DNA of 64,000 nt from Callorhinchus milii (lineage: Eukaryota), in NCBI RefSeq assembly GCF_018977255.1, contig NW_024704742.1, positions 130,946,001-131,010,000 on the forward strand, read 5' to 3'. Position 1 is the first letter of the stretch. Each line of letters opens with the position of its first letter. Made by a program: the position numbers and the translations under genes. This document shows, one piece after another, positions 1 through 64,000 of the stretch. The notes beneath the pieces were generated by a model. That model worked only from the letters and a program-made list of their open reading frames with translations. It did not search any database and was not told the origin of the DNA.

Positions 1-69
1 TCCTGATTGTACAGCACCCTGGGACGTCGTTCCAACATGAAGGGCGCTATACAAGTGTAATTTATTGTA

Positions 70-480
70 TAGCTCATTATCACATCGATAGGATGACTCA
101 AAGTGCTTCACAGGATTTATTGTGAAATGGAGTGACTGTGTACTTGTGGGCAAATGTCGCAGCTCAATTGTGCACAGCAATGCCCCACAAACAGCCATCG
201 AGCGAGTGGCCAATTTTATTTGGGGGATTGTTGGCCAGGACTCCGGGAGAGAGAAACCCCCTTCTCTTTTCAAATAGTGTCATGGGATCTTGAACGGCCA
301 CCTGAACAGGCAGATGGACCTCGGTTTAACTTCTCATCAGAAGGACAGCACCAACGACAATGCAATACCCCCTGAGCGCTGCATTGAAATGTCAGCTTAG
401 ACTATGTGAGTTCAAATCCTGATGTAGAATTTGAACCCACAACTACCTAACTCGGAGGTGAGAGTCCTACCGCTGAGACA
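70..480 (-). mobile_element. Long tRNA-derived DeuSINE-like element (family B)
   Basis: Degenerate A/B-box head, core tgtggggcattgctgtgcacaattg, L2-like tail. Confidence 0.75.
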
Positions 481-1019
481 TGTAAGCATACATCGTGCCC
501 GTGGTGAAGCTTAATACACCTCTGCATCTGGTAGAAAAGTTTGCTTAGAAAGTGTTCAATTGCCTGAACCTCCACAGAGGTTGAAAGACAGAGTTAATCA
601 CCATCTGCTGAACCATGGAGTAAGCATTAGATCACAGGAAGGTACTGTGAGCACCCCCAAGGCGCAACAGCACAATTTCTCTGCTCCTTATTTTGCTCTT
701 AACCACAACCAGGATCAAGGTTATTAAAGATCTGTCTCCTTACATTTGTCTCCGACTGTACTCAGTGATGCCAAACCATGAATAAAATAAGGTTACGTTC
801 ATTTCAGTGCCAGTTTTATTCACTTACCAATTCTGAATACTAGTAATGAACACTGCAGTGTTGGAATACTCTGTAATGATTTCAACAAATGGGTCTAATC
901 TGTGGTACTTCTTAATCATTTTCTTGATAGGAAATATGGGAGAATTTGTCCTTCAGCATGTCTGATAATTTAGATAATGGATAATTACACGTTTCGTATT
1001 CAGAAATCTCTAAGAAACA

Positions 1020-1283
1020 TTGCGGCAGCTAATTGCACACAGCAGTGTCCCACAAACAATCGTGGATTGAGTGACCAAATTATTTTTATTTATTGTGAAG
1101 GAATTATTACCCCCCGGAAAGCGATCCGCCAACCGACTAACAATCGGGTTCCTGCTTACTGATAGGTAATCAGAGGCGTGTGCAGTAAGGAAACTTGCCT
1201 AACATTTTGCCCTGCTGGGAATCGAACCCAGGTCCTCTCGCTTGCGAGGCGAATGCTCTAACCCCTAAACTACAGGACTCCAC
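1020..1283 (-). mobile_element. SINE family A (tRNA-Ala-like head), 3'-truncated
   Basis: Reverse complement of ggagtcctgtag...gggttcgattcccag head plus core. Confidence 0.8.
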
Positions 1284-2310
1284 AGTTGGTTAGAAACTAG
1301 CAAAAATACTGTTCTGTGCCAGGTTGCTGGGGATGTTTCTGAACCCAGATATACCATTCCTGCAACTCTGGGCACTTTGTGCAACCTCGCACATAAACAC
1401 CAGCAGGATTTTTTTTAGTGGGAGCAAACGTTTGTTATGTTTTTACAATGTGCAATATGGGAGCAGCGATAAAGATGTAGAGAGAGAATAAAAGAGAAAG
1501 TTATAGGGAGTCAGAGAGAGAGAGACGCTGAGGGACACTCGGAGAAAGAGTTCACAGTGTGAGAGCGAAAAAGACATGGTAAAGGAGAAAAATGATCAGA
1601 GAGGGAGAGAGAAACTGAAAGATTGAGAGAGAAAGGCTGGCACAGTGTGGTACTGCATTAATAGTATAACTCCTGATGGAACTTTTTTTATTTAACAATG
1701 TTACCAATTTATATTTTGAGTGATATCCAATTATCCACACTGTTTGCTTCTCTGTGAAGGGGAGGGTCCCAATTAGTATGAATAGCCAGCTCTCTGCTGT
1801 AATTTATTCAATGTGATTTTGATCATCCCCACATCACTATTTCTTTCTTAGAAGCAGGATCAGGGCAGAGGAGCAAAAATGGTAGCAATGTACAGCAATC
1901 AAATACTTCTCCCTTGCTACCAATCTGCATACCAGCCCTGAGCTCCATCCACTGCGATGTGCATTGGGCCTATACATGAAAGATACATTTTTTTTTGTAT
2001 TGAAGACTGGAAGCGATATTCCAAATAGCTTTAAGACACTTAGAAAAGCAACACCTTGAAAATTCTTTTTTGAAATTTTGCCTTTCAAATCAAAACTTTC
2101 GCTCATCCTTAGAATCGGCTTTGACCTTTGCTACATCTGTTGGCTATTGCACTTCAGAAGATGGAGAAATTGCATGTGGACATTTTATAGACTGATCGTG
2201 GTGGTGTTACCAGTGAAGCACCCCTGAACTCGAGAGAGTGGATAGTCTCCTTTTACACTGCAGCTCACAACCTGGCATAAGAGAAAGACAGGAAGATTAG
2301 ACTTTGTAAT

Positions 2311-2631
2311 GTGGAGTCCTGTAGCTCAGTGGTTAGAGCACTCGCTTTGCAAGCGAGAGACCTGAGTTCAATTCCAGGCAGGTCAGGGCGAAACCTTGGG
2401 CAAGTTTCCTTACTCCACACGCCTAATAATAATCCCTCCAAAACAAAAACAATAATAAATTGGTCATTTTCAATCTACGACTGTTTGTGGGACATTGCTG
2501 TGCGCAATTGGCTGCCGCGTTCGCCCACAAGTATACAGTCAATTCTGTGTTCTGTGAAGCGCTTTGGGACGTCCTCCCGACGTGAAAAGCGCTATATCAA
2601 ATGCAAGGATTATTATTATTATTATTATTAT
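2311..2631 (+). mobile_element. Full-length young SINE family A
   Basis: A box tagctcagtgg, tRNA-like arm ctcgc-tttgcaa-gcgag, B box gttcaattcc, Deu-like core, tail gtgaaaagcgctatatcaaatgcaagg(att)n. Confidence 0.9.
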
Positions 2632-2859
2632 AACTTAAAGGAGAGGGGAGTCTTGCCTTTACAAAGATGGTCGGGCAACTCTTTATTACGTGCAGGACAC
2701 TATATAAGTGCAAGTTGTTGTTGTTAACATTTGGTCACTTTTTTTATATGTATCTCCATTCCTCCATGTTTGTAATTTTGTAATCAATGAATGAAGCATG
2801 ACCAAAAGAGAGAAAAACAAGTGTACTTACAATCCATTTGAAGTCTTCTCTGACGCATC

Positions 2860-3110
2860 TCCTTAGCTAGGGTGCGCAGTATTCCAGGGCACTACTGATG
2901 ATAGACCAGCCAGCCTGGTTCCTTGGCAGGGCTTGGATGGGTAGACCAGTCATTTGGGAACAGGAATTTTTCACACCCTGTTAATTCTGCAATCTTACCA
3001 AAGCTCTAATGGGTAGGGTGGTCCAAGCTGGACAAGCAGCAGGAAGCTTGCCAGATAATGCATTCAATGGCAAGCTGTGCGGTTTTAGCTGCTTAAACTC
3101 CAGCACCCCA
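2860..3110 (+). repeat. Unclassified dispersed repeat (second copy inverted at ~30960-31240)
   Basis: Shared gcagtattcc.gggcact.ctg...ggcagg.cttgga.ggg.agaccagtcatt...gaagcttgccaga. Confidence 0.75.
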
Positions 3111-3149
3111 ACGGTTCAATAAAGTTAACATAAATAAGCTGTTTTCACT

Positions 3150-3425
3150 GTTTAAGGAGCCCATAATCAGGGGACACAAATATAAGACAACAACTAGGGG
3201 ATCTAAAGGAGAATTTAGGAGGAACTATTGCATTTCACACAGAGGGTAGTAGAATTGTAGAACAAACTCGCTGCCTGAAGCGGTGTTTGAATCAGATAGC
3301 GTAGATGCAATCAAGAGGAATGTGGACCTTCATATCAGGGAGGGGAGAAAGAAGGGTATGGGAGGGAGTAAGGAGAGGGAGGAGACTCGTATGGAGTATA
3401 AACACTGGAATGGACTGGGCCATTC
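3150..3425 (+). mobile_element. CR1 LINE 3' fragment
   Basis: gggacacaaatataag...ttcacacagagggtagtagaattgt, CR1 ORF2 C-terminus/3'-UTR style. Confidence 0.65.
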
Positions 3426-3687
3426 TTGGCTGGGCTGAGGGTCGCGGTGTTTATAAGGACAATATATGAATGCAAGTTATTTTATTTCTGTGTTGTACAG
3501 TCTTTGTAATTCTTGGAAGGTGCACACTCAGGTCTTTGGCTCCTGCCAAACTGCTTCTATGTTGTCTCTGGAATTAGGTAAGCAGGTGGAACCCTCCTGA
3601 CTCATTCCATTTCCAATGTAGGGAAAATGTCCATGTATAAGTGGCATACACATGTGGAACTCACGGTCCACACGCTTAAGCACACTG

Positions 3688-4122
3688 ATAATAATATAAT
3701 AAAAAGAATCCTTGCATTTGATATAGCGCCTTATCACATCGTTGAGGCGTCTCAAAGCGCTTCACAGAATATACCATAAAGTGAATTGATTGTTTGTTTC
3801 ATGGATGAAACGCGGCAGCCAATTGTGCACAGCAGTGTCCCACAAACAGTCGTGGATTGAGTGACCTAATTATTATTATTATTTTTTTTTGGAGGGATTA
3901 TTACCCCCGGAAAGTGATCCGCCCATTGACTGACAAACGGTACAACAACAACAAGATTACATTTGTATAGTGCCTTTCACGTTGGGAGGACGTCCCAAGG
4001 CGCTGCTTAGCAAAAGAAGTGTGTGGAGTAAGGAAACTTGTCTAAGGTTTTACCCTGCCCAGGAATCGAATGGGTCCTCTCGCCTGTGAGGCGAGTGCTC
4101 TAACCAAAACGCTACAGGATCC
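3688..4122 (-). mobile_element. SINE family A, interrupted by an L2-like tail
   Basis: Tail, core and head recognisable in reverse complement. Confidence 0.75.
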
Positions 4123-4920
4123 CACTGTTGGGTTTCCGCTCATGTCAGACACCTGGCTGACCCCCCAAAATTGTTTGCCTGGGTCAGGAACATCTACTTT
4201 TGGTGAGCAAGCATGCAATTTAAATGCTATTTCTTACTTAGAAACAGGATCAGGTCAGAGGAGCAAAGTGGTAGCAAAGTACAGCAATCAAATAGTTCTC
4301 CCTTGTTACCAATCTGCATAGCAGCTCTCAGCTCCATCCTCTGCGATGTGCATTGGGGCTGATGTGTACATGCAAGACAGATATTTGCCAATTGCACACA
4401 GCAGCATCCCTCAAAAAGTACCAGTCTTTTGTAGCATCTGCTTAAACCTGCTTAGGTCACGTTACAATCATTCACTCACTGCATGACAATGTTGTATCTC
4501 TCCACGGAATTTGCATATTAAAGTGCGTGGCTGTAAACTCCTCACCGCTATTCATTGCTTTTCCTTATTACCTATAATTCATGGCGTATACGAGCCCCTC
4601 GCCCCACCACCCACCACTCTGCTTTTGTACGACTGTGGTTTTTATCTGGGCCCTTGTTGTGCTCAGATTGATTTGTACTGTGTAGTTAATTTACCTTGTG
4701 CTGCACAATTACTTAGATTGTTACTGTGTGCTTCCAGGGATTGTACTGTGGTGTTCAACTGCCTTGCACTGTGTGCTCAGTCCACCTCATTGTGTAGTGG
4801 CATTAGCTTCCACTCTCCCACTTGTCTGTACTCTATTACACCATTGGGTTTGGCTGGTGGTTCACATTGATTGTACAGCACGTTTGATTATTTTCTCCAT
4901 TGCTCCACTTTCGCTTGTTT

Positions 4921-5080
4921 CAGAGCCCCTCACAGTGTGGTTGAGAGCTCCTCACAGTGTGGCTGACAGCCCCTCACAGTGTGGCTGACAGCCCCTCACA
5001 ATGTGGCTGACAGCCCCTCACAGTGTGGCTGACAGCCCCTCACAGTGTGGCTGACAACCCCTCACAGTGTGGCTGACAGC
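4921..5080. repeat. 22-bp minisatellite (cagcccctcacagtgtggctga)n, ~7 units; diverged units resume ~5355-5465
   Basis: Direct tandem units read from the sequence. Confidence 0.92.
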
Positions 5081-6459
5081 GCTCTGGGACGCTACACTGT
5101 GTGAAGGGCACTACGTAACTGCTATATTGTTGTTGTTGTTCAAAGGCTTTGGAATTCTCTCCCTCAATCCCTCCACCTTGGCCCCTCCTTCCCCTCTTTT
5201 CCATCACGACTGAAGACCTTCCTCTTTGATAGTGCTTACCATCACCTCCTTCTTCCCCCCGGCTTGGCGTCAGGCTCCGCCACTGTTAAGAGCTCCGAGA
5301 CGTTGCCCCATGTGAAGGGCACTATATAAATGCAAGTTGTTGTTGATGTCATTGATAGCCCTTTGCAATGTGGATGAGAGCCCCTCCAAGTGTGGTTGAG
5401 AGCCCCTCACAGTATGGTTGAGAGCCCCTCACGGTGTGTTCAGAGCCCCTCACGGTGTGGTTCAGAGTGGCTGGTGGCAGAATCAACTTCCGATTGGTTT
5501 ATTAGAAAATAAATCCTGTCCTGTGAGTTAATTCCTGATTGAAGTCTCCCACTGGCGAAATGATTTCACAATCCAGAGGTGGATTTATTGTGTAAGAAAG
5601 TCTCTCGGAGGGGGAGGTGGGGGCTAATTCCACAGCCTAGTCAGTGGATTCTGGATGAAGGACTCTTTTAAGATTTGCAGCGATGAATCAATGCAGCAGG
5701 TTTTACAAGTGGGAAGATTAAATAACAACTTGCTTCATGAATGGAGGAAGACTTGATTTTGGATGGAGCAGGGAGGGGGCAGTGTGGTGTGAGAATGGAG
5801 GTTACAAATGATTTACTCCAGGGGGTGGGGCGATGGGGGATCGGTGGCGGTGAGAGAGAAGATTCACTATATTGATCTATGTTTTTGGGTACATTTTGAA
5901 TGTTTGCTCCCTCCCTCTCTCCCTCCCTCCCTCCCACCCACCCACACCTTGTGCAAGGCACGTCTCAAAACGTACTTTTGGTCACTTTCTCCCCTCCCTA
6001 CCTCCCTCGGATCCCACCCCCAGTTTAGATGCCCATCCAGCATTGTCAAGCCCTTTGAGATGTCCTTCCGACACGAAAGGCACTATATATAAAATATAAC
6101 TTGCATTGTGTTGGGTTACAGCTCAGAGACTTGCTTGTAGTGTTATGAATTTGAATTCCTGTTCACCTTCAAAGCACACAGTCATCACACTTGTGCAGCG
6201 CTTTGAGACATCCTCCTAACAAGACAGGCACTATACACAATACAATACCAAATCAAATTTGTACAGTGCTTCTCACAACAGGAGGCCATCCCAATGTGCT
6301 GGACAGTCCAGGGTTTGCACTCGACCTGGGGATTGGGGCCAATGGGACGGGGGGTGGAGGGGGGAGTGAAGGAAAGATGACCAAAAAATGCAGTTAAAAG
6401 GAAGGTCTTGAGGTGGACCTTGAAGGAGGCAAGAGACAGGGCGAGTGGAAGGGGTGAGT

Positions 6460-6761
6460 TGGAGTCCTGTAGCTCAGTGGTTAGAGCGCTCGCCTTGCGA
6501 GCGAGAGACCTGGGTTCAATTCCCAGCAGAGCAAAATCTTGGGCAAATTTCCTTACTCCACACGCCTGATAATAATCCCTCAAAAAAAAAACAATAATAA
6601 ATTAGTCACTTCAATCCACAACTGTTTGAAGGACACTGCTGTGCGCAATTGGCCCACAAAATATATAGTCAATTCACTTTACAGTATATTCTGTGAAGGG
6701 CTTTGAGACATCTAGAAGATGTGAAAAGCGCTATATCAAATGCAAGGACTATTATTATTAA
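6460..6761 (+). mobile_element. Full-length SINE family A inserted in a minus-strand L2 fragment (~6240-7010)
   Basis: Same head/core/tail as the 2311 copy; flanks read as continuous L2 3' sequence. Confidence 0.85.
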
Positions 6762-8229
6762 TGGACTACGGGATCGAGTTCCAGGGAGTGGGGGCAGATA
6801 TGCTGATAGGCCGACCACTGATAGTGGGTGGGACGAGGGAAATTAAACAGGCTGGTGCCCACTGAGCAGAGGGAGAGACCTGCTTGGTTAGAGTTTGAGG
6901 AGATTGCAGAGATAGGGTGAGGCAAGACAATGGAGGGATTTAAAGGATGAGGATCTTGAATTCAATCCTCTGGGGGATGTGGAGCCAGGCGAGGATGGGA
7001 GTGAATGCAAGGCTTATTGTTTGTCACTGTATGTGGATGCATTCCTCACCGGTCTCCCCAGCTCCACTATCCCCAAACATATTCAGAACTCTGCTGCCTG
7101 TATACTCATCCCCTCTAAACTCCGTACTCCCATCACACTAGTCCTCACTAGATTCCTATCGCTTCCATCTGATTGTTTGTCTTCTGAATTCACTGCTCGC
7201 ACACCTGGACTATTTTCACTGAGTCCCTAGTACAGAAGGGACATGGAATTGGGCTCAGAAGGACAGGCAGCTCAGATGTAATTACTTTAAGCAGAGTAGC
7301 AAATACTGTATGTGGAACAGGCTACTCAGGGAGCTTGTGGAAGGTCAATTCTGGCAGTAGATTCAAGAGGGAATTACAGAAGTATCTGGCAAAGATTTGC
7401 AATCAAAGGGTACGAGAGCAGGAGCTGTGTGAGATGCTGATTTGTTTTTAAGTGATTTTTTCTTTAACTTTGCGGTCAGCTGGTTTGTAAAGATCCCTTT
7501 CCGTTCCTGAATGTACCTATGTTCCTAAACTTTTTTTTAATAATAACAATCCCCGCATGTGCCTTGGCACCTGATTGTGTAGTCAAGATGGGTTCATAGG
7601 GTTTCACTGTGAAGTGTAGCGACTGTGTGCTTTGTGCTTTGAGACGTCGAGAAGATGTGAAAAGCGCTATATCAAATGCAAGGATTATTATTATTATTAT
7701 CATTATTATGCTATGTTTTACAGACTGTATAGATCAATAACAATGAGTATTATGTCTTGAAACCCGAAACACTCTCCCTTAATTCCTCCGTCTTGCCCCT
7801 TCCTACCCCATTTCCAGCTTGCGCCAGAAGACTTTTCTTTTCGACTGTGCTTACAGTCACCCTCCCCCCCGCCCTCTGGCTCAGCGCCGTGCTCCACCAC
7901 AGTCAAGCGCTCTGGGATGCTACCCTGCATGAGTGATGCTGTATAAATACAAGTTGTTGTTGTTGTAATGAACCAAGGCAGACAGACGGGCAGATTAGAA
8001 GCTCGCTAGCTTTCTGCGGCTTATTGCAGAATACAGCAGCGCTGTGGGTTTCTATAGCCCGTCTACAGTGAGTGCAACTTCACAAGGTTGAACGGTGCTC
8101 TCCGCCAGCAGAAAGATCACAGAATCACTTTGGACGAGGACGTCTACTTCGGTACATCTTACCTCATCCTTCCTGAAAACCCATCCCTACCGTCTTCCCA
8201 ACAGGTCCAATAAGAAACCAAGCCGTGTT

Positions 8230-10792
8230 TTTTTTCATAAACTGTGCTTTATTTAGGGCTAAGCTGAAAAGCGTCATCCAGTACTTACATGAAGATTACA
8301 ATGTTTTTCTGGTAATTGAGAGTGAAGAGAGCAGTCAGTCTTAAATGACTATATCCCACTCTGGTAGTAGGCATACAGCTCTTTTCATTTTTGTTTGTCA
8401 GTAAAAAATAGAACGGAAGCCAAAATTCTGGGCGATAAATTAGAAAAACAAAAGTGGAGTTGTTTTTTGGGGCCAGGGAAAAAATGTTCAAATGAAACTT
8501 TTTTTTTCATTGTTTTATTTAAAAAAAAGTCAACGAAGCAAGGGAGAGAGAGGCCAGTCACTCCGCTGGCATTTATAAATTAAATAAGGGCGGATAACCT
8601 CCTAAAAATACATACAATAAATAAGCATAATAAATAAGTAAATAAATAAAAAAATTCAGTTCCAGATTTGACGGCGATTAACACAGTGGATTTGTTTTTT
8701 TTTATGCTCCCTCTCAACTGCTCTGTTAATTCAGTTACCAAAGATAAATCCCGTGCTTTCATTTTAAATAGTTTCCTTTTTTTTTCTCAGTCAGTTCAGT
8801 AAAATTCCTACAAAATATGCAAATTTATTTACATGAAACAGAGACAGAACCTTTTAAACATTCTCTGTTTTTGTTACACTTCCTGTAAACAGCAGAGATT
8901 CTCTCCCTCGTATTATTATTAGTATTTTTTTAAATTTCTGTTAAGTACAGTATTGATATGATGTTCATTAACCATTCCCAGGAGTCAGGGCTACTTTTGC
9001 TTCTGTTTGCTCTGTCCCTGCGGGGTTTATTATTTTGTTTGCAAAGAGTATTTTTTATCATTAACTTGAGAGAGTATTATGGATGAAATTTTGCTAAGAG
9101 TTGCTCAGAGCACATCTTGGGTGATGTTTAAAGCCAAACAAACCTTGCATCTACTCCAGGTTCGTCTGTTATAGGTGGTGGTGTTATTGTTTTTTTGCTG
9201 GAGACTCGTGTCCACGATTTTTGCTGCAATGTTTACAATAGTTTTCAGGAATTTTTTTTGTTGTGTTTTTTTTTATTTTTTTTTGCTTTGTAAATTTTTT
9301 TTAAAACTTTTTTTTATATATATAGCTGGAATGATTGCAGTCAAAGATCTGCCAGTGTAATGCATCTGATCCCAATTCAGACCGCATCAGATAGATTAGC
9401 AGTTGGCAGTATATGAACTTATGCTTGTCTAAATTCTACAAAATTACAATTCTACAGGATTTTTTTTTAGCAGTTACGCTAACCTCTATTGTGTTTTTTT
9501 TTGCATTTTATGTCTAATTTTTTTTATTATTTTTATACCGGTAATTTAAAAGTTTTTTTTAAATTCTGTACAACTATTGATTTATTTATTTTGCTTTTAT
9601 CTCGAAGGGAAGGGTATCCTCAACACAATGAACCATTTCCAAGCAATAATCCTATTTCCAAAATAGTCCTCTTTCTCTCTCTTTCTCTCTCCTTCTCTCA
9701 TCAGTAAGTAAGTTTTTGTTTGCTTCCCCCACAATTTAAGCCAATCTGAAACGCTCCCTCTTCACAAAAGTTAACAGTAAACCATATGAAAACTACTTAC
9801 TTGAATTAATGATACCAAAGTGCCTCTTGAAGTATCAAAGAGCTACAATCTTGCTTATTTGAAAGCAGTTTAAGTATTATCATCATTAATATTATTACTT
9901 TTTTTTTTACAATTCAAGATAAACTCTTCGGACTGTTATAGGAACAGCGAGAGAAGGACGGAAATCCATAATTTACATACCACTACAAGTCTGCAATAAA
10001 AAGTTTGGTCTTTTTGGTCCCTAAATACCTAAGGAATGACAGGTAAGATTCTTAGTGGCTGTTTACCATGTGCGCCCATTGCAACTGTATCCATGATAAT
10101 AACAGGCACTCCTTATTAAATCCTGTTCAAATGTTTCTGAAAGCCAACTCGTTGCTCTACAAGCTCCTGACATCTTTTGTGTTATCTCCTTTCAGCCGTT
10201 CAAAACACCATCCTTCAGCAGAAGTCATACATTTTTTTTCCGAAGAGACTCAACAGTCTAAACAATCAGAGCAGTCAAGGTTAAAAGTCTGAAGAAGTCT
10301 TCAGCTTGATTGGCGTATGCTGATATGTCCAAAGGTTTATTTTAACAGTACTTTTATTATTGTATTGTACATGGGGTCCTCTCCAGTGTCCGCCCTGCAA
10401 AGGAAAGGCAAGATAGCTCGCATCAGACAGATCCTCGTAAAGTCAGGGAAAGAGCTACACCAAGACAGGTTTAATTTACCTGTCATCCAAAGAAACAGCA
10501 CCCTGCTTTTTTTTCTCTCTCTCTCTACCTTTAATACAATACGCTCGTTACACCCTGCACAACTCACTTCTCGTGACCCTCCAGCCTTCTCAAAAGTGAG
10601 TGCTTTAATGTCTGAATTGTTGGGGTTTGAATGTGTGAGATCAGTCTCCAAAGAGAACGGTGATCGCTGCCTTTGGGGTAATGTGACCCTGACTGGCCAA
10701 GATCTACATGGGTGGAAAGGAAAGTTGTGGAGGCTGTACTTTGAATTCAGGGAGCGAGATAGTGTGCAAATGTGAATGGACCTGTAGTCTGC
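8230..10792 (-). other. CELF4: CELF4 terminal 3'-UTR exon (predicted)
   Basis: Branch-like ctcac, pyrimidine tract cttgcctttctcctc and AGs at 10794/10790/10783; ~2.5 kb with no recognisable SINE/LINE, very AU-rich; ends at AATAAA. Confidence 0.7.
8248..8253 (-). terminator. Distal polyadenylation signal AATAAA
   Basis: tttatt on plus; followed on minus by an A-run and a GU/U-rich segment (ggcttggtttcttatt); repeats resume shortly beyond. Confidence 0.65.
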
Positions 10793-10869
10793 CTCGAGGA
10801 GAAAGGCAAGTTCATTGTTGTGAGCCAATTGTAATTTGAGGGAAAATAATAGATTTAAATATTTAAAGT

Positions 10870-11030
10870 ATAATAATAATCCTTGGATTTGATATAGCGC
10901 CTTATCAGGTCTTTGAGAGTCTTAAGGCGCTTCACAGGATATACTTATATTTTGTGGGAGAAACCCAGCAGCCAATTGCGCACAGCAGTGTCCCACAAAC
11001 AGTCGTGGATTGAGTGACCAAATCATTATA
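10870..11030 (-). mobile_element. SINE family A 3' half
   Basis: Tail and core in reverse complement, just upstream of the terminal-exon acceptor. Confidence 0.8.
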
Positions 11031-12254
11031 TTTTTTTCAAAGGAACAAAATCAGCTCTATAGAAATGGCATAGCGTATTTGAGAAGGCTGGAGTATGTGA
11101 AAAGGTACATTCTAAAGTGTTAGCCAGTGACTGGCTAAGTCTTAGCTGACCACAAAAAATAGGGATACTGTCTCTTTAAGAATCTGCATTACGCATATTT
11201 TACAGACATATATAAAAAAAAGTTACAAGGCTATGATAAATATTAGAGGTAATGATTAATAATAATCAGATTTTGTTTTAAAACAAGTAAAATAATAAAA
11301 GATTTCACAGCAGTTCTGTCTACAGCTAGCAAGTCAGATTCCGCTTACAGTTATATCACAAGAAACTACCACTGTAACAGTCCACTCTAGTGGAAGTGTC
11401 ATGCGGAATACCAATCCATGCTGGCAGGTTCCCCACACTGTTGGTTAAACAAAGAGCAAACCGTACACAGCTATCCAACAATTACAACAGCAAAAAAAAC
11501 AACAACCAATTTCAAAGGACCCTTTTTCAGTTGCACAATAAAAGCACTTCTTCCTCTGCATGTTTTTACATACTACTGAAAATGAATCTGAAATTGCTGG
11601 AATTCTAAAGGCCCGTGCTGGCCATTTGTGTTTGTTCTGGTTTGGCAAGTTTGGGTCTGTGACAGCCAGCATCGGTTAATGGAGCCACTAAGATTTTCTT
11701 TATGCTTATGATCCTACGAGAGGCTTTCAAATGAAAAAGGCCCCCTACTTCAAAAAATCAACGAAAGAAAAAAAAATCACAATATTATCAGTGCAAAGAA
11801 ATCAACCACACATCTTTGATAACAGTAAACCTGTGTTTTTTATATATATATACACATATATATTTATAATTAAAAAAAAGGATTGAAAATTCAATGTTTC
11901 ATGTGACATCTAAAGAAGCGGGGAAATCAATTAAAAAACAAAAAACAGCTGACAGGACTAAACAGAACTCAAAACTGTAAATTAATCATTAATAATAATT
12001 AATTCTTAAAGGAACCAGTCGCAAGCCGCCAAACTAAAATGAGCACAGCAAAAAAAACAACAACAGTGTCAGCACACAGTTCAAAAGGCACATGTGAAAA
12101 TGACTGGGCAGTCATCAACCGATACAACATTCACGAATAATGCTTCACGCCACCTCCACGAAACTTGACGGCATTGTCATGCAACCATCGTAGAGCTTGT
12201 TACATGACGCCATCAGATCACACTTTTAACTTCTAGTTGACGGAACTTACTCAC

Positions 12255-12719
12255 TGGACTGTTTTCTCCATGTCATTGTTATGGGTACTTTTCCTGCAGC
12301 CTGAGACTGCGGATTATGACTGTCTCTGCTTGGGTTTTGTTTTTTTTTTGATCGAAATGACAAAAGAAGAAAAGAGTTTTTCGTTTGCGCAGTGGGGAAA
12401 GGCAACCGAACACAGCATCAGTCAAAAAAAAGCAATACTCGCAATTGAAAACAAGGAAACCAACTTAAGGAGATGGATGAGGCCTTGCAAAGAGACATGA
12501 GAGTTAATGGCACACACACGGTGAACAGTGAACGGGTAATGTTATGTAGGCAACGGATACTAAAAGAAATTGTGATTAAATGGATGGCGGCAGACAGACA
12601 TTGGTTACAGTTCATCGACATTTTTCATTTCTCCCCCGTTTACAACAGATTCACACATAGGCTTGGCTAATGCGTCACTTTAACAAGTGAAAGAGACAGT
12701 AATTCTGCGTTGGGTACAT
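12255..12719 (-). other. Candidate alternative non-coding (3'-UTR) exon of CELF4
   Basis: Acceptor ctaatgttacttttctgacag|; overlapping donors CCA|gtgagt and TGA|gtaagt at 12254/12250; repeat-free. Confidence 0.5.
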
Positions 12720-15700
12720 CTGTCAGAAAAGTAACATTAGCAGAGACGCAGGAAATCAAGAACAAGAGGAGGCTGTTCATTTCCACCGAGCCTGTTCTAC
12801 TAGTTTATTAGATCTCGGCAGATCTTTTAATTCCAATGCCACACTCTTCCACCAGTACCCCATTTGTAGCAAGTAACAACTGAAAGAGAATATTTCCAAC
12901 CCTTTCTCCACTCCCTGAGACAGATCTTTCTTCCATGGGATTGGAATTAATGATAATAAGTCCTTGCGATTGATGTAGCGGCGTTGGAGGGGTTTGGCAT
13001 TGGGGGGCTATAAGATCATCACCATGATAATTTCTCCATCATAGAGGAACTGGCTCCAGGTACAAGCAGAGTCAGAGCTATGCCCTCCGCTTTCCTCTTG
13101 GCACTTTAGCTTCCTTCCCAGTGTTATCTGAATGACCAGTCCGTTGGTCTGTGATTCACTGGGATTATTGAGAGATGTTCAGTTGAAAAGGCTCATAGAT
13201 GACATTAAGAGTGACAATGTCTTTTTTTTCTCTATCTCCCTCTGTGTTCAGCCTCTCTGCAACTCGAATGCCTCACCAACCAGATCGACTCAGTACAAGG
13301 TTACAGATAAATAACCTGTAACCTGCTTCATGTCAATCTTTTAACCATAGGTGCCGATAAATTGGTCTTGTTTCGGGAGTTGTGAATCAAATCCCGATTC
13401 CACCGTCCACCCACCCTCGCTCAGTGAGGTTACAGAACAAATTGGGTCCTACCAAATGGTTTCATTTGCAAATGTTACAAACTAATGCTTATTTTCCAAA
13501 TGTGTTTCCAATGCAAAAATGTGAGATAATATTAAGTAGTGAAGTGAAATCTCCCAGAGAATCAGCTATGAAAAGGGATTTAGAATATCTGAGCATTGGC
13601 AGCCCAAGTATTCCTGGGAGGCAACATATTCTTATTGCTAAGAATAGCCATCTTATCCCATTGTAAATATCCTTCAAGTCCCACCTCAAGACCCTCCTCT
13701 TCGACCATGCCATCGGCCACACCCCTCCCCTCCCTTCTCCCCCCCTGACCCCAGCTCAGGTCTGAAATGCTGTATACTGGCCAGCGCCTTGGGACGTCCT
13801 CCCGACGTGAAAGGCGCTATACTAATGTAATCTTGTTGTTGTTGTAAAGAAGTAGGGAGAATATTCCCTATATTTAGTGATCAATGTGACATGAACACCA
13901 TGTTCCCCATACCCAATGATCCATTACAAAATAGAAACCTTAGTGCCTTAGTGCCCTAATGCTCACTTATTGATTCCAGTCTGTGATGCTCAACACCATA
14001 CAGTCCTGAGGCCTAAAATTCCATCTGCTCTTGGCCTGAAGACCATTGCCTTTAGGTTTAAGATTGCACAGAATTTTGGAAAATTCTTAAATTCAGTCTC
14101 AATTTGGAAAACGTTTTTCCTCAGGTCTTTCTGAGAACTGGAGAAAATCAGTTTCCAAATTAAGACCAGAGCTCAGAATTTTCCACAAATTTGCACCATG
14201 TTACATATTTTGTAACAGTTGTTAACCGGTTGTTGGATCGCGTAAAACCTCCCCAAAAAAATTGCTCACTCAATCCACGACTGTTTATGGATCACTGTTT
14301 TGTGCGATTGGCTGCTGCGTCCCACTGACAAATACATAGTTAAGATCCAAGGTGAGAGTTGGTTTCTTGTGCAGAGATGTGGGTGATTGCATAATATGGA
14401 TTGTACCAGTTGGAAAATCTTAGGGCAAATGTGTGAGTAAAGTAACAAACATTAAGAACAACTGCATGCTTTATGTACTGTGTATTGCATAACCTGCAAT
14501 ATCTCAACATTGAGTGAAGATGTTGAACTTAAAAGAAACTAACGGTCAGAATAAGGTGTGCAAACACACAGGACAAGCAAGAATCCACCAACCACTAGTG
14601 GGGAAATCACAGTTACAGAACTCTGTCTGAATATTTCTCCCAAATCCTTACTTCCCCGCTCTCACTAAAAGCTCATCTGTTTAAATCCTCTCTCCCGCTG
14701 TGTTTTACTCCGAGAGACTATGCTAAAAATAATCAGAAAAACAAGAATGACCACCTTGGGTATTGACAAACCTCTCATTTGTAAAGGATCCAGACAGCTA
14801 TTATCCATTGCACCGTTAGTGCTGTGACTTAGACAGAGTAAAATTGGTGTTCAATGCGGGCACTTTGAAAACAGGAACAGCCCTCTGGGGGACTCTTACT
14901 GCAAACTCATTGAAAGTTCAGGAAAGCAGGTTTCTTTTAAGTAGACAGCGTCCCTTTATGACTGACCTCAAAAATGGAATGAGCCCAGCAATTCCGCCTG
15001 GCTGGTTTGCATGGGCTCTTGAGCCCTAACACAATGAAAAGGATCCACTAGAGAGAGAGAGAGAGAGAGGAGGGGGGGAAGAGGGAGAGAACTCTGCAAT
15101 TTCTCTCAGAAATAGAGCAAGCATTTTTCACAAGATGTTCAAAAGATCTGTGTCGCACCGTGCCTTTTTGAGAGCTGAGCATAAAGAAGAGAGATGCGCC
15201 TTGTTTCTTCAGCATCGCTAACCTCTGGAAGGGAAATGTAACCTTGAGTGTTTCAATGATTACATCGGAGTCCACTGTGCATTGATTTCCAGCCGGGTTA
15301 CATATAATAATATTAATAATAATAGCTCTTACGTTTGATATAGCGCCTACATTTAGGACATCTCTAGGCGCTTCACAGAATATACTGTAAGGTAAATCGA
15401 CTGTATATTTTGTGGGCGTAACGCGGCAGCCAATTGCATGCAGCAGTGTTCCACAAACAGTCGTGGATTGAGTGACCAAAATATTTTCTTTAGACATAGT
15501 CTAAGATCACACTCCAATGCAGTGCTGGGGGGACTACTGCAATGTTGGAGGCAAAGTACTTTTGATTATGGGAAGGTGCACCCTCTCTTATTCTGTATTA
15601 AGCACCCCCCCACCCTCTTTCATTGCATGCTGCCCTGTTTAAACCCTCCCCCACCCCACTGTTGTAACCACTTTGTTCAAGTCCTGGAACTGTTATGATG

Positions 15701-16149
15701 GAACAGGGCAAATTTTCCGTCTTTTAATCACACACTTGATTGTACACTGAACGTGATAAAGATAGAAGGAGCCTTATTGAAATCAAAGTGGCAAGCAACC
15801 TTTAATCAGTGTCTTTCAATGCACTTGTTATTCTATTTTAAGTTCTCTTGCACAATTGAACTCAGTCACTCTTTCTCTGAGCCTTTTCCTATCGATACCA
15901 TATACTGCATCAATCACTGCATGAGCAAAACTATTCCAAATCGTTAACAAGTCCCCATCCTCTAGGCAGAATAACTGCAGATTACAAACAAATTGGAGCT
16001 GAGGTACAGATCAACCATGATCTCATAGAATGGTGGAACAGGCTCGAGGGGCTGAATAGCCTACTCCTGTATTTATGTTTCTATGTTCCTATGTGCAAGA
16101 GATCTCTGTTTCTCCGGGACAGTCAGTTTAGTTAAATTTAGCTCAGGCC

Positions 16150-17143
16150 CATAACATAAGACCATAAAATGTAGGAGCAGGAGTAGCCCATTCTGCCCCT
16201 TGAGCCTGCCCACCATTTAATAAGATCATGGCTGATCTTCTAACCTAATTCCATTTACCCGCCCTATCCCCATATCCCTTAATCCCTCTATCCTTTAGAA
16301 ATCTATCAACCTCAGTCTTGAATATGTTCAAAGACTGAGCATCCACTCCTTTTGGAGTAGAGAATTCCACCAATTCACTACCCTTTGAGTGAAGAAATGT
16401 TTCCTCAACTCAGTTCGAAAGGGCTGACCCTTAATCTTAAGACTATGACCCCTAGTTTTAGATTCTCCAAACAGGGGAAACATTCTCACGGCATCTACCC
16501 TGTCCAGACCATTAAGGATCTTATAGGTTTCTATAAGATCATCTTTAATTCTTCTGTATTCTAGAGAATATAGGCCTAGTTTACTCAACCTATCCTCATA
16601 GGTCAACCTCCTCATCCCAGGAACCAACCTAGTGAATCTACACTGCATCTCCTCTAAGGCGAGTATGTCCTTTCTTAAATAAGGAGATCAAAACTGCATA
16701 CAATATTCTAGGTACGGTCTTACCAAGGCCTTATACAACTGCAGCAAGACTTCCCTACTCTTGTACTCCAACCCTTTTGCGACAAATTCCAACATAGCAT
16801 TAGCCTTCCTAGTTGCTTGCTGTACCTGCATACTACCTTTTTGTGAATTTTGTGACTGGTGTACAAGGACACCTAAATCCATCTGAACACTAACACTACC
16901 TAGTCTTTCCCCTTCTAGAAAATAATCCGCTTTTCTATTTTTACTACCTAGATGAATAACTTCACACTTCCCCACATTATAATCCATCTGCCACCTTCTT
17001 GTCCACTCACCTAGCCTGTCTATTTCCCTTTGCATTCTTTGTGTGTCATCCTCACAGCTTGCTCTCCCACCTATCTTCATATTGTCTGCGAATTTAGATA
17101 TGTTAAGTTCTATTTTCTTATCTGAATCATTGATATGGAACAT
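16150..17143 (-). mobile_element. CR1 LINE, 5'-truncated, decayed reverse transcriptase plus 3' UTR
   Basis: ORFs 16688..17143 (SKFADN, LYKALVRPYLEYC) and 16328..16648 (TRGHSLK, FFTQRVVNWWNSL); CR1-type 3' end. Confidence 0.93.
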
Positions 17144-18664
17144 GTTACGAGTTCCCTTATTTCTGTAACGTTAATTCTCAACCACAAAACGAAAAACAAC
17201 CGAAGAAACAATTTTAATTAAAACTTTTTAAAAAAACAAAAACATTTTATATCTCCCTACCCAATCATCCCTTTTACCATCTCCGTCTCACAGGAACATT
17301 GAAACACAATCTACCCTAATTAATTGCAACCAAACTAATAGCCTTATTCCCTTTATTAGAGATTTTCCAAGATTCTGAACGCTCTTATATTTTAAGATAA
17401 CGGCCCTAGGCTTAAGAACATGAGTACTCTAAACGCCTTGCAGGTGTTAGTTCACAGTGAACTTTCCTGCCTGGCTCACCAAGGAACCAATTTGCAAATG
17501 GCAATGACTCACAAACAGCCATGAAGTTGTTGGCCAGGACAAAGAGAGAACCCCCTTTTCTTTTCGAATAGGCAGAACGGACCTGGGCTTTTTAATAATT
17601 CTTTTGGAGGCAAGGGAGTAAATGAGCAATTGAGCTGAGAGAAATTGGTGTCGACCATCACCTGTAAATAGATCATTGCGATTTGCATTCAATCCATCAA
17701 ATTTTTCCTGATCATTAGAAACCCTCATCTGTTCATTTCCTTCCTGGCTCCACTCGCTGTGCTGCTGACTTGCTGTATTACCGTACGCTTCAAGTTAATG
17801 AGAGCCATTTGTAAAACTAACACCCAACTCCTGTTCCTCTGTATCTCTGACAGATGTGCTCTTTAATGCGACTCATTCAGCAAAATCACATTACGCCCAT
17901 GGAAACAGACCTCACATCAAGCACAGGTGCATTTAGCGACGGGGAGTCTGAACACAACAATATATGTTTGCCACCGATTTAACAGAATAATTTAATGCTC
18001 AAGTCGAAATCAGAATAGTTCAGGTTTATTGGATTCCATTATTCGGAGGCATCTGAAAGATTCAATCTCAATGCCCAGAAGGACATGCATTTATTTGGCA
18101 TCGTCCCAGCTTTGTAATGTGGGGGCAATAATTCTGATTGACAATGTATGATAATAGAAAGTACACAAGAAAAAATTACCTTGCCTCCTCTCGTTCTGTT
18201 TAATTACAGAAGAGCAGCTGTACCAATGTACACAAATGACTTTCCTCCCTCCCCCAGAGATAAGATCCAAACTTTGGTGTTGCTGGGTGGGGGTATGTGA
18301 TTACTGACTGTGAAGAGGTGTGAATTGGAAGCTTTGATGTTCTAACTATATGCACTTTATTCAGCTTCAGGCAATCCTCAATTAAAAATTAGATAATAAT
18401 CCCTCCAAAAAACAAAAAAAATAATAAATTGGTCATTTTCAATCCACGACTGTTTGTGGAACACTGCTGTGCGCAATTGGCTGCCATGTTTCACCCACAA
18501 ATATACAGTCAATTCACTTTACAGCATATTCTGTGAAGCACTTTGAGATGTCTAGAAGACGTGAAAAGCGCTATATCAAATGCGAGAATTATTATTATTA
18601 TTAAGATCAACACAAATTTGTATTGACCGATTTGGTTTAACCTGTATCGCAGATAATTCCGGGG

Positions 18665-18930
18665 CGTAAAAGAACCAGAGGGGAGACAAGGAGAATTTTT
18701 TTTACACAGAGAGTTGTTATGATCTGGAACGTATTGCCTGAAAGGGTGTTGGAAGCAGATTTGATAGTAGCTTTCAAAGAGGAATTGGATAGGTATTTGA
18801 ACAGGAAAAAATTGCAGGGCTATGGGGTAAGAGCAGGGAATGGGACGAGTTGGATAGCTCTTTCAAAGAGTCGGCACAGGCATGATGAGCCGAATGGCCT
18901 CCTTCTGTAAGTCTGTAATTCTATGATTCT
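18665..18930 (+). mobile_element. CR1 LINE 3' end
   Basis: IWNVLPERVLEAD...FKEELD; ends gaatggcctccttctg...(ttctatga). Confidence 0.85.
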
Positions 18931-19944
18931 AATTGCTGTTGTTCTCAACAGCTCCTCTGATCATTCTTTCTACAGTGCCTGGATGTTATTACTGCCTCAC
19001 TCTAAAGACTCTCTCATAAACCAGAGAATCCAAAAACATTAAAGTTCCGAACTTTCTTGTCACTTCAGTTTCATGTCAAGAGGCACTCGGGGTTATACCG
19101 CTCTGTCTGGAACTAGATAAATTGTTGACAATTGTAGTATTAAGGATTATGGGGAAAGAACAGGGGACTAGGATTAGATTAGAATATACAATCAATTCAC
19201 TTTACAGTATATTCTGTGAAACACTTTGAGACGTCTCTAAGATGTGATAAGCTGTCATATCAATTGCAAGGATTACATTCCACAGACCCACATATCAAAT
19301 GCAAGGAGTATTATTATTATAGAGTAGATCGCTCCAATGAGAGTTAGGTGAGGTGGGTGTGGGGGGGGGGGGGGGGGAGTTAGCAACAGCTGACAGAAAG
19401 GGCTGCACTTTGCGGTAGGTCCTGTGAAGCGCTTTGAGATGTCCTCCCTCCCTGAAAGGTGCTATGTCAAATGTAACGATTATTATGGACTTAATAGGTC
19501 CTTCTATTGTGCAGACATGTTAAGATTTTCAGTCTCGAGCCAAATCGTTGCTTATTCAATGGGATTTGTCTCACTCAATGGGATGCATTTCCATCAAAAG
19601 CAACCGGGAGCTCACGCTAGTTGGTATGACTTCTGGTATGACCGGTAATGATTTTTTTTCAATGTCATCTGGCTCATACAGGAGTTATTCTTCCATTAGG
19701 AATTCAAGCAGTTCCCAATACTTCTCATGCCACATGAGTGATTATTTCCCCGTCCTGTTTATGCAGCAGTACACTGTGGCAATCTCGTACTGCTTCTGGT
19801 TGGGAGTGGGGGGAATTCAAGTGTGGCTTCACTTTGGCGCACCGCTAACAACAACAAGAAATTACGTTTGTACAGCGCCGTTCACATCAGGAGGACGTCC
19901 CAAGGCGCTGAACAGTCAGGGATTTGGATCCGAGCCTGGGATTG

Positions 19945-20587
19945 GGTTCCCAGGCTCCATCGCATCGCCCGTCTCCGCCAATACCTTTCCCCAAAAGCCG
20001 CTGAAACTCTGGTCCATGCCTTTGTCACCTCTTGGCTACTCCAACGCCCTCCTCGCCGGTCTCCCATCCACTACCATCCATAAAATCCAACTCATTCAGA
20101 AGTCTGCCGCCCGCATTCTCACCCGCACGAAACCCCGCTCCCCGATCACCCCAGTCCTTGCCAGACTGCACTGGCTGCCTGTCCCAGAGAGGATCGACTT
20201 CAAGATCCTCACCCTCGTATTCAAGTCCCTGGACTCCTCTGTACCCCCCTACCTCTTTGACCGCCTCTCTCCTCAAAACAGTACCCGTTGCCTTCATTCC
20301 TCCAGGTCTGGCCTCCTCCTCATCCCCCAAGTCCTCCGCTCCATCCTTGGCAGTCGTGCCTTAATCCACTATGCCCCGAGGCTCTGAAACTGCCTTCCTC
20401 ACTCCCTTTGTCTCCCTCCCTCCCTTCCCATTTTCAGGTCTCTGCTGAAGACCTTTCTTTTCGACTGCGCCTTTGGTCACCTTCCTCCTCCTCCCCCTGG
20501 CTCGGTCCCGGGATCCGTTAGTGTAAAGCTCTCTGAGACGCCGTCCAGCATGGAGGGCGTTATATAAATCCAAGTTGTTGTTGTTGT
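19945..20587 (+). mobile_element. L2 LINE 3' portion
   Basis: YSNALLAGLP...LIQKSAARILTR...ITPVLARLHWLPVPERIDFKIL; tail ggcgttatataaatccaag(ttg)n; flanked by inverted L2 pieces (19848-19945, 20590-20860). Confidence 0.9.
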
Positions 20588-21456
20588 TCAGAGGGCAAGG
20601 AGGACAAGCAGGGTAGGGGTAGGACGGTGACCTAAGGTGCGGTCGAAAAGGAGGGTCTTGAGACAGGCCTTGAAGAAGGTAAGGGAGGGAGCGAGGCAAA
20701 GGGATTGTGGGATGGGGGCAAAGAGGCTGAATGGTGGGGCAGCTGGATGGGGACCATGGATCAGGCCGGAACCCGCTGAGCGGAGGGAGGGGACAGGTTT
20801 ATATGGCATTAGCAGATTACAGAGGTAGGGAGGAGCAAGGCTGGGGAGGGCATTGAAGGTGAAAATTTCAGGCTAAATGCTGTTACTGTAATGATCACAG
20901 CCCTAAAGGAATTCACCTTTGTTGCTGTACTATCTGCTTCTTTTAAACGTATTTTTTAAAGTTCGGCTGCACAAAACAGTCGGTGTCACACCCACTTCTT
21001 GAAAATCTTGACTCACGTCCTAAAGAAGCAGTGACTACAGAACGTTCTGAGGGGTAGCGAGACCCTTAGAGTGGGTGTTAACAATAATAATCCTTGCATT
21101 CGATATAGCGCGTTATCATGTCTTCGAGACGTCTCAAAGCGCTTCACAGAATATACTGCAAATATATTGACTGTATATTTCATGGGAGATGTGGTGAGTT
21201 CCAACAGAGCTCATTGTTCCATTGCCACCACAGGTATAACTTGTGATATTCAAAACTTACAGTAGCTGCAATTTGGACGGGAAATGCTATTTTTAATCAT
21301 TTAGTTTGTAATAATTGCAAAATGATTTATTACAATTTCCAAAAGCTGCCAAAGCAACTTGCTGTGATTATCTCAAATTGGACCCCAATCACAATTCAAT
21401 TAGTAAACTCCTGAAATAATGAAACTCCTGATATGATGAAATTTATATTACAAAAA

Positions 21457-21775
21457 TAATAATAATCCTTATATTTAATGTAGCACCTTTCACGTTGGGA
21501 AGGTGCCTTAAAGTATTTCACGGGGCTTAATGTGGAGCATGTCTTGTAGGCAAACTCGGCAGCTAATTTATGGAAAGCAATGTCCCACAAACAGCCATGA
21601 AATGAATGACCGACCGATTTTATTTGGGAGATTGTTGACCAGGACACTGGGAGAAACTCCCTTCTCTTTTTGAACAGACGGGACCTCGGTTTAACATCTC
21701 ATTCGAAGATGGGCACCTCCATCAATGCATCACTCCCCACACTGCTCTGGAATGTCAGCTTAGACTATGTGACTC
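21457..21775 (-). mobile_element. SINE family B
   Basis: Same core and tail as the other family B copies. Confidence 0.75.
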
Positions 21776-22951
21776 ACGAAATGTGGAGCTGTTTATAGGT
21801 CTTTGATGAGGGACAAGCACGTAGCACTGGTTTTAAGGATATGCTTCAACTGCGATTTCTGCTCAGCTGATAAACGTTCCCTAAATAAGTAACAACGAGA
21901 GTTAATGGGAGGAATTGTGTTTAGGAATGTCACACGTTTACATGCATTGGTTTCTGTACAAGCTGTTATCAGCTGTGTAGCCGCTCAGTCAGCTATAGGA
22001 AGCTGATTGCCGGGGCTTTGCTTAATAGCTTTGGAGTAAGTACTGCTCTGTTAATAACAGCTGATCTATTGAACTGGACTGCAAGAGGAATGGCAGGAAT
22101 AATAGAGTCCATGTAGTCATTAACCTCGCTAACTACCGAGTTATATTGTCCAACACATCAGTTCCTGCAAATGCCCCTGGTATAATGATACAGAACAACT
22201 AATAAGAAAGAAATCATTTACGTAAGATCCAGGACCAGAAATGGGTCATTAATTGTTCAGTTACAGCTCTTAACCAACCCCGGCCAAAACACACACCAAA
22301 TATCCGCTGTCTGACCCAATCACAAGTGCTTTATGCATGAGCTTAACATCCAAATTTGCCCGCCCCCGCCCCCCTCTTATGAATTCGCACATCGTGAGCA
22401 ACATTTCAGACTATTAACAATTCTGGGTTGTGAGGCCTTGGGATGGAAATACACAAGGGAAAGCTGGTATTGTGGACACCCTGGAGGAAATGATTTCTTC
22501 CATTCATCAAATGGTCCAATTAAGGAACGCTCTGTGGATTTCAACATAATAGGACCACTAACACCTGAGAAAACATCCCCAGGGAATGAATTTACATCCA
22601 CAAGTCCTGACTGTAGCTGAATACGTTATCTATAGGTTCCTTTGGCTCTCAGCCTGTTGACTAGCAAAAGGAACCAATAGCGACCAGCTTGACCCGCATT
22701 AACAGCAGTCTCTTGCTTTGGTTAAGCGAAGACTGCGGGAGATTTTAGCTTTCCAATCGAATCTTGAGTAAAGTCAGCATGGAATTGGATCCGTTTCACA
22801 CAAATGACAGGCACTGGGGGTTAAAAATGCAAACGGTATTTTGCTAAAACAGGCACGACTGCAGCATAGACGTGATACAATAATAAAACACCATCGGTAA
22901 GGCTGAAAATTACCTGTAATAGCTCTCAGGTCTCAGTTCGGTTTCAGCGGT

Positions 22952-23079
22952 TCAGTAAGGGCGGTTGGCATCCTTTGGCCTCTTGAGTTGTACTTTCAGC
23001 CTCTTCATGCCGATCTGAAAGCCATTCATTGCCTGGATGGCAGCCTGGGCACTGGCAGGATTGTCAAAACTCACAAAAC
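22952..23079 (-). CDS. CELF4: CELF4 last coding exon: [42 protein letters not shown]
   Basis: 128 nt including TGA (22954-22952); completes RNP1 KCFGFVSF; acceptor ttttcggcag; the exon continues 38 nt into the UTR to donor ACAG|gtaatt at 22914. Confidence 0.97.
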
Positions 23080-24827
23080 CTGCCGAAAACATTAGTTTTA
23101 CAACTTCGTGGGCCAGGAAGCACCAATACAACAATTCATGCTTGTATGTGTGGAAGACCTTGCCTTAATCCTTTGCCATCTCCAGGCTATTCTTTCCAGG
23201 AAAAAAAAGAAAACCACTTGAATGGAAATCTTTTCTGGGGAGGACAAAGAGTTAAAGCTCCGAAGAGTTCAAGTCCCACAGCATTTAAAAAGCGTCATTT
23301 ACAAACATGTTTCTAACAACCCGTTGCCTAGTAATCACACATTTTTAGATATAGGATGGACCAAGTTGACTTCTGTTGTGCTTTCAAAACTCACCCTCGC
23401 CCTCTCCTCCTCTCAAGGCCTTACCTACAGTCGGACCTGATTCAGATAAAAGCAATGCTGCCAGCATCAGAATTCAGATCAACATTTGTGCAAATCCAGA
23501 ATTCTTGACACTTATTCTGCTTGTTGTAATTTGAGCTGCTGCAATATTGTTTCCCACCGTTATTCATAGACTGAGAGGAGGGAGAGAAGGGAGTGTGGTT
23601 ACAGCACAAAACGAGGAAGGAATAACATCCTGTGATGAGACAGGCAAAAGGTCCTCCAAATCAACCTGGTATTTTGATGTTAAATCTTATCTGGGGAGTC
23701 AGAAATCAATTTGGTCCAATCTTACAAGGTTGAAACATAATTTTGCATCGTTGCTGTATATTGGGATGTGCAGAGCAGGATCACTTCATTAGGTTCGCCA
23801 ACTAAATACTACACTTGCTCTCAGTTTCATGAGACAGACATGTAGTGACAGGAGTCGCATAAGCCAGAAAGAAATCAAGCATTTGTTGGTACGTAAGATC
23901 CACGGTTCAAAATACATTCGGTTCGGACTCTTACCTTTACAAACTGGTTTTGGTGCTTTTCAGTGCATTAAGAAAAATATATCAGACCAGGCCTGTGTCA
24001 GAATGTGCGTACAGAGGACATGAGCAATAGGGAATATCACGTGACACATATCTGTGGCAGCATTCACACCATTATATCCAATTACAATCTAACCAGTCTC
24101 TCGTTTGAGGATTTCACTCTGTTTCTATGTACAAACGAAAGTTGAAAGAAAAATACCTCACCCACTCAGGCATCATGCACGCGCGCACACACACAGTGGA
24201 CCTTAAAGTTAATGAGAGATGAGCAGCACCACGTACTCAGATGAAAGGATCAGGAGTGTGTACAGTGAGCAACTGGACCTGAAACCAAAGATCTGGAGGA
24301 ACAGAGAGAGAAAGAGAGAGACATGCATGGACTTCAGGCTCTGTAGACCTGCACTTGCAGGACAATGCACTCAGCACCGCAATTTGAGATAAATTGCCCC
24401 ATAGATGAGTTGCTGCAAGTCGGCTTCAACCGGCTCCAAGTTTGAAACTTTCAATGTGCTCAACAGATAACTTTGTACACTGGATTGGAGGTCACACCTA
24501 ACTGATATGAAGATTGCCACTTCATTCTCATTTAATCGCTGGAAAGTACTGTAATTAGATGCTACAAAAACGACAAGCGCAGGGGAACATATTAAACTAT
24601 CCTGCCAAAAATACTCAGGCATGATCCTTATTAAATCATTCAGACTGAGTATTCTTTAAAAAAATTTTTTGTGCAAAGTGCTAAAATGATTGATGAAACT
24701 ATTAGCAATCCTCGCTGTAACCACTATTTATTTCCTAGGTCCCACACAACATTTGCAGGAATCACATTGACTGTGTTTTTAATGTTCCATTCAAACTAAG
24801 CACAACTACTTTATGCTTTGATTTTTT

Positions 24828-25050
24828 TTTGGTCAGCTGGGTGTCTGACACATGCAGAAACCCATCGCCATGCTTAAGAGTATCCAGACCAAGCTGAGAA
24901 TTCCTATGCATCCCAACGACACATGGAAATTCCAGAGATAGATTGTGGAATGGAATGTGCACTCTCTCCCTGGAGGGACGTAACCAGTTTACCTAATTCC
25001 GGAAAGTATTAGGCGCAGGGTGGCAAGAGCCAAGGCTTGGGGACCCCAGA
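24828..25050 (+). repeat. Unclassified dispersed repeat family C (also 26570-26790+, 38900-39065+, 48510-48690+, 44390-44432+, 25755-25825-)
   Basis: Shared ggtcag..gggtgtctgacacatgc.gaaacccatcacc.tgcttaagag...cagagata....tggaatggaatg.gcactctctccctggaggg. Confidence 0.85.
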
Positions 25051-28000
25051 GTATGAGTTGGGATAACTGCTGGAATCTGACCAGCTTTGACATTACTGCA
25101 TAGTGGGATCAGGACAGAAGTGTTCACCCTAGATCTGCTTCACTGCACATAACTGTGTCGGTGCAGGAAATTGAATTGCCAGCTATGGCACGCTCTCCCC
25201 CTCCCCCCACCCACTCACCCCACTGGTCAGTTTAGAACTAAACAAAAAGCAATGAAGGGGCTGTGGAAATGTGGAATCACTGCTCCAGAACGCAGTAGAG
25301 ATAGAATCAATCGGGATGTTTAAAAAGGAGATGGATAGTTACTTGGGAAACAAGGGTTCTAACAGGTATGGAGGAAAGGTATGGAAATGGGGTTAAATGA
25401 TCTGCCAATGCTCTTTGAAGCAATGTTGACAATACATTGGGTTGTTCATCAGTTCTTGTCACAAAGCAGCCTCTATTAGTGAATCGCTCTCACGCAAAGC
25501 TAGTCACGGACACCTGAGAATCTATGCAGTCACAGAATAATCAACTAGGCTCACAAAGCAATGTTCTGTTTGTAAAACAGTATAAATAAAGCTTGGAATG
25601 ACAGAACTGCTGCCAGCAGTAAGAGCAGTGATATTCCCCCTGTTTGAGTCTAACAGGATGTCCCCATTATAATCGCACATTGGCCTACATGAAACTCCGA
25701 GAGGAATTACAGCTCTCTGCAGTGTGAAATATTCCTGTCTTAGAGTTTGCATCATCACAGTTTGGATACTCTTAAGCAAGGTGATGGATTTCCACATGTG
25801 TCAAACACCCAACTGACCTAAAAAAAATTGCAGTAGAAGCTTATTGGGATGAGTATTGTCATTCTATTTGTCAAGAATCAGGCAGTCACTTATATTACTA
25901 ACCCCTTTGCCTAAGCAGTTACCAATTTGTGAGATTGGCAAGAGGATTTGTAAACAACAAACCCTGGGGTCAACAAACCCTGTGGTTACTCTGCCTGATC
26001 CCTGCTTCATGGAAATCCAAAACTAAGCTTGGTATTCGAGTGGAGTTGCAACAACTTGCAGTCATACAGCTCCCTTCATGCGGGGTAGAGTCTGGGAGTG
26101 TTTAAATTCCAAAGGGTCAGATGCGATTTTTATTAAAAAATCCTGTTACAAAATGCCACAAACTTGACCCGTTTATCTATTCTTAACTACTCTCAGCAGG
26201 ATTCTAAAGTGATCAGAAATGGAGCCAATTTAATTGGTTATATCTAATTGCGTTCTACAGTTCAACAACAGCAGCAACTTGCACTTATACATTGCCCTTC
26301 TTCAATGCAAATACAGGTTTGGCATTTAGGTAAGTAACTGTGAGAAATTGGATGCTGGTGGAGTGGGGGGATAATGTGAGCAATATTTGACAATTAATTA
26401 CTACACTGGCTAGAAAGGTTCTAATTCGAAGGTTACTGGCATCGGTGAGACAGTGAATCATCACATCACATTAGTCAGTTATTAGGCAACTTCATTAATA
26501 TAAGTGATGTACTGATTCTTGACAAATACAATAATACTCATCCCAATAAACTTCTATTACAATGTTTTGGGGGTCAGCCAAGTGTCTGACACATGCGGAA
26601 ACCCATCACCATGCTTAAGAGTATCCAAACCACACTGAGCACTTCAGGCATCCCACCTACACATGAAAATCCCAGAGATATTTATTGGAATGGAATGTGC
26701 ACTGTCTCCCTGGAGGGACACAACCTTCTTACCTAAATCTGGAAAGTATTAGGTGCATATTGATTGGAGCTAGGGCTTGGGGCCCTTCTATTACCAGAGT
26801 GATCTGTTCAGTCCCTGTTACCTGCCTGCTTGCCTTATTCCTCATTTTGCTTCATTTAACCATCTCATTCCCACCCCCACTAACACCCCCCACCCCCACC
26901 TCGACTTTGAAGTATGAGCCTCGACTTAGCTTGAGATACACAAAAGAAACGGTTACACCTGTGCTTCTGACAATGCACGAAAGGACAGAGCTCCCAATGG
27001 GGATCTCTTTTTCTGAGATAAACAGAGCCGTGGGCAAAATAATAAATCACTTAAAGGCATGAGCTTTACATAGTATTTATATTGGCTTATTCAAAGGTTT
27101 AAGAAAAGAAAGTGAAGCGGAGATGGGGTCCAGGATGGGCGTGGTGATAGTGGTGCTGGAGGGGGTTGGGAGAGATGGGTGGTGGGTGGAGGTGGTGACA
27201 GAAAATAGCCACAAGGAAAGACATGGAGATGTGTTAACAATCAAGTAACAAGTTAGGTCACTGCACATCCCACAAATAATCCTTCCCGACAGAGAACATC
27301 CAGCCAATGTGGCATTTTTAATCTTCATTCTGGTCTTTTTAAGTTGCAAATTGCGGTTGGCGTAAACGGCATAGGCTTGTTTAATTTTTCTGTTAAAAAC
27401 CCTTTGAGGACAACAAAAGACAATTTGAACTACTTTACAATTCTCAAATCCCTCTCCTGCCGTCACTGAGCTTTTGATGCTGGTGTAGCACGGAGGAGGA
27501 CTGGAGCTCAGCTCATAAGCTGAGCAGGGAATTTGGCATTTTGGTGCACCAAAGCTCCTGCAGTCTTCACAGGGTTTAAACAACAGATGCAATATGGAAG
27601 CGTCCCCAAATAAAGGTTACAGGACTGCTATGTGGTGGAACTGTATAATAATAATAATTAATAATAATCCTTGCGTTTTATATGGCGTCTTATCACATCG
27701 TTGAGATGTCACAAAGCGCTTCACAGAATATATTGTGAAGTGGATTGATTATATCGTGTGGGCGAAATTTGAAATATTTTGAGTAAGAGTTAGACATAAA
27801 CCATTTAGGTCCAGTTGAGCTTCACAGGAGAAGAAAAAGAGATGAAAGAAAGAATGCACCACCCTATCTTCCTTTACACTTGGGAAAGAGCAATGTCCTG
27901 TGAGAAACACAGGCGTAAGCAGCCTCTGAAGACCAGCTTTAAGAACACAGCAAAGAGAGACCACAGAACAAGATTGAAAAATAACAGAGGCTGGATGTCA

Positions 28001-29917
28001 CTTTCAGCCCTTGCTCAGTTTACAGTTGTCAGGACTCGCAGAACAGACCGACATAACATTTAACTGGTTAGAGATATCTTTGTTCTTTGCATTTTTTATT
28101 AAGTGACAAATGTACCATATGATGCCATACAAAAAGGTGTCGAAAATCCCATATTACAGTAAAACATATATTAAAAATCTCCGTTCCTCAGTTTAACAAA
28201 CATACATCTTAAAATGTCAAGGAAACCATTGAGCGTTTGTCGCAACAATTCAACTGAAGGAAGGTTTGACTGCTGAACGTGCTAAGCTTTAGCACTGTTG
28301 ACTCAATGAAACAATTTAATAATAAATTATGAAATATTTTATGCTTTCTTTTATTTATATTCCTCTCTGCAATAAATATGTTTACACAGCATAGTAGGTC
28401 ATTCTGCAATACTACAAAAAAACTATATTGCCCTCATTAATCAGGCCATTAAATGGTGGATGGGTTTACAGTGGGACCCAGGCAAAACTACTGACCTGGC
28501 AGATGGGTCTTTTTTGAACGTAGTTTCAAAAGACATTGAAACTTTGATGCAATCAATGTGTGTTGGAAGAGCGCTGATGGGAGTTCCACTATGTACAAGT
28601 TAATCTCATCAACGATTGTCTTATTTCCTTGAATACAACCAATTGGTTCAGCATGGTATTGACCAAGTACCAAGTCAGGTCAAATGGCCTGTTTCCGTGC
28701 CATACTCTATGTATCGCTCCAGAACAGATGTTTTACCCATTTGTTGGAGACAGCTGATATGGGACTAAATACAATGTAAAAAGAGCTGTGACTCTCTCCC
28801 AGTGTAAAAAGGTGGACGTTTAATTTGTTTATTCTGTTCAATTTGGCTCTAGAATTACTTTTCATCTCGTGGGGAATATTTTGTTTGAGGATTTTTGACT
28901 GTTTTTGAAGGATAAAAGGTGCAGGAAAGTAGCACAACTATAGAGGTCTGGATAAGTAAAACATTCCAGCGGACAGAGGTCATTTTTAAAATTATTAAGG
29001 AAAATACCGTTTTGGCTACTTTAACCATACAGCCTAAAGGACTCCCTTGGGGGAGTGGGGTTGGTGGCGGGGGGTGGAGTGGGGCAATTGACATTGTTCT
29101 TAGGGATGGACAAATTTCCTTTCTGTCAAATAGGAGCTCAATCCAAATGGGAAAGGTCGCCATTCTCTATTCTGTATCATAATAATGATAATCCTTGCAT
29201 TTGATATAGCGCTTTCTCACGTTGAGAGAAAGCGCTTCACAGAATATACTGTATTGAATGTATATTTTGTGGGCAAAATCAAACGTAATAGAAAAGGGTG
29301 GCTTTGTTCTCAGTAACACCCTCACCATCAAGGAACCAAATAAAGAAGAGTTAAGTTCACTTGGCGAAGTCTTGTGGTTTTCCACTAGAAAACAACTCCA
29401 GTTCAATTCAGTTTCACTCGAATTTCAGGCCAGCATATTGCAACCATCTCAAACTAGTAAACCGATCAGAAAGCATTTCTATTTTGAAGCTGTGGGTTCG
29501 TATGATTTGGATAATTTGGGGATTTGCTCCATAAACTCTAGTTGTATGAACACGGAAATATTCAAGACCTTTGTTCCATTCAAGGAAATACAATATTCTG
29601 CAAGTCTACGTACAAGAGTTTCTGGTAATCTAAAAGCAAAGCAAGAATATTGTAGTGTTAAATACAATTCAGCCCTTTGCCCTCAGCAGTCTATACATTT
29701 TTTTCTCAGTAAAGCAATCTGTTAATTGAAGCAAAGGGAGGTTTGGTATTCGGAGGGGAAAGGTTAAACGTTAATTCACAAAAGAGCTAAACCCTTCGCG
29801 CGCTGCATTGACCCACTTATAGACATAATTATTTCAGTGTATTGACAATAAAATGTATTTTCTTTAAAACCATGTTTTCACAGAATAGCAAGTGAACTTT
29901 TTTTTATCTGTACCCAC

Positions 29918-30061
29918 CAAAGCATTTACTTTGGTTTGTCGCTCGATCCACAAACACTTTTGAGGAGATGACATTACCGAAAGGCAGGAACATTTGCATG
30001 AGCTCAGCGTCTCCGAACTCCTGAGGGAGGTGATAGATAAACAGGTTGCAGCCCTCCGGAC
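29918..30061 (-). CDS. CELF4: CELF4 RRM3 first exon: [48 protein letters not shown]
   Basis: 144 nt inside ORF 29904..30140; RNP2 [27 protein letters not shown] fits CELF4 better than CELF3/5/6 as I recall them; acceptor tctctgcag, donor G|gtgggt. Confidence 0.96.
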
Positions 30062-30179
30062 CTGCAGAGAAAGCATTGTACCACATTGGAAAGGTGACAG
30101 ATGGCACACAAGTGGATAACATGAATAAGAAGTAGCACATTCAGTTTCCCAAAGACGTCGAAACATATATAATAATAAT

Positions 30180-30392
30180 AAAACAAAAACAGAAGTCGCT
30201 GGGAACACTCAACAGGTCAGGCAGCATCTATGGAGAAAGAAAAGTGAGTCAACGTTTCGGGTCCACGACCCTTCGTCAGAAACGAAACGTTGACTCACTT
30301 TCTTTTCTCCATAGATGCTGCCTGACCTGCTGAGTGTTCCCAACGACTTCTGTTTTTGTTTTCAGATTTCCAGCATCTGCAGTATTTTGCGT
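30180..30392. mobile_element. Penelope-like element terminus forming a long inverted repeat
   Basis: Arms 30180-30259 and 30283-30362 nearly perfectly complementary; gatgctgcctgacctgctgag...cagatttccagcatctgcagt resembles shark Penelope-type ends (from recall). Confidence 0.75.
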
Positions 30393-30717
30393 TTGTTTTA
30401 TAACAATAACCCTGACATTTGATATATCACGTTGTCGAGACATCTCACAGCGCTTCACAGAGTCTACTGTTAAGTGAATTGGCTATATATTTTGTGGGCA
30501 AAATACATGCTCAGGATACATTGTGTGGGCAGTTTTAATCTTGAAACAGGTTTTCTGTAGACTTTTTAAAAAGAAACAAAATGTTAAAATACCTGTGTAG
30601 GTTTAGACCAAGGTTGAGTGTCTCCTCTATAAGTTGCCTTTGTTGAATTAGGAAAATCCCATTGCAAATGAACATTGCCTTAAACCTTTGTCACAGGTAG
30701 GTACTAGTCGCTAACAG

Positions 30718-30925
30718 TATAATAATAATAATAATCCTTGCATTTGATATAGCGCTTTTCACGTCGGGAGGTCGTCCCAAAGCGCTTCACAGAACACACT
30801 GTAAAGTGAATTGACTGTACATTTGTGGGCGAACGCGGCAGCCAATTGCGCACAGCAATGTCCCACAAACAGTCGTAGATTGAAAATGTCCAATTTATTA
30901 TTGTTTTTGGTTTTTGGAGGGATTA
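30718..30925 (-). mobile_element. Young SINE family A 3' half
   Basis: Nearly identical to the 33541 and 57466 copies. Confidence 0.88.
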
Positions 30926-32149
30926 TGGAGTATCACTAAAATACTGGAGTGTGTATGTGTTGGGATACTGTCGGAGTCCAACCAGCTGAAACAGCATAGT
31001 GTGCCATTGAAAGCAATCTAACCAGTTTGCTATTGATAGCACTGTCTGGCAAGCTTCCCCGTTGCTTATTCAGACAGGAACACACTGCCCATTAGGGCTT
31101 CGGCTTGTAGGGTTAATAGGAGCTGAGGTGGGAAGATTCCTTGCCCCCAATGACTGGTCTGCCCTTCCAAGTCCTGCCGATGAGCCAGGATGGCTGTGCC
31201 GTCACCAGCAGTGCCCGGGAATACTGCGTACCCGCCTGGATCAGGAACTGGATTACCGAGACTGCCACAGATGGTTGGCTTGATTCTGACAGTGAAAGAG
31301 AAATGTATTTATCGCTGGGCTGGGCACGCAGATAGTGGTAGAAGAGCAAAGCACGAATGAATGGGGAAAGGTGGACTCAGGGTAAGTAATGTAATGCAAT
31401 TTGCTGCGCTAAATGTTTTCAATTGTACTTGACAAGGTTTGAATTTGATTTTACTTCAAAATGCGTTTCAAAATTTATGAAGTCTTCCATTGCATTTGAA
31501 GAGTGAAGTTTTCATTGTGACCCTGCAGATTACTATGGCATTAACGGCATTTATTCATTCACATCACTGACAAAACTTAAAATGAACAAGTCAGTCTGGG
31601 AGCTGACAGCAACCCATTTTCACTTCATTAAAATGTATTAGCCTTGGCTTCATCTGAATGATGGGAACTCACTATTTCTTCCTTTTAATAGTAAATTGAG
31701 TCCTAATGAATATTTGCTAACCAGTATTCCCTTGGCTAATATGTTATTATCATACTTGCCAAGGATGAATTGTTAATGCTAATGCAGCCTTTTCACAGAG
31801 GTTCATGGTCCCTGTGACATTTCCCGGGAATTAAAGATGTGGAAATACCAATAAAATTGCTGTCAAAGCTTCCCAGTGACACCCACTGGTCCTGCATTTG
31901 ATCCTTTCTGTGTCCAACTGATACAACATCCTCTTATAGGCTGGTCAGTCCAGTACATTATAAATAATATTCAGACCTGTAATTTTGTTAGGACGAACCT
32001 TGCAATTGGTTTTATACTGTGTGGCCCTGCAGGGTAATAATCCTTGCATTTGATATATATCACGTCGTTGAGACGTCTCAAAGCACTTCACAGAATATAC
32101 TGTAAAGTGAATTGATTGTACATTTTGTGAACGAAACGCCCCACAGGTG

Positions 32150-32430
32150 TTATCAGATGGAAGAACCAAATTAGAGCTAGGCCTGATAGGAGTGAAACCA
32201 GAAGCATTTTTGTCACACAAAGGACTGTGGAAATCTAGACTTCTCTCCGCTAAGAGTCTCAAGTGGAATTTTCAAAATTTTCATTGAGGTTGATAGATAT
32301 TTGTTAGGTAATGCCATCGAGGGATATGGAGAAAAGGTGGGGAATTGGAATTGAGATACAGATCAGCCATGATCAAATAGAATGGTGGAACAGGCTCGGG
32401 GGGCTGAATGGCCCACTCCTGTTCCTACGT
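32150..32430 (+). mobile_element. CR1 3' end
   Basis: gatcagccatgatc...gaatggtggaacaggctcg.ggggctgaatggcc.actcctgttcct. Confidence 0.8.
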
Positions 32431-33422
32431 GGCTCTTACATTTCCCTCAGGATCTTGTTGCTGTGTCAATACCTTGTTTGCATTGGAAACCACAGCACCC
32501 AATCTACTAGCAAAACTGTGGCTTTCCTATTTTGGCCGTGGACTTTCCCCATTGCCAGGGGTAAGTGTTAATAATACTTGCATTTTGATATAAAAATAAT
32601 AATCCTGGCATTTGATACAGCGCCTATAATGTCAAAATATCTCACCTACATCACAATGCATTTACCTCCGAAATACACAGTCATTGCATAATGAAGGAAT
32701 GGGTGGCCTGTAGCCAGGTTGAAATGGTTTATTCAGTCTTACAGTAGGTCAAAGTGTCTGAAAGTTACATCCTGAACAACATTAGCAGGACATTGTGAGT
32801 CAAAAAGGTGTTCGCTATTACAAATTGCTCACATTTTATAATCTAACCTCTGTGGCATTGTTACTGTGATTGCATCGAGGGATTCACAGAGGTGTTGCTC
32901 ACTGTAGTGAAGTACATGATTAGGCAGCACACAGTGTACGTTAGATCTTGTAATGGCATAACCTGTCAGCGATAAACTTCACTTCTACATTCAAAACACA
33001 TGCCGACAGCGGGAGTTTCACCGCTGGCTATAACAATAACAAGAAAGCATCGAAGAAGAATGGGCTATTTGGGTTGGACTGGCTGAATTGTCTTTGCTCT
33101 CGCTTTTCCTCGCTGAATTTCCTCACCCCACAACCCCTAATTATCCCCAGCCCGGATAGTAACCTGCAGGCTTCTTCAACTCACTTGATTTCAAAGTAAC
33201 AAATTAATCCCATTATTTCAGCATTAGACTTTACTTACCAACAATCAACTACTTTGAAAACCTTTTTTAAAAAATGTTCATTTTATCCTTATTTGAATAC
33301 ACAAACACACGTTCCAGTCTGTAACTCACTCATAGCTTAATTTCTCCTCTATAATCCAGTCACCTTGTTGATGATGGAGAGAAACCTCTCTCTTGTGTAC
33401 TGCAATGCCATGTGAAACTTAC

Positions 33423-33503
33423 CTTCTCTCTGTTGCTGGGGGATCATAGGAGGAGGCTGTGGAAAGGCTTGACTGATCTGGCCATACGCAGCAGGATAGG
33501 CAG
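33423..33503 (-). CDS. CELF4: CELF4 coding exon: [27 protein letters not shown]
   Basis: 81 nt inside ORF 33349..33693; acceptor gtgttacag, donor G|gtaagt. Confidence 0.95.
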
Positions 33504-33540
33504 CTGTAACACAGTGTAAGAGATAGTACTTCAGGTGAGC

Positions 33541-33866
33541 ATAATAATAATAATAATAATCCTTGCATTTGATATAGCGCTTTTCACATCGGGAGGACGT
33601 CCCAAAGCGCTTCACAGAACACACTGTAAAGTGAATTGACTGTATATTTGTGGGTGAACGCGGCAGCCAATTGCACACAGCAATGTCCCACAAACAGTCG
33701 TAGATTGAAAATGACCAATTTATTATTGTTTTGTTTTGGAGGGATTATTATTAGGCTCTGTGTGGAGTAAGGAAACTTGCCCAAGGTTTCGCCCTCTGCC
33801 TGGAATTGAACTCAGGTCTCTCGCTTGCAAAGCGAGTGCTCTAACCACTGAGCTACAGGACTCCAC
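33541..33866 (-). mobile_element. Full-length young SINE family A
   Basis: Complete head/core/tail; an older copy follows at ~33885-34170. Confidence 0.9.
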
Positions 33867-34865
33867 AAAGCATTGCGTTTTTACAAATAATAATAATAAT
33901 CCCTGCATTCAATATATAGCGCCTTAACATGTCATTGAGATGTTTCAAAGCGCTTAGCAGAGTATAGTGTAAAGTGTATTTTGTGGGTGAATCATGGCAG
34001 CCAATTGCGCACAGCAGTTTCCCACAAATAGTCATGGATTGAATGACCCAATTTTTGGGTGGAGGGATTATTATCCCCGGATCGACTCACAATCAGGTTC
34101 CTACTTAATGCTAAATAAACAGAGGTGTGTGGAGTCAAGACTTGTCTAAGGTCTTGCCCTGCCTGGGAACCGGTTTTACTTTAACTTGCAGGTAAATAAG
34201 CAAACCACCCAGTAAATCCCTTTCAATTTGTTTGGAAATGTTATTTAATCACGGATCACCTAATATCTGCAACCAATGCAGTCAGGTGTGACTGCAGGAA
34301 TGATATGAAACATTTCCCTAGTTTCCTCTGTATTTTAAACTCATGAACACATTGATCAGTATGATTAGGCATGGCGGTCCTGCTATGAGAGTATTATAAG
34401 AATACGGTTTGTTGTAACTATGCTGGATTGTGTTGCTACGAAATGATAATCAAAGGCTATGGAAAGATTAAGGATTAATTATATCACAGGTGTGTGGAGT
34501 AAGGAAACTTGCTTAACAATTTGCTCTGCCAGGGAATTGAATCCAGGTTATAGTTATGGGCACCTGTAATTTATATCATTTATTATCATGTCTTTCTATT
34601 GTGAGGCTTGTGAGAAGCATTTATCTGAGTGTGGTCCTTTTGTCTGTGGCTTCTTCCTCATCCAGATTGCTCTGTGCATGCGAGGATCTTACTTTTTCCC
34701 TGATGATTTTGAACTGCACTGAAACTTAATAAGTAATATTTAATAAATTGTGGATTAACTCTGTGTTAACCTTTCCACCAGTGTTTAAATTTGAATAAAA
34801 AGGTCTCCAGCATGGCATTTTGTGTTGCCATGACATTATCTCTCAGGTATGCAGAGGCAAAAGTG

Positions 34866-35790
34866 TCAGAGCCGGACGACGTTGCGGAGGTGGGGGAGGG
34901 CAGAGCGGGTCATGGCGTAGATTTGGGGTAGAAAGGATAATTGAGGGTCAAACAAGACCCCAAGGTTCCGGAATGGCTTAGTAAGGTGGAGTGTGCAACC
35001 ATGGATGGTGACGTTGTCAGTGCCTGAGGTGAGGAGGCGCTGACGGGAGCCAATCAGGAGGGCCTCAGTCTTGTTGACATTCAACTGAAGAAAGTTAGCT
35101 CTCATCCAGGACTTGATGTCTGACAAACATTCTGTCAGCACAACAGTGGTCCTGGAGTCAAGGGTGGAGGCAGAGAGGTAGAGTTGGGTGTCATCCGCAT
35201 ACACGTGGAAGTTGACCCCATGTCTGCGGATGATGTCACCAAGAGGGAGCATATAGATGTCGTAGAAGAGGGGACCAAGGACAGAGCCCGGAGGAACACC
35301 GCACAAGATCAGGAGCTAGAGGAGAAGCCGTTTGAGAACATGAAGTGCAGGCGGTGTGAGAGGTACGATCTGAACCAATCAAGGACAGCGCTATGGAGGT
35401 TGAGGTGAGAGGAGAAGCGGTGGATGAGGATAGCATGGTCGATGGTGTCGAAAGCACCAGAGAGGTCAAGGAGTATGAGGAGGCAAAAGGAGCCCTGGTC
35501 GCAGATGGACAGAATGTCATTTGTCACTTTGACCACGGCTGTTTCTGTGCTGTGGGCGGCACAGAAACCCAATTGGAAGGGTTCGAGAAGGGAATGGCGG
35601 GAGAGGAAGGAGCGAAGCTGAGAAGCAACAACTTGTTCCAGGATCTTGGAGAGGAAGGGGAGGTTGGAGATGGGGCGGTAGTTAGGGAGTAGAGAAGGGT
35701 CCAAGGAGGGTTTTTTAAGGATAGAAGTGATGACAGTGGTTTTTAAAGGGGTGAGAACAGTATCAGAGGACACGGTGCACGGTGATGCAT
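34866..35790 (-). mobile_element. L2 LINE reverse transcriptase fragment (frameshifted)
   Basis: NYRPISNLPFLSKILE, HSTETA, LLDLSGAFDTIDH, GVPPGSVLGPL, HVYADDTQLY. Confidence 0.95.
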
Positions 35791-37237
35791 TAGACAAAGA
35801 AAAGGATTGGTTTCTGTCCACGATGTCTGTGGAAGGTGACTTGACTTGGAGGATGGGGTGCGTATGGAAGTGTAGGATGTCTTCTCACACTACAAGATAG
35901 GTTTGGATGAAGAAGTCCCTTTGGCCCATTTGATCTCATCCTTCCATAACACCCACCCTTCTGTTTTCGAATCACAGCGTCAAGTGTCCCTGGCCTCAAC
36001 CACCCTTCCTGGCAACCTATTCCAGTTGCTAATTATCCTCCAGATAAAGAAATACTTCCAGATATCTATGTTGAAATTGCCCTTCAATTCCAAGGATAAA
36101 GCTCTTCTTCTACTGTCTCGGTACATGTTTCCCTGTGCGAAACCGAGAAAATCCTGGCAAGATGAAGAAAGCCAAGCAGCCAATGTGCAGCAAGCTAGTT
36201 ACAGAGCAGGACTGGTCTGGTGAGTAGCATTGTGCTGTTTGGCAGTAGTTAACAAGGTACAGGATGCCGTATGTCTCCAGCAGAATAAACTAAACTAAAC
36301 AAAGCTGCAATTTTTTTTAACGGAAGATCTGCCTCAACAATAGTACATCAGAGAGATCAGAGAGCAAATCTGAGCCAGGCTGACACCTGATGAACAGGTT
36401 ATGAACACAATTTATTTTATCCCTGTGTTATATGTTGTTAAACACTTGATGATGGTCATGGCAGGGGGCGGGGGGTGGGGGGTGGAGGGAGCCTGGTGAG
36501 TCCACCTTATACTGATCACTGTAAACCTCCAGCAAAATGATCTCTGCTTATCGTGATTAGTGTAAGATAACCCCAACCCCCACTTCTCCATTGGAATAAC
36601 TACAGACCCCCCGCCCCGTCACCTCGTCCCGCATAGATCAGGGTATTTCTATGGACAGATTAATACAATTCTAGCTGCTCACTTCATTGCCTCGTATTCA
36701 GGCGGTAAAGTCAATCTGTCAATCAATCTCTTTTATCTTGACACTTCCTGTTCAAGGTTAATTGTATTTGATGGACTGTCTGTATGGTCTAGTAGGTATC
36801 CAGGGCAAAGCAATTTTCAACTTTAAAGAGCGAGAGAGAGAGAGAGAGAGAGAGAGGGGAAATAATCCCAAAGTTTGAGATGCAAGCCGCAGACTTTGCA
36901 GCGTCAGGGAAAATAAATTATGGATTTTGCACAAAAAATCGATTGTGTGGAAATATGGATTTAAGGGAGCGCACCCTGAACACTGAGCTGTCAATCATTC
37001 AGGACGCCAACTGTTAACCATCAATTTCGTCCTTCGGGTAATGAAGACTTTCGGCAGCTCTCAGAGATGCCAGGCGCCTTCTCCCAGGTAGCATCTGTAA
37101 ACATTAATTTTCTTGTAACGTTTTTTTTTACATTATAAAGTATAATTAGAGGAACGTACGGGAAGAACCAGCTGGCATTTCCTAATTCACAATATTTTCT
37201 GAACAAACCGAACCAATTATAATCTTCTTGCAGTTTC

Positions 37238-37272
<35 letters not shown>

Positions 37273-39489
37273 CTATTTCGGTGCGGAAAATAACACTAAC
37301 AGTCGGTGGGGGAGGAAGGGGAGGGGGGACATGAATTCCTCATCAACCCGACAGATGTGAGCTTGTCTGCAATCAGTAGCAACTCCAGGTACTTTTTCTA
37401 TGGTGAGGGGGAGGGGAGGGAGGTAAAGAATAGCCATAGATAACAATAACTTGCATTTATATAGTACCTTTCACATGGCTATATTACAGTGTAGTGACTG
37501 AATGATGATGCTGGGGTAGAGGGGGCAGGAGCCACAGTAAGTCTGAGTTAGCCAAGCGGAGGGAGCGATCAGGGGAGTGGGGTAGGAGAAGATCAGAGAG
37601 GTAGGCAAGCGCTACGATAACGAGATTGTGTACACGGTGGGGAGGGTAACAGCACTGTTAGTTTTGTTCTGTCCTTGGAATGATAAATTACAACATTTGG
37701 GTTGAAATTACGGCATGTGATATTACTACTGACAGTAATTATCACATCAACCCAAACTGCTGTCCAAAGCGACCAATAATTATCACTGGCCTCGGGGCAA
37801 CATCTGCTGCAATGTCTTAAGCCCTAAGTTATAGCTTTAAACTCACATATTCTAGGCCGACTCTAGGGGAGTGCTGCATTGCCGGAAGTGCCATCATTTG
37901 GGTGAGATGCTAAACTGTGTTCAAGGGGACGTTAAAGGTACCATGCACTACTCAAAAAGAAAAGGCAGTTTCTCCTGGTGTCCTGGCCAACAATCCCCCA
38001 AACAAAATTGGTCACTCACTGTATGGTTGTTTGTCGGACGTTGCTTTGCACAAATTAGTTGGTGTACTTTGACTGCAATTTACATGAGACTTCATCCTAA
38101 TGTGAAAGGTGCTAAATCAAGGATTATTGGAATGATTATTATTATTATCATCATCACTAAAATGTCCTCCTGTCCGTTTTCTATTTCACCAAATCCTGCA
38201 GTCATTGTTTTAGAGATTCCTCTCCTGTTGGATTTGCAGAAGATATTGTAAAGTGTAGTGACTGTGTATTTTTGGTGAACTATCAAGTCCCACTCAGGGA
38301 TGAGTAAGAATCAAACAAATCTCTCTCACGTACATAAGATACATCATCCTCTCACTATAACATGTCTCTCTCTCTCTTTTTCTCTAATATAGAATAACAT
38401 GTCAATCTTTGAAACATACTTTTTTTGCAGTGTTACTGGGAGGGTACAGGATGAGGTGCTTCTGAAGTGTGCCTAATGTCTGGTGTAAATCTTAACACCG
38501 CAATGAAAAATGACTGCAGTAGAACTTCACTGGTGTAATCATTCTTGGAACAGACACTAAGAATGTTCTCATACTGATCTGGAAAGCAATTAAAATTAAA
38601 TCAATTCAGAAGGCATGCAATGATTAAATTATTGCCAATGTGAAGTTGTGAAACATTATACTCATTTAGGAGGATATTGCAATAAATACAGAACAAAAAA
38701 CAATTTCAGATCCAAAGGTCAAACGACAAGATGGGGGACTTTGCACAATAATGAATGAAACAACCAAGGCATCTCAAAGTCATTATCCGAACTGCAGGAG
38801 TTCTGTAAAACTCCATTCTCTCCGTTTCCAATGTGCCACCACTTGTCATCTTCCCAAGCCGGAAAAAATCCCGGCCTTTTTGACTTCATTTACATTTTTT
38901 TTTAGTCAGCCGGGTGTCTGACACACGCAGAAACCCATCACCGTGCTTAAGAGAATCCAAACCGAACTGAGAATTCCCTGCATCCCAACTGCACATGGGA
39001 ATCCCAGAGATAGACTGTTGGAATGGAATGCGCACTCTCTCCCTGGAGGGACATCTCCTGCTTACCAGAAATTTGTCAAATTTGTCTAGAAATGTCTCAA
39101 AACTTTATTTGAAAAGAGTGTGTCTGATCAATCTTCTAATTTTCTCCCCGCCACCTCTCTCTGCTCATGGTTGGGCCCTTCTTGCTGGGTGTGGTTTCAC
39201 GAGTGCTGTGGTTGCCCTCCCACCAAAGTGGCCACTTAACTCACTGTTAATAATAATAATAATAATCCTTGCATTTGATATAGCGCTTTTCACGTCTTCA
39301 AGACGTCCCAAAGCGCTTCACAGAATATACTGTAAAGTGAATTGACTGTATATTTGTGGGCGAACACGGCAGCCAATTGCGCACAGCAATGCCCCAAGTG
39401 AGCCTTGGCAGTGAGTGACAGCAGGTCACAGCCCAGTTGAGCCTGACCTCTCCCCACCCAACCGCCAAAAACATACCTCACACAACCAG

Positions 39490-39912
39490 TAATAATAATC
39501 CTTGCATTTGATACAGCACCTTATCACGTCATTAAGACGACTCCAAGCACTTCCCAGGATATATTGTAAAGTGGAGTGACTGTGTATTTTGTGGGCGAAA
39601 ACGCAGCAACCAGTTTGCACATAGCGATACCCCGCAAACAACCATGGAGTGAGTGACCAATTTTATTTGGGGGATTGTTGGCCAGGACACCAGCAAGAAA
39701 CTCCCTTTTCTTTTTGAATAGTGCCATGGGATCTTTAGTGTCCACCTGAACAGGTAGGTAGTGCCTCGGTTTAATATTTCAACCAAAGATTGGCACCTCC
39801 AACAATACAACATACTCCAGCATTGCATTGGAATGTCAGCCAAGACTGTGTGATTCCAAGTCCCAATGTGGGGCTTGAACCCAGAACCTTCAGACTCAGA
39901 GACAAGAGTGGA
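39490..39912 (-). mobile_element. SINE family B, near full length (family A 3' halves at 39248-39392- and 39913-40015+)
   Basis: Head cactcttgtctctgagtctgaaggttctgggttcaag, core and tail. Confidence 0.8.
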
Positions 39913-40141
39913 CAGTCAATTCACTTTACGGTATATTCTGTGAAGCGCTTTGAGACGTCTCAACGATGTGAAAAGGTACGATATCAAATGCAAGGATTAT
40001 TATTATTATTATTTTGTAGGCCAATGCAAAAGGCCAATCTGCGCACAGCAACTTGAAGCTAATGCAAGGATTATTATTTTGAAAGCGACAAAGAGGTTTG
40101 GAGAGCCTGAAGTCAGAAGCAGATAAAGTGTTAATACTAAC

Positions 40142-40207
40142 GACCTGCGTATTGCTGGACTCCTGCGTATGCTTGCTGCAAGGGGTCAGCGGTGGTTGGA
40201 CTTTGCG
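40142..40207 (-). CDS. CELF4: CELF4 coding exon: AQSPTTADPLQQAYAGVQQYAG
   Basis: 66 nt (63 nt with the alternative donor at 40145); acceptor (ct)n-ttgtctttctgcag, donor C|gttagt; phase 1 to 1. Confidence 0.93.
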
Positions 40208-43200
40208 CTGCAGAAAGACAAAGAGAGAGAAAGAGAGAGAAAGAGAGAAAATAGTTAGGATTGAGCCATCTCTGGTCTTGTCATTCTCTTCATGCCAAAC
40301 AACCTCAACTTGCTGTGTGCATCTAAAGTTCGACACAAACAACAACAACAAATTACATTTGTATAGGGTCTTTCACATCGGGAAGACGTCCCAAGGTGCT
40401 GGACAGTCAGGGATTTGGACCTGAGGTAGAAGGGTCAAAGAGGAGGGTCTTGAGATGGGCCTTGAAGGACACAAAGGAGGGGGTGAGGCGAAGGGGCTGT
40501 GGGATGAAGTTCCAGAGGGTGGGGGCATAGAGGTTGAAGGCCTGACCGTTGATGGTGGGGTAGGCCAGGCAGGGGACATGGAGCAAGCTGGAGCCCGCTG
40601 AGTGGAGGGAGTGGATAGAAAGACTCAGACACTATTAAATGCTACCAGCTTCTTTACATAGAACCTGTTTCCATGTAAGAAGCTCTGAGACCCCATGTTC
40701 TGATAGACATTCAGGTCATCCTCCAACCTCTCTGGCTTTCAATCACTATTCTCCACTGCCATCATAACAGTGGATACCTGAGACACACAATTTCCCCCGT
40801 GGCACCATTTTCTGCCAAATTGTGAAAAACAACAGTCTACAGTACAATCTGCATTTATATAGCACCTTTCACGTCGGGAGGATGTCTCAAAACACTTTAC
40901 ACTCCTGGATGGCACCTGAGCAAGGGGACGAGGAAAAGATGACCAAAACGCAGTCAAAGAGGTAAGTCTTGTGGCGCCCTTTGAAAGTGAGGGAGTAAGA
41001 AGGGGTGGGGTTGAGTTGGAGGGACTCTGGAATGGGGTTCCAGAGAGTGGGGCCAGCCAGACTTTAAGAGTGAGTTTAAGAATTTTCAACAATCGTGCAC
41101 AGTCTTCCTGGCCTTTGCTTAATAATAATAACAATAATAATAATAATAATCCTTGCTTTTGTTTTAGCGCCTTACACGTCAGGAGGATGCCTCAGAGTAC
41201 TGTATAGGATTTTACCGTAAAGCATAGTGAAGGTGTGTTTTTAGGAGGTGAATGCACAGTCACTACAGGTGACAGACACAATTCTGCATGATCGGAAAAA
41301 CAAAATAGTCGTTCAGGTTCAAATCCAGCTGGTAATTTCAGGCCATCAATGGGCTAGTGATATCGAGGCATGCACAGTGTCCTGACAATGCTGTCCTGGA
41401 TCTCATGGGGTTCAGTGTGAGGGGATTTGTCTGTTCCCCAGGATGGCATTTATTCCAACCTGAATTAACAGGCAATACTAATAATAACAGTACTGACAAA
41501 TCTGAAGTGTCTCCCACTCCCCCCCACCCAACGATCTGCTTCCAGAGACAGACAACACCTTTCACCTCCCCCCGCCCGCCCCACCGCCACATCACCCAGC
41601 ACAGTTTCACACCGTGTGGCCACAAGCGTTAAATTGATGGAACGAAAACTTGCCCTTTAGAAGCAAACATTCTACTCCATCACACAGTCCCACTCTAAGT
41701 TTGTACACAACCCCCCACCCCGGAAAATAAACCAACCCAACACTGCAGGAAATTCACAACTCCTTAAGAGCTGAGGATCAATGATCCTTACTTTATTCTA
41801 AAATCACTTCTCTCCTCTAAGATAGATACCCTACCCTATGCCTATTTACAGACAGATGCACACACTAAACACACAACGTTCAGGCTGTGTGAGAACAAAT
41901 CTGAGTATTCAATAAAGCGGGGGGGGGGGGGGGGAGGAAAAAAAAGCAGAAAGCATTCTCCTCACTGATATCATTCTTGCATGTTAAGATGGATGAGTCC
42001 AGAAGCACATCTATAATTAAAGAGAACCCAGCTTGATGTGTTAATTAAACAGCATGAATCCAGTTTCAGCAAAACTTTCAAAGAATATGCCACTGCACAG
42101 AACTTCATTAACACAGCTTGTTCGCTTAACCCTTGGTGTGCTGAAGGATCGTTGAGGCTTGAGGATGGGGGCAGGAAACGGTAAGAGGAGGCATTGAATC
42201 AGCCCTTATTATTTCTGTTTGTTGCACTTATTGCATCTGTTTGTGGGACACTAGTTGTGCGCATTTCGCCCACAAAATACGCAATCAATCGACGTTACAA
42301 TATATTCTGTGAAGCGCTTTGAGACGTCTCGAAGATGTGATAAGGCGCTGTATCAAATGCAAGGATTGTTATTATTATTTGTCTCCCTAACCCCTCCCTG
42401 GATTGTAGTCACATTAATGATTGAGAATATTTTTGATGGAAGGTGTCAAACTGAATCACTCTCATGCAATTCTGAATGGCCCTTTAAGAGAACAACACTA
42501 TAAGTGCACCACGTCATTCCCGAGGGTCGGCATGATATACTTTCAGTTCATGAAACCCCTTTTGTGCCTCGGAAGCCTTATTAAAGAATCTCATTACGCA
42601 GTTCAGATTCCCTCATACCTGCAAAGCTACAAAATGTCCAACTGCGGATTATGGAGTTAATTGGACATCTGTTTAGTCCCTCTCCCTTAAGAGCACATCT
42701 TGTGATCAAGACATTCTTTCTCATCTGTTTCATTAAAAGTTTGTTCAACATCCAATATTCTCACTTAGTCATTTACGTTGTCAGTCCACATACTCGTGAC
42801 TGCATTTTCACCTCCGCAAGTGCTATTCCTTCTGCTTTTCTCTCTCTCTCTAAATGACTCAGATAAACATATCACCGTTCATTAACTAACAGGCCTGAGC
42901 AGTGGGACACAATATCTTTCCTCATGTCAATACAATTTACACTTATATAGCGCCTTTCACATTGGGAGGACATCTCAAAGCGCTTGATACTCCTGGCTGG
43001 GCACCCGAGCTGGGGTGTGAAACGAAGTGGGTGGGGAGGGGAAATATGACTGAATGTGTGGTCTATCAAGTATACCTTGAGACGGGCCAATAATAGGTTG
43101 ATTTTACAAAGAATATATACACACAGTTAGGAGTTATAAAGAAAAGTTAAAGAGGTCGATGTTAGGAATGTGGGTCTATTGCAGTTACACCTCACTGCTA

Positions 43201-44619
43201 TTTTGCTCTGCGATTTGGCTCCTGTGAGTGATTGGAACCCAGGGCTGAAGATCAGTAACATATGGGCAAACCAGCTGTTCTTCAAATCGAATTCTGCCGC
43301 AAAACTCGAGAATCTTCACCACGAGCAACGTGCCTTAACAAGCCGGAATATTTACTCCCTCTCCACGCAATCCTTCTGCCACACAGAAACTTATAAGCAG
43401 TTCTTTACTCGAACAATAAAACAAAGGATAGCTTTCTGATTAATTCTGCATGTTAGCTGTACTCTGAATAAGTGCCACCACCACAACAAGTTGGACACTG
43501 GCTGCAGGGAAAAAAGGGGTGACTGACTGGTGTGGCATTTTATAACATGTCCCTTGTGATAGTTACGAAATGTCGCAAATTTCACCCCTAAGCTACACAT
43601 TCTGGCAGGAGGAAACTGCTCAGCGACTCGTACAAAAGTATGAAAACTGTTACAGTGGATTGAGCACCCCCGCTAATGGCAACCCGCCTTCGAAACACAT
43701 CTCCCTTACGTCCTAACTGGGTTGGAGAGAGAGCCTTCTTAGCATTGTTCTTGGCTGTTGACACACCCAATTGGTTCAGCAACTAGAAGCATCTTGAGCA
43801 AACTCCAAGTTTAATTTGCAACTATTCAGCCTGTAATATGATTTAGGATTTACCTAAACAGATGAAATACACACAATATGACTCTCTGAGTAAATTTTAC
43901 GTAAGTATTCAATAGATTTATCGTTAAGGAGCTCAATGGTGCAGTTATATACCCTCTTCTCATCTAATGAAAACTGACCATTAAAGATAGCTTATAGATG
44001 CACTAATGACTGGTTCTGGAGCACTTACAGGACATGTCACTGGCCATTTGGGATCAGGGGATACGAGATTCGTTGGAAAGATTATAAAGCAGTGATCGAA
44101 TACAGTGGTTTGGCTTTTTAAGTGGAGCGTAGTGGTGATTCACCAACTCATGTGCAAAAATTTGTAGGTCAGGTTAACCATGGGCAAACACAGAGGAAAT
44201 TTTTTAAAAAAAGGTCCTTAATTCTGAAATTATCAACCAATGATTATTTTACTTTTGGGTATTAGTTGCATAATGACACTCAGCTGCATGTGGTTAACCC
44301 AACTCAAACATTTCACACATGGATTGTAAAACCAGACTTGTAAGTCACACCCCAAGATTTAACACTTAAATGTTACAGGTGATTTTTGTTCTGGTCAGTT
44401 GGGTATCTGGCACACGCAGAAACCCATCACCTTCCTGACATAAAAGGGGCTATACCAAATGCAAGGATTTTTATCATTATTATTATAATTTGCATGAAAC
44501 GTTACTCAGATTGTGTTTACTCGATAGAAACGATTCAATAAATAGAACAATTAATTTCTCACTTCTAACCTATGAACTGATATATGATGGGACAAAGTCA
44601 ACTACTGCGCACGTACTTA

Positions 44620-45080
44620 TTGTCAGCCTGCCTCAGTGGGGTTGTCCTCTTGCCTCCGAGTTACAAGGTTTATGGGTTCAAGCCTCACATCAGGACTTTG
44701 AACTCACAGTGTGGGCTGGCACTCCGATGCAGTGCTGGGGGAGTGCTGCAATGCATTGTCAGTCTGGAGGTGCCATCCATTGGATGAGACTTCAAACTAA
44801 GGTCCTACATGGCAGTTGAGGTAGATGACAAAGATCCTGTGGCACCACTCAAAAAGTGGAGGGTGTTTCTCCCCGTGTCCTGACCATCAATCCCCCAGAT
44901 AAAATTGGTTGTTCCCTTTAACAGCTGTTTGTGAGACATTGCTGTGCAGATAATTGGCCACTGCGTTCGTCTACAAAATACACACAGGCACTACACTTTA
45001 CAACAAATCCCGTGAAGTGCTTTCAGATGTCCTCCTGACGTGAAAGGTGCTGTATCAAATGCAAGGATTGTTGTTATTGG
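44620..45080 (+). mobile_element. SINE family B, full length
   Basis: gtcagcctgcctcagtgg...gggttcaagcc head, core, tail. Confidence 0.82.
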
Positions 45081-45599
45081 CATATACTTGTGAGCATAAT
45101 CCAAGTTAAGTATATTCATTTTTAAGAAGCAAACACATTGTTACGATTCAAAGACTGTTCTTCTGTTCAAGACTTGGGGGGAAAAACAAAGTGCTGTGTC
45201 TTAAGATCTCTTTAACCAAATGTACTCAGCTAGAATTCTCACTCATGTCATTTCCCAGCAGCATTACGTGCCTTTTTGTTAACAATGTTATGATTTGTTT
45301 AAAAAAAGTTACAATTAAAATAAAATCATGATTCAAAACCAAAAATAAAAATAAAATTTATGGTGGTAATATGACAAAAGCATGAGGGGACAGCTTAGTT
45401 GCTTGGAGTCCTGATTCCACATTGACTGCCTGCCAGTGCTATAGGGAAAGGTCAGGGCAAATAAAGCCATTTTTTTTTATGTGTGTATATATATATCAAC
45501 AAATTAATATTTAGTTTTTTTTAATTCGAAAGAAAAACAACACAAATTTCTGATCTGGGGATCGAATTGATGAAGTTTTTTAATTGTGGCAAAGGTCCA

Positions 45600-46060
45600 A
45601 TGGATGTCGCTTTGATCAGTGAGCAGAATGTCTTCTCTCTGAGGAGGGGTGGGAGATCGAAACCCAAGCCCTGCTCTACAATCCTTCCTTGGGACATCGC
45701 TCCAATGCATTGCTGGGGGTGCGCTGCATTGTTGGAGGTATCGTCCTCTGGATGAGATGTTAAACCAAGGCCCCGGCGTCTGCCTGTTTAAGTGGACGTT
45801 AAGGATCCAATGGCACGATTGGAAAAGAGAAGGGTGTGTATCCCGGTGTCCTGGCCAACAATCCTCCAAATAAAATTGGTCACTCCACTCTGCGGCTGTT
45901 TGTGGGGTATTGTTGTGCACAACTGGTTGCCACCTTTCGCCCACAAAATACGTACTCAATCCACTTTACAGCATATATCCCGTGAAGCACTTTGAGACGT
46001 CTGAACGACGTGATAAGGTGCTGCACCAAATGCAAGGATGATTATTATTATTATTAATAA
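45600..46060 (+). mobile_element. SINE family B
   Basis: Core and (att)n tail. Confidence 0.8.
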
Positions 46061-47439
46061 TAATGCTGAGCGCTGAACGTACAAACGCGGTTCAGCGGCA
46101 GTAACAGCCCAAAATGGCACAGGACTCGACCGCACTCTGAAGAGTATTCTTACAGCGGACACTCACCGTGCGTGCAGACGGAGCTTACTGTGTGCCACAT
46201 CTGGTTGGAGTTTTCATCTCCCGCCTGACCGATTGGGAGGACTGGCGAGCCGGCTCTAGTGAATAATAAAAGAGCGCATCGAGGGCCGGATGAAACGTCC
46301 TGCCTGGCCTCTGGAGACCACTCATGGGCCGACCCTTCGGAATAATTAAAAAGTGCATTGAGGGCCGAATGAAAGATCTAACCCAACCCACGGGCTCTCG
46401 TTCTCAATGTCGCGCTCTCTACACTCTCATATCGGCATACACACATTACCCTAAGGCTCTCCGAGGTGTCTAAAACTACCCTGTTATAGTAAATGCATCG
46501 AACAAAGAAACAAAAGAAACAAAATAAAAACATCTCTGCTGTATGTTACGGCACTTGGGCATAATTTATATGCACTCCACCACGAATATTCTCTGGATAC
46601 ACGTAGGGAAACGCTATGGAAAATCAATTCCACACTTAACAGCAGCGCACAGCAGTTTGACTCGATTGAAATGAGTAACTGCTTTAATTAAACAATGTGG
46701 GGGGGAAAAAAAAGCACCTCTTTACCCTAAGCTGATGCTTCCTGGCGGTGGTTCGAGAGAAAAAAAAGCAGCAAAAATAATATTTTTTTAGAATTTACCC
46801 CTTTCCCCTGTCCTCCCCTCCCACCGCCATCCGCCAGATTTATATATATATAAAAAAATCACATTAACACCATGACAGCAACTCGACAAGAAAACAAAAG
46901 GAATTAAAAATGACCATAAATTATTTGCTAATGAGATATCAATTTTTTCTGGTAGGTGGTTTTGTAAATCACAAACCAAACGGCTCTGGCTGGTAATGCG
47001 AAAAAAAAGAAAGTTGACTTGAATAAATGTGGTACAAAAAAAAACATCATTGTGCTTAGCAATTTTTTTTCTTCTCTGCTTTTTAAAACTAAGTCGTTAT
47101 GCTAATTTCTACACAGAATAATTACCAAATACTTTATGAGATGAAGCACTTCTGTGTGTACATAATAGTTTTGATTTATAGATGTGTAGGCAATATTTCT
47201 AGTCAAATCCTGCTGAGCTTACAGATGGGTCTAATTTCCTTCAAGAGCTCAGAGCCCCTGGAGAATTACTGTAACCCTTCTCCCCCACACCCCCCAACCC
47301 AACCCACATCCTCCTCAGTTATTATATTTCTTTCACTTACCTTTGTTTTCAATAAAATTCTGTCTGCAACTGCAACAGCAACAGCGCAGCCACAAGCGGA
47401 AACACTACTGTTCTATTTTATTTATTTGCAGCATATAAT

Positions 47440-47670
47440 CATAATAATCCTCGCCTTATCTCAAAGCACTTCACTGAATATACTGTGAAGTGAATTGACT
47501 GTATATTTTGTGGGTGAAACACGGCAGCCAAATGTGCAAAGCAGTGTCCCACAAACAGAGGCGCTGGGAGTAAGGAAACTTGCCCAACACTTTGCCCTGA
47601 CAGGGAATCGAACTCAGGTCCTCTCGCTTACGAGGCAAGTGTACTAACTGCTGAGTTACAGGACTCCACA
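47440..47670 (-). mobile_element. SINE family A, rearranged; plus-strand body follows at ~47690-47960
   Basis: Head and tail in reverse complement with an internal deletion. Confidence 0.7.
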
Positions 47671-49714
47671 GGCACACTCTGACCTAGCAATAAGCCCAGT
47701 TACCTAGCAGTAAGTAGGAACCCAGTCGTTAGTTGATTGTCAGATCGCTCTCTGGGGGTAATAATCCCTTCAAAATAAATAAATAATAATAATTTGGTCA
47801 CTCAATCCACCACTGTTGGTGGGACACTGTTGTATGCAATTGGCTGCCATGTTCTGCCCATAAAATATAATCAATTCATTTTACAATGTATTCGACAAAG
47901 TACTTTGAGATGTCTCAATGACGTGATAACTCGCTATATTAAATTAAAGTATTATTATTATAATGGTGTCATTATCAATATGTATAGAGGAAGAGATCAG
48001 TTTGGGTGAAGAAGGCCCTTTGGGCCATCGATAGTGTAATTTCATTGAAAAGCAAATTAGATTGATTCTTTTGGAAAATTATATTTGGAGAGACAGTATA
48101 CGAGTAATTTGAGACATGACAAGTAGAATGCTTGGAAGAACTAGGCAACTTTGGATCTAAGGTTCTCAAAGTGTTCTACTGCGTTGGTAGACTAATCTAT
48201 ACAAAATTAATTGTAATCAACATCTCTATTACTGTTGCATGCAACCACCAGGATGGTAGAAGTTGGATTAAATGGACCTTGGTCTTTTTTCATCTAACAA
48301 TTTCTATATTCCTACGTTCCCATCTGATCTCACCCTTTTAGAATACCCACTCCATTGTCTTCCCCATCGCAGCATCGAGCTGTTGGTTTAAATAACAAAA
48401 AGAGTCTTAAGAGTTACTGAATTTTGTCCTTGACTGAAAAAAACAGTGCAGGGTACCACCAAGGATGGAAAGAGCAAGGGGGTGGGAGGGAGGGGTAACT
48501 TGTGTTTTTTTTGATCACCCGGATTTCTGACACATGCGGAAAACCCATCACGGTGCTTAAGAACACCCAAAGCAAACTGAGATTTCCATCCATCCCACCT
48601 ACACATGGAAATTCCAGAGATAAGATTGTTGGAATGGAATGCGCACTCTCTTCCTGGAGGGATCCATCCCGCTTACCTAAAACCATCCGAGTGATTAAGG
48701 TGACACCCAGGTTGCGTTTTAGTGGGCTGTAGAATACATGAGGAAGGGGAAACAAGGAGTTTCTGAAAAAAAACAAGTTCGACCAGGAGACGAGGGCTTC
48801 ACAAGATTGGTTTGGATGAAGAAGGCCCTTTGGCTCATCAGATCTCATCCTTCCAGAACACCCACCCTAACGGCTCTCCATCACAGCATTGAGCTGCTTT
48901 ATAAACGGATCCCAGTGTCGGTGGCTGTAGACGAGGAGCTACCAACAGTTTAACCTGGATGGGCTTCCTTCTGTGATTCTCCAATTATCGGAGACATCGC
49001 AATGAGGTTCGATTTCACAACTGGTGAGGATGCCGGCGGGGGAAGAGGAAGAGGAAGAGGATGGCATACATGGAAGTTGGGAGCTCTGAATGAATGGCAC
49101 TGGGCTCGTGGTTGTCTGCCAAGCAACAAACAAGTGGCTATTCATGGAATCACCATTCAACAGGGAACTGTATAAACTCCCGGGAGGTAAGGTCATTAGG
49201 GGACAGGGTTACAAGGTAACCAAGCAGCCACAAGCCCACCCACCCACCACTGCCTGATTTGTTGTCTTTCTGCGAAAAGTGACATTCATGGAAACAGAGC
49301 ATCTTATGAGGAAACGGATGTTACATGTGAGAGAGGGACGTAGGCAAAAAGAGAACCCGATTCTTGTGAATTTTTAAGGCAAGGGTAATGGCACTTCTCT
49401 GAAAAGAAAGAAAATCTTGCATCTTGACCAGATTGGCAAGAGGTAGTTCAGAGAGAGGGAAACACAGTGAGAAAGGGGAGGAGAGAGAGAAACCTGGTGA
49501 GAGAGGGTAGGAGAGCGAAATAAAATAACAAATAATGATCCTTGCATTTGATATGGTGTCTTATCATTTCTTCAAGATGTCTCATATACTGTAAGTTGTA
49601 TATTTTGTGGAAGAGAGAGAGAAAGAGAAAAACTCAGTGAGAGACGGAGAGGGAGAGAAACTTAGGGAGCGAGAGAGAAACCCAGAGAGGGAAGGGGTGG
49701 TGGGGGTGTGGAAC

Positions 49715-49744
49715 AGCGCGAGTGAGAGAGAGAGAGAGAAATCC

Positions 49745-49783
<39 letters not shown>
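49715..49783. repeat. (GA)n microsatellite in a purine-rich tract
   Basis: Direct reading; similar tracts at ~1480-1630, 15048-15070, 36830-36857, 37238-37272. Confidence 0.9.
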
Positions 49784-49787
<4 letters not shown>

Positions 49788-50264
49788 CCTGAAAAATACT
49801 TTGTCAGGCCCCCGTGGGACAGGATATCTCATTTTCAGAGTGTCCCACTCTGGTGGACTAATGGCTTTGTTGAGTGAACTTCACAGAACCATCTTAATGA
49901 CCCCATTCATTACAGGCTTACAGGCTCCAAATGCAGGGTCTGAGCAATATCCTTCATTACATGCAGCACTTAAAGAGACTGAATTAGTTGTCCCTTTGTA
50001 GCTGAGAGAGACTCGCTGAGTATAACAGATGAGCCGAATATGATTTTCTTAGATTTATGGTCCTTTCCCTCCCTCCTTCCCCTCTCTGTCTGTCCAACAC
50101 CCCCCCCTCACACACACACATACTCACTCCCCAGCAAAAAGATTCTCTGGATCCTTTGTCTAACAAGTCCTGATTATTCAAGGTCTGCACAAGATACTAT
50201 TACAAAGGAAGAGCCAATAGAGAAATGACGAGACAACTCTTTGAGTTGATGCTATATTCGTACG

Positions 50265-50706
50265 TCAACCTGGCCTCAGTTGGTAGCTCTCTCGCCTCCG
50301 AGAGGCAGAAGGTTTTCGGTTCAAGCCTCCACATTTGTTTCTAGGCAGAGCAGGGAGACTGCTGCATTTTCGGAGGTGCCATCCTCCGGATGTGGTGTTA
50401 AATTGAGGTCCCGTCTACCTGCTCAAGTGAACGTTAAAGATCCCGTGAAAGACAGAAGGGAGTTTCTTCTGGTGTCCTAAGCAACAATTGCCTCAGATAA
50501 AATTGGTCACCTCACTTCATGGCTGTTTGTTCGAAATTGCTCTGCGCAAATTGGCTGCGGTGCTGTCCTACAAAACACATAGTTGCTACTCATTGCATTA
50601 TATCCTGTGAAGCACTTTGAGACATCCTCCCAACGTGAAAGGCACTATATCAAATGCAAGGATTATTATTATTAATATTAATATTATTATTATTATTATT
50701 ATTATT
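50265..50706 (+). mobile_element. SINE family B, full length
   Basis: tggcctcagttggtagctctctcgcctccgag...ggttcaagcc head; long (att)n tail. Confidence 0.85.
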
Positions 50707-52721
50707 ATCGTTTTCACTATTTAGCTGCCTATCATTTCACAAATTGTTCATGTGTCTTTAAAATGTTTGGGTGGAAATCAAAGGACACATTTAATTGTGG
50801 AATTCTCTGGTACTCACTCCCCAAATCCCTTTGCCTTGCGCCTTCTCTCTCTGTCTACAAAACTATCTCTCTCATAGACTCTGACGTCAGTGAAAATCCT
50901 CAATATCTCCTCTCCTTCCTTCTCTGTTCACAGATCCCTATTGTCTCTGTAAATTGCTTTGACAAGCCCATCTTACATGAAAGACGCTGTACACATGCGA
51001 GTGGTTGTTATAGAAAAAATAGAAGGAAAAATGGAATTGGTTAGTAAAATAATGAGAGATGGAGCTGTCTAAATCATGATAATTGCAACACGATTCAGCA
51101 AGGTTTGTGAAATATTGAACCCCTGCTGGTAACTACCTATATTTTTTCCACACTTTTTTCTCTGTTTTTTCACACTTCCTAAACATTCTTAAGTTGGAAT
51201 ACGCCACATCAACTTACAAAGATAAGACAAAACAAACAGAGAAATTAATTCACTAGGTGGGGGAATCGGGCCCATTCACACACCTCCAAGACTTACCCAG
51301 CTCAGAGTATACTGCTTTTATCTATTCATTCTAATTTTAGTATCACTGTTCTCAATTCATACTTTACACCTTTAGTTACACATCCCAACATTTTGCTTCA
51401 CTTTCTTAACTACCTCGTATTATTTTACTGATGGTCAGCATTTTGTGATGTCCTCTGAGATGAAAGTTGCTATATAAATGTAAATTAGTATTGTATTTTG
51501 TAATATATTATTTTAGTGACATGTCCATAAAACCCCAAGTTGGGACTTTGAACTCACAGTCTTACATGGCACTCCAGTGCTTTCCTGGGGGTATGCTGCA
51601 TCGGCTGAGATGTTAAACCAAGTTGGCTTGTTTAGGTTATTCAAATAGAGGAGGGAGTTTCTCCTGTGTCCTGGCCAACAATTCCCCAGATAAAATTAGT
51701 ATTTCACTTCATGGCTGTTTCTGGGACATTGCTGGATGGAAATTGACTGCTGCTTTGGTCTACAAATACAGTCACTACTGCACTTTACAGCAAATTGTGT
51801 GCAACACTTTGAGACATCTTGATGACATGATAAGGTGCTCTATCAAACGCAAGAATTATAATATCTCTACTACTCAACTATTTGTCTATCTCTCTCGAAA
51901 CATAGTTTACTCTCAACCGCACTGCCTTGACTCCTCTTTGCCTGTCTTCTGATTGTGCCTATATTTAACTCCCCAGTTCAGCATCAAACTATGCCATTGT
52001 TTAGTGCTACACGATGCTATTCTGCATGAAAAGCTCAATATAAATTAAAGTTGCTGTTTTTAAACATCTCTATGGATTTTGCCTCAAGAATCTTTCCGGC
52101 ACCTCAAGTATACTTCCATTCAGTAAATATTCCACCCTGCCATTTTTTATGCTGAATCCATACCAATAAGTGGGTTAATTCTGACTACTTTGTCCTGCTG
52201 TTTTAATGAAAGTACAGACATAGTTCAGTGATAGGGTTGCTGTACTGGACAAGTGACTGCTCAGAGAAGGCTTCCTTTCACTCCCATCTCTTGAACAGTA
52301 CAGTGAACAAGATTGGCTCTCGGAGTAAGTGAAAGATGTCATCAGCTTTTGCCTCCCCCAGCTTGAGTGCCCCGCTAGCAATGTGAAGGGCTGTAATTGG
52401 AATTGAGGTACAGATCAACCATGATATAATAGAATAGCAGAACAGGCTTGAGCGTCTGAATGGCCTACTCCTGTTCCTATGTTTCTATATTCAAGATATC
52501 CTCCCAAGGTGAAAGGTTCTATATCAATGTAAATTGTATGGAGGGAACAAGAAACCCTTTGAGAACTGCTTGCTTCATTAAATTCTAAAACACATGTGCA
52601 GTCTGCACTCAGCAACGATTACAGATCTGATACCGAAATGGGAGTAATAGCCTGAACAAGAATAGCACTGGTAGTAAACAAAAGATGTCATTTTTAAAAA
52701 AAAAAATTCATAGGCAATTTA

Positions 52722-53395
52722 TTGGAAAGGGTGCAGATGAGATTTACGAGGATGGTACCAGGAATGAGGGACCTTGATTATGAGGAAAGGCTAGAGAGGC
52801 CGGGATTATTCTCATTGGAGCAGAGAAGGTTACGAGGAGACCTAATAGAGGTCTTCAAAATCATGAGGGGATTTGATAGGTTAGAAAGGGATAAACAGTT
52901 GCCACTGGTGGGTGTGTCGGTGACTCGAGGTCACAGATTCAAAATAGACTCTAAAAGAAGCAGAGGGGAGGTGAGAAGAAATTTTTTTATGCAGCGAGTT
53001 GTTTGAATCTGGAACGCATTGCCTGAAAGGGTGGTGGAGGCCGATTCGATAACTACTTTTAAAAACGCGGTGGACGGGTATTTGAGGAAGACGGGTTTGC
53101 AGGGTTATGGGGAAAGGGCTGGGGAGATAGATTTCTTATTGCAAAAGGGATTAAGGGATATGGGGATAAGGCAGGGTCAAGTTATTAGCTGGAGTTAGAT
53201 TAGAAGATCAGCCATGATTGAATGGTGAGGCAGGCTCGAAGGGCCGAATGGCCTGCTCCTGCTCCTACATGTTATGTTATATTATGTTATGGGAGTGGGA
53301 CTGACACTAATTGCTCTATTCAAAGAGCCGGCACAAACTCGATGGGCCGAATGGCCTCTTTTGTGCTGTACGATTCTATGATTCTATGATTCTAT
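52722..53395 (+). mobile_element. CR1 LINE 3' end with a second CR1 tail nested (~53130-53290)
   Basis: ERVQMRFTRMVPGMR...LFSLEQRRLRGDLIEVFKIM...TRGHRFK; tails (tgtta)n and (gattctat)n. Confidence 0.92.
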
Positions 53396-54204
53396 GAGAT
53401 GTCAACTCTGGGGAAACGACACATCATTCTGCTATATTTTTTGTGCTACCATCAAGCTCCCAGTTCTGAAGCTTGACATTTTACAGTTATAGCCTCAAGA
53501 ATATCATCATAGAGCATTGCCTATAAATCCCCCCTACCTCAAAAAAAGGAGCTTCTCCTGGTGTCCTTACCAACAATTCCCCAGATAAAATCAATCATTC
53601 ACTTTGTGGACTTTTTGTGGGACACTGCTGTGGGCAAATTGGTTTGTCGTGTTTGCCTACAAAATACATAGTCACTACACTTTACAGCAAAAATCCTGTG
53701 AAGTGTTTTGAAATGTTTGGACCACATAAGACGACTAGCAAACCCAGGGGACTGCAGAAGACATGGTTAAGAATTCTGATTTGGATAGGGGAATAGAGGT
53801 CCAAGCAATGTATCTGATTCACAATGAGATATCGCTTTGGAATTCTGGAGGTTAGGGGAGAAGTGAGAGTAAAGAAGGCCCTTTGCCCATTTCAACAAAT
53901 CCTTCCAGAACACTGATCCTATTCTTTTCCCATTACATCAACCTGTTTCTTAAATAAGCCTAGTGTCCTGTTGGCCTTGACCATCCTTCTTGGTAACCTA
54001 TTCCAGTTTTTTGGTACCCTCTGTGTAATGAGATACTACACTTTCTGGTGTGTGTCCTACAATTATCCTTTAGCAATTGAAGTTATGCCATCTTGTCCCG
54101 TTGCCTTTGTCTTTATCTGAAAGTATTTGGGTTTATGTTCTCTGTCCCCTTCGGCTTGTTACATGCCTCTGTAAGATCTCCACTGAAATGACTCTTTTCA
54201 AGCC

Positions 54205-54542
54205 TGTCCACTGCACATAGACCTGTCTGCTCCCTCCGCTCAACAGGCTCCGGCCTGCTCCATGTCCCCTGCGCAGCCAGCCCCACCATGAGCGGTCGGG
54301 CTTTCAGCCTTTTTACCCCCACCCTTTGGAACTCCATCCCAAGTCTCTTCGCCTCACTCGCTCCCTTGCCTCTTTCAAGGCCCGTCTCAAGACCCTCCTG
54401 TTTGGTAACCCTCCTATCCCTACCCTCCTTGCCTCCACACCTCTTGATCCAACCCCCAGTTCAGGTCCAAGTCCCTGAATATCAAGCACCTTGGGATGTA
54501 CTCCTGATGTGAAAGGCACTATGCAAATGTAATTTGTTGTCG
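54205..54542 (+). mobile_element. L2 3' fragment nested in a minus-strand CR1 remnant
   Basis: GRAFS..PTLWNSIP-type end; tail gtgaaaggcactatgcaaatgtaatttgttgt. Confidence 0.75.
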
Positions 54543-55927
54543 TTAAAATGCCCTACATTATCTGAACATTCCTTAAAATTCACGCTTCAAACATTGGGGA
54601 TCAACCTTGTCACTGTGCTCTGTATTGCCCCTCGCTTTAGCCCCTAAATGCCACAGTGCAAGGAACGATTCAAAATGGTGCATGTGTGTCCTGATCAGAG
54701 CCCTGCACAGCTTCAGCAAGATGACTCAGTTCATGAGCTAAACTCATCAGTAATGATCAGTAATGTTGCCCAGCATCCTGCTTGCTTTGTTTAGGCAAGA
54801 ATGTTTCTTTACTTCACCTCCTGGGAAATCAAGACCCTGTGCTGATCTGCAATGATGCGATCACATCACCCTCTCCCAGGCTTTCTCTCGCTTTCTCTCA
54901 AAGTCGTTCACCTTCACTTTATCTGCTATTATCACGCTTTCATTTTTATAGGGAACCGCAACATATATTATAAACTATAGTTGGCACAGAGCGAGGTGAA
55001 AGGCTTTAATTTAATCTTGGATGACAACCTCCTTGTGAAGCGACTTGAATCTCCCAATTTAATTCAATCCCCATTACTCACTGCCAGACATTCCTTGCTC
55101 CACGTATAATGGCTCCAAGTCATTTTAAATAACAAAATGCCACCAAGTAAATCTTAATTTGTGTTCTTTGCACTCTATAAATAAGTGTAATTTCATCATG
55201 GGTTTGAAGTTGCGTTCATTGAAAGGAAATTTCTTTCAACGTTCTATTTTTGAAGTGAAAAAGATGCAGTTCTTAAATTCTGTGTGTGGCTCATGCTGCT
55301 TTATACAGGGCAACGCTAGTATAATATGGCCTTCATCGAATATCTCAGAGACCATGTTATAATGAATAATAGTGCAATCACAGCGCGCAGGACGTATCAG
55401 CGATGCTTCCTGTGCAAGGCACTGAGGAAATGACATCAGTGGCAACCTGACAACCCGGAAGTCAGACATTTTTTAGCCAATCAGTGCGGGAAGCTAGGTG
55501 TACTACGCTTCTGGCATCGTGTGTGTTCACAGTAGACCATACCTCAAGTGAACCCAAGCTCAACTGGGCTCATTGTAACTGGGCTGCCCTGTGCTATAGC
55601 GCAAAGCCAAAAGTCGCAAGACTTTCTGTTTTGCTTCAATCTGTTGCGTTTCTTCATTTTTTTGTAATTTGCCAGTATAGAGCAGGAGAACATTATTTTG
55701 CAAAGTTAAAGTTCCACATGAAGATAACAGTTCAATCCATCTCCATTGGAACTCCATGCACATTGCAATCTAACCTTCTCGGATTTTTTTCTGTTACTTT
55801 TAAAAATAAATTCTGTAATTTTCTTCTGATGCAATTACCATGCCTATTCTGGCTACCTTGGTCTGGTTACCTCTCTCCTTGCTGTCCAAAAACGCCTAAA
55901 GGTGAATTTCCTTCACCGTGTCTTTAG

Positions 55928-56310
55928 TGTCAGCTGGCTCAGTTGGCAGCACTCTCACTTCTGAGTCAGATGGCTGAGCGCTGACATTCCAATACAATTC
56001 TGGGTGTGCGCTGAATTGTTGGAGTTGCCGTGGTTCGAGTGAGACCTTAAACCTGTTCAGATGAGTGTTAAACATCCCATGGCACTAAACAAAAAGAGAA
56101 GCGGGTTTCTCTTGGGTTTCTGGCCAACAATCCCCCTGATAAAATCAATCTTTCACTTTGTGGCTGTTTGTGGGACACTGCTGTTTGCAAGTTGGTTTGT
56201 CGTGTTGGCCTACAAAATATACAGTCACTACACTTTACAATACAAATCCTGTGAAGTGCTATGAGTCGTTTTGATAACATAAGATGCTATACCAAGTGGG
56301 AGGATTAATA
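55928..56310 (+). mobile_element. SINE family B
   Basis: gtcagctggctcagttggcagcactctcacttctgagtcaga head plus core. Confidence 0.8.
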
Positions 56311-57465
56311 ACTATAGTTTTTAAATCGCTAGCTTCTATGCTCACCTTTTGTAAAGTGTTTTGAGACAAAGATCTCTTAGAACATAAGAATTCGCTCGGG
56401 GAAAGAAGACCGAGGTCCATCAAGTTTGCCTTCCAGCATCCTGGCAATCACGTCATGTCCCAAACTATATACTGTATCCCGAGATATTATTTCCTATCTA
56501 TCTATCTATCCAATTTATTCTTGAAAGAATTGACACTTTCTGCTTCTACCGTCTCTCTAGGGAGCCTGTTCAAATTTATTTGGAAGATTGTTGGCTAAGT
56601 CACAGGGAGAAACTCTCTTCACTTTTAGAACACAATCAATGGGATCTTTAACATCCACCTGAACAAGTGGATGGGACCTTGGATTAAGGTCTCAACCAAA
56701 GGACGGCACCTTTGACAGTGAGGCACTCCTCTAGTGCTGCACTGGAGTGTCAGCCTGGAATTTGAGCTCTGAGTCATGAAAGGGGAACTTTGAAAGGTCT
56801 CAGGGCACTTCACACAATTTGTTACTTTTGAAGTTGTTTTGAAGAAGGTGTTATATCGGCCAGCACAGGAGCATCTCTGATCTCCGCTGGCAGCATCCCA
56901 CAAACAGCAATGATGAATGACCAAATTGTACCCATTTACATGTGAGCTTGGATGAGGAAAAAACTTTGGCCAGTACACTGGAGAGAACTCTGCCAAGGAA
57001 TCTTGAACATCTACCAGAAGAGGACCAGCTGACCCATTGTGCATTGAGCTGCTCTGACACATAAACTGAGCTGACCTGCTTGTCTGAAAGAGAAGGTCTG
57101 TATCGAAATTTATGCGTTCATTCCTTGATTACTAAAATAAATCTTTTTCTCCACCCCCACCACGCCCCCCATCTCTCTGAGACCCCTGCTGGGAATGGAA
57201 AACATTCCCACATGGGCATCAAACGCTCACGGGACAGGCAGTGCCATGGGTTGCTGCAGACTGCTCTGTACTGCACCCTAAGAAGTACTTCACCTCACAA
57301 TACCAACCCCTGCTTATACTAACATGCCTGCTTTCCTCATGTCTGACACGCTCTATTTCATGAGATTTCCAATGAGCTTCGCAAAGTGCTCAGCTGGCAT
57401 AACTGCTATGTTATCGACAGAGAGAAAATCACCTGCCATGAATACTGATTGTCTTCGCAGCTCTT

Positions 57466-57791
57466 TAATAATAATAATAATAATAATCCTTGCATTTGAT
57501 ATAGCGCTTTTCACGTCGGGAGGACGTCCCAAAGCGCTTCACAGAACACACTGTAAAGTGAATTGACTGTATATTTGTGGGCGAACGCGGCAGCCAATTG
57601 CGCACAGCAATGTCCCACAAACAGTCGTAGATTGAAAATGACCAATTTATTATTGTTTTTGGTTTTGGAAGGATTATTATTAGGAGTGTGGAGTAAGGAA
57701 ACTGGCCCAAGGTTTCGCCCTCTGCCGGGAATTGAATTCAGGTCTCTCACTTGCAAAGCGAGTGCTCTAACCACTGAGCTACAGGACTCCA
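57466..57791 (-). mobile_element. Full-length young SINE family A
   Basis: Near-identical to the 2311 and 33541 copies. Confidence 0.9.
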
Positions 57792-58490
57792 CCACCACAC
57801 CTTCGCTCTCAATCTTAAATCACTCATGTTCGTTGCCATCCCCCACTCCTCATCCCTCTACGACTTCCTCAAACCTTACCGACCTGGCCGGTCCCTTCTC
57901 CTGCCTGCTTTGTGCCCCCCACCCTACCATTTGAGGGACTGAGAGACCACTGTATATTTTTGCCCACAAAATACACAGTCAATTCACTTTACTATATATT
58001 CTGTGAAATGCTTTAACACATGATGAACTGCTAATTCAAATGTAAGGATTATTATTATTATTATTATTATCATCTGCCCCCGATCTCTGGGGCTCCATCC
58101 TGGAGTCCGTCTGACTCACTCTATCCCTAACCTCATTCAAGGTTCTTCCCAAGATCTGACTCTATGACCACACTTTCAGTCATCTTTCCTCCCCCCCCAC
58201 CCACCCCCCCCACTCAGGTCCCAACCTCCCCTCAGCTCGGGTGCCAAGCCATTATCATTAAGCGCCTTGGGACGTCCTCTTGACATGAAAGCCGCTATAT
58301 ATAAATGTAAATCTGTATAATATTGTGTTGAAATTCAGGGTTTTGGAAGTTCACCTCAGCATTAGTTAAGATTGAGCAGTAATACCTCACTTCCCTTCCC
58401 TTCCACTCTCTCCCCTGTTTCCCCCCCTCCCTCCTTCCCTCCCACCCTCCCTCCTCCATTGTTATTGACATGAACCGGGCCAGTGTGTAC

Positions 58491-58640
58491 CTGGGTAAGG
58501 ATGGATCCCGTTGGCAAAGACGGCTTCGGCTGTTGGTTGCCCATTAGCCTGGGGTGGGAGGCCAGTGAAACCATTCACTCCGATCGAAGACGGGATGCTC
58601 GGCACAGCTGGTGCCGTGATACCGGGAGGCGTGCTTCCGC
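58491..58640 (-). CDS. CELF4: CELF4 coding exon: (G)[49 protein letters not shown]
   Basis: 150 nt inside ORF 58462..58665; acceptor tgtgtttcag, donor G|gtacac; phase 1 to 1. Confidence 0.95.
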
Positions 58641-58660
58641 CTGAAACACATACACAGCAG

Positions 58661-59325
58661 GTCACATCTGACAGTCACTATCTCAGTCACTATCTCACAG
58701 TCACCATCTCACAGTCACCATCCGACAGTCACTATCTCAGTCACTATCTCACAGTCACCATCTCACAGTCACCATCTCAGTCACCACCTGACAGTCAGCA
58801 CCTGACAGTCATCATCTCACAGTCACCATCTCAGTCACTATCTTAGTCACTATCTCACAGTCACCATCTCATTGTCACTATCTCACAGTCACCATCTCAG
58901 TCACTATCTCACAGTCACCATCTCACTGTCACTATCTCACAGTCACCATCTCAGTCACTATCTTAGTCACTATCTCACAGTCACTATCTCAGTCACTATC
59001 TCACAGTCACCTTCTCAGTCACTATCTCAGTCACTATCTCACAGTCACCATCTCACTGTCACTATCTCACAGTCACCATCTCAGTCACCATCTCAGTCAC
59101 TATCTCAGTCACTATCTCACAGTCACCACCTCACTGTCACTATCTCACAGTCACCATCTCAGTCACCATCTCAGTCACCATCTCACAGTCACTATCTCAC
59201 AGTCACCATCTCACAGTCACCATCTCACAGTCGCCACCTCAGTCACTATTTCACAATCACCATCTCACTGTCACCATCTCACACCATCTCACAGTCATCA
59301 TCTCACAGTCACCATCTCACAGTCA
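58661..59325. repeat. 12/14-bp minisatellite (cagtcac[t/c]atct[ca])n
   Basis: Direct tandem units over ~660 bp; explains the low-complexity ORF 58872..59438. Confidence 0.95.
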
Positions 59326-60939
59326 AACTGGGTGAAGCAGAACTCTTCAATGTTACCAGTGGCTGCTGGTCTGTCCTTTACAGCACAACGCAACACAATA
59401 CAATACAATACAATTTTACATTTATACAGTGCTTTTAAATGTCAGGATGACATCCCAAAGGAGAAGAGACTGGGCACCCCAGCTGGGGACAGGAGCCAAG
59501 AGGAATGGGGTGGGGAAAGATGACTGAAAGAGCGGTCAAAAAGATAGGTCTTGAGCTGTAGAAAATCGCCTGAGCCAAATTCGCAACAACACAACCTGGA
59601 TTTACTGCAAATACAATAACGTCTTGGAGCGCTTCACAGTGGTGGGAGTTGAAAGGGGGGTGGAGGGGGAATTACCATTCTTGTGGTTTTAAGGTGGGAT
59701 TTGAAGACAGATAGAGACGGGGTGAGGTGGAGGGATAGAGGCATGGAGGCAGACAGTTCCAGAGTTGAGGGCATAATGACTGAATTGAGACTGAAATAAA
59801 GATTGAACTTAAGAATTTTTCAAATTCCTTAAAATGTTAAACAGGTCGTTCCGTCATGATAAGACGATGTATTTTTATTATTATGATTAATATTGTCGTT
59901 ATTATTATACCGTAATTCTAAAGCCTTCTTCAGGCCTTGAGCAAATTTGAGCATCAAATCCACATGAGGTCTTGCTGTGACCCACAAAAGTATATGTGTT
60001 CTAGTCCACAACAAAGGCTGAGTGCCATTCCAATGGTGGGTTAAACAGCTCGTTCATAAAATATGCATGACCCCAATAGCAGGTACATCTGCAGCCCATG
60101 TTACTGCAGGATAATCTAACGGCATTGACTTGCTCCTGTAAATGTATTTGTTTTAATCTTTCTTTTTGGAAATGTTTTCCTTATTTTGTTGTTCCACCCA
60201 CTCCCCCCTCCCTTCCAGCCCGTCCGAAACTCAACCCCTCCTCTCTCTTTCTCTCTCTCTTTCTCTGTCGTGATCTCTGTTGATGCTGGACTCCAGATGA
60301 GACATTAAACTGAGTTCTCATCCGCCTGATTAATAGCGACTCGAAAATCCAATGCAATGATTTCCTCAGACAATATCATTAGAAGTTACTCCTCTGGCTG
60401 GAAGGGTGGGGGGAGGGAAGGGGGGAGAGATATACTTAAAAAGAAATCTGATATTACTTTGCTGTTCACAGCAGCTTGAAGTTTTGCCAGTTTTTTTCTT
60501 TTAACCATCTGCTGATTGAGCACTCTGTCAGTCAGACGGAAAGCACCTCATTTCGATGGCACATTCACTCTTGGCTTCACGCAGGATGTTATTAAAGTCC
60601 TTTCGACTGCAGATGAGTTGGCATCAGACATGATTGCGTTAAGCACAGAGCACATCTTGCGATAATTAAGACTCGCACATGCTGTAAAAGTACGGACGCC
60701 ATAGAAGCAAAAAAATAAGTACTACTTTGGAGGCATTTAAATAATGTAAGTGACAACCTAAATGCATACTTATTCATTAGCCAGCTCCACTTCATACAGG
60801 GTAATTATCTTTTTAGGTCAAACTTGTAAGAATATTTACTTTTTTTAATTGAAAAAAAATCTCCAACTATGGCTACATTTTGGACAGCGTCGTTTCTGAA
60901 CATGCTGCTTAGCAAAAATTTTGTTTCTTTTTTTAACAA

Positions 60940-61752
60940 TAAGATTAATCCTTCCATTCGAAATAGAGCCTTATCATGTCGTCGAGACGTCTCACAAAGT
61001 GTTTCACTATAAAAAGGATTGACTGTGTATTTTGTGGGCAAAGCACATCAACCAGTTTGCACAAAGAGCCATGGAGTGAATGGACCAATTTTATTTGGGG
61101 GATTCGTTGGCCAGTATTCTTTAATGTCCACCTGAACAGGCAGATGGGACCTCAGTTTAATATTTCATTGGAAGAACGGCACCTCTGACAATGCAACAGC
61201 CCCCCAGCACTAAATTGGAGTGTCAGGTTACACTATGTGGTTTCAAGTCCAGATTTAGGGATTGAACCCATGACTTTCTGGCTCAGGGACGAGAGTTCTA
61301 CCATTGAGCCAGGCTGACACATGCTCACGGACATCTTATAACAATCATAATCCAATCATAATCCTTGCATCCTGATCACATTGTCGAGACACCTCAAGGT
61401 GCTTCACTGGATTTACTGTAAAGTGGAGTGGCTGTGTATTTGTGGGTAAGCATGGCAGCCAATTTGTCTATATCAATGTCCCCAAAACAGTCATGAAATG
61501 AATCATTAATATTATCTGAATGTTGTTGGTTGGGTCACTGGGAGAATTTTTTTTGAATCGTACCAATGTCTACTAATGTGTATCTAAACAGGCAGACAGG
61601 CCCTTTGTTTAACATCTCATCCGAAGGACCTCCAACAAACCCAGCACTGCACTTCAGTGTCAGCTTAGACTGAGAATTCAAAGTCCTGATACGGCGCTTG
61701 AACCCACAACTTTCTGACTCAGAGCCAAGAGTGTTACCAACTGAGCCAGGCT
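60940..61752 (-). mobile_element. Two tandem SINE family B copies (60940-61320, 61355-61752)
   Basis: Each ends on plus with tgagccaggct (reverse complement of the head) and carries core and tail. Confidence 0.8.
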
Positions 61753-62234
61753 TTAAAAATTATCTGGTAGAGTAAACGAGGACTCCTTCCAGGGGCCAGT
61801 ACATTGTGTCGACCCGTGGGATCTACTTCCAACTTCAACATGAGCTACTTCCGCAGGGGATTTTCAGCAGGTTGATGGTGTTTGACGGGAAGATGGATGG
61901 TTTTAGATGGTGAAACTCCAGCAATATCCCCACGCACAGTCTGGGATGCAGAGGTCCCAAAGCTCCTGCTAATCCTTGCCTAATATTACTGGGTTTAGGT
62001 GAGCTAGGTGCATTCTTGGGGTGTCAAAGGCAATTCCAGACACAGGAAAATTTCCATGCATGCAACAAGATTCCATTTATAAAGCGCCTTTCACATCAGG
62101 AGGAACTCGTGGAACTCACAGTTGTTTTGCTCGGATGCTCCTTAAGCAATGAGTGAAAAGCTGTGTTCTTTTTACTTTCTACGGACTAAAATGCGGATAG
62201 TTTATAAAACACTGAAGCAGCCAGCTCACACCAA

Positions 62235-62450
62235 TAGTGGAAATCTGGAACACTCTTCCCCAAATGGCTGTGGATGCTGGATCCATTCAAATTTTCAAGA
62301 CTGAGTAGATTTTTCTTAGGTATGGGATGGGTATCAAGGGATATGGGGCAAAGGTGGGTAAATGAAGTTGAGGTACAGATCAGCCATGATCTAATAGAAT
62401 GGTGAAACAGGCTCCAGGGGCTGAATGGCCTACTCCTGTTCCTATGTTCC
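62235..62450 (+). mobile_element. CR1 3' end
   Basis: Same 3'-UTR motif as 32150-32430. Confidence 0.8.
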
Positions 62451-62653
62451 TCTTGCATTTCCCTCAGTAACCTGGTGTTATATCAGTGTTCCATTTGGAT
62501 TGGAAACCACAGCACCTGATCGACTTGCAAAACTGTGACTTTCCTTTTTAACTATGAACTTTCCCCACTGCCTGGGAAAGATGGCTACCTCCCAGGGGCA
62601 AGTGTTAATGATACTTTCATGTTGATTCTATGTCCCTACGATGCTTCACTTAC

Positions 62654-62801
62654 CTGATGTTGGGGTCATTGGGGCAGCTGCCAATCCGTTCATGTTCAAG
62701 GCTGCCATCTGTTGCATCTGTGCTGCCGCAAACGCTGCCATTGGGTTCAGGTAGCCTCCCTGGGCGACCGAGGCCATTATCGTGGCTTGCTGCTGCATCA
62801 G
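62654..62801 (-). CDS. CELF4: CELF4 coding exon (linker): [49 protein letters not shown](G)
   Basis: 148 nt; acceptor ttttccaaatag, donor G|gtaagt; translated by hand (not in the ORF track); matches the CELF4 divergent-domain peptide as I recall it; phase 0 to 1. Confidence 0.95.
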
Positions 62802-63248
62802 CTATTTGGAAAACAAAAGTGTTTCTAAATTTTTATGCAATCACTGGAAAAATCGAGTGCCTGACGCTCATTCTTTCATTGAATTCAAAGATTTATGAAA
62901 TCTCGGACCCGATTTTCATTTTCTCCCGATGCCAGATCCTGCATTTAGTTGGTAAAACTCCAGCAATATCCCCAATGCACAGCCTACTAAGCTTTGCCTA
63001 ATACCTTTGCCTAACACCCCTGCCTAAGCTTCAAGGCAAAACTAAATGTGACACAATTAAACCTGATGTACTCATCTTGAGCAATTGAGGATCAAAAAGC
63101 ATACTGTAGTCTTCTAGATCATAGTAGTATGAAACATAACATATTACTGTAGATCAGTGTGTCATATACCATAATGTGTTGTTCTTAGTCAACTTATATT
63201 AAATAGCACGCTGGTCTAGATCAACAAAGCGCCATTGAATCAACATCT

Positions 63249-63573
63249 GTGGAGTCCTGTAGCTCAGTGGTTAGAGCACTCGTCTTGCAAGCGAGAGACC
63301 TGGGTTCGATTCCTGGCAGGGTGAAATCTTGGGCAAGTTTCCTTACTCCACACGCCTGATAATAATCCCTCAAAAAATAAAAATAAATAAAATAAAAATA
63401 ATAAATTGGTCTGTCAATCCACGACTGTTTGTGGGACACTGCTGTGCGCAATTGGCTGCCGTGTTTTGCCCACAAATATACAGTCAATTCACTTTACAGT
63501 AAATTCTGTGAAGCACTTTGAGACATCTAGAAGACATGAAAAGTCCTATGTCAAATGCAAAGATTATTATTAT
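63249..63573 (+). mobile_element. Full-length SINE family A inserted in a degenerate AT-rich satellite (~63100-64000)
   Basis: Complete head/core/tail; both flanks show recurring atactg/tctagatca units. Confidence 0.88.
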
Positions 63574-64000
63574 AGTCTTCTAGATCACAATAGTACAACA
63601 AAGCCATAATATAACAGAAACCCAGTGCCATGGGACATCCTCCCGACGTGGAATACAAATGTAATTTTGTATTGTATTGTATACTGTTCTAGATCAACAT
63701 AGAATAAAGCATAGAATACTGTTATAGATTAATATTACATCATAAAGTATAACATACTGTTAAACACACGTTATTATCAGAAATTTGTAACATTCTGATC
63801 AGTTTCACACCATAATGCATAAAATACCCTTATAGATAACATTGCACCTTGCAATATAACACACTATTTCAGCTTAATGTAGCATCATAATGTAAAACAT
63901 ACTGGCTTAGATTAATGTAGTTCTACAAAATATAACATACAGGTGAATGTGATACCATGAAGTAAAGAACATTGTATTAGATCAATGTGATGCAATGTCA

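Follow-up and report, generated by a model that had tools for sequence, protein, structure and literature searches.

A candidate 3'UTR cassette exon in Callorhinchus milii CELF4 and its counterpart in CELF6

Results

The 3' end of CELF4

The window analysed here is a stretch of 64,000 nucleotides of Callorhinchus milii DNA (contig NW_024704742.1, positions 130,946,001 to 131,010,000), which carries CELF4 on its minus strand. The assignment is based on tblastn, in which the divergent-domain exons are 98-100% identical to shark CELF4, but only 67-69% identical to CELF6. The reverse test identified the gene on C22 as CELF6. No more than four CELF genes were found in the genome, and further paralogs may thus have been missed. 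A match on C26 was discarded, because it lies at a simple repeat position without a CELF exon nearby. Metagenome scans for vertebrate orthologs gave no matches. The following features are relevant here:

22914..23079, minus strand: last coding exon of CELF4, encoding the end of RRM3, with stop codon TGA 22954-22952 and 38 nt of UTR
22908..22913, minus strand: stop-proximal 3'UTR donor CAG-GTAATT; last exonic base 22914, 38 nt past the stop
12720..12740, minus strand: candidate distal acceptor, with branch-like CTAAT (12740-12736) and ttttctgacag; rank 19 of 855
12251..12719, minus strand: candidate non-coding cassette exon of 465 or 469 nt, its body alignable to CELF6 only in short motifs
12329..12373, minus strand: 13-mer TTTTCTTCTTTTG (12373-12361), common to CELF6, and candidate proximal acceptor
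12244..12254, minus strand: stacked candidate donors CCA-GTGAGT (12254) and TGA-GTAAGT (12250)
12166..12215, minus strand: predicted hairpin conserved with CELF6
11751..12250, minus strand: U/UG-rich tract after the donor, with TATAAA variants at 11868 and 11844; the CELF6 counterpart is also U/UG-rich
10845..11037, no strand assigned: SINE-like interspersed repeat, between the conserved element and the terminal exon
8248..10394, minus strand: terminal non-coding exon of CELF4, from acceptor tcttgcctttcctttgcag-G to AATAAA 8253-8248

The donor shortly after the stop codon, described in the initial annotation of the locus, is present: the exon ends at 22914 and GTAATT follows. In three CELF paralogs, matching donors follow the stop at distances of 21, 36 and 45 nt. 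The terminal acceptor had been placed near 10790, which is wrong. The site there, a GAG at 10792, ranks 9th, whereas the acceptor with first exon base 10394 is the best in the last intron (rank 1 of 855 AGs; splice-site scores throughout come from a rounded matrix). With 10394 the UTR is 2185 nt long, as opposed to 2583 nt with 10792; the principal CELF4 UTR is annotated at 2195 nt in human and 2136 nt in mouse. A repeat origin of the acceptor near 10790 was considered and is unsupported, as the sole match is the site itself. The context of the AATAAA, AAATAAAGCACAGT, is common to CELF4 and CELF6.

A candidate exon within the last intron

Inside the 3'UTR intron, the exon-like block of 465 nt has the acceptor (12719) and donors (12254 and 12250) attributed to it. 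The sites are plausible and of middling strength; neither donor has G at -1, and among 719 GTs the two rank 20th and 43rd. The CELF4 last intron contains five acceptor/GTRAGT pairs of comparable strength, and the exon anatomy by itself is within chance level. It is the conservation in CELF6 that raises the block above chance. A second candidate acceptor, with first exon base 12328, has a weak matrix score and an AG-free zone of 107 nt (rank 2 of 856); its use would shorten the exon to 74-78 nt in CELF4 and 96-100 nt in CELF6. An alternative coding C-terminus via 12719 was rejected, as it would be a 17-residue stub and is seen in none of 119 retrieved proteins that carry the exon-11 end. Of 12 sequencing runs listed for 8200-12850, 6 contain part of it; none is labelled as RNA, and the two presumed to be RNA, which contain 0.69 and 0.47 of the words, were left out of the evidence.

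The sequence downstream of the donor is U/UG-rich and repeat-free, as annotated before. Of the 500 nt after the donor, 43% are U, which places them in the top 0.2% among 635 windows; they also contain 17 UGUK motifs (top 1.3%). Only one repeat-free stretch in the window is longer than 11046-13669. There is no AATAAA between 12809 and 10358, again in line with the earlier description. Both miRNA seed matches reported for this region exist, for miR-124 at 12091-12085 and for miR-181 at 12133-12127 (both 7mers), with 0.13 and 0.25 matches expected by composition. Neither is found in the CELF6 counterpart, and we reject them as not conserved.

The counterpart in CELF6

The last intron of CELF6 in the same genome contains GTAAGTT, followed by a hairpin of about 50 nt with UGCAUG and by a U/UG tract. 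The GTAAGTT is identical in CELF4 and CELF6 at all seven positions, while its flanks agree at 5 of 13 and 15 of 28; positions within 5 nt of a GTRAGT make up 0.95% of the CELF6 intron. In CELF6, the distance from the donor to a strong upstream acceptor (rank 3 of 696) is 460 nt, compared to 465 or 469 nt in CELF4. An acceptor at this distance would be expected by chance in 0.4-4% of cases, depending on threshold and tolerance. On the sense strand only, the CELF6 last intron can be aligned with the tile 12300-12151, at a score of 190; 12 shuffles reached at most 120, and 45 unrelated stretches of real sequence, of 10 kb each, at most 132. Hairpin arms and donor together are about 83% identical between the two genes, whereas the rest of the intron is unalignable, including the exon bodies and acceptor regions. 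The donor and its downstream flank are kept in the paralog, and the acceptor in position only. This cross-gene comparison involves two sequences, CELF4 and CELF6.

The element is not a repeat, since a 20-nt degenerate pattern for the hairpin arms matches exactly only in CELF4 and CELF6. At up to two mismatches, these are 2 of 23 matches, compared to 24 for a control pattern. Among the imperfect matches (one on C15 with one mismatch and nine with two; 10 of 21 were checked), none has similar flanks, with scores of 74-105 against 206. A second pattern gave 7 matches, 5 of them outside CELF4 and CELF6; its control gave 17. In other DNA, 488 kb in total, there are seven instances of GTRAGT with UGCAUG 45-85 nt further on. 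No counterpart of the element was found downstream of the C21 paralog (39 kb) or the C5 paralog (29 kb).

The hairpin and its UGCAUG

The arms of the hairpin are identical to those of CELF6 at 15 of 18 and 16 of 20 positions, and the loop at 3 of 13. In the predicted fold, UGCAUG (12183-12178) is fully paired in the 3' arm; it lies 67 nt past the donor in CELF4 and 65 nt in CELF6. In both introns, the hairpin is among the top 0.3% of windows, and the sense strand folds better than the antisense strand (-23.1 versus -13.7 and -20.5 versus -15.1 kcal/mol). The CELF6 hairpin alone has a z score of -1.8, and neither fold reaches significance once the flanks are included (z -1.3 and +0.4). Across the two sequences, 33 of 34 cells pair; none of the 17 pairs shows a compensatory change, two have one-sided changes and one is broken. 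Rfam gave nothing above the gathering threshold for 7500-22950, and none of the four sub-threshold matches lies at 12215-12166.

The best-conserved motif of the region is UGCAUG, the RBFOX motif, which the earlier description does not mention.

Discussion

We estimate at about one half the probability that CELF4 contains a conserved optional 3'UTR cassette exon that is coupled to NMD and probably controlled by RBFOX and CELF proteins. Judging from the sequence comparison, the exon is likely to be old and to have been kept by CELF6 as well. We infer its splicing, its regulation and the identity of the regulating proteins. By default, 22914 would be joined to 10394, with the last junction 38 nt past the stop. 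Junctions close after a stop codon escape NMD, whereas distant ones trigger it, and the default mRNA should thus largely escape. Use of the weak donor (12250 or 12254) with acceptor 12719 or 12328 would create a junction at a distance of 503-507 or 112-116 nt from the stop, and hence would lead to EJC-dependent NMD; by computed positions, inclusion exceeds the limit of 50-55 nt and skipping does not. Inclusion would destroy the mRNA and leave the protein unchanged. It would probably be tuned just downstream of the donor, by RBFOX at the hairpin-hidden UGCAUG and by CELF on the UG-rich tract. RBFOX activates exons from downstream sites; published RNA maps suggest that CELF may act against such exons rather than in their favour. 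The stability of the skipped form is not guaranteed, since junctions 36-50 nt after the stop can be partly NMD-sensitive (PMC7310861).

The central proposal of the initial annotation, a 3'UTR splicing switch coupling CELF4 to NMD, gains real support from CELF6, which has the donor, the hairpin downstream of it and the U/UG tract in common with CELF4, and an acceptor 460 nt upstream; its terminal acceptor has to be moved to 10394. Negative autoregulation of CELF4 specifically appears doubtful. It is less probable still that the arrangement is a structure-gated NMD switch that CELF4 and CELF6 have kept since the early vertebrate duplications. In that case an RBFOX site would stay concealed in a hairpin located 35 nt past a weak donor, until CELF proteins bound to the neighbouring UG tract, a helicase or editing opened the hairpin and allowed RBFOX to activate the mRNA-destroying exon.

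Instead of a cassette exon, the block could be the start of an alternative last or composite exon, an unlikely reading to our mind. In this case 22914 would be joined to 12719, the donor would mostly be ignored, and cleavage near the TATAAA at 11868 or 11844 would leave a 3'UTR of about 0.9 kb that escapes NMD, with hairpin, UGCAUG and UG tract as 3'UTR elements. Both TATAAAs are followed by GU-rich sequence, CELF6 has ATTAAA (16247) and TATAAA (16313) at roughly similar offsets, the tract resembles a 3'UTR, and RBFOX1 and CELF4 are known to co-bind 3'UTRs. However, the TATAAAs are part of a TA-rich run, CELF4 has no AATAAA or ATTAAA from 12251 to 11040, only a single Brunol4 transcript is seen on mouse northerns, and the exact conservation of GTAAGTT would be unexplained.

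It is somewhat more improbable that the conserved element acts at the DNA level, as a duplicated enhancer, with palindromic factor sites that mimic a hairpin and incidental splice-like sites. The arms contain CRE-like words (TGACGTCA in CELF6, TGGCGTCA and TGCCGTCA in CELF4) and RFX-like words, the lack of compensatory changes fits this origin, and CELF4 is located in a large regulatory domain. Yet on the sense strand the imperfect pairs are G-U, the two strands fold unequally well, and an enhancer would not account for the conserved donor, the acceptor spacing of 460 nt or the strand-biased U/UG tract. Slow decay of a functionless relic of the gene duplication, together with chance splice-like words, has a lower probability again. 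It would be compatible with the comparable pseudo-exons and with a mostly unalignable block, but not readily with hairpin arms and donor that stand out from an unalignable intron, given that the divergent-domain exons of the two genes reach only about 70-85% identity in protein. Least probable is use of acceptor 12719 with retention of the 1856-nt stretch 12250-10395: the resulting UTR of about 4.5 kb with extra miRNA sites, as suggested earlier, would include a SINE (in CELF6, 3993 nt with repeats) and seeds that are not conserved, and is at odds with the 2.1-2.2 kb annotated for the principal human and mouse UTRs and with the single northern band.

Human annotation may offer a parallel to the cassette exon. 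Transcript ENST00000587911 is listed as Type 2 with a distance of 129, versus 44 in the principal CELF4 form; the row fits an extra UTR exon of about 85 nt, if Type 2 stands for several 3'UTR introns, a meaning that we infer from a sheet defining only Types 0 and 1. The four NMD-event supplementary tables that we searched contain no CELF4 rows; other lists of NMD exons could already include the exon. Human CELF4 (44), CELF5 (40), CELF6 (28) and CELF3-type genes are among the genes with a stop-proximal 3'UTR intron in PMC7310861. This class has a single proximal intron, whereas the candidate exon would shift CELF4 to the distal, NMD-prone class.

The closest precedent is provided by hnRNP D and hnRNP DL (PMC5824352), which are likewise paralogous RNA-binding proteins with a 3'UTR cassette exon (a candidate in CELF4 and CELF6), whose inclusion leads to NMD, and which show auto- and cross-regulation; for the CELF pair, such regulation is putative. 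They belong to another family, and the CELF donor differs in having a hairpin downstream that hides an RBFOX motif. In CELF2, a post-stop intron is also processed according to CELF protein, but by a block of the 3' splice site (retention) and APA, and not through a poison exon (PMC6752737). The search downstream of the CELF1/2-like paralog did not detect the CELF4/CELF6 element. RBFOX2-controlled AS-NMD exons in genes for RNA-binding proteins resemble the candidate in their conserved UGCAUG up to 200 nt downstream, weak donor and UG-rich neighbourhood, as described in PMC3967051, and differ in that the CELF4/CELF6 motif is predicted to be base-paired. The main text of that paper, to the extent available, does not name CELF4 or CELF6 as RBFOX2 targets, and its visible mentions of "celf" concern motifs.

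The mechanism class is well known, and the surprise is therefore moderate; what is unusual is the RBFOX site hidden in a hairpin. CELF4 is a neuronal regulator sensitive to dosage: mice heterozygous for it have seizures (PMC1934399), and human variants lead to a neurodevelopmental disorder (reviewed in PMC13407360). According to the same review, CELF4 binds to the 3'UTR of its own mRNA, and its autoregulation is putative and unvalidated. If the structure-gated switch were real, it would couple RBFOX and neuronal CELF levels, and in haploinsufficient patients a block of the exon could increase CELF4. Named splice sites in a candidate 3'UTR exon with a counterpart in CELF6 make CELF4 autoregulation directly testable, and the exon, if present in humans, would offer a possible target for antisense up-regulation.

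Results

The CELF4 gene and its paralogs

Protein matches place six exons of a CELF gene, its 3' half, on the minus strand of the window.

CELF exons in the window, from protein matches
62813-62652, minus strand, CELF exon
58644-58492, minus strand, CELF exon
40208-40146, minus strand, CELF exon
~33500-33421, minus strand, CELF exon
30062-29916, minus strand, CELF exon
23079-22914, minus strand, CELF exon

Shark CELF4 proteins match the exonic parts at 91-100%; in the two long exons of the divergent domain, CELF6 proteins match no better than 67-69%. The closest named proteins come from cartilaginous fishes, a group that probably includes the source of this genome. The stop codon (22954-22952) is followed after 38 nt by a donor, as the initial annotation stated. 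Repeat masking covers about 28% of the window; SINE-like repeats are numerous, and a truncated LINE-like reverse-transcriptase remnant lies at 16100-17170 (minus strand), with many shorter copies elsewhere.

A search of the same genome with exon 11 revealed three other CELF genes, namely CELF6 (contig C22), a gene that we take to be CELF5-like (C21; last intron only ~0.8 kb) and a presumably CELF1/2-like gene (C5). All three carry a donor-like site shortly after the stop, at 21, 36 and 45 nt, in line with the human distances of 28 (CELF6) and 40 (CELF5) in PMC7310861. On G000:C5, this site is followed, ~2.0-3.5 kb after the stop, by a very UG-rich 1.5 kb (up to 70 UGUK per 500 nt), which may bind CELF proteins or be no more than a simple repeat. 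A weak RRM match (48% identity) at G000:C21:3822396-3822539, on the contig of the CELF5-like gene, is probably another RRM-protein gene.

The terminal exon

The terminal acceptor had been misplaced near 10790. The site there is a GAG (10792), ~50 nt past a SINE, that ranks 9th among the 855 AGs of the last intron, whereas the AG before 10394 ranks first (scored with an approximate vertebrate matrix of rounded values). The UTR up to the AATAAA at 8253 measures 2185 nt from 10394 and 2583 nt from 10792; the principal-transcript CELF4 UTR has 2195 nt in human and 2136 nt in mouse (PMC7310861, S3 Table). The poly(A) signal context is common to CELF6. Strong donor-like sites at 10479 (CAG/GTAAAT; rank 2/719 GTs, 85 nt upstream of the terminal acceptor) and 10567 (GAA/GTGAGT), both on the minus strand, could form another small UTR exon with the 10792 acceptor; CELF6 showed no counterpart.

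The terminal exons of CELF4, CELF6 and the C21 paralog all contain a tandem motif, GGGACCAAA...GACCAA (10021-10004, minus strand, in CELF4), 370-490 nt past the acceptor; it is absent from the rest of the DNA examined. We read it as two putative miR-133 sites, through which expression of neuronal CELFs in muscle could be prevented.

A candidate exon in the last intron

The proposed cassette exon (12719 to 12255 or 12251, 465 or 469 nt) has its acceptor at 12719 and stacked donors at 12254 and 12250 in place. Also borne out were the lack of an AATAAA from 12809 to 10358 and the two 7-mers for what we presume to be the miR-124 and miR-181 seeds. The strength of the sites is not beyond chance: the acceptor ranks 19/855, the donors 20 and 43/719, and the intron holds five comparable acceptor/donor pairs. 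By itself, the exon-like anatomy is weak. Downstream of the donor, 500 nt are as U/UG-rich as claimed (top 0.2% for U, top 1.3% for UGUK, 635 windows), and the tract behind the CELF6 donor is rich in both as well (top 2.8% and 1.0%, 395 windows). The repeat-free stretch 11046-13669 is the second-longest in the window, behind the one with the terminal exon. Two more GCAUG motifs, 17 nt apart, lie at 11421 and 11404 (minus strand), ~840 nt beyond the candidate donor.

An element common to CELF4 and CELF6

When 36 tiles of 150 nt (13500-8101) were each compared with every paralog, the top non-repeat match paired tile 12300-12151 with the CELF6 last intron, on the sense strand only (score 190; shuffles reached at most 120, and 45 real stretches of unrelated DNA at most 132). 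The two SINE tiles gave higher scores with every target, and the only other strong match lies in the terminal exon (z 9). Several tiles with weaker flags (z 3-5) were low-complexity or scored similarly on the reverse strand. Identity extends over GTAAGTT (7/7), a spacer (15/28), hairpin arms (15/18 and 16/20) and a loop (3/13). The tile scan found no such element downstream of the C21 and C5 genes, and its conservation is seen in one paralog pair. Genome pattern searches and flank comparison rejected the element as a repeat.

Taken as a prediction, the 465-nt length held: a CELF6 acceptor (rank 3/696) and the homologous donor delimit 460 nt, with a chance of 0.4% (score at least 10, within 5 nt) to 4% (score at least 7.5, within 10 nt). 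The exon bodies do not align except for one 13-mer that does not occur in 452 kb of other DNA. A long AG-free zone follows this 13-mer, as does another candidate acceptor, at 12328 in CELF4, which would give an exon of 74-78 nt there and of 96-100 nt in CELF6.

For the hairpin (12215-12166), the folding energy is -23 to -24 kcal/mol (z -3.3; CELF6, z -1.8). Among windows of equal size it belongs to the top 0.3% in both introns; the z-scores lose significance once wider flanks are added, and the opposite strand folds much worse. Among 17 pairs in the two sequences, 14 are invariant, two show one-sided changes to G-U, one is broken and none is compensatory. Rfam returned no family match. The RBFOX motif UGCAUG, predicted to be fully paired, lies in the 3' arm, 67 (CELF4) and 65 nt (CELF6) after the donors. 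A donor followed by UGCAUG occurs seven times in 488 kb of other DNA and so is not rare as such; it carries weight because it is homologous in both genes.

Discussion

A junction far past the stop triggers NMD. With skipping, the final junction would lie 38 nt past the stop, and inclusion would place one at 503-507 nt (12719) or 112-116 nt (12328) and therefore, by the distance rule, expose the mRNA to NMD. Judged from sequence, we give an NMD-coupled 3'UTR cassette a probability of about 0.5. RBFOX bound within ~200 nt downstream activates exons and raises NMD-inducing inclusion in RBP genes (PMC3967051), and CELF3-6 bind UGU-rich elements (PMC7780154). Immunity of the skipped CELF4 mRNA may be incomplete: among proximal 3'UTR introns, those at least 36 nt from the stop are the most UPF1-sensitive (PMC7310861), and the zebrafish celf4 intron is listed at 70 nt.

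On mouse northerns, Brunol4 appears as a single transcript (PMC1934399), which fits a degraded minor form. An alternative last exon in place of the cassette is the foremost rival, though improbable, and the single band disfavours an abundant short UTR form. Somewhat less probable still, the conserved element could be an enhancer, and we rate a relic marginally lower. A retained long UTR is the least credible, an abundant long form being disfavoured by the same band.

No title or abstract found mentions a CELF4 or CELF6 3'UTR poison exon, in a search outside which most subscription papers fall; the accessible parts of two CELF reviews mention only CELF2 autoregulation and putative CELF4 self-binding. 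The supplements of four NMD catalogues, PMC11188260 (file 13 left out), PMC10123112, PMC7347940 and PMC6547761, hold no CELF4 row; PMC10123112 has one CELF6 event, in another part of that gene, and PMC7347940 has 11 CELF6-labelled rows, not placed relative to the last intron. An Ensembl-derived row for human ENST00000587911 (4 exons, distance 129, Type 2, which the sheet leaves undefined) suggests that the human annotation already includes one additional UTR exon of ~85 nt, which counts against novelty; its homology to the candidate exon is putative. Among the closest known systems are hnRNP D/DL and CELF2. The CELF4 exon is a probable addition to a known class, the 3'UTR AS-NMD exons of RNA-binding-protein genes. 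For CELF4, the outcome is a corrected terminal exon and a conserved hairpin of putative function, shared with CELF6, beside a probable AS-NMD exon.
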